From Ascoidea asiatica JCM 7603 (taxonomy: Eukaryota > Fungi > Ascomycota): a stretch of DNA of 64,000 nucleotides. Location: the NCBI GenBank assembly GCA_001600695.1, contig BCKQ01000005.1, positions 1,107,820 to 1,171,819 on the forward strand, in the 5' to 3' direction. Positions 1 to 64,000 of the stretch are shown here, piece by piece. The notes below the pieces were generated by a model. That model was not told the origin of the DNA and made no database searches. It saw only the letters and a list, made by a program, of their open reading frames with translations. Within the stretch, counting starts at the first letter, position 1; each line of letters starts with the position of its first letter. Position numbers and translations under genes: made by a program.

Positions 1-1126
1 ATTTCTTTAGTCTTACAACAGGGATCAACCTCTTTCAATTCATTTATCTCTTTCAATTCAATTCAATTCAATTCAGTTCAATTCAATCCATATATTATTT
101 CAACTAATTAATAAATAAACAATTGAATAATAATAATAATAATTATAAACAATAACAAGTACAAGATTAATAAATAAATAAATATAAATATAAATATAAA
201 TAATAAATATAAATAATAAATAGTCCAGGATATCCAATCTGAAATTTTCAGTTTCATATTTCTTATTCTTCTTATAATATATATAGATAAAGATATTTTA
301 ATATATATTGAAATATATATTGAAATTGAAATCAATATAATTATAGATATAAATAGTTATTTAAACACCCCTTGATCTCCATAATCTTTGTTTCTTTATT
401 TCATATTTCATTCTATTCTATTCTATTCTTTACTCTTTTACTCATTCATTATCAATCTCAATATTATCCTCATCCTCAATATCATCCTCAATATCATCCT
501 CAATCTCAATATCAATATTTCATTATTCATACTTATAATCCAATACTCTTAATCAAATCCAATTCATCATTCATTCAATAAATTAATCAATTATAATATA
601 ATATAATATAATATAATTTAATATAATATAATATAATATAAATTGAAGAATAAAGAATCAAATATATTCAAATATATTTCAAATCACTTCATATATAATA
701 TACTTTAATATTTCATTCACTCCGTTTCTTTTCTTTTTATTCTATTTTTTGCAGCCTTTAAATACTAAACACTAAATACTAAATATTATTACTAAATATT
801 ATTACTAAATATTACTTTATCAAAAAAGAAGTCAAATTAAATCAAATTTTAAACTCCTTCAATATCATTATTTCTTTAACTTTATCCCTTAATTTGAAAA
901 AAAAAAAAGATTAAAAAAAGATTTATTACTCTGATCTAACTACCCTTCACATTTATTATTCAATTTTTATATTCTTATTCTTATTTATATCTAATATCTA
1001 ATATCTAATATCGAATATCGAATATATCGAATATATATTATCTTATATACATATAATCATTTGAAAAAATATAATATAAGTCATAAATAATATAATAATA
1101 TAATATAATAATAGAAACTTATAAAA

Positions 1127-1177
1127 ATGGCTAGTTTAATAGCTATTTCTTCTTCATCATCTTCGAATCAAAATGAA

Positions 1178-1236
<59 letters not shown>

Positions 1237-1447
1237 TTTAAAAAATGATAAAAAAAGAAAAAGATCAAATTCAACTAATAATTCAATCCCTAATTCAATG
1301 AATAATCAAATTAATAATCCAATGAATATTCAATTTCCAAAAAAATTAAAATTAAATAATAATAAACCTTTAAAAAAATTAAAAAATTATAATTTATCTT
1401 CAATCTCAAATATTAATCAATTTAATAATACAAATATTAATATTAAT

Positions 1448-1483
<36 letters not shown>

Positions 1484-2254
1484 ATTACTAATTCAAATAT
1501 GAATTATAATTATAATTCAAATAAAAAAATTAATTTATTAACTCCTCCAAATTCATCTTCTGATTCAATTGATGATCCATTATCTTCTTCTCCAATTCAA
1601 TTAAAACCTTCTTTAAACTCACTTAATTCAATCATTTCAACAAATAGTAACATCACTCATATTAATAATAATATGAATATTAATATTAATAATAATAATA
1701 GTAATACTAATCAATTTAACAATAATGTTAATTATCAAATTCAAAATCAAAATCAAAATTATATTAATTTAAAAAAATTAAATTCTACAAATTTAAATCA
1801 TTCTTTAAATTATTTCGATACAATGCCATTAAAATCAAATTTATATTATCATTTAAATAAAACTACCACCATTAATAATAATCATAAAGATGAAAATGAA
1901 ACTGAATCTGATAATGATAATGATAATGATGATAATAATGACAATAATAATAACAATAACAATAATATTGAAAAAAATATTGATTATTATAATAATTTTG
2001 ATTACAACTACTCAAATTGTACTTCTTCTTTTGATAAATGGTTAGAAAAAAATGATTATAACTCTTATAAAGTTTTAAAAAATAATTTATCAAGAAATAA
2101 TCAATTATTATTAAATTCAAATTCAATCAACACTTCTGTTTCAAATTATGATTCAAATCACAATTCAAATCAAAATTCAATTTATTCATCAAATTCATCT
2201 TTAAATTCTTCTTTTGATTCAGATACTGATTATAATAATAACATCAACAACTTC

Positions 2255-2288
<34 letters not shown>

Positions 2289-3832
2289 TATTAAAAAAAC
2301 AATCAATAATAAATTCAAAAAATGATTTAAAATCAATTAAATCAATTTCTTCTTCAACTTCAACTAAAATTATTTCAATTAAAGATAGAATTAATTCATA
2401 TTTTATTAAAAAACCAAAATTTAATACTAAAATCTCAAAAAAATTCAAATCTTCAAATTCAAAATTATTACAAAAATTACATATCGTTAATAATAATAAT
2501 AATAATAATAATAACAATAATGATGGTATTAATTCTTACGAGAGTGATAATTATCCTTATACAAATTCTCAATCTTCATCTAGAGTTACTTCAAATAGAT
2601 ACTCTTTACCAAATCCAACTTCTGTAAATTTATCTTTAAATTCATCAAATCAAATTCAATCAAAACCTCATTCACAACCTTTAACTTTAAAACAATATCA
2701 ACTTCAACCTTCAATGTCATATTCTGCTGGTGATTTTAATTCACTTGATAATTCATCAAATTCAAGATCTGTTTCTGCTTCAACTACAACTTCAATTTCT
2801 TCAACTTCATCAACAATGTCAAATTTATCTGATCAATCTTCTATAAGTTCTGTTTCATCTATTGGTTCCAACAACCCTATATCTGATTTAACATCCCCAC
2901 TTACATCTTATAAGCCTACAAATAATAATAATAATAATAATCAATTACCTGATATTAATTCAAATATCACAAGACATTTTAGTTCATCTTCATTAAATAA
3001 GAATAAAATCACTTTACCTCCAATTACTTTACCATTACCTTATAATTCAAATCCAATTAGAAAACCATCATTAAATCCTTCATTTACTTCAAATCCAAAA
3101 AATTATACTTATATAAGTAATGTTAACGATATTATGTCAATTCATAAACTCAATAATCAACAAAAACAACTTCAAAATAATTATGGTTATGGTTACAATA
3201 ATAGTAATACTATTGATAGACCATTTTCTTATCCTGATTCAAGATCAAACTCTTTATCTAATGTCTGTTTATCTACTAATGATTTAGCTTACACTTCATC
3301 AAAACCAATTTTGAGACCTCCTTTGAGATCTTTTTCATCCTCGTTAATAAAACACTCAGTTCCAACTCCTACTCCTACTACTATTAAAACTACAACTACA
3401 AATACTTCCCAAGTTGCAATAACTAATAACTCTCCTCCTACTTTAGCTTCATCCTCTTCAACTTCACTAAGTTCAAATTCAAATTCATCCAAAATATCTT
3501 CTGATAACTCTTCTAGTAAATCACAACCTATAACCGGGGCTCGTACTCAGTCTGTTTCTCATCATCATCATCATAAAAGAACTTGTGTTTCGTGTGGATC
3601 TTCTCAATCTCCTTGTTGGAGACCTTCTTGGTCTTTATCAGCAGGTCAATTATGCAATTCATGTGGATTAAGATATAAAAAAACAGGAGTTAGATGTATA
3701 AATTCTAAATGTCTAAGAATCCCTGCAAAAAGTGAATGGAATTTAATTAGAAATAAAGCAAATAGCATTAGAAAAGATTATCAATGTTTAAATTGTGGTT
3801 ATGAAGTTGAAATAAATGGTAAACTTGATTGA
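1127..3832 (+). CDS. ASH1: GATA-type zinc-finger transcriptional repressor Ash1, with a very long Asn/Ser-rich N-terminal region
   Basis: C-terminal [16 protein letters not shown]...[14 protein letters not shown]...C.RIP...YQCLNC closely matches the Ash1-specific GATA finger as I recall it; near PRS1 as in S. cerevisiae (YKL185W/YKL181W). Confidence 0.9.
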
Positions 3833-5417
3833 ACTACTTGTAAATTATATTATTTTTTCAGTCATTTTTATTTTATTTATAATACTTTATTTTTTCTCAT
3901 TTATTTAACTTTGATTTTTTCTAAGCTTGTCTTTATGATTATTGCTCTTTTCTTTAATATTTTTATTATTTTCATATTCATTTTGTATTTTTTCAGATCA
4001 TTTGCTATTTATTATATTTTTATCCCATATTGGCCTGTTTTTTTTGTAATTCTAACTATAATGATCGCTAGATTTTATCTCAACATTTTAATCATGCTTT
4101 ATTAGTCAATTCATTTCTACATTTTAGCCAAATCTTTTTTTCTATTTAATTCTTTTTTGTTATCTCCATTTGAATTTATCTTAATGGCTTTTTATAAATT
4201 GGTACTGGTACTATTTTTGCTTTAGTTCTTGTATTGTGTGTCTATTTTGAAGCAGTAACTAGGAAGAAAAAAATAATTATTTTGATTTCAAAATATTTGT
4301 TTTTTTTTGCCTCATATGCTTATATATTTTGCTACCTATCTATCTATCTATATATATATATAATTATATGTAACATTAATCATACAATCAGTAATATAAT
4401 ATATATTTTGTAACTGTTATTTTTTTGTCTATTTCTTTGCAAACTGAAATTCGATGTAGTTGTTATATTCTAACCATACCCTGAATTTTAAATTTCGTAG
4501 GCTTAAGAGAAATTCAATATTTTTTTTAATGTAAAATGTTGCTCTAAGAAATTCTCACTGCCATCAAGATCAAGCACAATGAATTAATTCAAAGCCAATA
4601 AAGCTATTGTCATGGAGAAACAAAAAAAAATTAGTCAATCATTGTAATTTGAAACAATAGTATATTGTTTCTTTTACAATATCAAATAACTTTGTTGTGA
4701 TGTTTTAACACTAAATAAGTAGCGATTGATATTTTGAAAATTCAACAGTAAAAGATCTTGTTCCAGTCATTTTTTTATAACAAGATAAAACAAAATATTT
4801 TACGATACGAAAAAACTTTTTTAGAAAATAAATTTTATTATATAAAACCAAGTATTATAAATCATATATCTAAATACATCCACACACAAACATGAATAAA
4901 ACCATACCAAAGAAATTACTAATGCCACAATAGCCTAGGTGGTGATAAAATAAAAATAATAGAAACCAACAGAAAATGCAAAATACAAATTAAAAAAATA
5001 AAAAAACAGAAATTAAGAAGAAAAGTTAACAATGAAAGAGCTTCAATAAAGACCGTTAGAAATTTTCAGTAAAAAATGAAAAAATAAAAGTCTGAAAAAG
5101 CATCTGAAGAAAAAGATAACCTCAATAAAATATATAACAAAGTAATCAAAGGAATTGTAAAGAAAATATTTCAAATCATTTTGAAATTTCAAAATGATTG
5201 CAAGTTTAATTGGATCTTTCTTTTTCCTCAATTTTTTTTGAGATTCTGACTTTTTTTGAGATTTTGAATTATTGAAAAAATGGGAAAGTTTTGAATTTGG
5301 AAGATAAAAGTCATAATCATCAAAAGAAAAATCGAAGATAAACAATTTAAAAAAGAAATTAAAAATTTTTGAAGCAAATCTTTGTCCTTTTGAAAATTTA
5401 AGAGGAGTTGTCTGTGA

Positions 5418-6263
5418 CTAAGAACCTTGAGATTGTTTTTCAGCATCTTCATCAGATTCATGAGTACTACCAAGACAAATAGCTAAGAACCAACCAGTTG
5501 CAGCAAAGAAACCTGCAGCGAATGCACCCCATAATAAACCATGATAAACACCACTACCAAGAGAAACAGTCCAACCATAAGTATCTTTAGTTGAGTTGAA
5601 AGCATCTTTAAATTTTACAGATACACCAATAGATGCACCAGCAGCAATAATTATAGAAATATTTGCAGCAAGACTGATAGAACTTGATAAAAAACTAACA
5701 AAATGAGATTTAACAGCAATAAAATTAATTAAAAATTGAACAGCATATAAAGCTAAAGAAAGAGTAACAGTGACAAAAATAAGTTTTGAATAAGAACCAC
5801 TTGCATTATAATTTTCAATAGCTGTAGGCATACTAATTGAACCATCATCTAAGATTGATTTAATATTTGATTTTGCAACTTGACTATTTCTAACTTCAGT
5901 TAAAAATAAATCATATGGACTTAAAGTATACATTGAAGATTTTTTAATACAATCATAAATTTCTAAATTATCATTTGAATTTAAATCCCATCTACAATAA
6001 CCCCATAAACCAAAAGTATAAGCATCATGTAAACCGAAATTTTCTTTTGTTAAATCATAAGTTGAAATTTCAGAAGATATTGAAGGAGTAATTAATTCAT
6101 CAACTTGATAATTTTCTAAATTTAATTTAAATAAATAAATATTTGATATACCTGATAAAGTTGATTGAGAACCTGTGTAAGCTAGAATAGTCATAATTAA
6201 AGCACCCATTGTTAAAATGAAAGGTAAAGCTACAACAAAGCCTCTAAAAGTACTAATCGCCAT
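5418..6263 (-). CDS. SUR7/PalI-family (claudin-like) tetraspan plasma-membrane protein, Pun1-like
   Basis: N-terminal TM, extracellular loop with YTFGLWGYC...C signature, then three further hydrophobic helices. Confidence 0.8.
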   Translation of the reverse strand: MAISTFRGFVVALPFILTMGALIMTILAYTGSQSTLSGISNIYLFKLNLENYQVDELITPSISSEISTYDLTKENFGLHDAYTFGLWGYCRWDLNSNDNLEIYDCIKKSSMYTLSPYDLFLTEVRNSQVAKSNIKSILDDGSISMPTAIENYNASGSYSKLIFVTVTLSLALYAVQFLINFIAVKSHFVSFLSSSISLAANISIIIAAGASIGVSVKFKDAFNSTKDTYGWTVSLGSGVYHGLLWGAFAAGFFAATGWFLAICLGSTHESDEDAEKQSQGS

Positions 6264-7887
6264 TTTTTAAATTCTTAATTTATATAGATAATTGTTGATA
6301 TAAGATAGATTTTGGCTTAGGTTTTTGAATTAATATCTTAAATCTCTTTTTATATTATAATAATTTTATGAATATTACAATTTTAGATAAACTCTTTTAT
6401 TGAGCTTTGAATTTAAAAGTTTGAAATTGATTTGAATAGTTTAAATAAGTTAAATAACTTTAATAAAAATAATATACAATTAATATAATATTAATATATT
6501 TATTAAAATTTAAAGAATGTATAAAGTGAAATTGAATAGCCAGCTTAAAAGGAAAACAAATTGAATAAGATGAATAAAAGTAATTGAATTGAGTTGATTT
6601 TATAAAGAAAATTGGATATTAATATAAAGAGATTAATCAATTGAATAAGAGATATTTTTTTTTAATCTTTACTAAAGAGCATCGTCTAATATAATTATCA
6701 TTGAGTTAAAAAATTTAAAACAACCAATCAAAGGATCAAGCAGCCAAGTGATTGACAATCTTTAGATAAATACTATTATGGTTAATTAAATTAGTCTCTA
6801 AAGATTAAAACATATTCATGAGATGGATAAAATTAGAAAAAATAAAATTTATGATCAGAGTAAGATAATATTAGAACTGACATAATTGAAAAAAAACATA
6901 GCATGTTATGTCATATCATATCAATTACTTACTTTTAGTAAAGTAATTTCTATTAGATCAAAAAATTGAAAATTTAAACAAAATAAATAATTATTTACTC
7001 AGATATGATAGAATTGTAATATTTACTGGAAACATTTCCCTAAACGTTACCACGAGTTACAGTTTTTAATGAGACCTAACAAATACACCAGGGAATCAAT
7101 CATTATGAGTTCCTAAAAATACTAAAAGGCAATCATATTAATTGATTGATAAGTGTATTTTAACTCGAGCATGCTAAAACAACTGAGATATCTCGTCTAA
7201 TTAGATGAGCTGTTGATGAAATAATAATATATTTCCAAGCACCAGAGCTACAATCTATTATTTTTTTATTTATCAAACAAACTTTTACACCGACAAAAGC
7301 ATTTAAAGTTTTATTCTTTCCAAAGAGCACAGAGTAAATCTAAATTTAGCCTCGTCTGAGAACCTTAAACCAGAAAACCCGAGGGGGGAAAGACCCAAGA
7401 TACTGGCGACAAGATCTGGATATTGAAATATGCATTAAGACATTGAAGCACATCTAGATACATACACTACCGACCAAAACAATGGATCTAAATATTTGTT
7501 TACAGGGCCCATTAAATTGGCGACAGGTTTTTCACCTGATTGAAAATATATCAGGAAGCAGACCCCTACCAGACCCTTATTGATTTAAAAAAAATGGTTA
7601 GGACCCTTTAATTTCAACGGTTTTTGAAATTTAGAATAAGCTTATTTTGGTTTTGTGGTTTTATTGGCTTACACCAAATCGAGTTTTTTAGATGATGTAT
7701 TTTCTGTTACGTTAAAATAACTTTTTTTTACTTTTATTTTAAAAATATCTATTATAATATTAAATATTTACATAAATTTTTGAATATAGTACATTGTATT
7801 TACTTAACTTTTTACTAAACTTACATCTCAAATTGAATTTTTGTTCATTTTCTATACACATCATCTAGCACATTGATCAAAGAAAGA

Positions 7888-10635
7888 TTATTTAAAGTTC
7901 TTTTGTTTGGATTCATTCAAATAATTTTGAATATCTGAATTTTTAAATCCTAATTTAATAATTGTACGATATAAGAACATTATATCATATTCATTAACTT
8001 CTTTCTCAGGAATCATCACTACAATTTCATTCACACTTTTTATAGGCAACTTCTTATCAACTTTATATTCATCTTCTGATTCTATGACAATATCATTATT
8101 CTTAGTTATTTTAGTATCTTCATTTTCAAGTTTTTCAATTTCTTTTTTATATTCAATAATTTTATTTCTTAAATCATTTAATTTTTCTGTATCATTATTG
8201 AAATTTTTATCAAATTCATCTTCATTATTTATAGTACCTAATGAATAAGTTTTTTTACTATTTTCACTATCTCGAACTTTCATATTTCGATTTTTATTCC
8301 TTTCAATTAAATAATTTTCTCTGATTAATTTATATATTTCTTCATTTAAATCATTCTTTGATTTAGTTTTATTTTCATCTTTATTTTCATCTTTGTGTTT
8401 ACTTTCTTTTTCAATTTCACTTTCTTCACTTTCAATATATTCAATTGAATTTTCATTAGTTACAATATTTTTAATTAATCCAGTATCTTCATTTCTACTT
8501 AATTTTGAATCCATTATGATAAAATTTCTATAATCTAAGATTGAATCAATTCCAATATATATAATTTTATGAATATTTAAATGATGAAAATTTAAATTAT
8601 TTATAAATAAAGATTTTGTAATAAATACATTTAATTTTTCTTCAATTAAATCATTTGATTCATTTAAATTATCTTGAGTATAAATAATTTTATTATTAAA
8701 ATATTCTTCATTATCAAAGATTGAATTGAATTTTGTAATTGAACAACTTTCAGGTATTATAAGTATAACTCTTTTAAATTCAATAATTTCATTATCATTT
8801 ATTTTATTGTAATTATTATTTCTTAAATTTATATTTTTATTTTTATATTTATTTCTAATATTATTATTATTTTTAAAAAAAAAATTACTTTTATTTTTAA
8901 TATCATTTTTAATAAAATTTATAAATAAATAATTTTTTAAAAATTTTATAAAATTTAAATTAAATAATTTTAAAATATTTTTATTTAAATTTTGAATTCT
9001 ATAATTTTTATAAAAAATATCAAATTGTAAAACTTCATTTTTATTTAATTCATTAATTAAATTATAATTATTTGGTATAATTGGTAATTTATTTTCTAAA
9101 ATTAAATTTTCATTATTTAAATTTAATAAAGTTAATTTATTATAATCACTTAATTTTTTAATTGAATATGAATTAATTTCATTTATTAATGGTTTTCCAA
9201 TAGTTATTATATTTTTATTATCATAATTATCTTCAATGTTAGATGATGTAGATTTATTTAAGAAATTATAAAAATTATTTGAATAATCAATAGAATTAAA
9301 AATTAAAATTTTATTTAATTTTGAAAATTCATTTGATAAAATTTTAAGATCTTTTATGAAATAATTTAATAAAATTTCAATTGGTTTTAATTTTATATTT
9401 TTTTCATTAATTTTTTTTTTATTAATAAAATTATTTGAATTTGATAATTGTAAATCTAAATTATCAATTGAGATAATTGATAAATTTTTAAAAAAATTAA
9501 ATAAATAAGATTTTAATCTTAAATTATTAATATTTTTTAAATTTGATAATGAAATTAAATTTAATAAATTTATTGGAGTTGAAATTATTAAATTTGAATT
9601 TTTTTGAATAATTTGATTAATTAATTGATCATTATTATTATTATTATTAAAAGAATTATTATATGAATTTATGAATTCATTATCTAAATATAATATTGGA
9701 ATTTCAAAATCTTGTAAATTAGTATCAATAATTTTATTAAATAAATTATTTTTATAATTTAAAATAGAATTATTTGAATTAAGAATAATTAAATAATTTT
9801 TATCACTAGATTGATTATTTTGATTATGATTATGATTATGATTTTGAGAATCTAAAATATCAATTGGGATATCATTTTGATTAATAAATTTAATTTTATT
9901 TACTTTTTGATTTTCTTTTTTAATTTCATTTTGAATATTAAATTTAATTTTCAATTTTTTTCTATTAAGATTTATTGATTTTATTAAATTATTTAAAATA
10001 TATAAGAAATTAATTAATGAATTTCCAGTACCTTGATAATTTCTAATTAATATAATTTTTTTTTTAAAATTTTGAAAAGTTTTTAAAATTGATAAAATTC
10101 TTTTTTGTGATAATGTTGGTATATAAATTTTATTAAATTTTAAAATTTTAATTAATTTTGAATTTATGAAAAAATCTTCAAAATTTTTTAAATCATATGG
10201 ATTAAATTTCTCAATTAAATGTTTATAATCAGATTTTTTTATTTCATTATTTTGAAAATTTTCAATAATTTTATATTTATTATATTTATTTACATTTTTT
10301 TGAATACTATCTTGAAATTTTTTACTATGATTATTAATATCAAAATGTTTATCATATGGGTTATCATATGGGTTATCATATGAATTATGATATAATTTTT
10401 TATTATTATTGTTTCTATGATTATTTCTATTACTTCTTTTATTTTCTCGTTCTTCAGATCTTTTATCTTGTTTATATTCTTTAAATGCTAAGTAATCTTT
10501 AAGATTTTTATGACCAGAATAAGATTTATTTTGTTTATTTTTTTTAGTTGATATATTTTTTATAGTTAATCTTTTGATAGAAGTATTGAAAAATAGATTC
10601 CTCTGTATTAATAATGAACTTCTAGATCGAAACAT
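7888..10635 (-). CDS. Degenerate DEAD-box-like (SF2) protein, probably mitochondrial; likely catalytically inactive
   Basis: Long ORF; first ATG at 10635 (track start 10647 is GTG). Basic, acid-free N-terminus MFRSRSSLLIQRNLFF. Q-motif-like FEDF...IYIPTLSQ, motif I-like QGTGNS, Ib-like ISTPINL and II-like IDNLD occur in canonical order. Confidence 0.65.
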   Translation of the reverse strand: MFRSRSSLLIQRNLFFNTSIKRLTIKNISTKKNKQNKSYSGHKNLKDYLAFKEYKQDKRSEERENKRSNRNNHRNNNNKKLYHNSYDNPYDNPYDKHFDINNHSKKFQDSIQKNVNKYNKYKIIENFQNNEIKKSDYKHLIEKFNPYDLKNFEDFFINSKLIKILKFNKIYIPTLSQKRILSILKTFQNFKKKIILIRNYQGTGNSLINFLYILNNLIKSINLNRKKLKIKFNIQNEIKKENQKVNKIKFINQNDIPIDILDSQNHNHNHNQNNQSSDKNYLIILNSNNSILNYKNNLFNKIIDTNLQDFEIPILYLDNEFINSYNNSFNNNNNNDQLINQIIQKNSNLIISTPINLLNLISLSNLKNINNLRLKSYLFNFFKNLSIISIDNLDLQLSNSNNFINKKKINEKNIKLKPIEILLNYFIKDLKILSNEFSKLNKILIFNSIDYSNNFYNFLNKSTSSNIEDNYDNKNIITIGKPLINEINSYSIKKLSDYNKLTLLNLNNENLILENKLPIIPNNYNLINELNKNEVLQFDIFYKNYRIQNLNKNILKLFNLNFIKFLKNYLFINFIKNDIKNKSNFFFKNNNNIRNKYKNKNINLRNNNYNKINDNEIIEFKRVILIIPESCSITKFNSIFDNEEYFNNKIIYTQDNLNESNDLIEEKLNVFITKSLFINNLNFHHLNIHKIIYIGIDSILDYRNFIIMDSKLSRNEDTGLIKNIVTNENSIEYIESEESEIEKESKHKDENKDENKTKSKNDLNEEIYKLIRENYLIERNKNRNMKVRDSENSKKTYSLGTINNEDEFDKNFNNDTEKLNDLRNKIIEYKKEIEKLENEDTKITKNNDIVIESEDEYKVDKKLPIKSVNEIVVMIPEKEVNEYDIMFLYRTIIKLGFKNSDIQNYLNESKQKNFK

Positions 10636-10690
10636 CTTTGAATACACATTAATGGATTGATTGATCCAAGGATATATCCAAGTTGTTTAT

Positions 10691-10730
10691 ATTCTTGTTT
10701 ATTCTTGTTTATTCTTGTTTATTCTTGTTT
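10691..10730 (+). repeat. (ATTCTTGTTT)x4 just upstream of the DEAD-box-like gene
   Basis: Read directly. Confidence 0.95.
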
Positions 10731-10754
10731 ATTTATTTTGCTTCTTGCATTATT

Positions 10755-10793
10755 AAAATTTTTCATATTAAAATGAGTTTTCGAAACTGTGGC
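10755..10793. promoter_or_regulatory. RRPE (AAAATTTTTCA) and Met31/32-type site (AAACTGTGGC) upstream of the DEAD-box-like gene
   Basis: At 10755-10765 and 10784-10793; exact consensus matches, although RRPE is expected by chance in AT-rich DNA. Confidence 0.35.
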
Positions 10794-11242
10794 CATTTTT
10801 GCGGGTCTCCTGGAATATTTTTTGGCGGATTGAGAGATTTCCGTTTTCAATTGTAAAACCTTGGTGATCCGCTGTGATTTCCGGAACGTCAGTGAGTTTT
10901 GCCAGAGAAAACGTTCTTACTGTAAATAGAAGCCACATGAAACGTATTTCTGGTCATGAAGAACGGAAGTGTATTGTTTGAAATACAGTTGTTGAAGAAT
11001 AGTACACATGGTTTTAATGTACTAGTAGTAGAGTTATATTACATAGTATTCCATTTCTACAAGTAAACAATACTTTTGCTGCTGTGTTGTTCATGGCCCT
11101 GTTTATGGCTGTCCCGTGTACCGAGCAGAGTGCTGGTTTCTTGACAGGTTGTTGGCGTGGTGGAAAGAAATGCGAAACGTGTGTGGGAAAGAAGAAAAAT
11201 TTTATTTATTTGCTGCAAAGCTGGAAAACTGACAAGAAAAAA

Positions 11243-11269
11243 GCGATGAGTGAAATTTATTGAAAATAT
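11243..11269 (+). promoter_or_regulatory. PAC element (GCGATGAG) with adjacent RRPE-like A/T tracts upstream of PRS1
   Basis: GCGATGAG at 11243-11250 followed by TGAAATTT and TGAAAAT. Confidence 0.55.
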
Positions 11270-11565
11270 TACTATTAGTACAAACAGTAGCAGTAGTAAG
11301 TAGTTATTTGATCTGAGTTTCTTACCTAGAGATGGTTTGTAAAATTAGTTAGGTTATGTGATTTAATTTTATGTTTATTTGCTGAGTATATAAAGAAAGG
11401 ATCATTCTCATTCTCATATTCTTTACTTTCTATAAGTTTTATATAAATTGATTTAGAGAAGAAATTTTTATTAAACTCATTAAGTATGAGTGAAATCATT
11501 TTATTTTATAATATTATTAATACTATTACTATTACTATTACTAATTTCACAATTTTTTATTAAAA

Positions 11566-12185
11566 ATGAGAAAGTGTAAAGTTTTTATTGGATCTTCACA
11601 TCCTGAATTAGGTAAATTAATTTGTAATAAATTAGGTATTGAACCAAGTAAAGTTAAATTAAATAAATTTAGTAATGGAGAAACTTCAATATCAATTGAA
11701 GAATCTGTAAGAGATTATGATGTTTATATTATTCAATCAACTTCAAATAATATTAATAATCATATTATGGAATTATTAATTTTAATTAATGCTTGTAAAG
11801 GTGGTTCTGCATCTAAAATTACAGTAATTTTACCAAATTTTCCATATAGTAATTTTTCAAAAATTGATATAAAAAAATTTAGAACTTGTATAACTGCAAG
11901 ATTAATTTCAAATTTAATTATTATATCTGGTTGTGATCATGTAATTTCAATGGATTTACATGCTGGACAAATTCAAGGATTTTTTAATAAACCTGTTGAT
12001 AATTTATTTGCAATGCCATTATTTATAAATTGGATTAAAAATAATATTAAAGATGATATAAAAAATTGTGTGATAATAAGTAAAAATGCAAGTGGTACAA
12101 AAAGAGTAACTGAATTAGCTGATAAATTAAAAGTTACATTTGGTTTAATTCAAATCTTAGATCATAAAAGTAATAATATTATTAC

Positions 12186-12216
<31 letters not shown>

Positions 12217-12927
12217 GATAATATAAATAATAAATTAAATAGTTATAATACTGGTAGAATTGTTAATGGTCATATACTTGGAATTAAAGAATATTTTAAA
12301 GAAAAAGGAAATATTAAAGATCTTGAATATACTCAAGATATTGAAGACAAAGAAGAAGTAGAAGAAGTAGAGGAAGAAAACATAGAAAAAGAAGAAAATA
12401 TGAGTGAAATAAGTAATGAAAGTACTTCAAGTTATAAAACTAATAAAACTACAGAATATTTTGATGATGATTATTTAAATGATATGACAAGTAAATTATT
12501 TAAATTAAATGATAAATCTATAACTTTAGTTGGTAATGTAACAAATAAAATTTCAATAATTTTAGATGATATGATTAAAAAACCAGAAATTTATATTGCA
12601 ATTAGTGAACATTTAAAAATTAATTGTAAAAGTTCAAAAATTTATTTAATTGCAACTCATGGAATTTTTTTAAATAATAGTTTTGAAATTTTAATAAATT
12701 GTAAATTTATTGATAAAATTATTATTACAAATACTTGTCCAATTTATATTAATGAAATTTTAATTAAAATTAAAGATTCTAAATTTAATTATAAAAAAAA
12801 TTTTATTAATTTAATTAATAAAAAATTAGAAATTATTGATGTTTCTGGAGTTTTTGCAGAATGTATTAGAAGAACTCATTTTGGTGAAAGTATTTCTGCT
12901 TTATTTGATAATATGATTCATTTATAA
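11566..12927 (+). CDS. PRS1: Ribose-phosphate pyrophosphokinase subunit, Prs1 type, divergent
   Basis: MRKCKVFIGSSHPEL, KFSNGET, MDLHAGQIQGFF.KPVDNL, GTKRVT.LAD, ATHGIF, FAECIRR.H.GESIS.LF; central low-complexity insertion at the position of the Prs1 non-homologous region. Confidence 0.9.
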
Positions 12928-13376
12928 TAATAATAATATTTATTTAATTTTTATATAAAGGTATACATACAGGTATATAGTTTTTTTAGACGACACCCAG
13001 TAATCTGGTTTCAATTTTATTTGTACACTCGTATCTTCGTAAACTACAGTAAAGTACAAATTTCAAAACCTTTGACATCCCTGCACCATTGCCCATTTGC
13101 ACTTGTAGCAGTTTTAATTAATTTAATTAATTTAATTAATTTAATTAATTAATTTAATTTTAAAGCTTATTTTGGTAATTATTATAATAGTCCGTCTAGT
13201 CACATGTCCTATTTATCCCACAAGAAATGGCCAATTAAAGATATTTCAATATCAAGCGGATCTTTCCGTGATCAATAAAATATTGGTCATCGCTTACCGT
13301 TAACCGTTGTGGTAGAACATTTGCCATTGTCTGGAAGCTAGCAAAATTTAGCCTGGAACTGCCCTTCGGAATTCAA

Positions 13377-13421
13377 TGGGGTTTTCACTGGGGGTTTCAC
13401 TGGGGTTTTCACTGGGGTTTT
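13377..13421 (+). repeat. 12-bp tandem array (TGGGGTTTTCAC) x3.7 in the CPH2 upstream region
   Basis: Read directly; four G4-5 tracts. Confidence 0.9.
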
Positions 13422-14232
13422 TCCCCGATGAAGTGAAATGCCGGAATTTGAACCGGAAGAGCTAAAGCCAAACCTGCGGGTCTTCTTCTTCTCGCTGTTT
13501 TCGGCGCGGCGCAGGCAGCAGAGGCAGGTCGCCCCGCGTACCGCCAGCAGAAAAACAGGTGTTAACAATTCTTCACCTTTGGTAAAATCACTCTTTTCTC
13601 AGTATTTTTGCGTGTTTTGCGTGTGTTCCGGTCCCAGGTGTAGAAGCAGTTCAGTTTTTCCCATTTCCTCTGTGTTAAAACCACCTTTAAAATCACACTT
13701 TCTTTTAGATCCTTCTGAATCGGTTCTTCCGCCGACAATTTTCAAATTACTTTCAATTTCTTTCACTTTTCGTAAATTTACATCCGTTTTTGTCTTTTTT
13801 GTCTTTTTTGTCCTTTTTCTCGAGAAATCAATAAGTAACTAAGTAACTAAGTAACTAAGTTAAAAATATAAAAATACTTTACTGAGTGTAGTTCGTATTT
13901 AATATACTCTTTACACTAATTTATCATCAAATTATCAATAATTTATCGCTTTTTTTTCTTCTCTTTAAGTTACCACTTTTTTTTATTTATAATTAACTAT
14001 ATTCTCATTGTTTAAAGACTCTTTATTCTCTTAATACAGCAAATATATTCTTATTATATCTTTTAATTTTGATACCTATATTCCTATTAATTATCCAAAT
14101 CATATATTATATTATATTATATTATATTAACTAATTTCTTTTCTTCTTTAAAAATTATTTAAAAATATTTTAAAAATTTTATTCTTTTCAAATAATCCAC
14201 CATTTATTTCTTCTAACTAACTATTTATTCAA

Positions 14233-17200
14233 ATGAATCAGACTGATGAAGTTTCTTATTCTTTCGATGATGCTGATAAATTATTAGAATGTTTAACAAC
14301 TGGTCAAGTAAATAATATTAATAACAATAATAATAATATCGATAATATCGATAATATCGATAATAATAATATAAATAACAATATAAATAACAATAAAATG
14401 AGTCTGATATCAACATCTTCAACAACATCTTCTTCATTAACTCCCCCCTCTGAATTTGATGATTATCCAAATTCCTTTAAATCTTCTCAATCTTCAAATG
14501 ATCCAAATTCTACATGGTCAAGTCCAAATATGATAAATAAAAATATTAATATAAATGATATAAATAATTTAAGTAATTTAAACAACTTAAATAACTTAAA
14601 TAACTTAAACAATATAAATAATATAAATAACTTAAGTGATATAAATAATTTAAATCTAGCAAATTTTTCTAATTTTACAAATTTAAATACTTTACAAAAT
14701 GATTCTATATTCAATCATCAAAATTCTATCAATAACAATAATAATAATAATAATAATAACAATAACAATAATGTTAGCGCTAACGCCAATAATAACAATA
14801 ACCTTGGCGTTAATAATAATAACCAAATTATATCTGATAATCAACAATATAATGAATTTTTAAATCTTGATTATGATATTAATTTAAACGCTTTATCAAA
14901 TGATTTCGATTTAAATACTGCAACTCCACCCCCAAAACAATCTATTCAACCTATTCAACCTATTCAATCTATTCCACCAATTCAAACTAATTTATCAAAT
15001 ACATCCAATAATCAACTTAATCAACTTAATCAACTTAATCAATCTATTCAATCTAATCAATCTAATCAACAACTTAATAATAACAATAATAACAATAATA
15101 TTCAAAATCATAATTTCTTTTTAACTTCTCCTGTTTCTATCGATACAAATAATTCCCCAATTAATACCAATTACATCACTTCAAATAATGATTTTAATAT
15201 TCCATTTAATGAAGATTTTCAAGATTTTAATAATAACATTAATAATAACATTAATAATAACATTAATAATAATAATAATAATACAATAAATAATGAAAAA
15301 GATGAATCTCAATCTCCTTTAACATTAAATGATTCTTCTTTACAAAAAGAAATTTCTTCAACTTCAGATTTAAATTTAAATTTAAAATTAAATTCAAATT
15401 CAAATTCAAATTCAAATTCAAATTCAGTTAATTTATCAAAATCTGGTAAAATTTCAAAACCAAAAAAAGATAGATCTTCTCATAATATGATTGAAAAAAA
15501 ATATAGAACTAATATTAATGCTAAAATTATTGCTTTAAGAGATGCTGTACCTTCTCTTAGAGTTACAGCTCATGGTGCTGATGAAGTAACTTTAGCTGAA
15601 TTAGATGGTTTAACTCCTGCAAATAAATTAAATAAAGCTTCTGTTTTAACTAAAGCAACTGAATATATAAAACATTTAGAAAGAAAAAATAAAATTTTAT
15701 TTAATGAAAATTTAGGTTTAAAAAATATTATTAATCAATTAAATACTGGTGGTGCTGCAATTATTCAAACTTTACCTTCAAATCATCAAAATAATAACCA
15801 TAATAATCAAGGTCATCAAAATCAACAATCACTGCACCATTCTGTTCAAAATCAAAATCAAAATCAAAATCAAAACCAGAACCAAAATAATAATCAAATC
15901 CAACAACAACAGCAACCTATGTTCTTTCAACATAATGTTAATTCAAATCAAATTCCTCTACAACAAATGAATAATTCTCCATCAATAATTATTGCTCCAA
16001 ATGTAAATTCAAATAATAATCAACAAAATAATCAATCTCCTTTAAATATGAATAATACTCCAAATAATAATAATAATAATAATATTAATAATAACAATAA
16101 TAACAATCAAGTAAATAGTTATATGATTCCAAATAATTTAAATATGAATATGAATATGAATAATGTTCATAATAAATTATTAATGGGTGGTTTAGCAACT
16201 GTTATTGGTGGAGGTTTATTTGAAAATAATTCAAATGATTTCCATGGTTTAAATGCATTACCAATTTTAAATAATCCTTTATTTTCAAAATTCTTCAATT
16301 TTTTTAAAATTTTAATGATTTCTTATACTTTAATAATTATTGGTTTACCTTATTTAAATGATTTTTTTACTCAAAATGAAAAAAAAAATAAAAAAATTTT
16401 AAATTCAAAAATTAATAATGATAATGATTCTTCAAAATTAAAATTAAAATCTTTTAAAATTTGGATTGAAACTTTAAAAGATTTAATAACTTGCAGAATT
16501 TTAAAAATTGAACCTTTAATTGATTCTGATAATGAAATTAATAAATTAATTTCAAATACTGATAAATTATTTTTATCTCAATCAATTTCAAATTCTTCTT
16601 CATCTTCAATAATATCAACATCAATAATTCCTTCAAATTATAATTTAATTTTATTTTATTTTAAACTTTTAAATTGTAATAAAAAATCTAATCTTAAAGT
16701 TTGTATTTATCAAATTATAGTTGGTAAAGTACTTACAATTAAATATCCAATTTTTTCTTTAATTTTAGGTGTTAATTTTACTATTCAAGATTCTTTAAAA
16801 ATTATAGAAAATAATTTTTATAATAAAAAATCTATTGATAATAAAAGTAAACCATTTTTACAAGATTTAAAATTTTTAACAAATTCAGAAACTATTCAAA
16901 GATTATGTAATATTTATTCTAAAAATGATATAAATAAAAATTGTGTAATTGGTTTTAATGATCAAAGTTTTGAAATGATTTCTACAGATTCAGTTTTAAA
17001 AACAGATTTAATTACTTTTACTAGAGGTTTAAGAGCTAATGAAATGTTAAGAAATGTATTAATTGAATATTTAGATTCTAAATTTGGATGTTATGATGAT
17101 GAAAATGATTCTGATATAGAAGATGATGAAAATGAAAATAATTTTAAAAAATTAGATATTTCTAAAACTGTTGATTTAATTGATAAAATTGCACCTGAAA

Positions 17201-17871
17201 GAAAAAATAGTATTGTTGGATTAAGAATTAAATTATTTCAATCAGTTTTAAATGGTGGTTGTACTCCAGAAATTTTAGGAATGGTTAAAAATGAACTTAA
17301 AGATATAAGTAATACTGATGCAGTAAATGGTAAAAAAAAGCAATCATATGAAACTGTACAGGAAATATCTAATATTACTAATAATATTAGATCACTTGAG
17401 ATAAATAAAAGTGAAAAAATCATAACTCCAGATGTTATAGTTCCTTTAACATGTTCTTTGATTGTTAAATATGCAAGTGAAAAAGAAGTTAATTCTTCAA
17501 TTGGATTAGTTAAATATTTACTTCATCATATTTATTATAAAAGAGCAGGTGGTTCAGTATTAAATTTATCTTTATTATTATTTGTATCAATTATTATTGC
17601 ATTAGAAGAAATTTCTAATGCATGTTCAAATAAATCATTTTCAATTAGTTCTGAAATTACCGATGAAAAAAGTGAACTTGATGTTGAGATATTTGAAAAA
17701 AATAGATTTTTCTTGGAAGATTTAGTTGGAGGAATTAGATTATTTATTGGTAATGAAACTAATCAACCTTCAGATGTGAGCGAATTAGATCTATCATTAA
17801 AAACAGAAATTAGTCAACAATTAATTGAATTAAGTAAAAAATTTAGTGGGATTGATTTAGATGTTTATTAG
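14233..17871 (+). CDS. CPH2: SREBP-family bHLH-Zip transcription factor (Cph2/Hms1-like) with membrane-anchor segments
   Basis: SHNMIEKKYRTNINAKI..LRDAVPSLR...KLNKASVLTKATEYIKHLE with the SREBP-diagnostic basic-region Tyr; hydrophobic segments LLMGGLATVIGGGLF and FFKILMISYTLIIIGLPYL follow the bHLH. Confidence 0.8.
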   Translation: MNQTDEVSYSFDDADKLLECLTTGQVNNINNNNNNIDNIDNIDNNNINNNINNNKMSLISTSSTTSSSLTPPSEFDDYPNSFKSSQSSNDPNSTWSSPNMINKNININDINNLSNLNNLNNLNNLNNINNINNLSDINNLNLANFSNFTNLNTLQNDSIFNHQNSINNNNNNNNNNNNNNVSANANNNNNLGVNNNNQIISDNQQYNEFLNLDYDINLNALSNDFDLNTATPPPKQSIQPIQPIQSIPPIQTNLSNTSNNQLNQLNQLNQSIQSNQSNQQLNNNNNNNNIQNHNFFLTSPVSIDTNNSPINTNYITSNNDFNIPFNEDFQDFNNNINNNINNNINNNNNNTINNEKDESQSPLTLNDSSLQKEISSTSDLNLNLKLNSNSNSNSNSNSVNLSKSGKISKPKKDRSSHNMIEKKYRTNINAKIIALRDAVPSLRVTAHGADEVTLAELDGLTPANKLNKASVLTKATEYIKHLERKNKILFNENLGLKNIINQLNTGGAAIIQTLPSNHQNNNHNNQGHQNQQSLHHSVQNQNQNQNQNQNQNNNQIQQQQQPMFFQHNVNSNQIPLQQMNNSPSIIIAPNVNSNNNQQNNQSPLNMNNTPNNNNNNNINNNNNNNQVNSYMIPNNLNMNMNMNNVHNKLLMGGLATVIGGGLFENNSNDFHGLNALPILNNPLFSKFFNFFKILMISYTLIIIGLPYLNDFFTQNEKKNKKILNSKINNDNDSSKLKLKSFKIWIETLKDLITCRILKIEPLIDSDNEINKLISNTDKLFLSQSISNSSSSSIISTSIIPSNYNLILFYFKLLNCNKKSNLKVCIYQIIVGKVLTIKYPIFSLILGVNFTIQDSLKIIENNFYNKKSIDNKSKPFLQDLKFLTNSETIQRLCNIYSKNDINKNCVIGFNDQSFEMISTDSVLKTDLITFTRGLRANEMLRNVLIEYLDSKFGCYDDENDSDIEDDENENNFKKLDISKTVDLIDKIAPERKNSIVGLRIKLFQSVLNGGCTPEILGMVKNELKDISNTDAVNGKKKQSYETVQEISNITNNIRSLEINKSEKIITPDVIVPLTCSLIVKYASEKEVNSSIGLVKYLLHHIYYKRAGGSVLNLSLLLFVSIIIALEEISNACSNKSFSISSEITDEKSELDVEIFEKNRFFLEDLVGGIRLFIGNETNQPSDVSELDLSLKTEISQQLIELSKKFSGIDLDVY

Positions 17872-18735
17872 ATTTCTTTTTCTCAAAAATGGTTCAACTT
17901 AATCAACCTACTAGATTTTTTTTCTGTTTTCTTAAATGCTCAATATTTTCTCATTCTATTTATTTTACCAATTATATATATATATTTATATTCAACTTTT
18001 TGAATTAATCAAGTAATGTTTTTTTCATAAGTGTTTATTGGTAAGGTAATACTCTTTTTTTTTTATTATTATTATTGTTAAGAATTCTGTCTTTTGAGTT
18101 TTTATTTATTCGTATTAATAACTTTTTTTGTTGCATTTTTTTTTTTTATACTTGGGTTTTTGTTAAAATTAAATTCAGTGTAATTAATTATTTTTTCATG
18201 TTCAAACATTTGTTTTTGTTTTATTAATCTTTTTGATATTTAGTGAATATTCCCAATTTTTCTTTTAATGTTCTTTAAGATAACTTTTTTTTTAATTATT
18301 TACTTACTTATTATTATTATTATTATTACTATTATTTTATTCTCTATAATCTATATTATTATCTTTTAAATCCATTCGAATAAATTCATATGCTTATTAG
18401 TGATATTCCGATTTCGTTATAAAATACCTATTTATTGTACTTCGAGTATTAAATTCACCAAATACTCCATTGTTATTAAGTTAAGTAATATGAAATCACA
18501 AACTCATTCAATCACGACCCACCAGAGTGGTAACAACCTTACTCAAAACCACTAATATGGATCTAGTAAATAAATACATCAACATACATAGACCAGAGAT
18601 GTGGATGCAATGTGAAACAATGTGTTTTGACGTAGTCAAACCTCATCTTACAGACTAATACTTTTGACAACATTGAAGTACAGTCTTTCAAAATCTAGTG
18701 GCGAGTGTGATGGTGGGTGGCGTGTGCAGAGGAGC

Positions 18736-18788
18736 CTGATCTCTCTGTGGCTGATCTCTCCGTGGCTGATCTCTCCGTGGCTGATCTC
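18736..18788 (+). repeat. 15-bp tandem array (CTGATCTCTCYGTGG) x3.5 in the GAPDH upstream region
   Basis: Read directly. Confidence 0.9.
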
Positions 18789-19183
18789 GGCAGTGGCACC
18801 AGGTGACTGTATCTGAACTTGTCGCGTGGAGTGGTGCTGCCAGTTCCACCGGCCATATGGCTGGTCTGTTGCTCTTATCCATTTGGCACTGGCAGTAATG
18901 GCATTTTGCATTTGTTCCTTGGGCTTCTGTTTCCCACCAATCGAGATCTTTCTCCATCTCTGATTCTAATTCCAGTTCTAGTTCAACTCAATTCAATAAA
19001 TATAAATTAAGCAGCGAATCTCCATATAATTTCAGTTTCATCTACCTTCATATCCACACTATTATTTATTATTTTATTATATCTATTACATATTATATAT
19101 TCAATTGATTTAATCTTTCAATTATCTTTATAATATTATTATTTATTCAAATCTCAATTATCTTTATAACTCAATTAATCTAA

Positions 19184-20221
<1,038 letters not shown>

Positions 20222-20486
20222 GTTCTTTAATAACTTATTATAATTTATATACTTTATACACATTTATATATATATATATATATATATTCCCTTATAATTA
20301 ATGTTTTTTATTAATGTCTTAAAATTATATCGTAAATCTATTAATTATTGATTCTCTTCAATTGAATTGAAAATTAATTCCATATAATGTATATCTTCTA
20401 TAATTTTATTATAAATAATGTAGAAATATAAATTATACAATTAAATAACATTAACTAACTATATAAATAACAATAACTAAATACAT

Positions 20487-23027
20487 TTAAATAACTAGCT
20501 TTTCAATTGAATATTTTCCAATAGTTCTTTCATCATTATTATTATCATTCTCTTTTTTCTTAAGATTTCTTAAATTAAATATATCAAGCATATAACTTAA
20601 TTCATCTTCTTCTTTATTTTCTTCTTTTTTAATGCTAATACCATTCTCGTTTTTACTTTTATTTTTATTCTTTTTCTCTTTCTTCTTATTTTTTTTCTTT
20701 TCCTTTTTACCATAAACTTCTAAAATATCTTCACTGATTCCAATTAAAATTTCACTTGATATTAAACTTTCAATTCTTAATTCACAATATAATATCATCA
20801 TTTCAATAAAATAATTATCATTATTAAATTCAATCTCTTTTAAATTATATTTATTCTTAAATTTAATTTCATTATTTTTAAATTCTTTATCAAAAAATTC
20901 TCTTAAAAATTTTTTTTCATCTAATTTAAAATTTAATTTAAATAATAATCCTTCACTATCAATTAAATTATTTAAAATTTCATTACCTTCATTTAATTTT
21001 AAAATTAATATTAAAATTTCTTCAATTCTAAATTCATCATTTTTCTTATTATCTTTAATTAATTCATTTAATTTATTTGTAATTGAATTATTTGAAAAAT
21101 CTTCAATAATTCTATTAATACAATAAATAAATAATTCATTTTTCCAATTTTCACTTTTATTATTAATTTCTGAATTTTTACTTAAATAACTTAATAATTC
21201 TAATAAATCTTCACATTTTAAAAATGGACAAGTTAAAACTGCTTGACTTAATAATCTTGGAAATTCAATTAATTTATTTAATAATTTATCTGTTGAATAT
21301 TTCTTAGGAAATAATGGATGATTTAATAAATATAACATTGAATTTTCTGGTAAAAAACTTTCATTAATTGGAAATATTATACTTAAAATCTCTTCAATTA
21401 AATCACTGGTTAATTCTTTATCTTTTTCTTCTTCATAAATTAATTCTTTATCCTCAATTTTTATTAGATTTTCATTTTTTTTAACAAACTTTAGAAATCT
21501 CAAATCAAATTTTTCTTCTTCTTTTGAATTTCTTATTTCTTTTAATTCCTTTAAAAACGTTTTAACTTCAGTTTTCAATTTTTTATTTTGATGATTAATT
21601 GATTTAATTAATTTTTTATCTTCCATTACTGATAAGTTTTTTGTATTTATTAATTGTGGTGAATACATTAATTCCAAATTCTGGATTTTAACTTTAGTTT
21701 TCTTTTCTTTTTCGTTTCCTTTTTCATTGACTTTTTCTTCTGTTTCCATATCAATATCTTTATTCTCTTTAATATTATCTGATAAAGCATTACTTTTATT
21801 ATTATTCTTTAACTCTCTTTCATAAACATTGAAAATACTTTTATTCAAAGATTCAATCAATTTCCCAGTACCTGTATTAATTCCCATGTAATCTAATGAA
21901 AATGTATTATCATTATTATTGAATGACATTAGGATTGAAAATGTATTAGAATTATACCTTGAGCTACCTAAAACTGGAACTGTACTTAATCCATAATATC
22001 CAGATATTTTAGAATCCTTTGATTTATAATAACTTAAAAGTGAATTAAATTTAACATCAATTAAATAAAAAATATCCATTATAGTTATTAATATTCTTGA
22101 AGGAGCAGGTGATAATATAGAATTTGATAGTTTTATATTATTATCCTCAATATATTCTTTATTAAGTTCAAATAAAAATGATAAATCAATTTCTTTTTCT
22201 AAAGTATTTTTAGTTAATGAATATACTAAAATTTTCTTAAGTATTGGTGATAATTGATATAAAATTCCAGAATTAAAATCAAATGAACAATTTTGAATTA
22301 TTTTTTTTGTAAATTGATTATCATTTTTATTGATAATTTTATTCGAAATTTCTATACCATTTTCATTATTTAATGAAATAATCCTACTAGATAAAATTTT
22401 CGTATCAATATTATAAACGACTACTAATAAAAACCCATCTCTTGTTTTGAAGTTTTCACTAGAACCTCCAATAAAAGAATTTTGAAAAAATTTATGAAAT
22501 ACAATAATTGAAGACGAATCTAATAATGATGTTGCTAATTCCCATACTTTTGTCTTTGACTCAAAATTATAACACGAAATAATATTATTTAGTGATAAAG
22601 CATATACAAATTTACCACTTTTTGAAAAACTAACACCTTCAACTTGATGTTTTAATTCTATCTCAGTTTGTTTCAAATCATTATCTTTTGGATCTTTAAT
22701 ATTTGAGATTGATTTAGATTTTGAGAAAAGCATTAGATAATTTTTGCTTTCACGATTCGTCAAGGAACAAACGAGATTATTGTTATTTTCATCTTCATTG
22801 GAAGAAGATATACAATTCACAGTAACTCCTAAAGGTAAACCATAAGACCAAAGTAATTTAGGAGTTGGTTTTAAAATATATGTTGATATTGAAGATGAAG
22901 AAATTCCAACAGTAATTGAACTGCTATTTGAGTCTTTTACGCTAGAGACTATAACCCTTTTATTCAAAGGCACTGTTGATATTCTTGGTAAAGGTGCTAT
23001 CTGGTATGGATCAACAAAATAAGACAT
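20487..23027 (-). CDS. UTP8: U3 snoRNP (UTP-A) subunit Utp8
   Basis: N-terminal P..IA.LP.I...ITVGISSSSIS.YILKPTPKL resembles Utp8; C-terminal YSIEKLVI; first ATG at 23027 (track start is a non-ATG codon). Confidence 0.8.
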   Translation of the reverse strand: MSYFVDPYQIAPLPRISTVPLNKRVIVSSVKDSNSSSITVGISSSSISTYILKPTPKLLWSYGLPLGVTVNCISSSNEDENNNNLVCSLTNRESKNYLMLFSKSKSISNIKDPKDNDLKQTEIELKHQVEGVSFSKSGKFVYALSLNNIISCYNFESKTKVWELATSLLDSSSIIVFHKFFQNSFIGGSSENFKTRDGFLLVVVYNIDTKILSSRIISLNNENGIEISNKIINKNDNQFTKKIIQNCSFDFNSGILYQLSPILKKILVYSLTKNTLEKEIDLSFLFELNKEYIEDNNIKLSNSILSPAPSRILITIMDIFYLIDVKFNSLLSYYKSKDSKISGYYGLSTVPVLGSSRYNSNTFSILMSFNNNDNTFSLDYMGINTGTGKLIESLNKSIFNVYERELKNNNKSNALSDNIKENKDIDMETEEKVNEKGNEKEKKTKVKIQNLELMYSPQLINTKNLSVMEDKKLIKSINHQNKKLKTEVKTFLKELKEIRNSKEEEKFDLRFLKFVKKNENLIKIEDKELIYEEEKDKELTSDLIEEILSIIFPINESFLPENSMLYLLNHPLFPKKYSTDKLLNKLIEFPRLLSQAVLTCPFLKCEDLLELLSYLSKNSEINNKSENWKNELFIYCINRIIEDFSNNSITNKLNELIKDNKKNDEFRIEEILILILKLNEGNEILNNLIDSEGLLFKLNFKLDEKKFLREFFDKEFKNNEIKFKNKYNLKEIEFNNDNYFIEMMILYCELRIESLISSEILIGISEDILEVYGKKEKKKNKKKEKKNKNKSKNENGISIKKEENKEEDELSYMLDIFNLRNLKKKENDNNNDERTIGKYSIEKLVI

Positions 23028-23505
23028 CTTTGGTATTCTTGCTGAATTAGACGAAACTAATGTTATCAATTTATTGCTATTATCACTAAAATTTCTTGGA
23101 AATCTTTTTTTTGAATCTTTTTCAAAATAATTTTTTTTTACTTTTCAAAAAAAAAAAAGTATAAATTTAAAAGTGGCGGTGAACCCAAATCAGGAAATCG
23201 AAGTTGTGGCTGACCGTAGATGTTTTTCATTTTATTTAAAAAAGTTTTTTTTGGGAAGCGATGATTAAGAATATTTTGAAATATTGTTGAAAAATGTCTC
23301 TGTGATAACGTCATTTATTTAATTGTGATTTAGAATTGTAATCTAAAGAATGGTAATAAAAAGGAATCTATAAAAAAAAAAAATTTTAGGCAATTTTGAA
23401 ATATACTACTAAAAAATAAATGCAATGAGTGAATAGATATAAAACTACAAAGTATGCTAAAACACGGGTAAATATACAGGAAAATATTGAAATTATGAAT
23501 CAACC

Positions 23506-26500
23506 TCATCCACCAAAGGAAGCTTCTGAGCTAGGTTGGTAGGAACTTCCACCTTCTGATGCACTAATATCCACATAATCTAAATAGCTTTTCTCTTCTT
23601 CAATATTTTCTTCGACAATCTTTTCTTCGACAATCTTTTCTTCCATAATTTCAACTTTATCATTATCTTCTATTGATTCCATTTCTTTTTGCAGATTTTT
23701 TAATTTATCAGTTGCTTCTTTTGCTGTTAATAAATAAGTATAAAAATTTGCAACTTTTGGATGAGCCATTACTTTCCCAGGTAAGAAATTAGAAATTTGC
23801 AATCCTTTTCTTGAAACAGCTCTACTTAAGGCAACATATGCCTGTCCTTTTTCAAATATTCTAGTTAAATCAACCTTTACTTTGGATAATGTTTGACCCT
23901 GAGATTTATGAATAGAAATTGCCCATGCCAATATTAAAGGTATTTGGGCTCGAGAAACAAGAGGCCTTTCATCAGAATCTTCTATTGTCCAAATTTCGGG
24001 GTAACATAGTACATCTCTCGAACCTCCATCAGGTAATAAAAATCTCACTAATGGATATCTTATGCTTTTGGAACTATCAATTAATCTTTTATATATTTCT
24101 TCTTTTCTTTTCATATTATCAATTATAATAGGGTCCTTTATCTTCTCTTTACATTTTTGGAAAAATTCAAAAACAAAGTCAGTCTCTTCTCCTTCATTGG
24201 TTCTCACCACACTAACACCCTTTTTAGCGGTATATTCATCAATATCCTTAGATATACCCTTCAATCCAAGATCTTCTGCCACTCCATTTTTTTTCATTGC
24301 AGCTTCTCGCTTAGCTTCAATAAGACTTGCTTTATCGGAAAGTTCATTGGCATCTAAATTTTCAAAATTATTATAAAAGAAAAACGAATCTGAATCGACG
24401 AAGCCCATGACTTTTCCTAAAGTACCATTAACCAATGTTTCATCTATGTTCTTAAGCATCATTACTTGACAGTCCTTTTTGAGAACTAATTGACTTGGTG
24501 CCATAAAGTTATTTAATAAAAATTGACGTTGATTTTCATCTTCTAATTGGCCCCCATCAAAGGAATTAAATAGATAAGATGTTTGCTTGATGGCACGCAA
24601 TCTTTTATTATTTGCATATTCGACTTCCCTTCTTGTTGGATATAATTCAGCTGCTTGAATTCCATCCGTGGTAGATAATTCTCTTTTTAAATCATAAAAA
24701 CCTTTGATGGTTTTATAAGACAATTTTCCGGTTCTCATTTCATTGAGCATATCAATGAATTCTATATCACCTTTTTGACGAAAAACCGTTTTTAATATAA
24801 CAGTTAATTCCACTGTTTCCTTCCAAGAATTTGATTCAAATGCAAATTTTGCGGCACGATCACCTTCTTTTGAAACTGGTGGTAATTGAAAAAAATCTCC
24901 ACAAACAACAATCTGGACTCCACCAAATGGAGAGTCGTTTTTCCTAACAGTCTTGGCAATATAATTCAATTTATCTAAAAGATTTCCATCAATCATTGAA
25001 ATTTCATCAATTATTAGAACTTTTACTTCTTTCCATCTTCTCACCAATTTTAAACTTTTTCTAATTTTTTTGACAAGTCTGTCTTCTGGTAAAGTTCCTA
25101 ATCCAATCCCTGCAAAAGAATGAAGAGTAGTGCCTCCAATATTACAAGCTGCAAGACCAGTAGAAGCAGTAACAGCAACTTCACCCGGTTGATATAATGA
25201 TTTTAAAGTTTTTATTAGATGTTTTAAAAGGACAGATTTACCAGTACCTGCAGAACCAGTGTAAAAAAGAGAATGTCCTTCTTTAACAAGCTTGATTATA
25301 TGTAGTTGTTCTTCAGTTAAGCATATCGGAACTACACGATGCTCTTTTTGTTCCTCTTTTGTAGAAGTCAGTATGTTTTGGTCATGACTTAATCTGTGCT
25401 GAGGTTGTTGAGTCATTAAAGCTAAAACTGAATTATTACTTATAGAATTTTTTGGACTTTTTTTTTGAATTTTTGGATTGGCTATATCTAATTTTGGATA
25501 TTTTATTGTGGAATAAGATCTTTTTTGACTTTGTAAAGCTTTTTTATTTATTTCATTTGGCGATTTATGTAATATTTGTAAACTTCCATTTTTTAAAGGT
25601 GTTATATTTGTATTTTCATTGGAAACAGGTATTGGGTTTATGGACAGGCGTAAATTTGTTTTTGACGGTGAAGAAACTGGTATTGCTACACGTTTTGAAG
25701 TGGTTCTTGTCAAATGATCTATAGGAGAGGTTGGATCCGGCGTTGTAGTTGTATACTCTGAAGTTGTGAAACTTTTATTCTTTTTCAATAAATCTATTGA
25801 ATTTGAAACTTTAGATGGAGTTGGAGTGAATAAATTGTTTAAAGGAATTTTAATGTTATTGCTATCATTATTATCATCTTCAAAATCATTTGATTGATCA
25901 TGAGATTTGGTTGAGGTTTCTTCTATTGTATTTATGATATCAGAAGTTGGATGAAAAATAACTTGAGAAGCTCTAAAATCATTATTTTCAGTTGACTTAC
26001 ATATATCATTTAATGGAATTCTTTTATTTGGTGTTGTAGTTGAAGATATAGATGCAGAAGTGTCAGCAGTTATATTTGCTATGTCTTCAGGTTTATCATT
26101 AGACCTTATAGGAGAAGAAGGTATTTGGTCCTTATTATTGTCATAGACTTCTTTATTGTTTCTATTATAATTGCTGTTATTGTCTGCATTGGGGATTTTG
26201 TGATAATCAACATTTTTAGAGGTGGTTACTGTATTTTTTGAATTCTTTTCATTCAAAGGTAATTGATCTTTATAGGAACATGCTGAAGAGAAATTTGATC
26301 TGTGATCACTGAAGGCCTCTATATTATCATTGAATGAAACCTGCTTCATTCTGAATAATCTTTCCTCGGGAGTTTCTTCTCTCAGCTGGATAGCATTCTT
26401 ATAAGTTATTTCATTTTTGTTTTCGTTTACCATTTGATTTATAGGTTGTTGTGGTTGTTGTATAGCATTCTTATAAGTTATTTCATTTTTGTTTTCGTTT

Positions 26501-27276
26501 ACCATTTGATTTATAGGTTGTTGTGGTTGTTGTATAGGCTGTTGAATATCATACTGTATAGTTGGTTGTAAAGGCCTGTCATATTCACTGTCATCTAAAG
26601 AAGACTCTGAAAAGGAATCATCAAAAACTCCAATATTTTCTTTCTCGGTTGTTGATAGTTCTCTTTCTATATTAAATCTACTTATTTTATTTTTTGATAA
26701 ATTACCATTGCTCTTGATATTATTATTCCTACTATTATTATTATTATTTATAATGTTGGCATTGAGGTTATTATTTACATTGTTTTTGGAGTTATTAAAG
26801 GGGGCTGTTGAGGCAAAATATTTTTCAATATCTTCATCTATATCAGTTGAAAAATCATCATCACTAAACTGGTCAAAATCATTGTTCATGATATTTGATC
26901 GTATACTTTTATTTTCGATTATCTTAATATCATCGCTATGATTTTTTGTATTTTTGTTAGGCTGGATATTTTGTTTCTTATTGATTGTTTCTTCTTGAGA
27001 AGGCCAGTTACTTGAGGAGGAAAACCCACTATCGAAATCAATATCGGATAAAATATTATTAGATTGAGTAAAATTGTTATTATTATCTATATTTGTATTA
27101 TTGTTCATTATATTACTCATGTATAAGGGTCTTTGATTTGTATAATTAAAATTACAAATGTATCTATATCTATCTCTATATATGAATCTATAATTATAAT
27201 TATGATTATAATTATTATTATAATGAAAATTATAATTTATAAATTTTGAATTTAATTTCAATTTAAACCTAATCAT
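23506..27276 (-). CDS. PIF1: Pif1 5'-3' DNA helicase (SF1B)
   Basis: FYTGSAGTGKS, TASTGLAACNIGG.TLHSFAGIGLG, DEISM, GDFFQLPPV, AWAISIHKSQGQTL, GQAYVALSRA; the C-terminal half resembles Pif1 more than Rrm3. Confidence 0.95.
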   Translation of the reverse strand: MIRFKLKLNSKFINYNFHYNNNYNHNYNYRFIYRDRYRYICNFNYTNQRPLYMSNIMNNNTNIDNNNNFTQSNNILSDIDFDSGFSSSSNWPSQEETINKKQNIQPNKNTKNHSDDIKIIENKSIRSNIMNNDFDQFSDDDFSTDIDEDIEKYFASTAPFNNSKNNVNNNLNANIINNNNNSRNNNIKSNGNLSKNKISRFNIERELSTTEKENIGVFDDSFSESSLDDSEYDRPLQPTIQYDIQQPIQQPQQPINQMVNENKNEITYKNAIQQPQQPINQMVNENKNEITYKNAIQLREETPEERLFRMKQVSFNDNIEAFSDHRSNFSSACSYKDQLPLNEKNSKNTVTTSKNVDYHKIPNADNNSNYNRNNKEVYDNNKDQIPSSPIRSNDKPEDIANITADTSASISSTTTPNKRIPLNDICKSTENNDFRASQVIFHPTSDIINTIEETSTKSHDQSNDFEDDNNDSNNIKIPLNNLFTPTPSKVSNSIDLLKKNKSFTTSEYTTTTPDPTSPIDHLTRTTSKRVAIPVSSPSKTNLRLSINPIPVSNENTNITPLKNGSLQILHKSPNEINKKALQSQKRSYSTIKYPKLDIANPKIQKKSPKNSISNNSVLALMTQQPQHRLSHDQNILTSTKEEQKEHRVVPICLTEEQLHIIKLVKEGHSLFYTGSAGTGKSVLLKHLIKTLKSLYQPGEVAVTASTGLAACNIGGTTLHSFAGIGLGTLPEDRLVKKIRKSLKLVRRWKEVKVLIIDEISMIDGNLLDKLNYIAKTVRKNDSPFGGVQIVVCGDFFQLPPVSKEGDRAAKFAFESNSWKETVELTVILKTVFRQKGDIEFIDMLNEMRTGKLSYKTIKGFYDLKRELSTTDGIQAAELYPTRREVEYANNKRLRAIKQTSYLFNSFDGGQLEDENQRQFLLNNFMAPSQLVLKKDCQVMMLKNIDETLVNGTLGKVMGFVDSDSFFFYNNFENLDANELSDKASLIEAKREAAMKKNGVAEDLGLKGISKDIDEYTAKKGVSVVRTNEGEETDFVFEFFQKCKEKIKDPIIIDNMKRKEEIYKRLIDSSKSIRYPLVRFLLPDGGSRDVLCYPEIWTIEDSDERPLVSRAQIPLILAWAISIHKSQGQTLSKVKVDLTRIFEKGQAYVALSRAVSRKGLQISNFLPGKVMAHPKVANFYTYLLTAKEATDKLKNLQKEMESIEDNDKVEIMEEKIVEEKIVEENIEEEKSYLDYVDISASEGGSSYQPSSEASFGG
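26390..26533. repeat. Perfect 72-bp tandem duplication inside PIF1 (24 aa twice)
   Basis: 26390-26461 is identical to 26462-26533; encodes IQQPQQPINQMVNENKNEITYKNA x2. Confidence 0.95.
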
Positions 27277-27706
27277 ATAAGTATGATTTTTGATTGAATC
27301 TTTAGGAAGTAAATATTATTCATTAATGAAATCAAAAGATAATAATCTTTGAGGAATAATTCTTTAAGTGATATTGATATTAGCAGGTAATACAAACTGG
27401 AAAAAAAAAGAAAAGAATCAGTATCAGAATTCCTAAGTGATCAAATATGAAATAATAACTTTTTACTCAATGCTATTTTCCTAACCAAATTATAAAAACA
27501 ATTGGATTCTTTACGGAATTCAAATAACGTTAGATTTAATTTCGTTAAATATTTCAGATCTAAGTCGAAAAACCATCAAAAGCATGTGACTTTCGCTATA
27601 TAAAATCTTATCAAACTAATCCGGTCAATTCCGACCTGTAATAAATATAAAAGACTTTTACTATCGTTAATTACTATATTACATATCTATAAAAATATTA
27701 GAAGAA

Positions 27707-28345
27707 TCATTGAATAAGAGCTGTAATTTGATTAATCTTTCCAGCTAATAAATTCCAACTTTTTTTGTTCATGTCAATATTTCTCTTCAAGAAAGTGATC
27801 TCATCATTTAAAATTTGATTGTATTTTACTAGAAATTTTAATGAAAAATTTATACCTTTTGCATTATTGTTCAAATCCATCGTGATGAATTTATTCAAAT
27901 TTTCTAAATTGATCATGTTGGTTTCATAATATTGAAAGAATTCATCAAGATAAAAAGTCTTATCTTTTGCAAACTGACCTTGAAAAGCAGATTTACTAAA
28001 ATCTGAATTGAATTTATCAAGTTGAATATACTGATTTTTAAGATTCTTATATATTATAGTATTTAGCTTTAGAAACTGTGTTATGAGTTGATGATTTTTA
28101 ACCACTTTGAATTTTAAATCTTTGAGTTGGGCTATGTCTTTTTCTTGATCAGTAGAGCTGGAAGAATTTGATTCGGTTGCTGAATTTGAGGTTATTCTTT
28201 TTAATGCAGATTTGAATATTAAAGAATTTGATTGAGTAAGCACTTCTGATATGGTTGACTGGTATTGATTGAGCTGTTTGATTGCCTGTAAATGATCGAT
28301 TCTTTCTTTGAAATTTTTTTCATCCTGTTCTGTCTGTCTACTCAT
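27707..28345 (-). CDS. Coiled-coil protein, probable THO complex subunit Mft1/THOC7 orthologue
   Basis: 212-aa ATG ORF. Termini resemble S. cerevisiae Mft1 as recalled (C-terminal L..N..L..EI..L...I...K..W...A.....IT pattern). Adjacent to PIF1, like YML062C/YML061C. Confidence 0.55.
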   Translation of the reverse strand: MSRQTEQDEKNFKERIDHLQAIKQLNQYQSTISEVLTQSNSLIFKSALKRITSNSATESNSSSSTDQEKDIAQLKDLKFKVVKNHQLITQFLKLNTIIYKNLKNQYIQLDKFNSDFSKSAFQGQFAKDKTFYLDEFFQYYETNMINLENLNKFITMDLNNNAKGINFSLKFLVKYNQILNDEITFLKRNIDMNKKSWNLLAGKINQITALIQ

Positions 28346-28872
28346 TTTGAAATCTAAAAATGTATTCTAAGGGGAATATTTGTTATATTGATATATTTTG
28401 GAAAAAAAAGAATGTTTTATGAAATGAAAATACAAATTTCAATTGATAACTTTAACCTTTACTTATTCAACACACTCACAGTAATTATCCATCAGGGTAA
28501 TAGAAAGCTTTTGATAAATTGTAGTTCCAGGAAAGTTCAACAAACGATCCATTCAAGTGGCCAAACCATCTCTATGGGTCTTTAAATTGACCCAAGACCT
28601 ATTTAATGCACAGTAGTAGTTTAAAATGGATAAAAGAAGCTTCCTAAATCTAAAATTTACTCTCCTACAGTAGGATAGTAAATTTAGGATTCCCACTGCT
28701 AATTTTCCTACAATACCAGGAATGAGTAGATCAATAAAAATCACTTTTTTCAAAAAAAACTTATATACTGTAAAAATTATTAAAGGATGAAATAAAGACA
28801 AGAATATTCATAAAGTGATTTAAAGCTAAAGAAAAGTTTTAACAAAATTTCATTCAAAGAAATAAGTACAGA

Positions 28873-31800
28873 CTAATCACTTAAATATTGAGCATAATCT
28901 TCAGCTGCAGCAAAGATAGGTAAGTCTTTGGTCTTTCTTTTCTTCGAGTCTTTACTCTTACTATTTTTCTTACTTTTAGAGGTTTCTGTATTATCTTCTC
29001 TAAGACGCTTCTTCTTATTGACTTTTTTACTTTTTTTATTTGTAGTCTCTTCTTCGTCGGAAAATTCATCAGCTTCTAAATCTAGGAATCCAGCAGCCGA
29101 ATTTTCATCTTCACTGACATCAACTTCACTATCATCGCTTCCTGAGACTTTCTTAGAGTCATCAAGAAAATCTTCCATTTCATCAAAATCGACTGTTTTC
29201 ATATGAGAGCTGGATATTTTTGATTCATCTCCATCACTTTCAGACTCAGAAACCATTTTATCACTATCTTCCTCTTCATCTTCATCCATAAAGTCTGATT
29301 CATTAAATGCATCACTTAAATCACTTTCTATATCACTTTCAGCATCATCCTCTCCATCTGGATTAGTGGCAACTAATGCCTTCCAAACCTCATCATCATC
29401 TATTTCATCATCTTCATCGTCTTCATCCTTGATCTTTTTAACTTTTGGTTCTTTTCCAGTATTCTCAGTTTGCTTGATTTTAAAGTATTCATAGAAAAAT
29501 TTCTCATCTGGTTTTATATCTTTGATATTTTTATGTAACCAGTTTTCAGCATTCACAGGTTTTTCTGTTGATTCATTATTTGATCTTGCTAATAATGAAC
29601 CTACTTGCACATCACCCACGGGTTGCATAATTGATTGTGATTTAGATTGATTGGCTTTCTTAGGATTCTTATAAACAAATCTATCAAGAAAATGACTTAA
29701 AGAAAACAATCTTAAATCTGGTTTACTTTCAATTTTATTATCGGACAAGGATTCTGAATATAATTTAACAGAAGGATGATAATGTTTAACAAAATTTATT
29801 AACTCCCAAAGTTGTGTTTTTTCAGCATTTGCAAATCTAGGATCTCTTTTGAAGGAATCATATTCTTTTTCATCATCTATTTCATTTTTTTCTGAATCAT
29901 TACTTTCATCTTTAACAACTTCATTTATCAGTGAATCAGAATCTTCTTCAACTACTGAAAATAATTGTTTAATACTTAAAGAGAGTTCTGGTTTTGATTT
30001 TGCTAATTCCATTAATAAAAATAACATACCAGTAACAGCTCCAAAATTTAACCAATGTAAACATATCTGTAGTATTCTTTTAACGAAAGCAAATAACCTT
30101 GGAGTATTATCATCATTTTTAAGAGATTTATATAATAAATTTAAAAATAAAGTTTGCTTGGAAGAGCTTACTAATTTTGGGTGAAGTAAAGTTTCATAAA
30201 GTGCTTTAAAATATCTATCTTTACTCAATTCTTTGGCAGTTATAATATGAGATATCAAAACTAAAGCTTGAAGATTAGCATTAAAATTAACTTTTGAATG
30301 AGCCATTTGAAAAAGAGTATCAATGTGTTTATCAAATAAATCATCTGGTAATTCAGAAAATGGAAAAGCACGATTTAAACCGGATAATAAAGCAGAAAAT
30401 AATTTACTATTTTTTTCTTCAATAATCTCAGATTCAGTTTTTTCAACTACTTTAACTGATTTTCCACCTTTTTTACCTCTTTTTACGTGCATTCTACTTC
30501 TATGTCTTGCATTGATTTTATTTGATTCACCAAGTACATTATCAATTTCATCATCACTTTTATCATCATCTTTGATACTATTAGTCTTTTTACTATTATT
30601 ATCAATATCTTCTTTTTGATTTTGAAAATCATATAATAATTCTTCAAATAAGGCAAAATAAGTTTTAACCAAACTATTTGCTAATTCAACATCATTTTTA
30701 GTTAAAATTGTTTGATTTAAAGTTAAAATAGAATAGTATTTAGCATGAAAACGTATGCCAGCGCTAGTTAAGCCATCAATAACAGAATCTGTAACAATTT
30801 TTTTCATTGCAGGATGAGTTTGTTCAAGTTGTAAAATTTCAAAAGAAGTTTTTGCGGCAACTTTATTATCAATATCACCGAGTTTATTGATACCTAATTT
30901 CAAAAGATTGACTTCTTGTTCAGGTTTTGATTTTAATAATTGGAAAACAACAGTAACTATATTCATTTTAATGAATAATATTGGATCTTGTAATAAATCT
31001 TCAAAAATTTTCATCATTTCAAAATATTGTTTTTTCAAATAATCTTCAAAATAATAAACTATCAATGATTTATCAGACATATTCATACTTAAATTTTGAT
31101 TTTTAAAATATACTAATTTTCTATTTGAAGGTAATAGCGTACTGATTATTAAATCTTTTAAAGCCATTATACTTTCCATAGCAGCATTTCTTGATTTTTT
31201 TGAACAAAAAAAAGTTAAACTCTCTAAAGATTTTATATTATGAATTGGGGATTCTTGAATTATTAAAGTTAATGAAGAAATTTTATCATTAAGAGTACCA
31301 TTTTTCATAATTTCAGATAAAAACTTTTTTTGAGAAGAAGATTTTGTAAATTCTTTATAAAATATACCGTTTTCTTGTTCTGTTAATTCTTTTGCTTTTA
31401 AAAAAAGTTCATGAAGTTGATCTGGAGTGATTTCTGTTTTTTCAATAGTTTCAAGTTTTATATTATACCAATCTGATTGTTTTGGGACAATTAATTGATT
31501 TTCCTGAACAAATGAAGATTTTATTTGTTGACTAATTTTTGATTTTTTTGATGTAACTTCTTCTTTGAATTTTTCTGATTTTTTATAATTTTCACCTCTT
31601 CTAGACTGAAATTTTACAGGGTTTTCACCTTTTGATTCTTTTGATTCTTTAAATTCTTTTTTATTTTTTGTTTTTTTTGGTTCTTTAGATTCTTTGAGTT
31701 CTTTCGATTCTTTTAATTTTTTTGATTCTTTTTTTGAATCCTTTGATTCTTTTGATTCTTTTAATTCATTTGATTTCTTTGCCTTTTTAAGTTCCTTTAA

Positions 31801-32145
31801 TTCTTTAAATCCATTTATTTCGTTTGATTCTTTTGATTTATGCTTTTTGTCTTTAACAACTTTGGAATCATATTTCTCGTCAACTTCAGATTTTTTTGAA
31901 GCATGGACTTTATCTTTCTTTATTTCTTTTTTATGTTCTTTCTTATGTTCTTTTTTATTCTCTTTTTTATCTTCTTTTTTGTTATCTTTTTTACTTTCTT
32001 TCTTATTTTCTTTCTTGTTAGTTTTCTTATTATCTGTTTTGTTTGATTTACTAGAATCTGAATCTAATTTTTTAAGATTTGCCTTTTCTAACTTCAAGGC
32101 TATTTTGTCCTTGATAGAGGAAACATCTAAAGTAGCTTCACTCAT
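28873..32145 (-). CDS. MAK21: 60S ribosome biogenesis protein Mak21/Noc1 (CBF/Mak21 family)
   Basis: GTLNDKISSLTL.IQESP.HN, KPEQE.NLL.LG.NKLGD, LLSGLNRAFPF, YD..KRDPRFANA, HFLDRFVYKNPK, terminal LPIFAAAEDYAQYL. Confidence 0.95.
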   Translation of the reverse strand: MSEATLDVSSIKDKIALKLEKANLKKLDSDSSKSNKTDNKKTNKKENKKESKKDNKKEDKKENKKEHKKEHKKEIKKDKVHASKKSEVDEKYDSKVVKDKKHKSKESNEINGFKELKELKKAKKSNELKESKESKDSKKESKKLKESKELKESKEPKKTKNKKEFKESKESKGENPVKFQSRRGENYKKSEKFKEEVTSKKSKISQQIKSSFVQENQLIVPKQSDWYNIKLETIEKTEITPDQLHELFLKAKELTEQENGIFYKEFTKSSSQKKFLSEIMKNGTLNDKISSLTLIIQESPIHNIKSLESLTFFCSKKSRNAAMESIMALKDLIISTLLPSNRKLVYFKNQNLSMNMSDKSLIVYYFEDYLKKQYFEMMKIFEDLLQDPILFIKMNIVTVVFQLLKSKPEQEVNLLKLGINKLGDIDNKVAAKTSFEILQLEQTHPAMKKIVTDSVIDGLTSAGIRFHAKYYSILTLNQTILTKNDVELANSLVKTYFALFEELLYDFQNQKEDIDNNSKKTNSIKDDDKSDDEIDNVLGESNKINARHRSRMHVKRGKKGGKSVKVVEKTESEIIEEKNSKLFSALLSGLNRAFPFSELPDDLFDKHIDTLFQMAHSKVNFNANLQALVLISHIITAKELSKDRYFKALYETLLHPKLVSSSKQTLFLNLLYKSLKNDDNTPRLFAFVKRILQICLHWLNFGAVTGMLFLLMELAKSKPELSLSIKQLFSVVEEDSDSLINEVVKDESNDSEKNEIDDEKEYDSFKRDPRFANAEKTQLWELINFVKHYHPSVKLYSESLSDNKIESKPDLRLFSLSHFLDRFVYKNPKKANQSKSQSIMQPVGDVQVGSLLARSNNESTEKPVNAENWLHKNIKDIKPDEKFFYEYFKIKQTENTGKEPKVKKIKDEDDEDDEIDDDEVWKALVATNPDGEDDAESDIESDLSDAFNESDFMDEDEEEDSDKMVSESESDGDESKISSSHMKTVDFDEMEDFLDDSKKVSGSDDSEVDVSEDENSAAGFLDLEADEFSDEEETTNKKSKKVNKKKRLREDNTETSKSKKNSKSKDSKKRKTKDLPIFAAAEDYAQYLSD

Positions 32146-32419
32146 TGATCTTTCAAATTAGATAGATAAAGTGATTCAATGTTTGTATTGCGTGAAAGCA
32201 AAGTAATAAAAAAATCAAAAAACACCAAACTTTAGCATAGAAATATATGTTTTTAGTCCAAATTTGACTTTCTTGTTTTTATTCTCAAGCTGGCTAGCAT
32301 CAAAAATAAATTTTTTTCACAATTATTTTTCAAAATTGAAAAATTGAACCGAATCCATAAATATGGTTCTTCTTTTCAACAAAAAAAGTATTACGTTATA
32401 TATTATGTAATTATATTTT

Positions 32420-32428
32420 GCACGTGAG
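32420..32428. promoter_or_regulatory. Cbf1/Tye7-type E-box (CACGTGA) in the MAK21/LCB2 divergent promoter
   Basis: GCACGTGAG in otherwise AT-rich DNA. Confidence 0.4.
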
Positions 32429-33203
32429 TGTTTTCATTAAAGTATAATTACCATTGAAGTGGATGGTTCCACAGAGGCGGGTCCATTAACAACGGCGAGA
32501 TATTGAGAAATATTGAGAAATATTGAGTGGTAGCAGCGACGTAAATTGAAATTGAATGTGAGAACTGATAATAGCGGTAAACTCACTCACTGTGCTATTC
32601 TGAGTGGAAGCATGATAATAAATAGCTGTTAACTGTGCAGTGCAAGCTTAAGAAAAAAATAACGTTGGTTCGTGAAAGTGATCAGATTACTTTTGATTTA
32701 ATTTTTGATTGATTGATTGATAATTGATTATTCACCAGAAATAAATATTGAAGAAAGAAAGAAATAAACTAATAAATAAAGAGTCAGAAGCAACTTACCT
32801 AATACTAAACATCATAGAATCAGAAAGTTTCAGTATAACATACATAATATTAATTCTTACTGTTAGAAGATTACAGACTAAAGAAGTATTGCAATAGTAA
32901 ACACTTTACCAGATCTACTCTTTCTCAATATATGATAACCACATAAATATTTCAGCTTATTCAAACATCAAACTCTTTCGTTTAAACATAATTATACCAA
33001 TATTTCTATCCATAATAGTTCTGAGCAATCTTTAGTGAACTTGCATCCAACTTTTATTCTTTCTTTAATCATCTCTTCCAAAATTATTTTATCAGTAATA
33101 TAAACAAATCTTTTATAATCAATACTTCATTCTTAGGATCACTCTTTTACTCTTTTTTTGAACCTTTTTCACTCTTTTCATTCTTTTCACTCTTATTTTC
33201 ATA

Positions 33204-34871
33204 ATGCAATTATATGATGATATACCAAGTCTTCAAGTTAACTCTGGTTTAACAAAACAACAAAAAATTGAAAAAGAATATGGTAAATTAGAAAGTGAAG
33301 AATTTTTATATACTTCTCAATTTAAAGGTAATTGTAAAATTGATAAATTTCTTGAAAATCCTCCAATTGAAGAACCACCTTATCTTACTACTTTTTTAAC
33401 TTATTTAAATTATTTAATTTTAATTATTGTTGGACATTTTAAAGATTTTTGGGGTATATTATTAACTCCAAAAGATTTCAATGATATTAAAGAAAAAAAT
33501 GGTTATGCTCCATATTATTCAAGATTTGAAAGTTTTTATGTTAGAAGATTAAAAACTAAAATTGATGATGGTTTTGCAAGACCAACTATTGGTGTACCTG
33601 GTAGATTTATAACTTGTTTTGATAGATTTAGTGATAATTATAATAAAACCTTTAAATATACTGGTGAAACTACAACCTGTTTAAATTTATCTTCTTATAA
33701 TTATCTTGGATTTGCTCAATCTGAAGGTCATTGTACTGATTATGCTTTGGAAACTTTAAAAAAATATGGTACAGGTTCTGGTGGTTCAAGAAATTCAATT
33801 GGAACAACTGATTTACATATAGAAGCTGAAAATGTTGTTGCAAAATTCTTAGGTAAAGAAGCAAGTATAATATTTTCAATGGGTTATGGTACAAATGCAA
33901 ATTTATTTACTTCTTTAGTTGATTCAAATTGTTTAGTTATTTCTGATGAATTAAATCACGCTTCAATTAGAACTGGTGTTAGATTATCTGGTGCAATTGT
34001 TAAAACTTTTAAACATAATGATATGGATAATTTAGAAAAATTAATTATTGAACAAATTACTCAAGGTCAACCAAAATTTCATAAACCGTGGAATAAAATT
34101 TTAATTTGTGTTGAAGGTTTATATTCAATGGAAGGTACTATGTGTAATTTACCAAAACTTATTGAATTAAAAAAAAAATATAAATGTTATTTATTTGTTG
34201 ATGAAGCTCATTCAATTGGTGCTATGGGTCCAAGAGGTAGAGGTGTTTGTGATTATTTTAATATAAATCCAAATGATGTTGATATTTTAATGGGTACTTT
34301 AACCAAATCTTTTGGTGCAACTGGTGGTTATGTTGCTGCTGATAGAAATATTATTGATAGATTAAGATTAGATATTATAACTTGTAATTATGCCGAATCT
34401 ATAACACCTCCTGTTTTAGCTCAAATTATAGCTTCTTTAAAAACAATTTCTGGTGAAATTCATCCTGGTGAAGGAGACGAAAGATTAAAAAGAATTGCAT
34501 TTAATTCAAGATATTTAAGATTCGGTTTAAGAAAATTAGGTTTTATCGTTTATGGTATGGATGATTCCCCTGTTATTCCTGTACTATTATATATTCCAAA
34601 TAAAATGCCTGCAATTACCAGAGCTTTATATAATAGAGGTATTGCTGTTGTTATTGTTGGTTATCCTGCAACTCCAATTATTTCTTCTAGAATCAGATTT
34701 TGTGTTTCAAGTGCTTTAACAAAAAGTGATTTAGATAGAATTTTAAAAGAAATGGATTTTTTTGGTGATAAATTTCATTTAAAATATATCAAAGGTGCTC
34801 ATAATGATGAACCTTTTTCTGACAAACCAAATGCAACTTTGAAAATGTTCGACAAACCAACTTATCTTTAA
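33204..34871 (+). CDS. LCB2: Serine palmitoyltransferase catalytic subunit Lcb2
   Basis: LNLSSYNYLGFA, SDELNHASI, EGLYSMEG, DEAHSIGA, PLP-lysine motif GTLTKSFG; neighbour of MAK21 as in YDR060W/YDR062W. Confidence 0.97.
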   Translation: MQLYDDIPSLQVNSGLTKQQKIEKEYGKLESEEFLYTSQFKGNCKIDKFLENPPIEEPPYLTTFLTYLNYLILIIVGHFKDFWGILLTPKDFNDIKEKNGYAPYYSRFESFYVRRLKTKIDDGFARPTIGVPGRFITCFDRFSDNYNKTFKYTGETTTCLNLSSYNYLGFAQSEGHCTDYALETLKKYGTGSGGSRNSIGTTDLHIEAENVVAKFLGKEASIIFSMGYGTNANLFTSLVDSNCLVISDELNHASIRTGVRLSGAIVKTFKHNDMDNLEKLIIEQITQGQPKFHKPWNKILICVEGLYSMEGTMCNLPKLIELKKKYKCYLFVDEAHSIGAMGPRGRGVCDYFNINPNDVDILMGTLTKSFGATGGYVAADRNIIDRLRLDIITCNYAESITPPVLAQIIASLKTISGEIHPGEGDERLKRIAFNSRYLRFGLRKLGFIVYGMDDSPVIPVLLYIPNKMPAITRALYNRGIAVVIVGYPATPIISSRIRFCVSSALTKSDLDRILKEMDFFGDKFHLKYIKGAHNDEPFSDKPNATLKMFDKPTYL

Positions 34872-36371
34872 TTTGTAAATTAATTTTTTCTACATTTTAT
34901 ATCTTTCTTTAAAGAATTTACCTCATTTAATTACTAATAATATTTTATTTAATTCATAATATAAAACATAATCATTCAAATTTACGTAATTCTTACTCAA
35001 TCTTGAAGAATTTTAAGTAATTTAAAATTATAGATAATCAGCCAAACATTTTCAATTTTCCCTTAGTTTTATCAAGTTTATCGATTCTAAAAAAAATTTA
35101 TGGGCTCTTTCTTAATGAGTAGATAACCATCAATCTGTCCTTTCTATTTTACTTTAGTTTCTGTTGACTTTCTGGACGCTTTTTTAATATTGCAAGTATA
35201 TTTTCTCTGTTGAAATAACTAAAAATATCAGTTTACATTAATCGATGACTGAAAACAACCAATTCTTCTAGATTGATAGTTGTTCCAAGCAAACCTACAG
35301 AACCTTCTTTCAACCTGAAGGTTAATCTTGAATCCAAATTAGGTTATTCCTATATCTTTCTAGAAAAAAGAATTACTTGTTCTGTCAATTTTTTTTTCAG
35401 CTAACACTTATTTACTATAAGTTTATATTGAAATGAATATTTAAATGAAGTTTTTAATAATAAAGGTTTAATATTTGATAGTAAATTTCAATTGATAGTT
35501 TAAAATTGATATAATTATTAAAATAACATTATAATTAAATATTTTTTTTGATTATCTTTTTCTTCATAGCTATTATTTTTTTTCAAAAAAACTAGGAAGT
35601 AAGTAGCTTACTTTTAAAATCTCATTATATTATTTTAATTATTTTTTGTACCAATATAAAATCCAAGCAATATCTGAAGTTCCAACTAAATCTAAAATAT
35701 AGATTAGGGAAAGTATTGCTATTAGTTTTTTGAACTTTATGCAAATAAGAAAGAGGAATCTGAAGTACGATAAATTGATTTATAAACGTTAATATTAAAA
35801 CTCAAGGGTAAAACTTTTTCTTGATCCTTAGAAACTTTTTTTATAAACTTTTTTTTCGGTTTTGCCAAAATGCTCACAATTCTAAGATTTAATATTCAAG
35901 TAATAATAAAATTTGGAGGTTTAGATAAAAAACAGAAGATCAATTTGATTGTGTTCTTTTAAAAGAAAGAAAAGAGCCTCTTTGACGATGCTTCAATTTG
36001 ACAATTTTTCAATGAAATGTCTACATAACGAAAAATTTCAAATATCATTTATTGAAGGGATAAGCTTTATTTAATTAAAAGAGTATTTCTTTCAAAATAT
36101 ACAAAGAAAATTTATGTTTCTGGATGAATAACATGTAGAAAAAGGAAATGCTATTTAGACTATCTACTTAAACTATATATTCCCATTTAAATCTTGCTTG
36201 AAAACATTTAAAAAAAAAAAAAAAAACAATAACTTTCACTTTATTTAGATCGGAGGATAGATTTTTTTTTTCAGTATACAGTTGTAGGCCTATTGTTACA
36301 AAAATAATAGAATTGGAGAAAATTTTCATTTTGAAAAAGATAAACAATTTAACATTCTTTCATACTCAAGC

Positions 36372-38450
36372 TTAGTTCAATATACTTACATCAAAGGTAG
36401 TAATTTCATCATCAGACTTAAAATCATCATAAGTCATAGTAGAACTTTTAGGAATTTCTGTTTGATCTTCAAATTTAAATTTCAAATTATTAAAGATTTT
36501 TGATTTATTGACTTCTGAAGATTTAAATTGTCCAAATGGGCCTTTTCCCTTTTTATTTATGTACCATTTGGCAAGTTTAACAGAATTTTCAGTTAGTGGG
36601 AGATCATTTATTAAATTTTTATAGTGAAATGCAATATCACAAAAACTTTTCATTGACAAATTATGAATTTGTAGTATGATATTTTCTTCTTTTTGAGATT
36701 CACTATGTTCACCGAGTTTTATGACTGATGTTGTTGAAACTAATTTTTCCAATAAATTAAATATCTCAATAATTGTGGAAAATATAACATTGGAGCTTAA
36801 ATTAGGTGATTCTACTATTGAATATATTGCTAAAGAAGATATAGCAATGATGGAATTTCCTAAATTTGAGCTATTTTCTCGAAGAATTGCATGACTTTCT
36901 CTTGCTGTGGTTGGAATTAATAACAACCCCAATAATTTATTTTTATTTACAGCATAATGATAATTATTTTTAATAAATAATGGGATAGATGAATGTAACT
37001 TGGAAAATAAAATTTCCATTTGCGAAACAACTAATTGAGATTGTTTAGCAGAAGGGTCTTCTAATAGACTATACAAATATGATGATCCAGAAGATTTGGG
37101 CTGGAAAGAGAGTAAGTTAATTTTGTGATTATCCTTAGAATTTAAATCTTTTATTGCTTCACTATCTTGAGTAAGTTCTCTTTTTAAAAAGTGATTATTT
37201 CCAAATAAATTAGAAGCTTCTATATCTTCTTTTGGTTTTTTAGCTTTTGGAGGAGCTAACACCTTAGCTTTAGGAATAATAGATTTATTTATATTAAGAA
37301 TTGAGGTATTAATGAGCTTGGAACAAATTTCAAAAATTATAGTCCAAGAAAAGTTTTCTGATCCATTTATTGTAGTTTTTGCTTTATAAAGCTTATCTCT
37401 AAATTGTTTAGAATTTGAAGAAAGATAAGCTAATTCCTGGAACGCTGTCATCTTTATTAGTTCATCTTCTGATTTTAAGCCTGAAATTAAGGAATCTATT
37501 TGATTTTTTGAAACTAGAGTCAAAGGCTGATTGAAATGTAAACAACCAATTTTGAAATAAGCATTGAATGAGTGATTGATAGACTCTAAAAAGATAAGAT
37601 AGAAGTAAGAAATAAAAAACATTAAAGTAAACTGTTTGAAGGAAAATGAGCTTTGAGGAATAGATTTACTTATATCCATGAATAACGAAAAAGTCCAAAA
37701 TACAAAAAAATTATAGGCAATTCTTTTAAAAAATAGGAAATATAGTAAAGAAAAAGATAATGAGATGAATAAAGTCAAAAAAAATAAATTTTTGAAATGA
37801 ATTTCTAGAGGTAAGTTAATTTTTGGTGATTTATGATAAATGCCAAACTTTAAAGTACTTAATCTACTCATTGTAAATAAATGATATCTCAAAGAAATAA
37901 CAAATGCAAAATATATAGTGAAGCACACAATATAAACAAAAGTATCATTGACAGGAGGATATTCATGTTTTCTAGCTACAGATAATTTTGAAATTTGGGT
38001 ACATAGAGGTACTGCTATGATATTCATTGAGATCAAATAAAAAAAATTGAAAGTCTTAAGCATTGAGTAAAAATTATTTTTCTTTATAGTTAGATCAACA
38101 AATTGAAAAAACAAAGTTGTGCTATAAGTTGAAGGAGTTATAATTTTTGAGCTTCTCTTGAAGGCAATGAATATCAAAGAATTGAAAAAATTTATAAATA
38201 AAGTTATCAATCCATAAATTGAAGCTTTCCTGAAAGAAAATGATATGAACAACAAATAATTTGACGCTGCAGTAAATACTAGTGATAATAAAAAGACATA
38301 CTTCCATAAAAAATTCACTCTAGATTTTGAAACTTCTTTGAAGATAGATTCATATTCCTTTTTAGCAATAGCAGGTGAACTCTTACCAGAAGGGATAACT
38401 GGAACTGGTGGAGAAGGGTTAAGCTTGTTGGAAACATATATTCTTGCCAT
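36372..38450 (-). CDS. NDC1: Transmembrane nucleoporin / spindle pole body protein Ndc1
   Basis: About six N-terminal TM segments followed by FNAYF.IGCLH...L.SGL......TAFQELAY; first ATG at 38450. Confidence 0.88.
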   Translation of the reverse strand: MARIYVSNKLNPSPPVPVIPSGKSSPAIAKKEYESIFKEVSKSRVNFLWKYVFLLSLVFTAASNYLLFISFSFRKASIYGLITLFINFFNSLIFIAFKRSSKIITPSTYSTTLFFQFVDLTIKKNNFYSMLKTFNFFYLISMNIIAVPLCTQISKLSVARKHEYPPVNDTFVYIVCFTIYFAFVISLRYHLFTMSRLSTLKFGIYHKSPKINLPLEIHFKNLFFLTLFISLSFSLLYFLFFKRIAYNFFVFWTFSLFMDISKSIPQSSFSFKQFTLMFFISYFYLIFLESINHSFNAYFKIGCLHFNQPLTLVSKNQIDSLISGLKSEDELIKMTAFQELAYLSSNSKQFRDKLYKAKTTINGSENFSWTIIFEICSKLINTSILNINKSIIPKAKVLAPPKAKKPKEDIEASNLFGNNHFLKRELTQDSEAIKDLNSKDNHKINLLSFQPKSSGSSYLYSLLEDPSAKQSQLVVSQMEILFSKLHSSIPLFIKNNYHYAVNKNKLLGLLLIPTTARESHAILRENSSNLGNSIIAISSLAIYSIVESPNLSSNVIFSTIIEIFNLLEKLVSTTSVIKLGEHSESQKEENIILQIHNLSMKSFCDIAFHYKNLINDLPLTENSVKLAKWYINKKGKGPFGQFKSSEVNKSKIFNNLKFKFEDQTEIPKSSTMTYDDFKSDDEITTFDVSILN

Positions 38451-39156
38451 AGTTATTTTAATTGATAATGATTTTTGCAATTATTTTGCTTAAATGTTTC
38501 CAACGTATAAATTATCATTAAACTTATTTCAGAAACTTTTTATAAAACAATTTTCAAATCTTGAAAAGCTGTTTATATTTCATTTTTTCAATAATCAGAT
38601 CCAGAATCCTTGATGCGGTTCAAAAACGTTAATAAACTTCCACACCACGGTTTTTACGGATTCTGGTTAAAAAAATAAATTTTACTTGAGTAAGGACTTT
38701 AATTCTACGCTCGCTACAGTATTTGAAAAGTTACTTTATCATGTATTTATTAATTCTATTATTTCAGTAAGAAAAGAAATATTTGAATGTCATCGACCTT
38801 AAAACCTTCAATTGACTACAAAAACAGGTTTTTTTTTAACCTGCATTGAATTGGTTTTTTAATTGCGTTAAACTTTCAAAAAATCAATAATATCCCAAAG
38901 CTCAAAAAAAAGTAAAGTGTTTCTAAATTAATCTTCGAATATCTGACCATAAAGTTTTTGAATAAATCTAAGCTTAAATAGAGGAAAATAAAAGCACCAT
39001 TTATTATGGATTTTATCTTTTAAGATAAGAATATAAAATTATCGAGCATATAATTGTATTATGGTCCTAGGAAAAATTTTAACTCTCATATGGGAATATA
39101 CTTGAGACTTGATTGAACTTTTGACTATTGTACATATTATAACATAGTTTGAAAAC

Positions 39157-42100
39157 TTATTCAGAATCAAATTCGAATTCATACTCCGAATCCTCATTTG
39201 AAGATACTTTTTCTGAGCTGATATTCTCATCTGATTCACTAGGATCTTCTTCATCTGACACGTTAAGCTTTTTATCATTTTCTTTTTGGGAAAAGATATT
39301 ACTTTCATCCCTATCAACAGTTATAATTTCAGACTCTTCAGTATTATTTTCGGGAAAAACAGAATTCTTTATTATACTTTTACTATCATTATTTCCTGTC
39401 AAGTTTGAAAGTGCGGGATCAATTATATAGTCATCTTTATCGGATTCATAAAAACCAGTAACTTTATTTCCCCTTTCATCTTGAAAGCTTTTAGTAAGAT
39501 CCGTAGCAGTTTTTTCATTCTCACTATTTTCCAAAAATTCGTTGGACTCCTTACTTTCGGAAACCTTGAAATTTTTATCATCTTTATCGTCTTTATCATC
39601 TTTATCATCTTTATCATTACTCTCTTCGACTTCTTCAGTATCCTCGCTTTTTTCATTTTCAGAATAACCATGATTATCCCAATTTTTAACATTTGAAAAA
39701 ATTTGAGAGTTTTTGATAAACTTATCATTTTTAAATGTGTCTTCTATAGATTGTTCTAACTCTCGGGTTTGAGTGTTTGAACTTATTTGATCAAAATCTT
39801 CATTTAATGAGTTTTCAAGTATATTTGAAGGCAAAAATCCACCATCAATTGAATCTGAATCATCTTCCAATTTTGAATCATTTACCCAACGCTTATTTGC
39901 ATCTTGTGCAAAAAAACCACCTTCAAAAAAATCATCGTCTTCATCATTAATTTCAGAGTCTTTTGTCTCAAAGTTTTCATCATCATCCAAAACATCAGAG
40001 TTATAAGAATTATCAACTTGTTTTTTTTTTCTTTTCAGTTCATAATCTTCTTTAGATTCTTTAATTTTTCCATGTTGAACATTTAATTTATTTCTTATAG
40101 CTAAAGTTTTAATCAACATTTTCCAGCAACTTAAAGCTTTAATTTCCAAATTATGGGCTTTTTGTTCCAGATCTTGTGTTTCAAGATAATCACAAACCAA
40201 TTCTACAGCTTCTTGACATTCTTTTGCAACTACAACACCTTCAATTCTAGCATGTGCCAATCTTCTTTTGAAATCAAAACCAACTACAGCATTAGCATAA
40301 TCAATTTCAATCAATTGCGCTGCTTTAGGGGAATATTTATTTGATATTAATACCCCACCATCTGGTATCATAGTTGGTACAAAAACTTCTATTTTTCCAT
40401 ATTTACTTTTTGGAACAACACCATTAATGACAGGAGGTGGCTTATACAATAAAGTTTGATGTTTTGCAAAAAGTTTTATATCAGTTTCTTGAATAAAAGT
40501 TTTATTAGAAGAAGAATTGAATTTCTCATTTTTACCTATCGGTTTTCTTTTGAGAAGATTCGCTTTTCTAACTCTCAAATGCTTTTGATTTCTTTTTACA
40601 ATTCTACCAAGCATAAACCAAGCTCTTGCGGATTTTAGAGTGGTAACATTTGAACGAGGAAAGATTTCAACAACTTTTTTTTGCCTTTTTAATCTTAAAT
40701 AACCACAAGCCTTTCTTGGATATAAAACTTCATTAAATTTCAAATGCATTTCAAGAGCGTAGATCGGATGATTTTTAAAATCTGTTAAATTATTTGGTAT
40801 ACCTTCTCTTTTATCAAATTTCTGAAATTCAATTTCTTCTTCAATATCTGAATGATTTTTTTTCTTTCTTTTATTATTTGATAATAATATTAATAAATTT
40901 TGATACCAAGAATTCCATTTAACTTCTCTTGTTATTCTTTTTTTTCTAGTTTTACATATAAATTTAGAAGAATATCTTCTTGTAACATCTCTAATGCCAC
41001 CATCTCTATCATAAGCAATTACATAATTTAAATTATTTCTGTTATCATTTAACGGAGGTTCAAGTTTTGATTTGGAATTTACTTTTTCGATGATTTTAAA
41101 TTGTACTGGATCTATAGTTATCCAACATCTTGAATATGGGTCATAAACTTCAACCCAAAATACAGGATAAATAGACAAATTTGTAGACAATGGCTTATAT
41201 AAATTATTTGAATTATTTACATTATTTTTAGTATTATAAATTTTATTAGACTTGATTGAACTGAGTTTATTTCGAATCGAAGAAGTTTTACGTCTTTTTG
41301 ATCTTGAACTTGATCGATGATTTGAGAACTTATTTTTTTTTTTCCTTTTTCTAGAAGGAGATAAATTGTCATCATTTTCATTATATTCATCATGTTCATT
41401 AGTTTTAATGTCATCATTATCACCATCATTCATAATTGAAGTGTTTGTGAAATCTGGAGGTTGTAAAGAAAAAATTAATCTTGAATTTAAATCAGCTGCT
41501 CTTAATATAGTTACAAAGCCTTGAGCAGAGATATCTCTTGAACCATTATGATTTTTTAAATTCACAAAAAATTTTTTAAAATTTATTTTATCATTCTTAC
41601 TATCACTAAAATTATAAATTGAATTATTTAAATTTAATTCATTCCAATTTTTTTTAAATAAAGAATTCTGATTAGAAATTTTGAATAAATTTGACCAAAA
41701 TATCATTAAATGTTTCAAACCATCTAAGAATTTTCTTGATTTTAAACTTGTGATATTACTAGATTGTGTAATATTATTAATTTTAGAATTATCATTTTTT
41801 TCTTGGATTATTATGGGATGTAATTCTTTTAAAATTTTTTTTGGTAAATAATTTGCCATTAAAAAATTTTGTAAATTTAAATCATTACACCAATTATTTC
41901 TAAATTTTCCAAAAATTATCATAAAAAAAATATAAAGTATATGAATTGATTTTCTTTGTTTTCTTTCTTCTTTTGAAATTATATTTTTTCTTTTTTTCTT
42001 AGTTTTATTTGATGAGTTATCTCCATTTGATTTATGTATATTAATAGTGATTATATCATTTAAATCTTTTGAATCTTTTTCTTTCTTTTCATCTTTCTCT

Positions 42101-42459
42101 TTTTCGGCTTTTATCAAATCTATCAAAGTCGAAGAAGATGAAGAAGGATCAACATTGATTTGCGATTCTGGATTGATATTGATGTCTTCAAATTCATCAT
42201 CGTCATCATCATCGTCGTCGCCACCATCTTCATATTCATCTTCAAAATCGTCATTATTATTTCCATCATCGTCAACAACGTTGAAGTGGTTCACATTCTT
42301 TTTAGTTTTCCTGCTACTATTGTTATCATCATCCTCATCATATTCATCAGATGATTCAAAATCAAAATCATCTTCACTTAATTCAAAACTTTTCAATTTT
42401 TCTTCATTTAAATTATTACCATTAGAAGAAAGATCATTAAAAGTTGTAGTTAATTCCAT
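39157..42459 (-). CDS. RAD4: Nucleotide-excision-repair damage sensor Rad4/XPC
   Basis: GSRDISAQGF..ILRA, RLIFSLQP, YPVFWVEV, DVTRRY, FKNHP.YALE.HL, LKSARAW, VPK..YG.IEVF...M.P, AVVGFDF; first ATG at 42459. Confidence 0.95.
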   Translation of the reverse strand: MELTTTFNDLSSNGNNLNEEKLKSFELSEDDFDFESSDEYDEDDDNNSSRKTKKNVNHFNVVDDDGNNNDDFEDEYEDGGDDDDDDDDEFEDININPESQINVDPSSSSSTLIDLIKAEKEKDEKKEKDSKDLNDIITINIHKSNGDNSSNKTKKKRKNIISKEERKQRKSIHILYIFFMIIFGKFRNNWCNDLNLQNFLMANYLPKKILKELHPIIIQEKNDNSKINNITQSSNITSLKSRKFLDGLKHLMIFWSNLFKISNQNSLFKKNWNELNLNNSIYNFSDSKNDKINFKKFFVNLKNHNGSRDISAQGFVTILRAADLNSRLIFSLQPPDFTNTSIMNDGDNDDIKTNEHDEYNENDDNLSPSRKRKKKNKFSNHRSSSRSKRRKTSSIRNKLSSIKSNKIYNTKNNVNNSNNLYKPLSTNLSIYPVFWVEVYDPYSRCWITIDPVQFKIIEKVNSKSKLEPPLNDNRNNLNYVIAYDRDGGIRDVTRRYSSKFICKTRKKRITREVKWNSWYQNLLILLSNNKRKKKNHSDIEEEIEFQKFDKREGIPNNLTDFKNHPIYALEMHLKFNEVLYPRKACGYLRLKRQKKVVEIFPRSNVTTLKSARAWFMLGRIVKRNQKHLRVRKANLLKRKPIGKNEKFNSSSNKTFIQETDIKLFAKHQTLLYKPPPVINGVVPKSKYGKIEVFVPTMIPDGGVLISNKYSPKAAQLIEIDYANAVVGFDFKRRLAHARIEGVVVAKECQEAVELVCDYLETQDLEQKAHNLEIKALSCWKMLIKTLAIRNKLNVQHGKIKESKEDYELKRKKKQVDNSYNSDVLDDDENFETKDSEINDEDDDFFEGGFFAQDANKRWVNDSKLEDDSDSIDGGFLPSNILENSLNEDFDQISSNTQTRELEQSIEDTFKNDKFIKNSQIFSNVKNWDNHGYSENEKSEDTEEVEESNDKDDKDDKDDKDDKNFKVSESKESNEFLENSENEKTATDLTKSFQDERGNKVTGFYESDKDDYIIDPALSNLTGNNDSKSIIKNSVFPENNTEESEIITVDRDESNIFSQKENDKKLNVSDEEDPSESDENISSEKVSSNEDSEYEFEFDSE

Positions 42460-42903
42460 TGCAAGTAAAATATTAAAGCTAAAATACAATCATAATGAAA
42501 TATCAATGGTTCTTCTGGTAAAAGTAATTTGGAGACTTACTCGGGTATATAAAGGAAGAGCAAGTAAATAATAGTTAGTTAAAGAAGGTGCTTTTGCTGA
42601 TCGAGAATATAGTAAATCAAATCAAAAGGCTCTCCAGTTAACTCATCTTCTCTTACCAAAAAAAAGAGCAATACTCACTCATCAAATTTAAGCAGAGACC
42701 GAAAACGATTACTAATCGGCCGGATCTCAATTCAGAATCTTTCTGAACATGAATTCCGAGAAATTTTCATAAATGACTTCCGGCTTATTTGTGAGTCTTC
42801 GTGGCTGATGAGAAATATAAAAAATAAGCTCCTTGCAATTCCATGTACTGGTAAGTCCTTCTGCGTTTTTATGCTTTTGCATCACTGCGCTAGTGCTCTG
42901 CTG

Positions 42904-42935
42904 CCCACGTTTTTGTGCTGGATCAAACACGTGGG
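42904..42935. promoter_or_regulatory. Paired Pho4-type sites (CACGTTTT and CACGTGGG) in the RAD4/VIP1 divergent promoter
   Basis: CACGTTTT at 42906-42913 and CACGTGGG at 42928-42935, with non-T 5' flanks. Confidence 0.55.
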
Positions 42936-43845
42936 AGAGGGCTCTCCTGTGCTGGCTCTCTTTGCTCTTATCTTTTCTTCTGTCTTGTCTTTTGTCTGTG
43001 TACATAGAAGATTAAAGTAGGGCTCTGCTGCTGGTTGTGCTTTTTTTCATGACATTTCGTGTTGTGCTTCTTCGTAGAACTCGAATCAAAAAGTCGATAA
43101 ATATTTGATTTCATTCTTTTATTTTTATTTTTATCTATTTCCAGATTCAATTTTATTTCAATTTCTCTGTTCACTTTTTATTTGCTAAAAAACATTCAAG
43201 ACATATTCAAGACAAATTCAAGACATATTCAAAAGCGCAGATTTGGATTTACGAAATAATTAGCCTAAGCTTAGATCAGAAACCTCACTTTTCCTCTTTC
43301 CAAACGCTGGATATCTCGAGTAATTGCAATTTTTCATAAAATATACAGATATAATAATAATAAAAATAAAATAATAATAATATAATTTTATTACATTTTC
43401 ACCTACCTCCTCTGTCAAAATTGTCCATTTTTTACATAATTTATATCCAAACAAGTACTATTTCATATTAATTCACATATCTAGCTATATTATCAACCAG
43501 CTTATTTACTTTCAACCAGCTTAATATCTTTAGAATACGTCAGTTTTACTATTTAATTAATATTTTTTCAGTATTTAATTAATATTTTTATTTTAAATAA
43601 TATCTCCAAAAAAGAATCATTGTCATACTTTTTAATCTCCGTAACTTTTTTTCGTTTCATTTATTTACTTCATTTTTAAAAGTTTGTCTTAACTTTTATC
43701 CTTTTAAATTGAGATTGTTAACTTATATTCGCTTATTCTTAAATAAAATCTTTCGATTCAAATTGTATTTAAATCTTATTTATATTCAATCATTTACTTA
43801 TTTCAATTCCTATTTATTCTTTCTTAAATTTTTTTTCTTTTCACA

Positions 43846-46800
43846 ATGGACTCGGATAAAAATAAACTTATAAATTCAAGCTCAAAAAGTTCAAAATTAC
43901 ATGATCCAAAAGATATAGAAACTGCAATATTAGAGCATTTTACTCCAAAAACTTCTGCTTCAGAATCAACGGAATCTCCAACTTCTAGTACAATTCATTT
44001 AAATAAATTAACTGATTTGCCTGATTCTGATTTTAATGAACAAGATCATTTATCTTCAATTTCTCCAATGTCTTTAGTTTCTCCAATATGTTCAATCAGT
44101 AACGACGATTTGAATATGACAATTCAATCTCCAATTTATTCAAACTTAAGTAAAATCAATAAAAATAATAATCCTAGTAATATTAATATTATCAATCATA
44201 ATAAAAAAAGTAAAATTGATAATGAATTTGATAAACTAAGCAATAAAAATGATAATGAATTCAATATTTCAAATAAAAATAAAAATTTAATCAAAAATGA
44301 TAACAAAGATGAATTTTCGAACTCAATTTCTTCTTCATTATCATCAAAAATTATTTCACATTCAATTCCATCTACTTTATCCTCACAGTCTTCCTCATCA
44401 TCATCATCATCTTCTTCTAAGTCTTCATCATCTTCTTCAACCACTTTTAAAAACTCTTTAAATTCTTCTAATACAAATCAAAATTTAAATAAGACTAAAA
44501 TTAAAAATAAAGCTAAAATTGGAAAAATTGGGGTTTGTGCAATGGATACAAAAGTTTTGAGTAAACCCTGTCGTCATATTTTAAATAGATTAATTCAAAA
44601 TAATGATTTTGAAACAATTATTTTTGGTGATAAAGTTATTTTAGATGAACCTATTGAAAATTGGCCAACTTGTGATTTTTTAATATCTTTTTTCTCGAAT
44701 GGTTTTCCACTAAATAAAGCAATTAATTATCTTAAATTACGTAATCCATTTGTAATCAATGATTTGATTATGCAAAAAGCTTTATGGGATAGAAGATTAG
44801 TTTTGAAATTATTAAATATTGCAAATGTTCCAACTCCTGAAAGATTAGAAATTTCAAGAGATGGTGGTCCAAGAATTAATATTGATCATGATTTAAAAAA
44901 AAAATTACTTTCAAAAGGTATAAATTTTGATAATGACAATGATAAATATAAAGATAAAGATAATAAAATTAAAATTCCTGATTGGGAAATGGTTGATGAT
45001 GATACTCTTAGAGTTAATAATCAATATTTGAAAAAACCATTTGTTGAAAAGCCTGTTGATGGTGAAGATCATAATATTTACATATATTATGCTAAAAAAA
45101 ATGGAGGTGGCGGAAGAAAATTATTTAGAAAAATCGGTAATAAAAGTAGTGAATTTGATCCAAATTTATCAAGTATCAGAACCAATGGTTCTTATATTTA
45201 TGAAAAATTCATGGATGCTGATAATTGTGAAGATGTTAAAGCATATACTGTTGGGCAAAATTTCTGTCACGCGGAAACAAGAAAATCTCCTGTAGTTGAC
45301 GGTATTGTTAGAAGAAATCCTCATGGTAAAGAAATTAGATTTATAACAAATTTATCTGATTTTGAAAAAGATATTGCAAGAAAAGTTTCTAAAATTTTTG
45401 ATCAAACTATTTGTGGATTTGATTTATTAAGAGCAAATGGTAAAAGTTATGTAATTGATGTTAATGGATTTTCTTTTGTTAAAGGAAATTATGAATATTA
45501 TGATAATACTGCTTTAATTTTAAGAAATATATTTCTTGAAGCTAAAATCAAAAGGGATTTACAAAGAAATATGTCTGCTTCCAAAAATCTACGCTTACCA
45601 CCAATGGAAGAAAAACATCAAAAATGGGTTTTCAAAGGTTCTGTATCTATTATCAGACATGGTGATAGAACTCCAAAACAAAAGATTAAGTATTCTTTCA
45701 GATCTCGTTTATTCATAGCGCTATTAAAAGGTTATAAAGAAGAAGTTATAATTAGAGCTGTACCAGATTTAAAAATTGTTTTAGCTGCTTTAGAATTAGC
45801 TCAGCAACAACAATATGAAGATCCTATAAAAGTTGAACATTTAGCTGTTACTTTGGCTAAAAAAATTAATTTTCCAGGTACTAAAATTCAATTAAAACCT
45901 GTTTTAAGCAAAGAAACAAATGAAGTTGAAAAAGTTCAATTTATTTTGAAATGGGGTGGAGAACCTACGCATTCTGCAAGATATCAAGCCGCGGATTTAG
46001 GTGAAAATTATAGGCAGGATATCAAATTATTAAATAGAGAAGCTATAAGTCATGTTAGAGTTTATTCTTCTTCTGAAAGAAGAGTATTAACAAGTGCTCA
46101 GATTTGGGCTTCTGCGTTTTTAGATTCAGATAGTTTACCAGATGATTTCTTAAGAATTAGGAAGGATTTATTAGATGATTCTAATGCTGCAAAAGACTTG
46201 ATGGACAAAGTTAAAAAAAAATTAAAACCGTTATTAAGGCAAGGTGTTGAACCACCAAAACAATTTGCATGGCCTTCAAAGATGCCAGAACCATACATTG
46301 TAATAAGAAGAGTTGTTGAATTAATGAATTATCATCATAATATCATGGAATACAATTTTAAATACAAAGATGTCAATGAAATGCAAAAAAATTGGTGTTG
46401 TGGTGAAGATCCTTTTTTATTCAAGGAAAGATGGGATAAATTATTCAGTGAATTCATGACTTTTGAAAAGCTAGACCCTTCGAAAATTAGTGAATTATAC
46501 GATACAATGAAATACGACGCTCTACATAATCGAAAATTTTTAAGAAATATCTTTTCTCCAGATTTAGATACATTTTCTGGTGATCATGAACTGAAAATCT
46601 TAATGAATGATTTAAATTCTCCAAGTTTAGTCAATGAATATCCTATCAATGTTCTTGCAATGAATAATTTCAAATTACCTAGTGATTCTTCGAAATTTTC
46701 AACTCTTCTGACATCTGCTTCTTCTTCGACTTCAACATTGTCTAAAATTCCTTTAAAAGCACTGCCTCAAACTGGAAATAGTAATATTGAAGCCTCATCT

Positions 46801-47538
46801 CCTGGAGGAAATTCCATACTTTCCAATAATAGCATTGAAAAGGAATCAGATGAGTATACTTCTGTTGGATCTTTGGGTTGGGTTTTGAGATCTGGAAATA
46901 GAAAAACTTCAAGAGATATAACATCCTCACCTTTTGATGATCCCAAATTCAGTAAGCTTAGAGAATTGTATAAATTAGCAAAAGTCTTATTTGATTTTGT
47001 TTGCCCTCAAGAATATGGAATTGAAGATAATGAAAAATTAGATATTGGTTTATTAACTTCCTTGCCTCTAGCCAAAAGAATTGTTCAAGATATTACTTCA
47101 ATGAGTGAAACTGATAAGTCAGAAATTGTCACCTATTTCACAAAAGAGTCTCATATCTATACTCTATTAAACATTCTTTATGAATCAAAGCTTCCAATGA
47201 GAATAGCAAGGAATGCATTACCTGAGTTAGATTATCTATCACAGATTGTATTTGAGCTATATGAAAGTGCAGATAATATTTCTGGAGCTAAAAAGCATTC
47301 AATAAGATTGTCATTATCTCCAGGCTGTCATACTCAGGATCCTTTAGATATTCAGTTGGATGACAAACATTATATAAGTAATATTCCAAAAATATCACTC
47401 ACAAGACATTTAGATATTGATTTAGTTACCCAAAAATTAAAATCAAGATTCTCCAGAGTCTCATTACCCAAAAAATTTATTCCTGTTAATATCACTAGTC
47501 CTTCAGTAGCCACATTAACTGATAAGGTTGCCACCTAG
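43846..47538 (+). CDS. VIP1: Inositol pyrophosphate kinase/phosphatase Vip1 (PPIP5K)
   Basis: IGVCAMDTKVLSKP, ATP-grasp EKPVDGEDHN/DVKAYTVG/DVNGFSFVK, histidine-phosphatase motif RHGDRTPKQK. Confidence 0.98.
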   Translation: MDSDKNKLINSSSKSSKLHDPKDIETAILEHFTPKTSASESTESPTSSTIHLNKLTDLPDSDFNEQDHLSSISPMSLVSPICSISNDDLNMTIQSPIYSNLSKINKNNNPSNINIINHNKKSKIDNEFDKLSNKNDNEFNISNKNKNLIKNDNKDEFSNSISSSLSSKIISHSIPSTLSSQSSSSSSSSSSKSSSSSSTTFKNSLNSSNTNQNLNKTKIKNKAKIGKIGVCAMDTKVLSKPCRHILNRLIQNNDFETIIFGDKVILDEPIENWPTCDFLISFFSNGFPLNKAINYLKLRNPFVINDLIMQKALWDRRLVLKLLNIANVPTPERLEISRDGGPRINIDHDLKKKLLSKGINFDNDNDKYKDKDNKIKIPDWEMVDDDTLRVNNQYLKKPFVEKPVDGEDHNIYIYYAKKNGGGGRKLFRKIGNKSSEFDPNLSSIRTNGSYIYEKFMDADNCEDVKAYTVGQNFCHAETRKSPVVDGIVRRNPHGKEIRFITNLSDFEKDIARKVSKIFDQTICGFDLLRANGKSYVIDVNGFSFVKGNYEYYDNTALILRNIFLEAKIKRDLQRNMSASKNLRLPPMEEKHQKWVFKGSVSIIRHGDRTPKQKIKYSFRSRLFIALLKGYKEEVIIRAVPDLKIVLAALELAQQQQYEDPIKVEHLAVTLAKKINFPGTKIQLKPVLSKETNEVEKVQFILKWGGEPTHSARYQAADLGENYRQDIKLLNREAISHVRVYSSSERRVLTSAQIWASAFLDSDSLPDDFLRIRKDLLDDSNAAKDLMDKVKKKLKPLLRQGVEPPKQFAWPSKMPEPYIVIRRVVELMNYHHNIMEYNFKYKDVNEMQKNWCCGEDPFLFKERWDKLFSEFMTFEKLDPSKISELYDTMKYDALHNRKFLRNIFSPDLDTFSGDHELKILMNDLNSPSLVNEYPINVLAMNNFKLPSDSSKFSTLLTSASSSTSTLSKIPLKALPQTGNSNIEASSPGGNSILSNNSIEKESDEYTSVGSLGWVLRSGNRKTSRDITSSPFDDPKFSKLRELYKLAKVLFDFVCPQEYGIEDNEKLDIGLLTSLPLAKRIVQDITSMSETDKSEIVTYFTKESHIYTLLNILYESKLPMRIARNALPELDYLSQIVFELYESADNISGAKKHSIRLSLSPGCHTQDPLDIQLDDKHYISNIPKISLTRHLDIDLVTQKLKSRFSRVSLPKKFIPVNITSPSVATLTDKVAT

Positions 47539-47854
47539 TTGTAAAAAAAATATAAAATACAAATTTGGATAAATCATTTTTTTAATAATATTTAATTTTT
47601 TTTATTATATTATACTTTTTAATTTTTTTTAAAGTTTTTCTCTTTTTTAAATTGACTCTTCTGGGAGTTGATTTTTATATTATAATATTACATTTTTCAA
47701 TAATACATTTATATACAAAAAAAACCATAGAGATTTACATATTAATAAATATTCCTTACTACAACTTATTCTATGAACAAAATAGATTTAAAGGTTTTTC
47801 TTCAAAGAAATGAATCTATAAATTTTACTTGTATTACATTTCTAATATAAATAA

Positions 47855-50782
47855 CTATGAAACTTGAAAAAAATTTATGACGGAGGAAGAAGTCTTTATT
47901 AGCTCATCAAGCTTTTTAGATTTGACTTCATTTATGGAAAATAATCTTTTGAATATTTCTTGCAACTCTAAATCGTCATTTAATTTGGCCCAGATCATAT
48001 CAGAGTGATTTTTCATTAACATATTGATTAAGGCTTCATATAAGTCAAAGTTCATATTTGATTCCAATCCTTGAGCCATGGCAATGGCAAAACGTTTGAT
48101 TTCTGTTAAAGACTCGTCAACAGTATCTAAGGATTTAATTTCAAGATCCATTTTTGATGGAGAGTACTTTATTAATAATTTTAAGAAGGGATTGAAATCA
48201 TGAGTTGGAGATTCTGAGCATACCCTTAAGGATCTTGTAAATTCAGATTCAAAAGCCAAAGGATCACTGTTATCAAGTAATCTACTTTTCTTTATTTCAG
48301 CATCCTCAGAATTATTACTCACCGTATTTTCTTTGTCTTTAGCATTTTCCTTCTTATCATCAACATCATACAAAAAAAAAGGGGCCTTTTCAGGTTTTTT
48401 AGGGGGTTCTTTAGGTTTATTTCTTTTTTTTATAGTATCTATATTCATCAATGTGCCGAACTTTGTTCTTGGGCCCATTGATAAAGTCAATAAATCTTTA
48501 CTAATTTGCTCGATAGAAGAATAATTTCCTATTACACTATCATCAATTGTCTCAACATTGTCATCTAATGCAGAACTTATTATACTTAAACCCCCGTCTG
48601 ATGTATTATTTGGAATATCAATTAGCTTGAATTCTTCTTCTGAAGTTGCATGAACTGATATTGGCTTAAACTGTGCTTTGTTATTCCAGAGAGAAATTCC
48701 ATTTCCATTCGCATGAATTGTGGCCAAAAAGTCTCCATTGGGAGAAAATTTTATTCCTGTTATGAGATTGGTAGTTTTAAACCCATCGATACAATTTCCA
48801 GTTGGAAGATCCCAGACTCTTAATGTCGAATCCAAAGAAGCAGAAACAATCCATCTACCATTTGGAGAGAAATCCAAAGAAGTGATTCTATTACTATGAC
48901 CAACTAATTGACGAATAATTCTTTGAGTTTCAAAATCAATCACAATAATTGACAAATCATCTAAGGCTAAAGCAATCAAATCTGAAACAGGATTATAAAT
49001 AGCTAATGTCACTGGTGAATCAAGATTGATTTTGTTTAAATATTTTGATTGAGTGAAATTATAAAAGCCAATGTAACCATCTAAACTTGTAGAGCACATT
49101 TTACTATTCATAGAATCTATAATTATACCAGTTACAGCATTTTTATGAAGATTGAATTTTTTCCTTAATATTCCACTTTGAAGATTATAAACAGAAATCA
49201 AACCATTCGAGGAACCAATAAAAGCAAAATTACCACAAGATGAAACTTTAACAGATTTTGCATAACCTTCATCGTTGGTTGATAATTTCCATTTTCCAAG
49301 TCTTTTTGATTTAAAAGACCAAGTTCTTGCAAACGTTTCATCTTTATGAGCAGTAAGAATATTTTCCCAACTATTTTCTTTGATAGAATTATAATCTAAA
49401 TCTATAATTTCACCACATTTAGGAATACTTGAGGTTTTTTTATTTTTTGAAGCAGATGGAGGCTTTTGAGAAAATTCTTGATTTTGAGCATCTTTTCTTA
49501 AAGAAAAAGACCAAAAAGTTCTATCAGAAGAAGCAGAAAGAATAAAGTGAGTACTATTGTTATTACTATTATTATTTACAAATCGAATAGTTGTTGGAGG
49601 AGATGAGTGACCAGCTCTTGATCTTAAATGTCTTGGAGGAGGAATTATAACATTTTCATTATCATTAGAATTAGGATCAGCATTGTTATTAGATAAAGGA
49701 GGATCAAAAATGAATTCCCTTAGATGATTGTCATTACCATTTGTTACAAATATAGGTTGACCATTCAAAAACTTTACATTTGAAACACCCCCATGAGCTT
49801 GTTTATGTATATGAGAAAGGAAATGAATTTGTTTAAATGAATCTAAATTGAATATAGATAAACTACCATTTTTGAAAGATATTAAAAGATGATTGAAACC
49901 ATCATTTCTAAAAGATAAAGAAGTTATAGAATTTCCAGAATTATAAGATTCAATGATTTTTAATACTCTATCTTTTTTAAAATTATAAAAAATTACATTT
50001 CCTTTAGATGTACCAATTGCAATAATGTCTAAAGCAGAAGAATTTTCAACACAAGTAAATTGACCATATGTTTGAGTATCTATAAGATTTTTTTTAGTAA
50101 AAATTAATTTTAAAGTTTTTATATTGTAAATTAATAGAGAATTGTTTGAAGTTATTATGATGATTTTATTTAAGAAAGTTGGAGGATGAATTATTTGAAG
50201 TATTGAATCATTATTTTGAGTGTTAGTTTCTGATTGAATATCAGAAAAATCATTGGATAGAATTGGATTTAAATTGATTTTCGAGTAGAATTTTATTGGC
50301 AATTTGGAAACTTCAGTATCTAAAGGCTTTTTGAATAAATATATTTGATTATCAATAGAGGAGGAAACTAAATAATCCCCAAATTTTAAAAGAGTGTTTA
50401 GGTTTGATTTTGAGTTCAAGTTTTTTTCAGATTCACAGGTCAAAGTATGCAAAACTCTTCCTCTTTTATAAATTGCAATTTTATTAGAAAATGTTAAATA
50501 AATATAATGAAAATTTGCAAAAAGATTTGTAATTGGAGAAGGAGTTTGATTCTGAGAAACAAATAATAAATTTAAGTTAGAGGCATCATATATTTGAAAA
50601 GAACGACCAATGGATGTTACTATGTAAAAAGTGGAACCTAAAGAACCAATTGCAAATGGAATTTGATTAGTGACATTTCCTATTGATCTAAATGGGGAAA
50701 ATATTTTAGATGAAGCAACAACAGTTTGAGGTTTTGCTTCGCTCACAACTTTTCTTTTCTTGGCCAAATTTATCTCTGACAT
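47855..50782 (-). CDS. UTP21: WD40 U3 snoRNP (UTP-B) subunit Utp21
   Basis: SKIFSPFRSIG.V, WD repeats (GHSNRITSLDFSPNGRW...VWDLPTG), IKKRNKPKEPPKKPEKAPFFL; neighbour of VIP1 as in YLR409C/YLR410W. Confidence 0.95.
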   Translation of the reverse strand: MSEINLAKKRKVVSEAKPQTVVASSKIFSPFRSIGNVTNQIPFAIGSLGSTFYIVTSIGRSFQIYDASNLNLLFVSQNQTPSPITNLFANFHYIYLTFSNKIAIYKRGRVLHTLTCESEKNLNSKSNLNTLLKFGDYLVSSSIDNQIYLFKKPLDTEVSKLPIKFYSKINLNPILSNDFSDIQSETNTQNNDSILQIIHPPTFLNKIIIITSNNSLLIYNIKTLKLIFTKKNLIDTQTYGQFTCVENSSALDIIAIGTSKGNVIFYNFKKDRVLKIIESYNSGNSITSLSFRNDGFNHLLISFKNGSLSIFNLDSFKQIHFLSHIHKQAHGGVSNVKFLNGQPIFVTNGNDNHLREFIFDPPLSNNNADPNSNDNENVIIPPPRHLRSRAGHSSPPTTIRFVNNNSNNNSTHFILSASSDRTFWSFSLRKDAQNQEFSQKPPSASKNKKTSSIPKCGEIIDLDYNSIKENSWENILTAHKDETFARTWSFKSKRLGKWKLSTNDEGYAKSVKVSSCGNFAFIGSSNGLISVYNLQSGILRKKFNLHKNAVTGIIIDSMNSKMCSTSLDGYIGFYNFTQSKYLNKINLDSPVTLAIYNPVSDLIALALDDLSIIVIDFETQRIIRQLVGHSNRITSLDFSPNGRWIVSASLDSTLRVWDLPTGNCIDGFKTTNLITGIKFSPNGDFLATIHANGNGISLWNNKAQFKPISVHATSEEEFKLIDIPNNTSDGGLSIISSALDDNVETIDDSVIGNYSSIEQISKDLLTLSMGPRTKFGTLMNIDTIKKRNKPKEPPKKPEKAPFFLYDVDDKKENAKDKENTVSNNSEDAEIKKSRLLDNSDPLAFESEFTRSLRVCSESPTHDFNPFLKLLIKYSPSKMDLEIKSLDTVDESLTEIKRFAIAMAQGLESNMNFDLYEALINMLMKNHSDMIWAKLNDDLELQEIFKRLFSINEVKSKKLDELIKTSSSVINFFQVS

Positions 50783-50943
50783 TATAGAGAAAAATTAGAA
50801 GTTCTAATATTTTAAAATATTTATCTTCGGCTAATTCTATAACTGCTAATTCAGATATTTTCTTAATCGATTTCAAACTTCAATGAAAAATAAAATAGAT
50901 TTTGAATCTTTTCATTTTTACAGTTTTTCATATTTAAATTTTT

Positions 50944-51066
50944 AAATTTTTCAGTCGCAAATTTAAAAAAAAAAAAATTAAACTCAGACCGGAATTCAAA
51001 TAGAAAAAGGAAAGATGACCGGACTTTTACCGGAATAATAAAGGTTTAATTGGGTTTTCACGTGAC
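50944..51066. promoter_or_regulatory. UTP21/VAM6 divergent promoter: RRPE (AAATTTTTCA) and Cbf1-type TCACGTGA
   Basis: At 50944-50953 and 51058-51065. Confidence 0.5.
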
Positions 51067-51317
51067 GCTCGCATTCCTTAATAAAGGGAATTTGGCTCTC
51101 CGGTGCTGGTGAGGTATTATGGTTAGACATTGTAATTAGTATGGGAGAAGTTAAAATCAACAATTAGGACAATTATTTGTTCAACAATACGCTTGCATTT
51201 GATTTAAACGATCAATTCATGAAAATAATTATATCTAAAGAACTAAGAATTTAAATTAAACAATATATCTGTTCAAGACTTGTATCGCTTTATAATGAGG
51301 ATAACTTCAATTGCAAA

Positions 51318-54300
51318 ATGATCAATGTATTAAGTCCTAATTCGTATATAGACTTGGAGTCTATGAAAGCCAAAGTAACTGGATTAGTTGTGGTTTATGA
51401 TCAGTTGGTGGTTACTTTGAATAATTCCTCATTATTAGTTTTTGAATTGAATTCTAATTTACTAAATCAGAATGATTCTGATTTTCTTAATGTTAATAAT
51501 TTAAGTACTAGTACGAATGATATTAGTGAAATTAGTAATGGTAGTCCAAATAACAATAGCTCAGAGGATATAGATAATAGTACTAGTGACATAAATATAC
51601 TGTCTTCAAATATTGAAAATCAAAACCAAAACCAAACTCTTAATTCAGAAGAAGAAGAAGATTTAGAATTGGATAGACAGGTAACTTTACATTCAATTTC
51701 AGATTCAATTTCTATTCATAATGCTTCATCTGCAAATTTATCTCAAAATCCAAAACAAAATAAATTACAACCTCAGAAACCAAGTATGGTACCTAGAAAA
51801 TCTGTAAGTTCTGTATCTTCAATTAAGTCAATTCATAATTCTTTAAAAGGAAACTCAAATTCAAGTCAAAATCACAATATAAATAAAAAATGGTTTCAAT
51901 TTAAAAATTTATCAAAATTAAAATTAATTCAATCTTTCAATGATTTTTTCAAAAAGCCAATAGATCAAATTGATTTTTTACCAGATTTGAATTATTTGAT
52001 AATTTTATCTGATAATTTAATTTCAATTTATCTATATAATAATACAAATTCAAACTCAATTCAATTAACTTTATTGTCCAATTTAAAAAATTCAAAAGGT
52101 GTAACTTTTTTCAGGTTATCAAGTGCGCTTAAAAATAATTTATTAATTAATTCCCCAATTGAAAGACCATTAGATTCAAATCTTTTGATAAATAGTGATC
52201 ATTATTTTAATTTCAATAACTTTAATAATAAAGATAAAAAATCCAATAAAAATCATAATAGAAGTCCATTATCTAGACAAAATAGTTCTGGATCTTCTTC
52301 ATCTTCAGATTCAAGTCAATCAATGTCTGTATACTCTCTCAAATCCAATCAAACAAATGCTTATATGAAACTGAGATCTTCTACTTTTAATTCGGATAAT
52401 AATTCAACGTTATATAATGAGAAAAAAATGAATAATAATAGTAATAGAAATAGTTTGAAAAGAAGTTCAAATACTCAAGATTCTTTTCAATCTCAACAAA
52501 ATAATAGTTCTTTTGCAGAAACTTCTTATTTGTTATATATTGTTAGAAAAAAGTTGTATATTCATTCCTGGTTTTTGAATTCCGAAGAAAATACTGAAAA
52601 TGAAGTTACTTTATCTGATAAAATTAAAACTTTTGAATTTATATCTTCTCATAAAATAATAATAGCCTTAGGAAATAAATATCAGGTATTGGATCTATTA
52701 ACTTTAAAAATACTGTCAATTGATCCACATAACTCAAATACCACTTCTACTTATAATTCCTCGACAATAAATCGTCCTCAAAATTCTTCTTCAACTTTCA
52801 ATTATTTTTTTAATTCTTATCAACCTCAATTTCAATTACTCAAAATTTCAAGAAAAAGAACTTTAATTTCCAAAGATTTTTCTTCTTTTAAAATTAGTAA
52901 TAATTCAGCAAAAATTATCAAAGGTTCTCAATTACTTTGGAATACCATTCCAACTTTTTTAAACTTTTTTTTCCCCTATTTGATATTTATTCATAATAAA
53001 TATATAGAAATTAGAGATTGTGATAATGGATTTTTAATTCAGCAAATTCCAGTTCAAAATATCAATAATTTATTCATAGATAATTTTAAGAAATTAATTT
53101 TTTTTTCTTCAGGCTCAAATAATAAAATATATTGTTGTCATTTGAAAAGTTTTATAAATCAATTAAATCAACTTGAGAAATCAAGTTTATTAAATGAAGC
53201 AATCAACTTAACAATTCAATTACCTTTAGAAATTTTACCTGATAAAATTTCAAGACTAAGACAATTACAAATCAAAAAAGCAATCAGGTTATTCAATGAT
53301 AATAAATTTCAAGATTCAATGTTAATTTTTAGTGAATACTTAGCTCCACCAAATTTGGTTATTCCATTATTTCCATCGTTTATTTCTATTCAAGTCGATG
53401 ATTATTTTGATAATCAAAAATTATCTTTTAATTCGAATTTCTCAAATACTCATAATGATGATTTTAGTCTTAATCCGTTAAATTTCAAGAACAGTAATCG
53501 TAATAATATTCGAAAAAATTCTTTAAATTCAATCACAGTAGAATCATTGTCAATTATTCCTCAGTCATTTCATTCTTCAATGATAACTGGTGCTTTTAAT
53601 GATGGAGGATCCGTTAGATCCACTAATTTTGGTAATAATATGAGATCTCCTTTAAGAAGGCCGATGACACCATCACCATTGATTCATTCTACAACTGCTA
53701 TTAATGAAAGTAGTGATAATATCAGTATAAAATCTTCAATGTCAAATCTAAGATCAAATTCCTTTGCTTCATCTAGAAGAAATAGCATAGTGACAAATAG
53801 TAATGCATCAAATCTAAATATGACTATGAATCTGAATAGTAGTAATACAAGTATCAATAATTTGGGTGGATCAATGTTGAATTCACCTACTAGAACTTTA
53901 TTAAAAGCCATCAAATATTTACTACCATATTTAGCAGATACTAGAAGAAAACTCAGTAAATTAATTAAAGAAACTGAAGAAGATAAAAAAAAATTGAATT
54001 CTAATCAGGAAAATATGGAAAATAGCATAAGAATAGAAGAAGAAGAATTATCAAGTATATTATGGAAAGGTATTCAAATTCCCAAAAATATATTTGGAGA
54101 TTTATATAAAAGTGCAGAATTAGTTGATACAACATTATTTAAATGCTACATAATTTCTTCACCAAAATTGATTGGTCCATTGGTTAGAATTAAGAATTAT
54201 TGTAAATTAGAAACAGTTGAAAAAGAATTAATTCATAAAAAAATGTTTAGAGAATTAATTGATTTTTATTATGGTAAAAATTTACATGAAAAAGCATTAG

Positions 54301-54506
54301 AATTATTAGAGAAATTAGGTAAAGGAGAAAAAATTCAATATGGAGAAATGTTAGTTAAAATTAGTGAAAGTGATGAAAGTAGTGAAGAAGATCTCAATGA
54401 TGATGAATTAATTGAAGAAGATAGTATTGATATAATAGAGCATGTTGATGGAAATGAAAATGGAATTGAAAATAGTACTCTTAATGATAATGTTAATAAT
54501 AGTATC

Positions 54507-54541
<35 letters not shown>

Positions 54542-55946
54542 TGGTAATAATGGTGATAATATTAATAGAGATATCAATTTTAATAAGACTCAGAAAAATA
54601 TTAAAGCTACTAAGGAAAATGAATTCACTCCAATGTTAGTACCAAATAATTATAATTATTTAAATAATAAATTACTAAGAGGAACCAAACAAACAATAAC
54701 TTATTTAAAAAAATTAAATAATGATTCTATTGATATTATTTTAAAATATATTAAATGGGCAATATTAATTGATGAAAATAAAGGTATGGAAATTTTCCTA
54801 GATGAAACAGATGAAAGTGAATCATTGGATCGTAAGAAGATATGTGATTTTTTAATTGATACATTCAAAAATTATCCAAATGGGAAATTTAAAGCTATGA
54901 TTTATTTAGAACATGTTATTGAAGATTTAAATGATAAAACTAATGAATTACATACGAAATTAATTGAGATTTATATTGATTTAGTTATGGGAGAAGAAAG
55001 AGAAATTGGAAAAGAGAGCTTAAAAATCAAAGGTATTAAAAAAGACAATAAAATTAGTATAAAAAAAGCTTTCAAAAATAAAAGAGATGTTAATCAAAAT
55101 ATCATCCGTAATAATGAATATGATGATGAAGATGATGATGAAGATTATGAAGACGAAGATGATGATTATGATGATGAAAATGATGTAGAAATGGATAGAA
55201 AAGAAATAATATTCAATAAATTAGAAATTTTTTTAAAGAATAGTAATTATTATAATGCATTAAAAGTATTAAAAATGTTACCAAATGAAAGAAGATTTTT
55301 AATTATGAAGACATTTGTTTATAAAAAATTAGGAGATCATAAAAAAGTTTTAGATATTTTTGTTTATGAATTAGAAGATTTTAATAGAGTTTCAAATTAT
55401 TGTGATGAATTATATGAAGAAGATAATTTAATTGGTAAAAAATATTTACAAATTTTATTAGAAATGTATTTGAAACCAAAAGATTTAGGAAAAATCAATA
55501 AGAAACAAATTGAAGAAAATATTTCAAATGGATTAAAATTATTAGATATTCAAGGATCAAGAATGTCAGCTAGTGAAGTTTTAAAAATTATTCCGGAAGA
55601 ATTAAGTATAATGAAATTAGAATTTTTTTTAACATCTCAATTAAGATTATTAAATAAAAGAATTAATGATAGTAGAATTAGTGGATCATTAAGTAAAGTT
55701 AATTTAGTTAAAAATGAAGAAGAATTATTAAAATTAAGAAGTAAAAATGTTAAAATTACAGAAAATAGTATTTGTGAAGTTTGTTTAAAAAAAATAAGTC
55801 ATTCAGTTATTGGATTTTTTGGTAATGGTGTAATTACACATTATGGATGTGCTAAAATCTATAAAGAAGGTTTAAAAACCAATAAGAAAAGTAATAATAA
55901 TAAAGCTATACAAGTTAGAAGTTCTGAATTTAATAGAATCAGATAA
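51318..55946 (+). CDS. VAM6: HOPS subunit Vam6/Vps39
   Basis: CNH-like N-terminus; VDTTLFKCY...L.GPL.RI.N.C...ELIDFYYGK.LH.KALELL (Vps39 domain 1); C-terminal C.VC.KKI..SV......HYGC. Confidence 0.9.
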
Positions 55947-56513
55947 AATATATGAATATTATTGTTAATGGTTTTTTAAACAAAAACTTAAATTTTTTAT
56001 CTTTTTTCATTTTTTTTTTTTTTCTTATTTCAGTTTAGTTAACTTTAGATTAATTTATCTCATTACTTTTTTTTTTTTTTTTGATTTCTTTATTGATTTC
56101 TTTTCCATTTCTTCCTGTTTTGTTGTTTTGTTTTCTTGTTCATTCATGCTCATAGTTTATATAACCATGGTTTAATTTCTAATATATTGATATAAAATGA
56201 TACTATATAATCAACTAATCTTCTATTCTATAGAATCATCAAATTCACCAGAATCAGTATAATTAAAAAAAAGCGGCGCAGAGACCATTATATTGGTACT
56301 AATGCATGGCACTGTTTGATTGTGTAGAAGTAAATCCGGGGACTTTATTTAAACAAGTCCGCACATAATCGGATCCTTAAGAGCATCCGCACCGGAGAAC
56401 TTAGCCAGTTTCAGCCACAGCAGCCACAGCAGCCTTGCACTTGCCTCTTCAGCCGCCTCGGCGAGAGAGTGGAGCTGTAATCCCAGCGATTGGAGGGAAG
56501 AGCGAGCACGAAC

Positions 56514-56821
56514 AATGCCAGCTCCAATGCCAGCTCCAATGCCAGCTCCAAGAGCTTGTGCCAGCAAATACAGCACAAGATACTGGGCGTGGATTGGCAT
56601 TCTGGCAAAGAGACAGACAGGCAGACAGGCAGACAGGCAGAGAGGCACTCCGACAGAATAACGGAAAAGCTGACTATCGCTCACTGTGAGGGTCTGAGGA
56701 AATAAAAGAAGCTTTATTTCTACAGTAGCAGAGAACTCAGTTCCAGGAGATTTAGAAATAAGCTGGAGGCTGATATTCTTATCACTATCACTATCACTAT
56801 CACTATCACTATCACTATCAT
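56514..56821 (+). repeat. Cluster of short tandem arrays: (AATGCCAGCTCC)x3, (AGACAGGC)x3-4, (TATCAC)x6-7
   Basis: At 56514-56549, 56615-56646 and 56780-56821. Confidence 0.9.
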
Positions 56822-57185
56822 TATCAGATTGTATTACTCATAACTCTTGTTATCATTCACTAAAATTCATTCCTATCCTCTTTTTTAACAAAGTTAACAA
56901 AGCCAACTTTTTTCTCTTCTTTTTAATCTTTTATAAAATACATTTTCAATTTGAGATTATCCTAAAGGGGGTCATTCTATCAAAAAGTTATTATTATTAA
57001 CTTAGAGGAGGAATAAAAAAAGAAGAAAATAGAATAAGAAAAAGCAAAAAAAAGGTTTATCAGAATATTAGGGAATATCAACTTACGTATTCTATCTTTT
57101 TAATAAATTATTATCTAAAGTTTTATTTAACGCTCTCTGTCACAATAGCTTTTTATAATATAATTCTGGGCATATAAGATCTATA

Positions 57186-58087
57186 ATGGCTTCTACTGTA
57201 ACTCAAAATTCATTAACCGCTGAGGGTATTCTAAATGATATTCAAAATAAAACTACCATCACCACCATCACCACCACTACTACTGCTACTACTACTACTA
57301 ATAATAATAATAGTAATATTAGTAATTTAATTCAATCAAATTCATTTTCAATCTCAAATTCAAATTCAAACTCAAGTATAAATAATAATAATTTAAAACA
57401 AAGTTCAAATACATCTCCAATAACTTCAATAAAAAGTAAAAATCAACAAACTAAAGAAAATAATAAAAATTTAGTTATTGATAATTTACCAACAAATCCA
57501 ATCAAAAATTCAATTTCAAATCCAATTCCAAATTATTCAAATCTTAATAATAAAATTTCAATAAATAATATTAATAACATTATCAATAACACTAATAATA
57601 ATAATACTATTAATAAAACTAAAGAGAAAAATTATTCAAATATCAATAAATCTCAAAATAATAATTCTCCCATTGATAATACTAATATTGAAATATCTTC
57701 AATTCGTTTACCACATTCATCATTAAATAAAAAATCAATTCCAAGATCAACTTCACTTAATTTTAAAACTTTAACAAAAAAAAATTCTGGAAATCAATCA
57801 AGTAATTTAAATTCATATAATAATTTTAAAAAAAATTCAAGTTTATCAAAAAATAATTTAAATTCAAGATCTTTAAAAAATTCAAAAAATTCATATAATT
57901 CAATGAAATCAATTAAAAATTTCTTTACTAAAATATTTTTAAATTTATCTGAATTTAATAATAAATTAAAAACTTTAGCTGATCAAGTTTTATCTTCTGA
58001 TGAAATTATTGAAGAATTGTTTGAAAATTCTGATTCTGATTCATTACGTGATTCAAATTTATTTTTACCTTTTAAGGATATAGATAA

Positions 58088-58127
<40 letters not shown>

Positions 58128-58853
58128 TTTAATAATCAAAATGATTTGAATAATACAAATATTATGCTGGGAAGTAATACTGTATTATATAATAATGATA
58201 TAAATAAATCAAATTTTCAAAAATTTTTAGAATTAGATGTAACTCAATTAGCTAATCAACAAATTAAAAATAATCCTGAAACTCCATTTTCTGATGGTGA
58301 AAAATTATGGAATCTTCGTAGAGATCTTTGGTTAAAATCTGCTTCTCCTGATTATAATAATAATAAACATAAATTAGATTCTCATTCAACTAAAAATGAT
58401 TCTAATTTAAATCCTACAATAAGTTTAAATTCAAAAATATCTACAAAAATAAAAAATTCAATTAATAGTAGTAATAATAATGAACAAAAAATTATTAATT
58501 CAAATATTAATTCAAATTCAAATGTAAATAATAATGAACAAAATTTTATAAATAATGAATTATCTGAAACTGATATTAAATTAATTTTTAAAAAAAGATA
58601 TTTAGAAACAAGTTTAAATTCCTTAAATATACCAAAAGAAAAATATTCCGTAATTTATGAAAATTTATTTGTTCAAAATAAAGCTTTAAAAAGACCAATA
58701 AATTTAAAAGATATTATGCAAGTTATTAATGTTGGTTGGAGACTTCATAATGTTAATAATATAAATAATAATGTACCTTCAAGTAATAACAGATCTAATT
58801 TAACTGGTTTTACTAATACTTATAATAGATATTCATTTTCAAAAAATAATTAA
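57186..58853 (+). CDS. DUF4050 / Gag1-like (YLR407W-like) protein, Asn-rich
   Basis: GEKLWNLRRDLW and IYENL..QNK.LKRPINLKD...VIN.GW blocks typical of DUF4050; adjacent to BLS1 like YLR407W/YLR408C. Confidence 0.7.
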
Positions 58854-59414
58854 TAATCATTCAATTCATATTATCTTTTTTTTTGTTTTTATTACCACAT
58901 TATCATTATCATTATCATTTTCACTTCATTTTATTTGATTTTTTAAAATTTTTAATATTTTGTTTTTATATTGATTTTTGTTATTTACATTTCTTAATCA
59001 ATTATTCATTCAAAATTTTCATTAACTAAAAATCATTTAATATCCTAATCATTTTATTTATCATTTAGTTATCATTTTATTTTGTTAATTTGAAAGTTAT
59101 TTCTTTCTTGTCACATTCCCTTCGCTTTTAATGATTTTTTTCTTAATCAAATACTTTCTAGTTTCAATTTAATTTACTTTAATTTATTCTAATCTAATTT
59201 GATTTAATTAATGTTCATTTAATTTACTTTCTTCATTTAATTATATACTTAATCATCTATAGGTAAAAAAAAATTCATATAACCCCCATAAAAGCATTTT
59301 TCTTTTTTTTTCTCAAATTTTTTTTACTGTTTTTAAAAAAAAAAAACATAAATTTTGCAATAAAAAGATCTAAATTTTGAAAATTTGGTAATGAAATAAG
59401 CCAAATAAAAAATA

Positions 59415-60098
59415 TTACAATTGTTTATTTGATTCTATTAATCTTACTGTATTTTCCAAAATTCTTATTCTTTGATCTATAATTTCTGCATGTTTTTGTA
59501 ATTTATTTGCTTCATCTAATAAAATTTTTTCTTTTTTTAAATGATTTTCAAATTTTTTATTGGATTTCTTTAAATAATTAAAACTATCATTCATTACATT
59601 AAATTGTTTTTGAATAGTTTTATCATTATCATGAACTTGTTTGATTTTATATAATGATTGATTTTCATTAAAATTTTTATCATTATTATTAACTTCATTA
59701 AAGAAGTTTAAATTTAAACCAATGTTTAAATTATCTGGAATTAAAGATTTTAAAAAACTGGATTCTTTTATTGTACTTTTATTATTTACAAATTTTTTTA
59801 AATTCGAACTCAATTGTTTATGTAAAGTTTCATTTTCTATTAATTTCTTTGATTTCAATTGATTTGCTTTCTGAACCATTCTTTTCAAATCATTACTAGA
59901 TACGCCAGAGATATCTTTGGTTTTACCATTGTTACTATTATTCCTATTGTCATTATTATTTGATCGATTGTTACTGTTATTATTGTTGTCATTGTTATAA
60001 TTACTATCATAATCACTCATATAATCTCCTTCTTCGTCATTATAACTTCCATAGCTATTGAAGCTATCTACTATACTACTTGTCTGGGAATCACTCAT
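59415..60098 (-). CDS. BLS1: BLOC-1 subunit Bls1-like
   Basis: C-terminal LQKHAEIIDQRIRILENTVRLIESN resembles the Bls1 C-terminus as recalled ([25 protein letters not shown]); syntenic position. Confidence 0.7.
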   Translation of the reverse strand: MSDSQTSSIVDSFNSYGSYNDEEGDYMSDYDSNYNNDNNNNSNNRSNNNDNRNNSNNGKTKDISGVSSNDLKRMVQKANQLKSKKLIENETLHKQLSSNLKKFVNNKSTIKESSFLKSLIPDNLNIGLNLNFFNEVNNNDKNFNENQSLYKIKQVHDNDKTIQKQFNVMNDSFNYLKKSNKKFENHLKKEKILLDEANKLQKHAEIIDQRIRILENTVRLIESNKQL

Positions 60099-60427
60099 TG
60101 CTACACGTTTTCAATTCTTGAATATGGAATACAGTTCATTATCATTAATCTATTTACATTTAAAGGATTTTCTGAAGAAAAGCTTTATTAATCTATAAAA
60201 CACAAATTCATAAAGTTCTTTACCTTTCATTCTCCTATTTGGTTAAAATTAATTGTTTGTCTCCGAAGCTTCCTCTTTGTTATTTAACAAACTAAAATCG
60301 GGTAAAACTCTGGAATATATTTATAGAGCCCTGTTTTTAGGGCTACTGCTACTTTTATAATAAAAGTCAAATGGCAACTCAAAAAAAATATATTCAAAAA
60401 TACATTCAAAAATACATTTTTTTCTTT

Positions 60428-61714
60428 TCAAATATTTCTATTTTGATAATTCCAAAATGATTTCCAAACTAATTTGTAATGATTGAATTTAGAATCCAAC
60501 AACTGAGAATTATCTCTGTCATCAAGACTGATGAGATTGAAATCTTTTGATTCTAAATTCTTTAAAAAAATCTCAATTGGTATAGAGTTTAAAAATGGAA
60601 CAAATAAAGAATCTGATACATTTTTTTTCCATTTCAAACTTTGTTTTAATATCAATTCATCATCTTTATTTATTTGACCATTTAATTTTTTTGTTTTTAT
60701 TTCTTGGATTATTTTATTTGTTTCTTCTTTTAATTGTTTCAATTTATATCTTGCTGTAAGTAAATGATCATTAGCAACTGTAGACATTTCAAAAATTATA
60801 TCTTTTGTTTTATTTTCTAATTGAATATCTTTTTTATCTTTTATTGATTTTTTAGAATTACTATTATTTAAATAACGTAATAAAGATTCTTGAGATAAAT
60901 CAAATTTTGTCATTAAATCTATTGGTAATACAATAATATTTTTTTTTGAATAATATTTTAATCTCATTAAAAGAATTGCAATTCCATTACTTTGTCCTAT
61001 ATGAGCAGCAATATCAGTTATTAAATTTCTTAAAATTTCTGATTTTTCTAATAATTTTATTGAAGAAGGTGATATAATTTCACTTAATAATATAGATTGT
61101 TGAATATATAAAATTTGAGAATAAATTCCTTCACCAAATGAACAAATCTCATTAATATTTTGAAATTTATAATTCTTTCTTAATATTTCTTTTGTTGAAT
61201 TTAAATAAGTTTGAAAAAAGTCTAAATTTATATTTATTCCAGATTTGATTGATTCTTTAAGTAACATAAATATTGGTTGATTACTATTTCCAATCAATGG
61301 ACTTGTTTTCTTTGTATTTGTTCCATTTGTATTTGTAATTGATGATGTTTCTAATTTGTATAAATTATCTGTCCAAAATTTAAATTTCAAATCAATAAAA
61401 TCAACTCCATTATTATTACCAAAATAATCATTTGAACCTCTATTAAAATTATTAATTTTGGATATTTCCAATTGAAATGCCTTTAAGGCTAAAAAAGCAT
61501 CTCTGGTTGGTTCAGGGAAATATGCTGATAAGATATATGATGATCTATCAAACTTCTCAAGATCACCTTTAATATTTATTCTTGCATGTTCCAATTTTTC
61601 TTGATTGATTGAAACATTATTAAACAAAATCAATGAAGTACTGAATTGCTTTACCCTTCCAAAATTGACAGAATTTTGCTTCAATTTATTGAAAACAAGT
61701 ATCGTTTTTATCAT
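60428..61714 (-). CDS. Mitochondrial complex I assembly factor NDUFAF6 (squalene/phytoene-synthase-like fold)
   Basis: Presequence-like N-terminus; D..SY......P...RDAFLAL.AF..EI, FW, HIGQ..GIA.LL, LP.D.M, IFE....ANDHL.TAR. Confidence 0.85.
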   Translation of the reverse strand: MIKTILVFNKLKQNSVNFGRVKQFSTSLILFNNVSINQEKLEHARINIKGDLEKFDRSSYILSAYFPEPTRDAFLALKAFQLEISKINNFNRGSNDYFGNNNGVDFIDLKFKFWTDNLYKLETSSITNTNGTNTKKTSPLIGNSNQPIFMLLKESIKSGININLDFFQTYLNSTKEILRKNYKFQNINEICSFGEGIYSQILYIQQSILLSEIISPSSIKLLEKSEILRNLITDIAAHIGQSNGIAILLMRLKYYSKKNIIVLPIDLMTKFDLSQESLLRYLNNSNSKKSIKDKKDIQLENKTKDIIFEMSTVANDHLLTARYKLKQLKEETNKIIQEIKTKKLNGQINKDDELILKQSLKWKKNVSDSLFVPFLNSIPIEIFLKNLESKDFNLISLDDRDNSQLLDSKFNHYKLVWKSFWNYQNRNI

Positions 61715-61918
61715 TTTCTATTACTTTATCACTCCTATTGATTATCGATTTCAATCACTCACTTTAATCTTCCACTTTAATCTTTCATTTCAATTGCAGT
61801 TTCCACCAATCCCAAATCTTCAATTACAAATATCAAATACAAAATTCGATTTAAATTTGTTCTTTGCATACAAAAACAAAAATAGAAATAGGTGAGATAA
61901 AAATATATTATACTGAGT

Positions 61919-61927
61919 GTCACGTGG
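61919..61927. promoter_or_regulatory. Cbf1-type GTCACGTG upstream of the NDUFAF6-like gene
   Basis: About 200 bp upstream of the ATG at 61714. Confidence 0.45.
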
Positions 61928-62073
61928 CGTGCTAAAAATAATGTTACATAAAAAAATTGATTTTACACTAATAAATTAAAACAGTTTTGACATAACAAAA
62001 AAATGTTTTGTCAAAATCCAAAGAAGCACCAATAAAAGTACTAAATTGAACAAAGAAATAGAAATAAACAAAT

Positions 62074-62724
62074 TCATACTTTTACTCGTTTCAATACTTT
62101 ACCATCATCAACTCTTTCATTTCGAAATTCCTCATCAATTATTTTCTTTGAAGTTTTTTTATCATCTTTTTCTGATTCTTTAATCAGTTTTTTTGAGCTA
62201 TTAACATTATCTGTATTGATATTATTATTATTAGATGTATTAAAACTATTATTTTTATCAGAATTTATATTGGTGTTAGGGTGAGGATTGACTTTATCGT
62301 TTTTATTTTTATTATCTTCATTATCATTATCTTCATTATCATTATCGTTTTTTTCATCATTTGAGAGAGTGAAATTTAAATAAAATTGTTCAAATAATAA
62401 TTTCCTTTCATTCATAATCTTTCTTTTAATTGAATCTTCATTAATATCATTCCAAATATTAAATAAATTTTTATTAAAAATTATTTCATTTTTTTTCTTT
62501 ATTGAAGTTGGAATTGTTAAAAAATTTTCATATTTTATTGAATAAATTGCAATTGACATTCCATCATGATTTAACCAAGATCTTGAATTTAAATTATTTC
62601 TAAAACTTCCAGTATATTCTTTTAAAGTTGGTAAAATAATAATATCAACAGATAAATCTGATTGATTTTTTGTATTTTTATAAGTATAAAGATAATTATT
62701 TATTTCTTTACTTGTATAATGAGG

Positions 62725-62766
<42 letters not shown>

Positions 62767-63595
62767 TAATTCAAATTTTGAAAATGAATCAAAACTTGAA
62801 ATTTCTTTAATAATTTTTAAATTATTATTAATAATATTTAATTTATTTAATTTATCACCAGGAGTTAATTTTTTTTTAAAAGTTTTTCCAACAAGTTTTT
62901 TAAAATTTTTATATTCTTTTAAAAAAATTGAATTATTTAAAAGTAAATTATCATTAATATTTTGTGATAAAAATAAATCATTTGAATCTTCATCTATAAA
63001 ACCACAATGTTTTAAAATTGAAATAATATCACTATCATCAGTATAAATATCAGTACCCCATAAAGGTCTTTTTTTAAAAGATAAATTTGGATTATTTATA
63101 GAATTTAAATAATAATGTGGAATTTTTATTGTTAATAAACAATTTATAAAATTTTTTAAATTTGGTAATAATGGTAAATTATTTAAATTATTTAAATTTT
63201 TAAAATTATTATTAAAATTATTATTAAAATTAATTAAATTTAATTGATTATAAGTTTCTAAAGTTGGATTTAAAGTATATAAAATTGAACCAAGATGTTT
63301 TCTTGGGAATTTATTTGCAAAATTTAAAATATCATCATTTAAAAAAATTATTTCATTTTTAATATATGGTTCAATAATTATTTTTGATTTTAATTTTAAA
63401 TTTGAATTTAAATTTGAATTTAATTTAAGATTTTTATTAATTTGATTAATTTGATTATTTAAATTTGATAATGGAATTGGATTAGAATTATGTAAATTAA
63501 TTATATGAGAATGATGAGAAGTATTTTGTTGAATTATGATTCTATGATGATGATGATTATTTTTATTATCACAAGTATTTGAATTTATATGTAAG

Positions 63596-63635
<40 letters not shown>

Positions 63636-64000
63636 CATTATTTAATAAATTTGATAAATTATTTGATCTTTCTCTTTCTCTTTGATTAATTTGATTATTT
63701 AAAGGATTTGAATAATCTTTTGAATAATCTTTTGAATAATCTTTTGAATAAATAATTTGATTTGAATTTAAATTTGAATTTAATAAAGATCTATTTTGAA
63801 TATTTGAAATTGAAGGTAAATTAGATTGTAATTTAAAGTTATTATTATTATTATTATTATTATTGTTATTTGAAGAAGAAGAAGATAATGAAGAAGATGG
63901 TCTATTAGTATTAAGTAATTGAGATTGAGACTGTGATTGAGAATGAGATTGATTTGAAGATGAAGGATGAGAAGATTCAGGAGATAAAAGAGAAGAAATT
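62074..64000 (-). CDS. RXT3: Rpd3L histone deacetylase complex subunit Rxt3 (5' end beyond the window)
   Basis: Minus-strand frame reads RPLWGTDIYTDDSDIISILKHCGF (~63000-63070), RKHLGS.LY and SRSWLNHDGMSI. The track ORF 62074-62559 is only its C-terminal part; the frame appears open to the edge. Near VAM6, like YDL076C/YDL077C. Confidence 0.88.

Follow-up and report, generated by a model that had tools for sequence, protein, structure and literature searches.

A probable catalytically dead DEAD-box descendant with a presequence-like N-terminus in the ascomycete Ascoidea asiatica

Can a helicase gene lose the residues that make its product an enzyme and still be kept as a gene? The question is raised by a single-copy open reading frame (ORF) of the ascomycete Ascoidea asiatica JCM 7603, a budding yeast of very high AT content; the ORF lies on the minus strand of the window analysed here, a 64,000-nucleotide stretch of contig BCKQ01000005.1 (positions 1,107,820 to 1,171,819). 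An earlier, sequence-only reading had taken this ORF, rich in Asn, Lys and Ile, for a mitochondrial-type DEAD-box helicase in which every catalytic motif is broken, and had proposed an RNA-binding scaffold as its role. The ORF is found where that reading placed it: counted from a GTG, the frame spans 7888..10647, and from the first ATG, at 10635, it encodes 915 amino acids with no internal stop. Its GC content is 13.8%, and the 915 residues include a single Ala and eight Gly; with Gly, Ala, Arg and Pro together contributing 5.2%, its composition is the most eroded among the 37 SF2 helicase ORFs of the genome, which is consistent with very weak constraint at the amino-acid level. If a sequence of such composition were neutral, a stop would be expected about once in nine codons (~107 in 915), and the chance of 915 stop-free codons given the base composition is ~1e-50; the ORF has none, versus 50-228 in the remaining five frames. 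Judged by these stop counts, the ORF is real and its frame is held open by selection. The assembly was checked against DNA runs from two studies, in which 0.99-1.00 of the sampled words are present, all three runs being flagged as potential sources of the assembly itself. A nuclear copy of mitochondrial DNA (NUMT) or a mitochondrial ORF was considered and rejected, as the AT-richness does not reach beyond the ORF, whose frame reads through in the standard code, and the promoter that it shares has a normal GC content; the assembly yielded no COX1 match. A SUR7-like gene neighbours the ORF.

Kinship with helicases was assessed using a profile of RecA1 compiled from 26 DEAD-box paralogues of the ORF's own genome. 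Residues 140-470 scored 31.9 bits against this profile, versus 4.9 +/- 2.5 bits for shuffled sequences, none of 1000 of which scored as high (z = 10.9), and 3.3 bits for the reversed protein. Two further randomizations gave the same picture, with none of 500 sequences shuffled inside 5-residue windows (z = 6.8) and none of 500 with permuted block order (z = 5.7) reaching the real score. A colinear match across 288 columns was recovered by hhalign (P 9e-4; 2.4e-4 against the trimmed RecA1 profile), and hmmalign, hhalign and MAFFT agree on one motif register, MAFFT departing from it only at motif III, which it puts near residue 476, where SAT is missing as well. Language-model features of the whole protein place it next to DEAD and Helicase_C clusters (0.91-0.94, 177-182 features in common). 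Conventional searches were silent: neither the whole protein nor any of six pieces of it matched Pfam, even at E values as high as 10 (the PF00270 model included), and with the default bias correction of HMMER the score is not significant and the signal is buried. Reduced-alphabet profiles (3- and 5-class) found nothing, and missed the positive control too. As for structure, an unguided, single-sequence AlphaFold model was unusable (pLDDT 35); the only good model obtained was guided by the paralogues, and its pLDDT of 70-88 in the RecA1 region is circular as evidence. The profile scores and alignments together establish the N-terminal RecA domain as a homologue of domain 1 of DEAD-box proteins. 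All six motif sites fall in register (Table 1), and the DEAD-box landmarks claimed for the N-terminal half do occur there in order.

The state of these motifs is uneven. The protein has the upstream aromatic residue and the P-T-x-x-Q by which the Q motif of DEAD-box proteins is recognized, and lacks G-S/T-G-K-T, D-E-A-D and S-A-T. The alignment sets motifs Q, I, Ia, Ib, II and III at the very places given by the sequence-only reading, whose coordinates for PTLSQ, QGTGNS and DNLD, as well as for an STP (residues 352-354, 9574-9582), are exact. The alignments also confirm its statement that the Lys of Walker A, the Glu of DEAD and the arginines of motif VI are missing, to which the loss of SAT can be added. 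Its broader claim that every catalytic motif is broken is right for the Lys, the Glu and SAT but too sweeping: the Q motif is kept, as are G-x-G in motif I, T-P in Ib, the Asp pair in motif II and the Ser in motif III. In the aligned sequence, the residues for ATP binding and hydrolysis (Walker A Lys, DEAD Glu, SAT) are replaced, and the protein is likely a catalytically dead DEAD-box derivative, or pseudo-helicase. The arginines of Ia and Ib, the canonical RNA-contact motifs, are replaced too, so any RNA binding would need other surfaces, and the proposed role as an RNA-binding scaffold appears doubtful.

Table 1. Features of the ORF and its predicted product (nucleotide positions in the window)
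Feature	Residues	Position	Strand	Basis or remark
Whole ORF		7888..10635	-	915 codons plus stop (7888-7890)
Presequence-like N-terminus	1-46	10498..10635	-	12 K+R, 10 S+T, zero D/E
RecA1-like domain, DEAD-box type	149-470	9226..10191	-	Broken up by Asn-rich inserts; profile score, shuffles, hhalign, guided model
Q-motif upstream aromatic	F152	10180-10182	-	In register, hmmalign
Q motif, PTLSQ	173-177	10105..10119	-	Kept; hmmalign
Motif I site, QGTGNS	201-206	10018..10035	-	G-x-G kept; Lys to Asn, Thr to Ser
Motif Ia site	287-292	9760..9777	-	SNNSIL replaces PTRELA; hmmalign, hhalign, MAFFT
Motif Ib site	353-356	9568..9579	-	TPIN replaces TPGR; T-P kept
Motif II site	391-394	9454..9465	-	DNLD replaces DEAD; both Asp kept
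Motif III site	448-450	9286..9294	-	SID replaces SAT, Ser kept; hmmalign and hhalign
Putative RecA2-like domain	471-735	8431..9225	-	Language-model similarity and guided model
Candidate motif IV site in putative RecA2		8755-8769	-	Conserved Arg/Asp missing
Candidate motif V site in putative RecA2		8590-8619	-	Conserved Arg/Asp missing
Candidate motif VI site in putative RecA2		8494-8532	-	Conserved Arg/Asp missing
Charged C-terminal extension	736-915	7891..8430	-	Single-sequence model

Evidence for a second RecA domain is of a different kind. Taken alone, residues 471-735 have eIF4A fragments, Helicase_C and Utp25_C as language-model neighbours (0.84-0.90), and the guided AlphaFold model, itself circular, gives them a pLDDT of 65-79. 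Sequence comparison of this part is not significant by either profile (z = -0.3) or hhalign (P = 0.54), and none of the motif VI arginines (HRxGRxGR) was found in the MAFFT alignment; the motif positions assigned earlier to the C-terminal half are not significant by sequence, and the tandem RecA architecture is weakly supported in its second domain. We infer, weakly, that a second RecA-like domain may follow RecA1. The extension beyond it contains two long predicted helices (~760-791 and ~805-839) and then a short hydrophobic end. These two helices are the only parts of the extension to which the single-sequence model gives a pLDDT of 65-81, and neither Pfam searches with pieces nor phmmer against PDB sequences returned any family match for the extension.

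At the opposite end, the protein has no acidic residue before position 47 (P = 0.003 given its own D+E content). Among the SF2 ORFs of the genome this places it with four predicted mitochondrial helicases, whose first acidic residue falls at 45-89, and apart from 32 others, in which it falls at 23 or earlier, the ORFs with a matching late first acidic residue being Mss116-like, Mrh4-like and Irc3-like. The N-terminal hydrophobic moment is low (0.68), and the targeting call comes from a simple charge rule, not from a trained predictor. The earlier suggestion that the N-terminus resembles a mitochondrial presequence thus agrees with the absence of acidic residues and with the grouping among mitochondrial helicases, and the protein is probably imported into mitochondria.

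From which helicase might such a protein descend? The genome contains, intact and elsewhere, two Mss116-like genes, one Mrh4/DDX28-like gene and one Utp25, as well as an Irc3-like gene, so the ORF is not the sole orthologue of MSS116 or MRH4. Descent from either, as had been proposed, finds no support in pairwise RecA1 tests, which gave z = 2.4 (L030) and 1.5 (L026) for the Mss116-like paralogues and 0.4 for the Mrh4-like one, versus 9.3 for a nucleolar paralogue of the Has1/Dbp7 type. A Utp25 paralogue was also rejected, the real Utp25 being found at G000:C7 (201.7 bits) and having no pairwise similarity to the ORF. Beyond the genome, a word-indexed search of 5.8 billion proteins and phmmer against 1.84 billion representative proteins found no homologue, and phmmer against PDB sequences gave only chance L29 matches (E 0.4); by language-model features, an unnamed 55-member cluster from Ascomycota ranks first (0.94, 195 features in common). 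The adjacent PRS gene has at most 51% identity to any database protein, and in a protein database lacking close relatives of this genome orthologues would be very hard to see. In Ascoidea rubescens, a PRS paralogue lies within a recognisably orthologous region (GATA ... GAPDH-UTP8-RRM3-PRS-VIP1-UTP21), and the genes found there beside PRS (RRM3, UTP8, Sec39, an aminotransferase and the GATA factor) include none related to the ORF.

Several known proteins invite comparison. Mss116 and CYT-19 are mitochondrial DEAD-box RNA chaperones, with which the ORF product shares a RecA1 of DEAD-box type, a presequence-like N-terminus and a long extension C-terminal to the core, and Mss116 (4tyy) is the best superposition of the paralogue-guided, and circular, model (TM 0.49/0.56). 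Unlike them, it has lost the ATPase residues and the Ia/Ib arginines, and it shows no specific affinity to them in the pairwise tests; the genome's own intact Mss116 orthologue matches PDB Mss116 at 1.5e-82, and the second Mss116-like gene exists besides. Mrh4/DDX28 is a DEAD-box protein of mitoribosome large-subunit assembly, similar to the ORF product in that the latter is a predicted mitochondrial protein of DEAD-box type, and different in that a separate, intact Mrh4/DDX28-like gene is present. Utp25/Def, a pseudohelicase of DEAD-box-like type in the SSU processome (PMC9539457), offers the same combination of DEAD-box-like architecture, degenerate motifs and presumed structural role, and Utp25_C is among the neighbours of residues 471-735. 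By contrast, Utp25 is nucleolar, widely conserved and covered by its own Pfam families, whereas the N-terminus of the ORF product looks mitochondrial and neither Utp25_C (PF06862) nor the UTP25 NTPase-like domain has a Pfam match in it. Likeness by proposed role extends to Mrh5 of S. pombe, a mitochondrial DEAD-box protein that is a stable subunit of the Mrh5-Ppr4-Mtf2-Sls1 activator of cox1 translation, and whose helicase motifs double as protein-protein contacts (PMC11015131). The role of Mrh5 is of the type proposed below for the ORF product; its DEAD box, however, is intact and needed for function (PMC11015131), whereas the ORF has DNLD.

Two alternatives accept the DEAD-box ancestry and dispute what followed from it. 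The ORF could be a decaying, functionless duplicate, a DEAD-box paralogue freed from constraint, carried by AT pressure towards Asn, Lys and Ile and bound to become a pseudogene, in keeping with its eroded composition, with the loss of catalytic and RNA-contact residues, and with the absence of an orthologue from the protein searches and of a counterpart from the A. rubescens syntenic region. We hold this to be quite unlikely: the stop-free frame departs from both the neutral expectation and the other frames, the Q motif and presequence-like N-terminus are retained, and the frame has remained open for a very long time, since the sequence has diverged from any parent to saturation. It is also unlikely that the ORF is a fast-evolving orthologue of a described fungal factor that the searches did not link, and hence not lineage-specific. 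The 55-member Ascomycota cluster as best language-model neighbour and the absence of close relatives from the protein database speak for such an orthologue; the empty phmmer search of representatives, the Mss116-like, Mrh4-like, Irc3-like and Utp25 slots already occupied in the genome, and the lack of similarity to the genome's own Utp25 speak against it. Candidates for such a factor are a further mitochondrial protein of DEAD-box-like type from non-Saccharomyces yeasts and a 646-aa Ascomycota 'hypothetical protein' cluster.

Two further alternatives concern the ancestry and the chemistry themselves. That the ORF is a low-complexity orphan without helicase kinship, its motif-like strings having arisen by chance in sequence rich in Asn, Lys and Ile, would fit the lack of Pfam matches and the non-significant bias-corrected HMMER score, and the reduced-alphabet test is uninformative on the point. 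This is very improbable, however, given that every control, whether matched in composition, shuffled locally, permuted by block or reversed, falls below the real RecA1 score, that three aligners arrive at one motif register, and that the whole protein and its C-terminal half separately have DEAD-box families as language-model neighbours. Hardly credible at all is a still-active ATPase using non-canonical residues: since the protein retains its Q motif, the P-loop G-x-G and the two motif II Asp, some nucleotide contact is conceivable, but Asn stands in place of both the Walker A Lys and the DEAD Glu, and neither SAT nor the arginines of motif VI are there. In DEAD-box enzymology, each such change by itself abolishes ATP hydrolysis. 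The explanation that we favour, and consider fairly probable, is a nuclear gene for a dead DEAD-box descendant, whose reading frame is kept by selection and whose product is probably imported into mitochondria.

A more specific proposal is offered tentatively, as one possibility: a lineage-specific, selection-kept pseudo-helicase, lacking ATP hydrolysis and the RNA clamp, that may serve as an ATP-independent adaptor in mitochondria. Already on the favoured explanation, residues 1-46 would act as the mitochondrial presequence, and the protein, working without ATP turnover, would be a structural adaptor for gene expression in mitochondria, for example in an mRNA-specific translation-activator complex, in intron splicing or in mitoribosome assembly. 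It would touch its partners by way of protein surfaces and its basic flanks; the canonical RNA clamp of helicases would not be involved. Pseudo-enzymes recur as structural parts of mitochondrial gene expression, as in the methyltransferase-like Mtf1 and the resolvase-like Mrs1, and we know of no dead DEAD-box protein described in mitochondria so far. At present, with one genome, the result stands as a well-founded annotation rather than as the discovery of a mechanism. If the proposal is true, this lineage-specific pseudo-helicase would give Utp25, a nucleolar pseudohelicase, its first counterpart in mitochondria; if both expressed and imported, the protein would also reveal how much erosion of a helicase scaffold is tolerated under extreme AT pressure, and would provide a natural 'motif-null' DEAD-box protein with which the roles of the scaffold could be separated from those of the ATPase.

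The 915-codon query is best read as a selection-maintained, catalytically dead derivative of the DEAD-box helicases, probably mitochondrial and acting structurally. It is present in one copy in the Ascoidea asiatica assembly (20.3 Mb, 71 contigs, about 25% GC), and its own GC content is 13.8% overall and 0.21, 0.15 and 0.05 at codon positions 1, 2 and 3, with a protein rich in Asn (19.6%), Ile (13.6%) and Lys (13.2%) and poor in Gly (0.9%) and Ala (0.1%). Among 37 extracted helicase-type ORFs it is the most eroded in composition (Gly+Ala+Arg+Pro 5.2%; Phe+Tyr+Met+Ile+Asn+Lys 57.5%). In the second most AT-eroded, L026, a Mss116-like gene (Gly+Ala+Arg+Pro 8.3%), Walker A, DEAD and SAT are all still present, which places it partway along a gradient of erosion whose far end is the query. 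Three DNA runs, deriving from two studies dated 2016 and 2023, contain 0.99-1.00 of the query's sampled words; since each of the three is flagged as a potential source of this DNA, the agreement speaks only weakly against an assembly artefact.

Standard searches returned nothing for the query: Pfam gave no match at E up to 10 for either the entire protein or separate pieces of it, PDB sequences gave only chance matches, a word-indexed protein search gave none, and phmmer, run on 1.84 billion representatives with E up to 0.001, also gave none; single-sequence AlphaFold gave a pLDDT of 35. We extracted 36 of the loci in the genome that match PF00270, and 26 canonical DEAD-box paralogues served to build the profiles. 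Against the 26-paralogue alignment, hhalign produced a single colinear alignment of 288 columns (query residues 69-493, P 9e-4) passing through motifs Q, I, Ia, Ib, II and III, and hmmalign places these motifs exactly where the sequence-only reading had put them.

Query features, neighbouring elements and Mss116-like genes (window coordinates unless otherwise indicated)
Feature	Position	Strand	Description	Source
Query ORF	7888..10647, first ATG at 10635	-	one ORF, 915 aa	ORF listing
Motif Q	F152; PTLSQ, residues 173-177		aromatic + P-T-x-x-Q retained	hmmalign
Motif I			GTGNS vs GSGKT; Lys to Asn, Thr to Ser	hmmalign
Motif Ia			SNNSIL vs PTRELA; lost	hmmalign
Motif Ib			TPIN vs TPGR; T-P kept, Arg lost	hmmalign
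Motif II			DNLD vs DEAD; both Asp kept, Glu to Asn	hmmalign
Motif III			SID vs SAT; Ser kept	hmmalign
Candidate motif IV	residues 623-627
Candidate motif V	residues 673-682
Candidate motif VI	residues 702-714
Leader repeats of query	about 10690-10740	-	about four tandem copies of 10-base unit AATAAACAAG, 55-105 bases upstream of start codon
Promoter common to query and PRS	about 10800-11200		divergent
PRS	11566-12927	+
ORF just upstream of RRM3	27707-28345	-	212 aa; without a Pfam family (E up to 1e-5)
L030	G000:C12:68759-75667, ORF 2494-5139	+	882 aa; Mss116 orthologue
L026	G000:C9:163048-169620, ORF 2722-4671	+	650 aa; second Mss116-like gene

A likeness arising by chance is the rival that the profile controls address. 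The composition correction of HMMER was switched off, because it hides so biased a sequence, and composition-matched controls were used instead. With a profile restricted to the first helicase domain, RecA1 (eIF4A columns 20-225), residues 140-470 score 31.9 bits, compared with 4.9 +/- 2.5 for 1000 shuffles (maximum 18.3) and 3.3 for the reversed query; shuffling in 5-, 10- or 20-residue windows and permuting 15-residue blocks never reached the real score (0/500 each, z = 5.7-9.7). The RecA1 signal is thus positional and colinear rather than compositional. Alignment-free language-model features place the whole query beside DEAD/Helicase_C clusters (0.91-0.94, 177-182 shared features), its top neighbour being an unnamed 646-aa Ascomycota cluster (0.94, 195 shared features).

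A residual ATPase, another rival, would have to work with motifs I and II in their tabulated states. Motifs I, II and III are canonical in the three DEAD-box paralogues of the hmmalign alignment that are predicted to be mitochondrial (L026 and L027 show small variations in Ib and VI). As the codons for Lys, Arg and Glu are all AT-rich, Asn in their place would reflect lost constraint on catalysis and not mutation pressure alone. The query might also be orthologous to a known factor and have escaped detection as such; the Mss116 and Mrh4 types that the sequence-only reading proposed to look for are, however, present elsewhere in the genome. L030 matches PDB Mss116 at 1.5e-82, C-terminal extension included, L026 is the second Mss116-like gene (4e-45), L027 (616 aa), a diverged DEAD-box protein of mitochondrial type, counts DDX28 among its top matches, L029 is Irc3-like, and a genuine Utp25 gene, without similarity to the query, lies on contig 7; the query is accordingly an extra gene, the sole orthologue of none. 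The suggested Mss116/Mrh4 origin found no support: pairwise RecA1 tests gave z = 2.4, 1.5 and 0.4 for Mss116-like and Mrh4-like genes, against 9.3 for L017 (Has1/Dbp7-type), with 7.2 and 6.6 for the helicase loci L021 and L001, and at such divergence no parent can be named. A functionless, decaying duplicate, a less likely rival, would fit the orthologous region of A. rubescens (KV454475.1:532915-564259), where no gene resembles the query. The query frame itself has no internal stops (50-228 in the five other frames), and the stop spacing of 8.5 codons expected from base composition gives P about 1e-50 for 915 open codons.

The second domain, RecA2, is less distinct. The strings proposed for motifs IV, V and VI fall in the right places by MAFFT, hhalign and inspection, but score no better than shuffles (RecA2 part, z = -0.3; hhalign P = 0.54). 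Residues 471-735 alone have eIF4A fragments (0.90), a Helicase_C cluster and Utp25_C clusters (0.86-0.88) as language-model neighbours. AlphaFold guided by 24 paralogues gave pLDDT 65-79 here and 70-88 in RecA1 (pTM 0.64), with Mss116 (4tyy, E 6e-10) as best Foldseek match; this model is circular, the paralogue alignment supplying the fold, and so counts only as showing compatibility. Together, neighbours and model favour a putative RecA2 remnant.

The window (contig 5, 1107820-1171819) carries genes typical of budding yeasts (GATA factor, SUR7-family, PRS, Cph2-like HLH, GAPDH, UTP8, RRM3/PIF1, MAK21, NDC1, RAD4, VIP1, UTP21, VPS39), and is orthologous to the A. rubescens region but rearranged: GATA, SUR7-like, query, PRS, Cph2-like, GAPDH, UTP8, RRM3, later VIP1 and UTP21 here; GATA, aminotransferase, Sec39, a 253-aa gene, GAPDH, UTP8, RRM3, PRS, VIP1, a 143-aa gene and UTP21 there. 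Over positions 1-51000 the large-scale order (GATA ... GAPDH-UTP8-RRM3 ... VIP1-UTP21) is kept, with PRS relocated and several genes inserted or exchanged between anchors. No database protein exceeds 51% identity to the adjacent PRS, so that close relatives of this genome are absent from the database; the A. rubescens paralogue that matches it best likewise has no PF00156 match, and the gene has the appearance of a divergent PRS paralogue that both species have conserved. The promoter that this PRS gene shares with the query contains an island far more GC-rich than either flanking ORF, and the fall to 13.8% GC begins at the query ORF itself. COX1 (PF00115) has no match in the 71 contigs, and the mitochondrial genome therefore seems absent from the assembly.

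The N-terminus looks presequence-like, as noted earlier: Asp and Glu are absent from residues 1-46 (P = 0.003, given 12% D+E in the protein), which include 12 Lys+Arg and 10 Ser+Thr, and with its first acidic residue at 47 the query groups with L030, L029, L027 and L026 (45-89), all others of the 37 ORFs having theirs at 23 or earlier. This is consistent with, but not proof of, a matrix presequence. The N-termini of both Mss116-like genes are presequence-like. The canonical RNA-contact arginines are gone from the query, so the proposed RNA-binding scaffold is less secure than a protein adaptor. Precedents for a structural role are Utp25, which belongs to the SSU processome and is a DEAD-box-like pseudohelicase (PMC9539457), and S. 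pombe Mrh5, a mitochondrial DEAD-box protein that is part of a stable complex activating cox1 translation and whose DEAD residues are also required for subunit contacts (PMC11015131); the query would likewise act structurally, as a protein adaptor, perhaps with RNA bound through its basic flanks.
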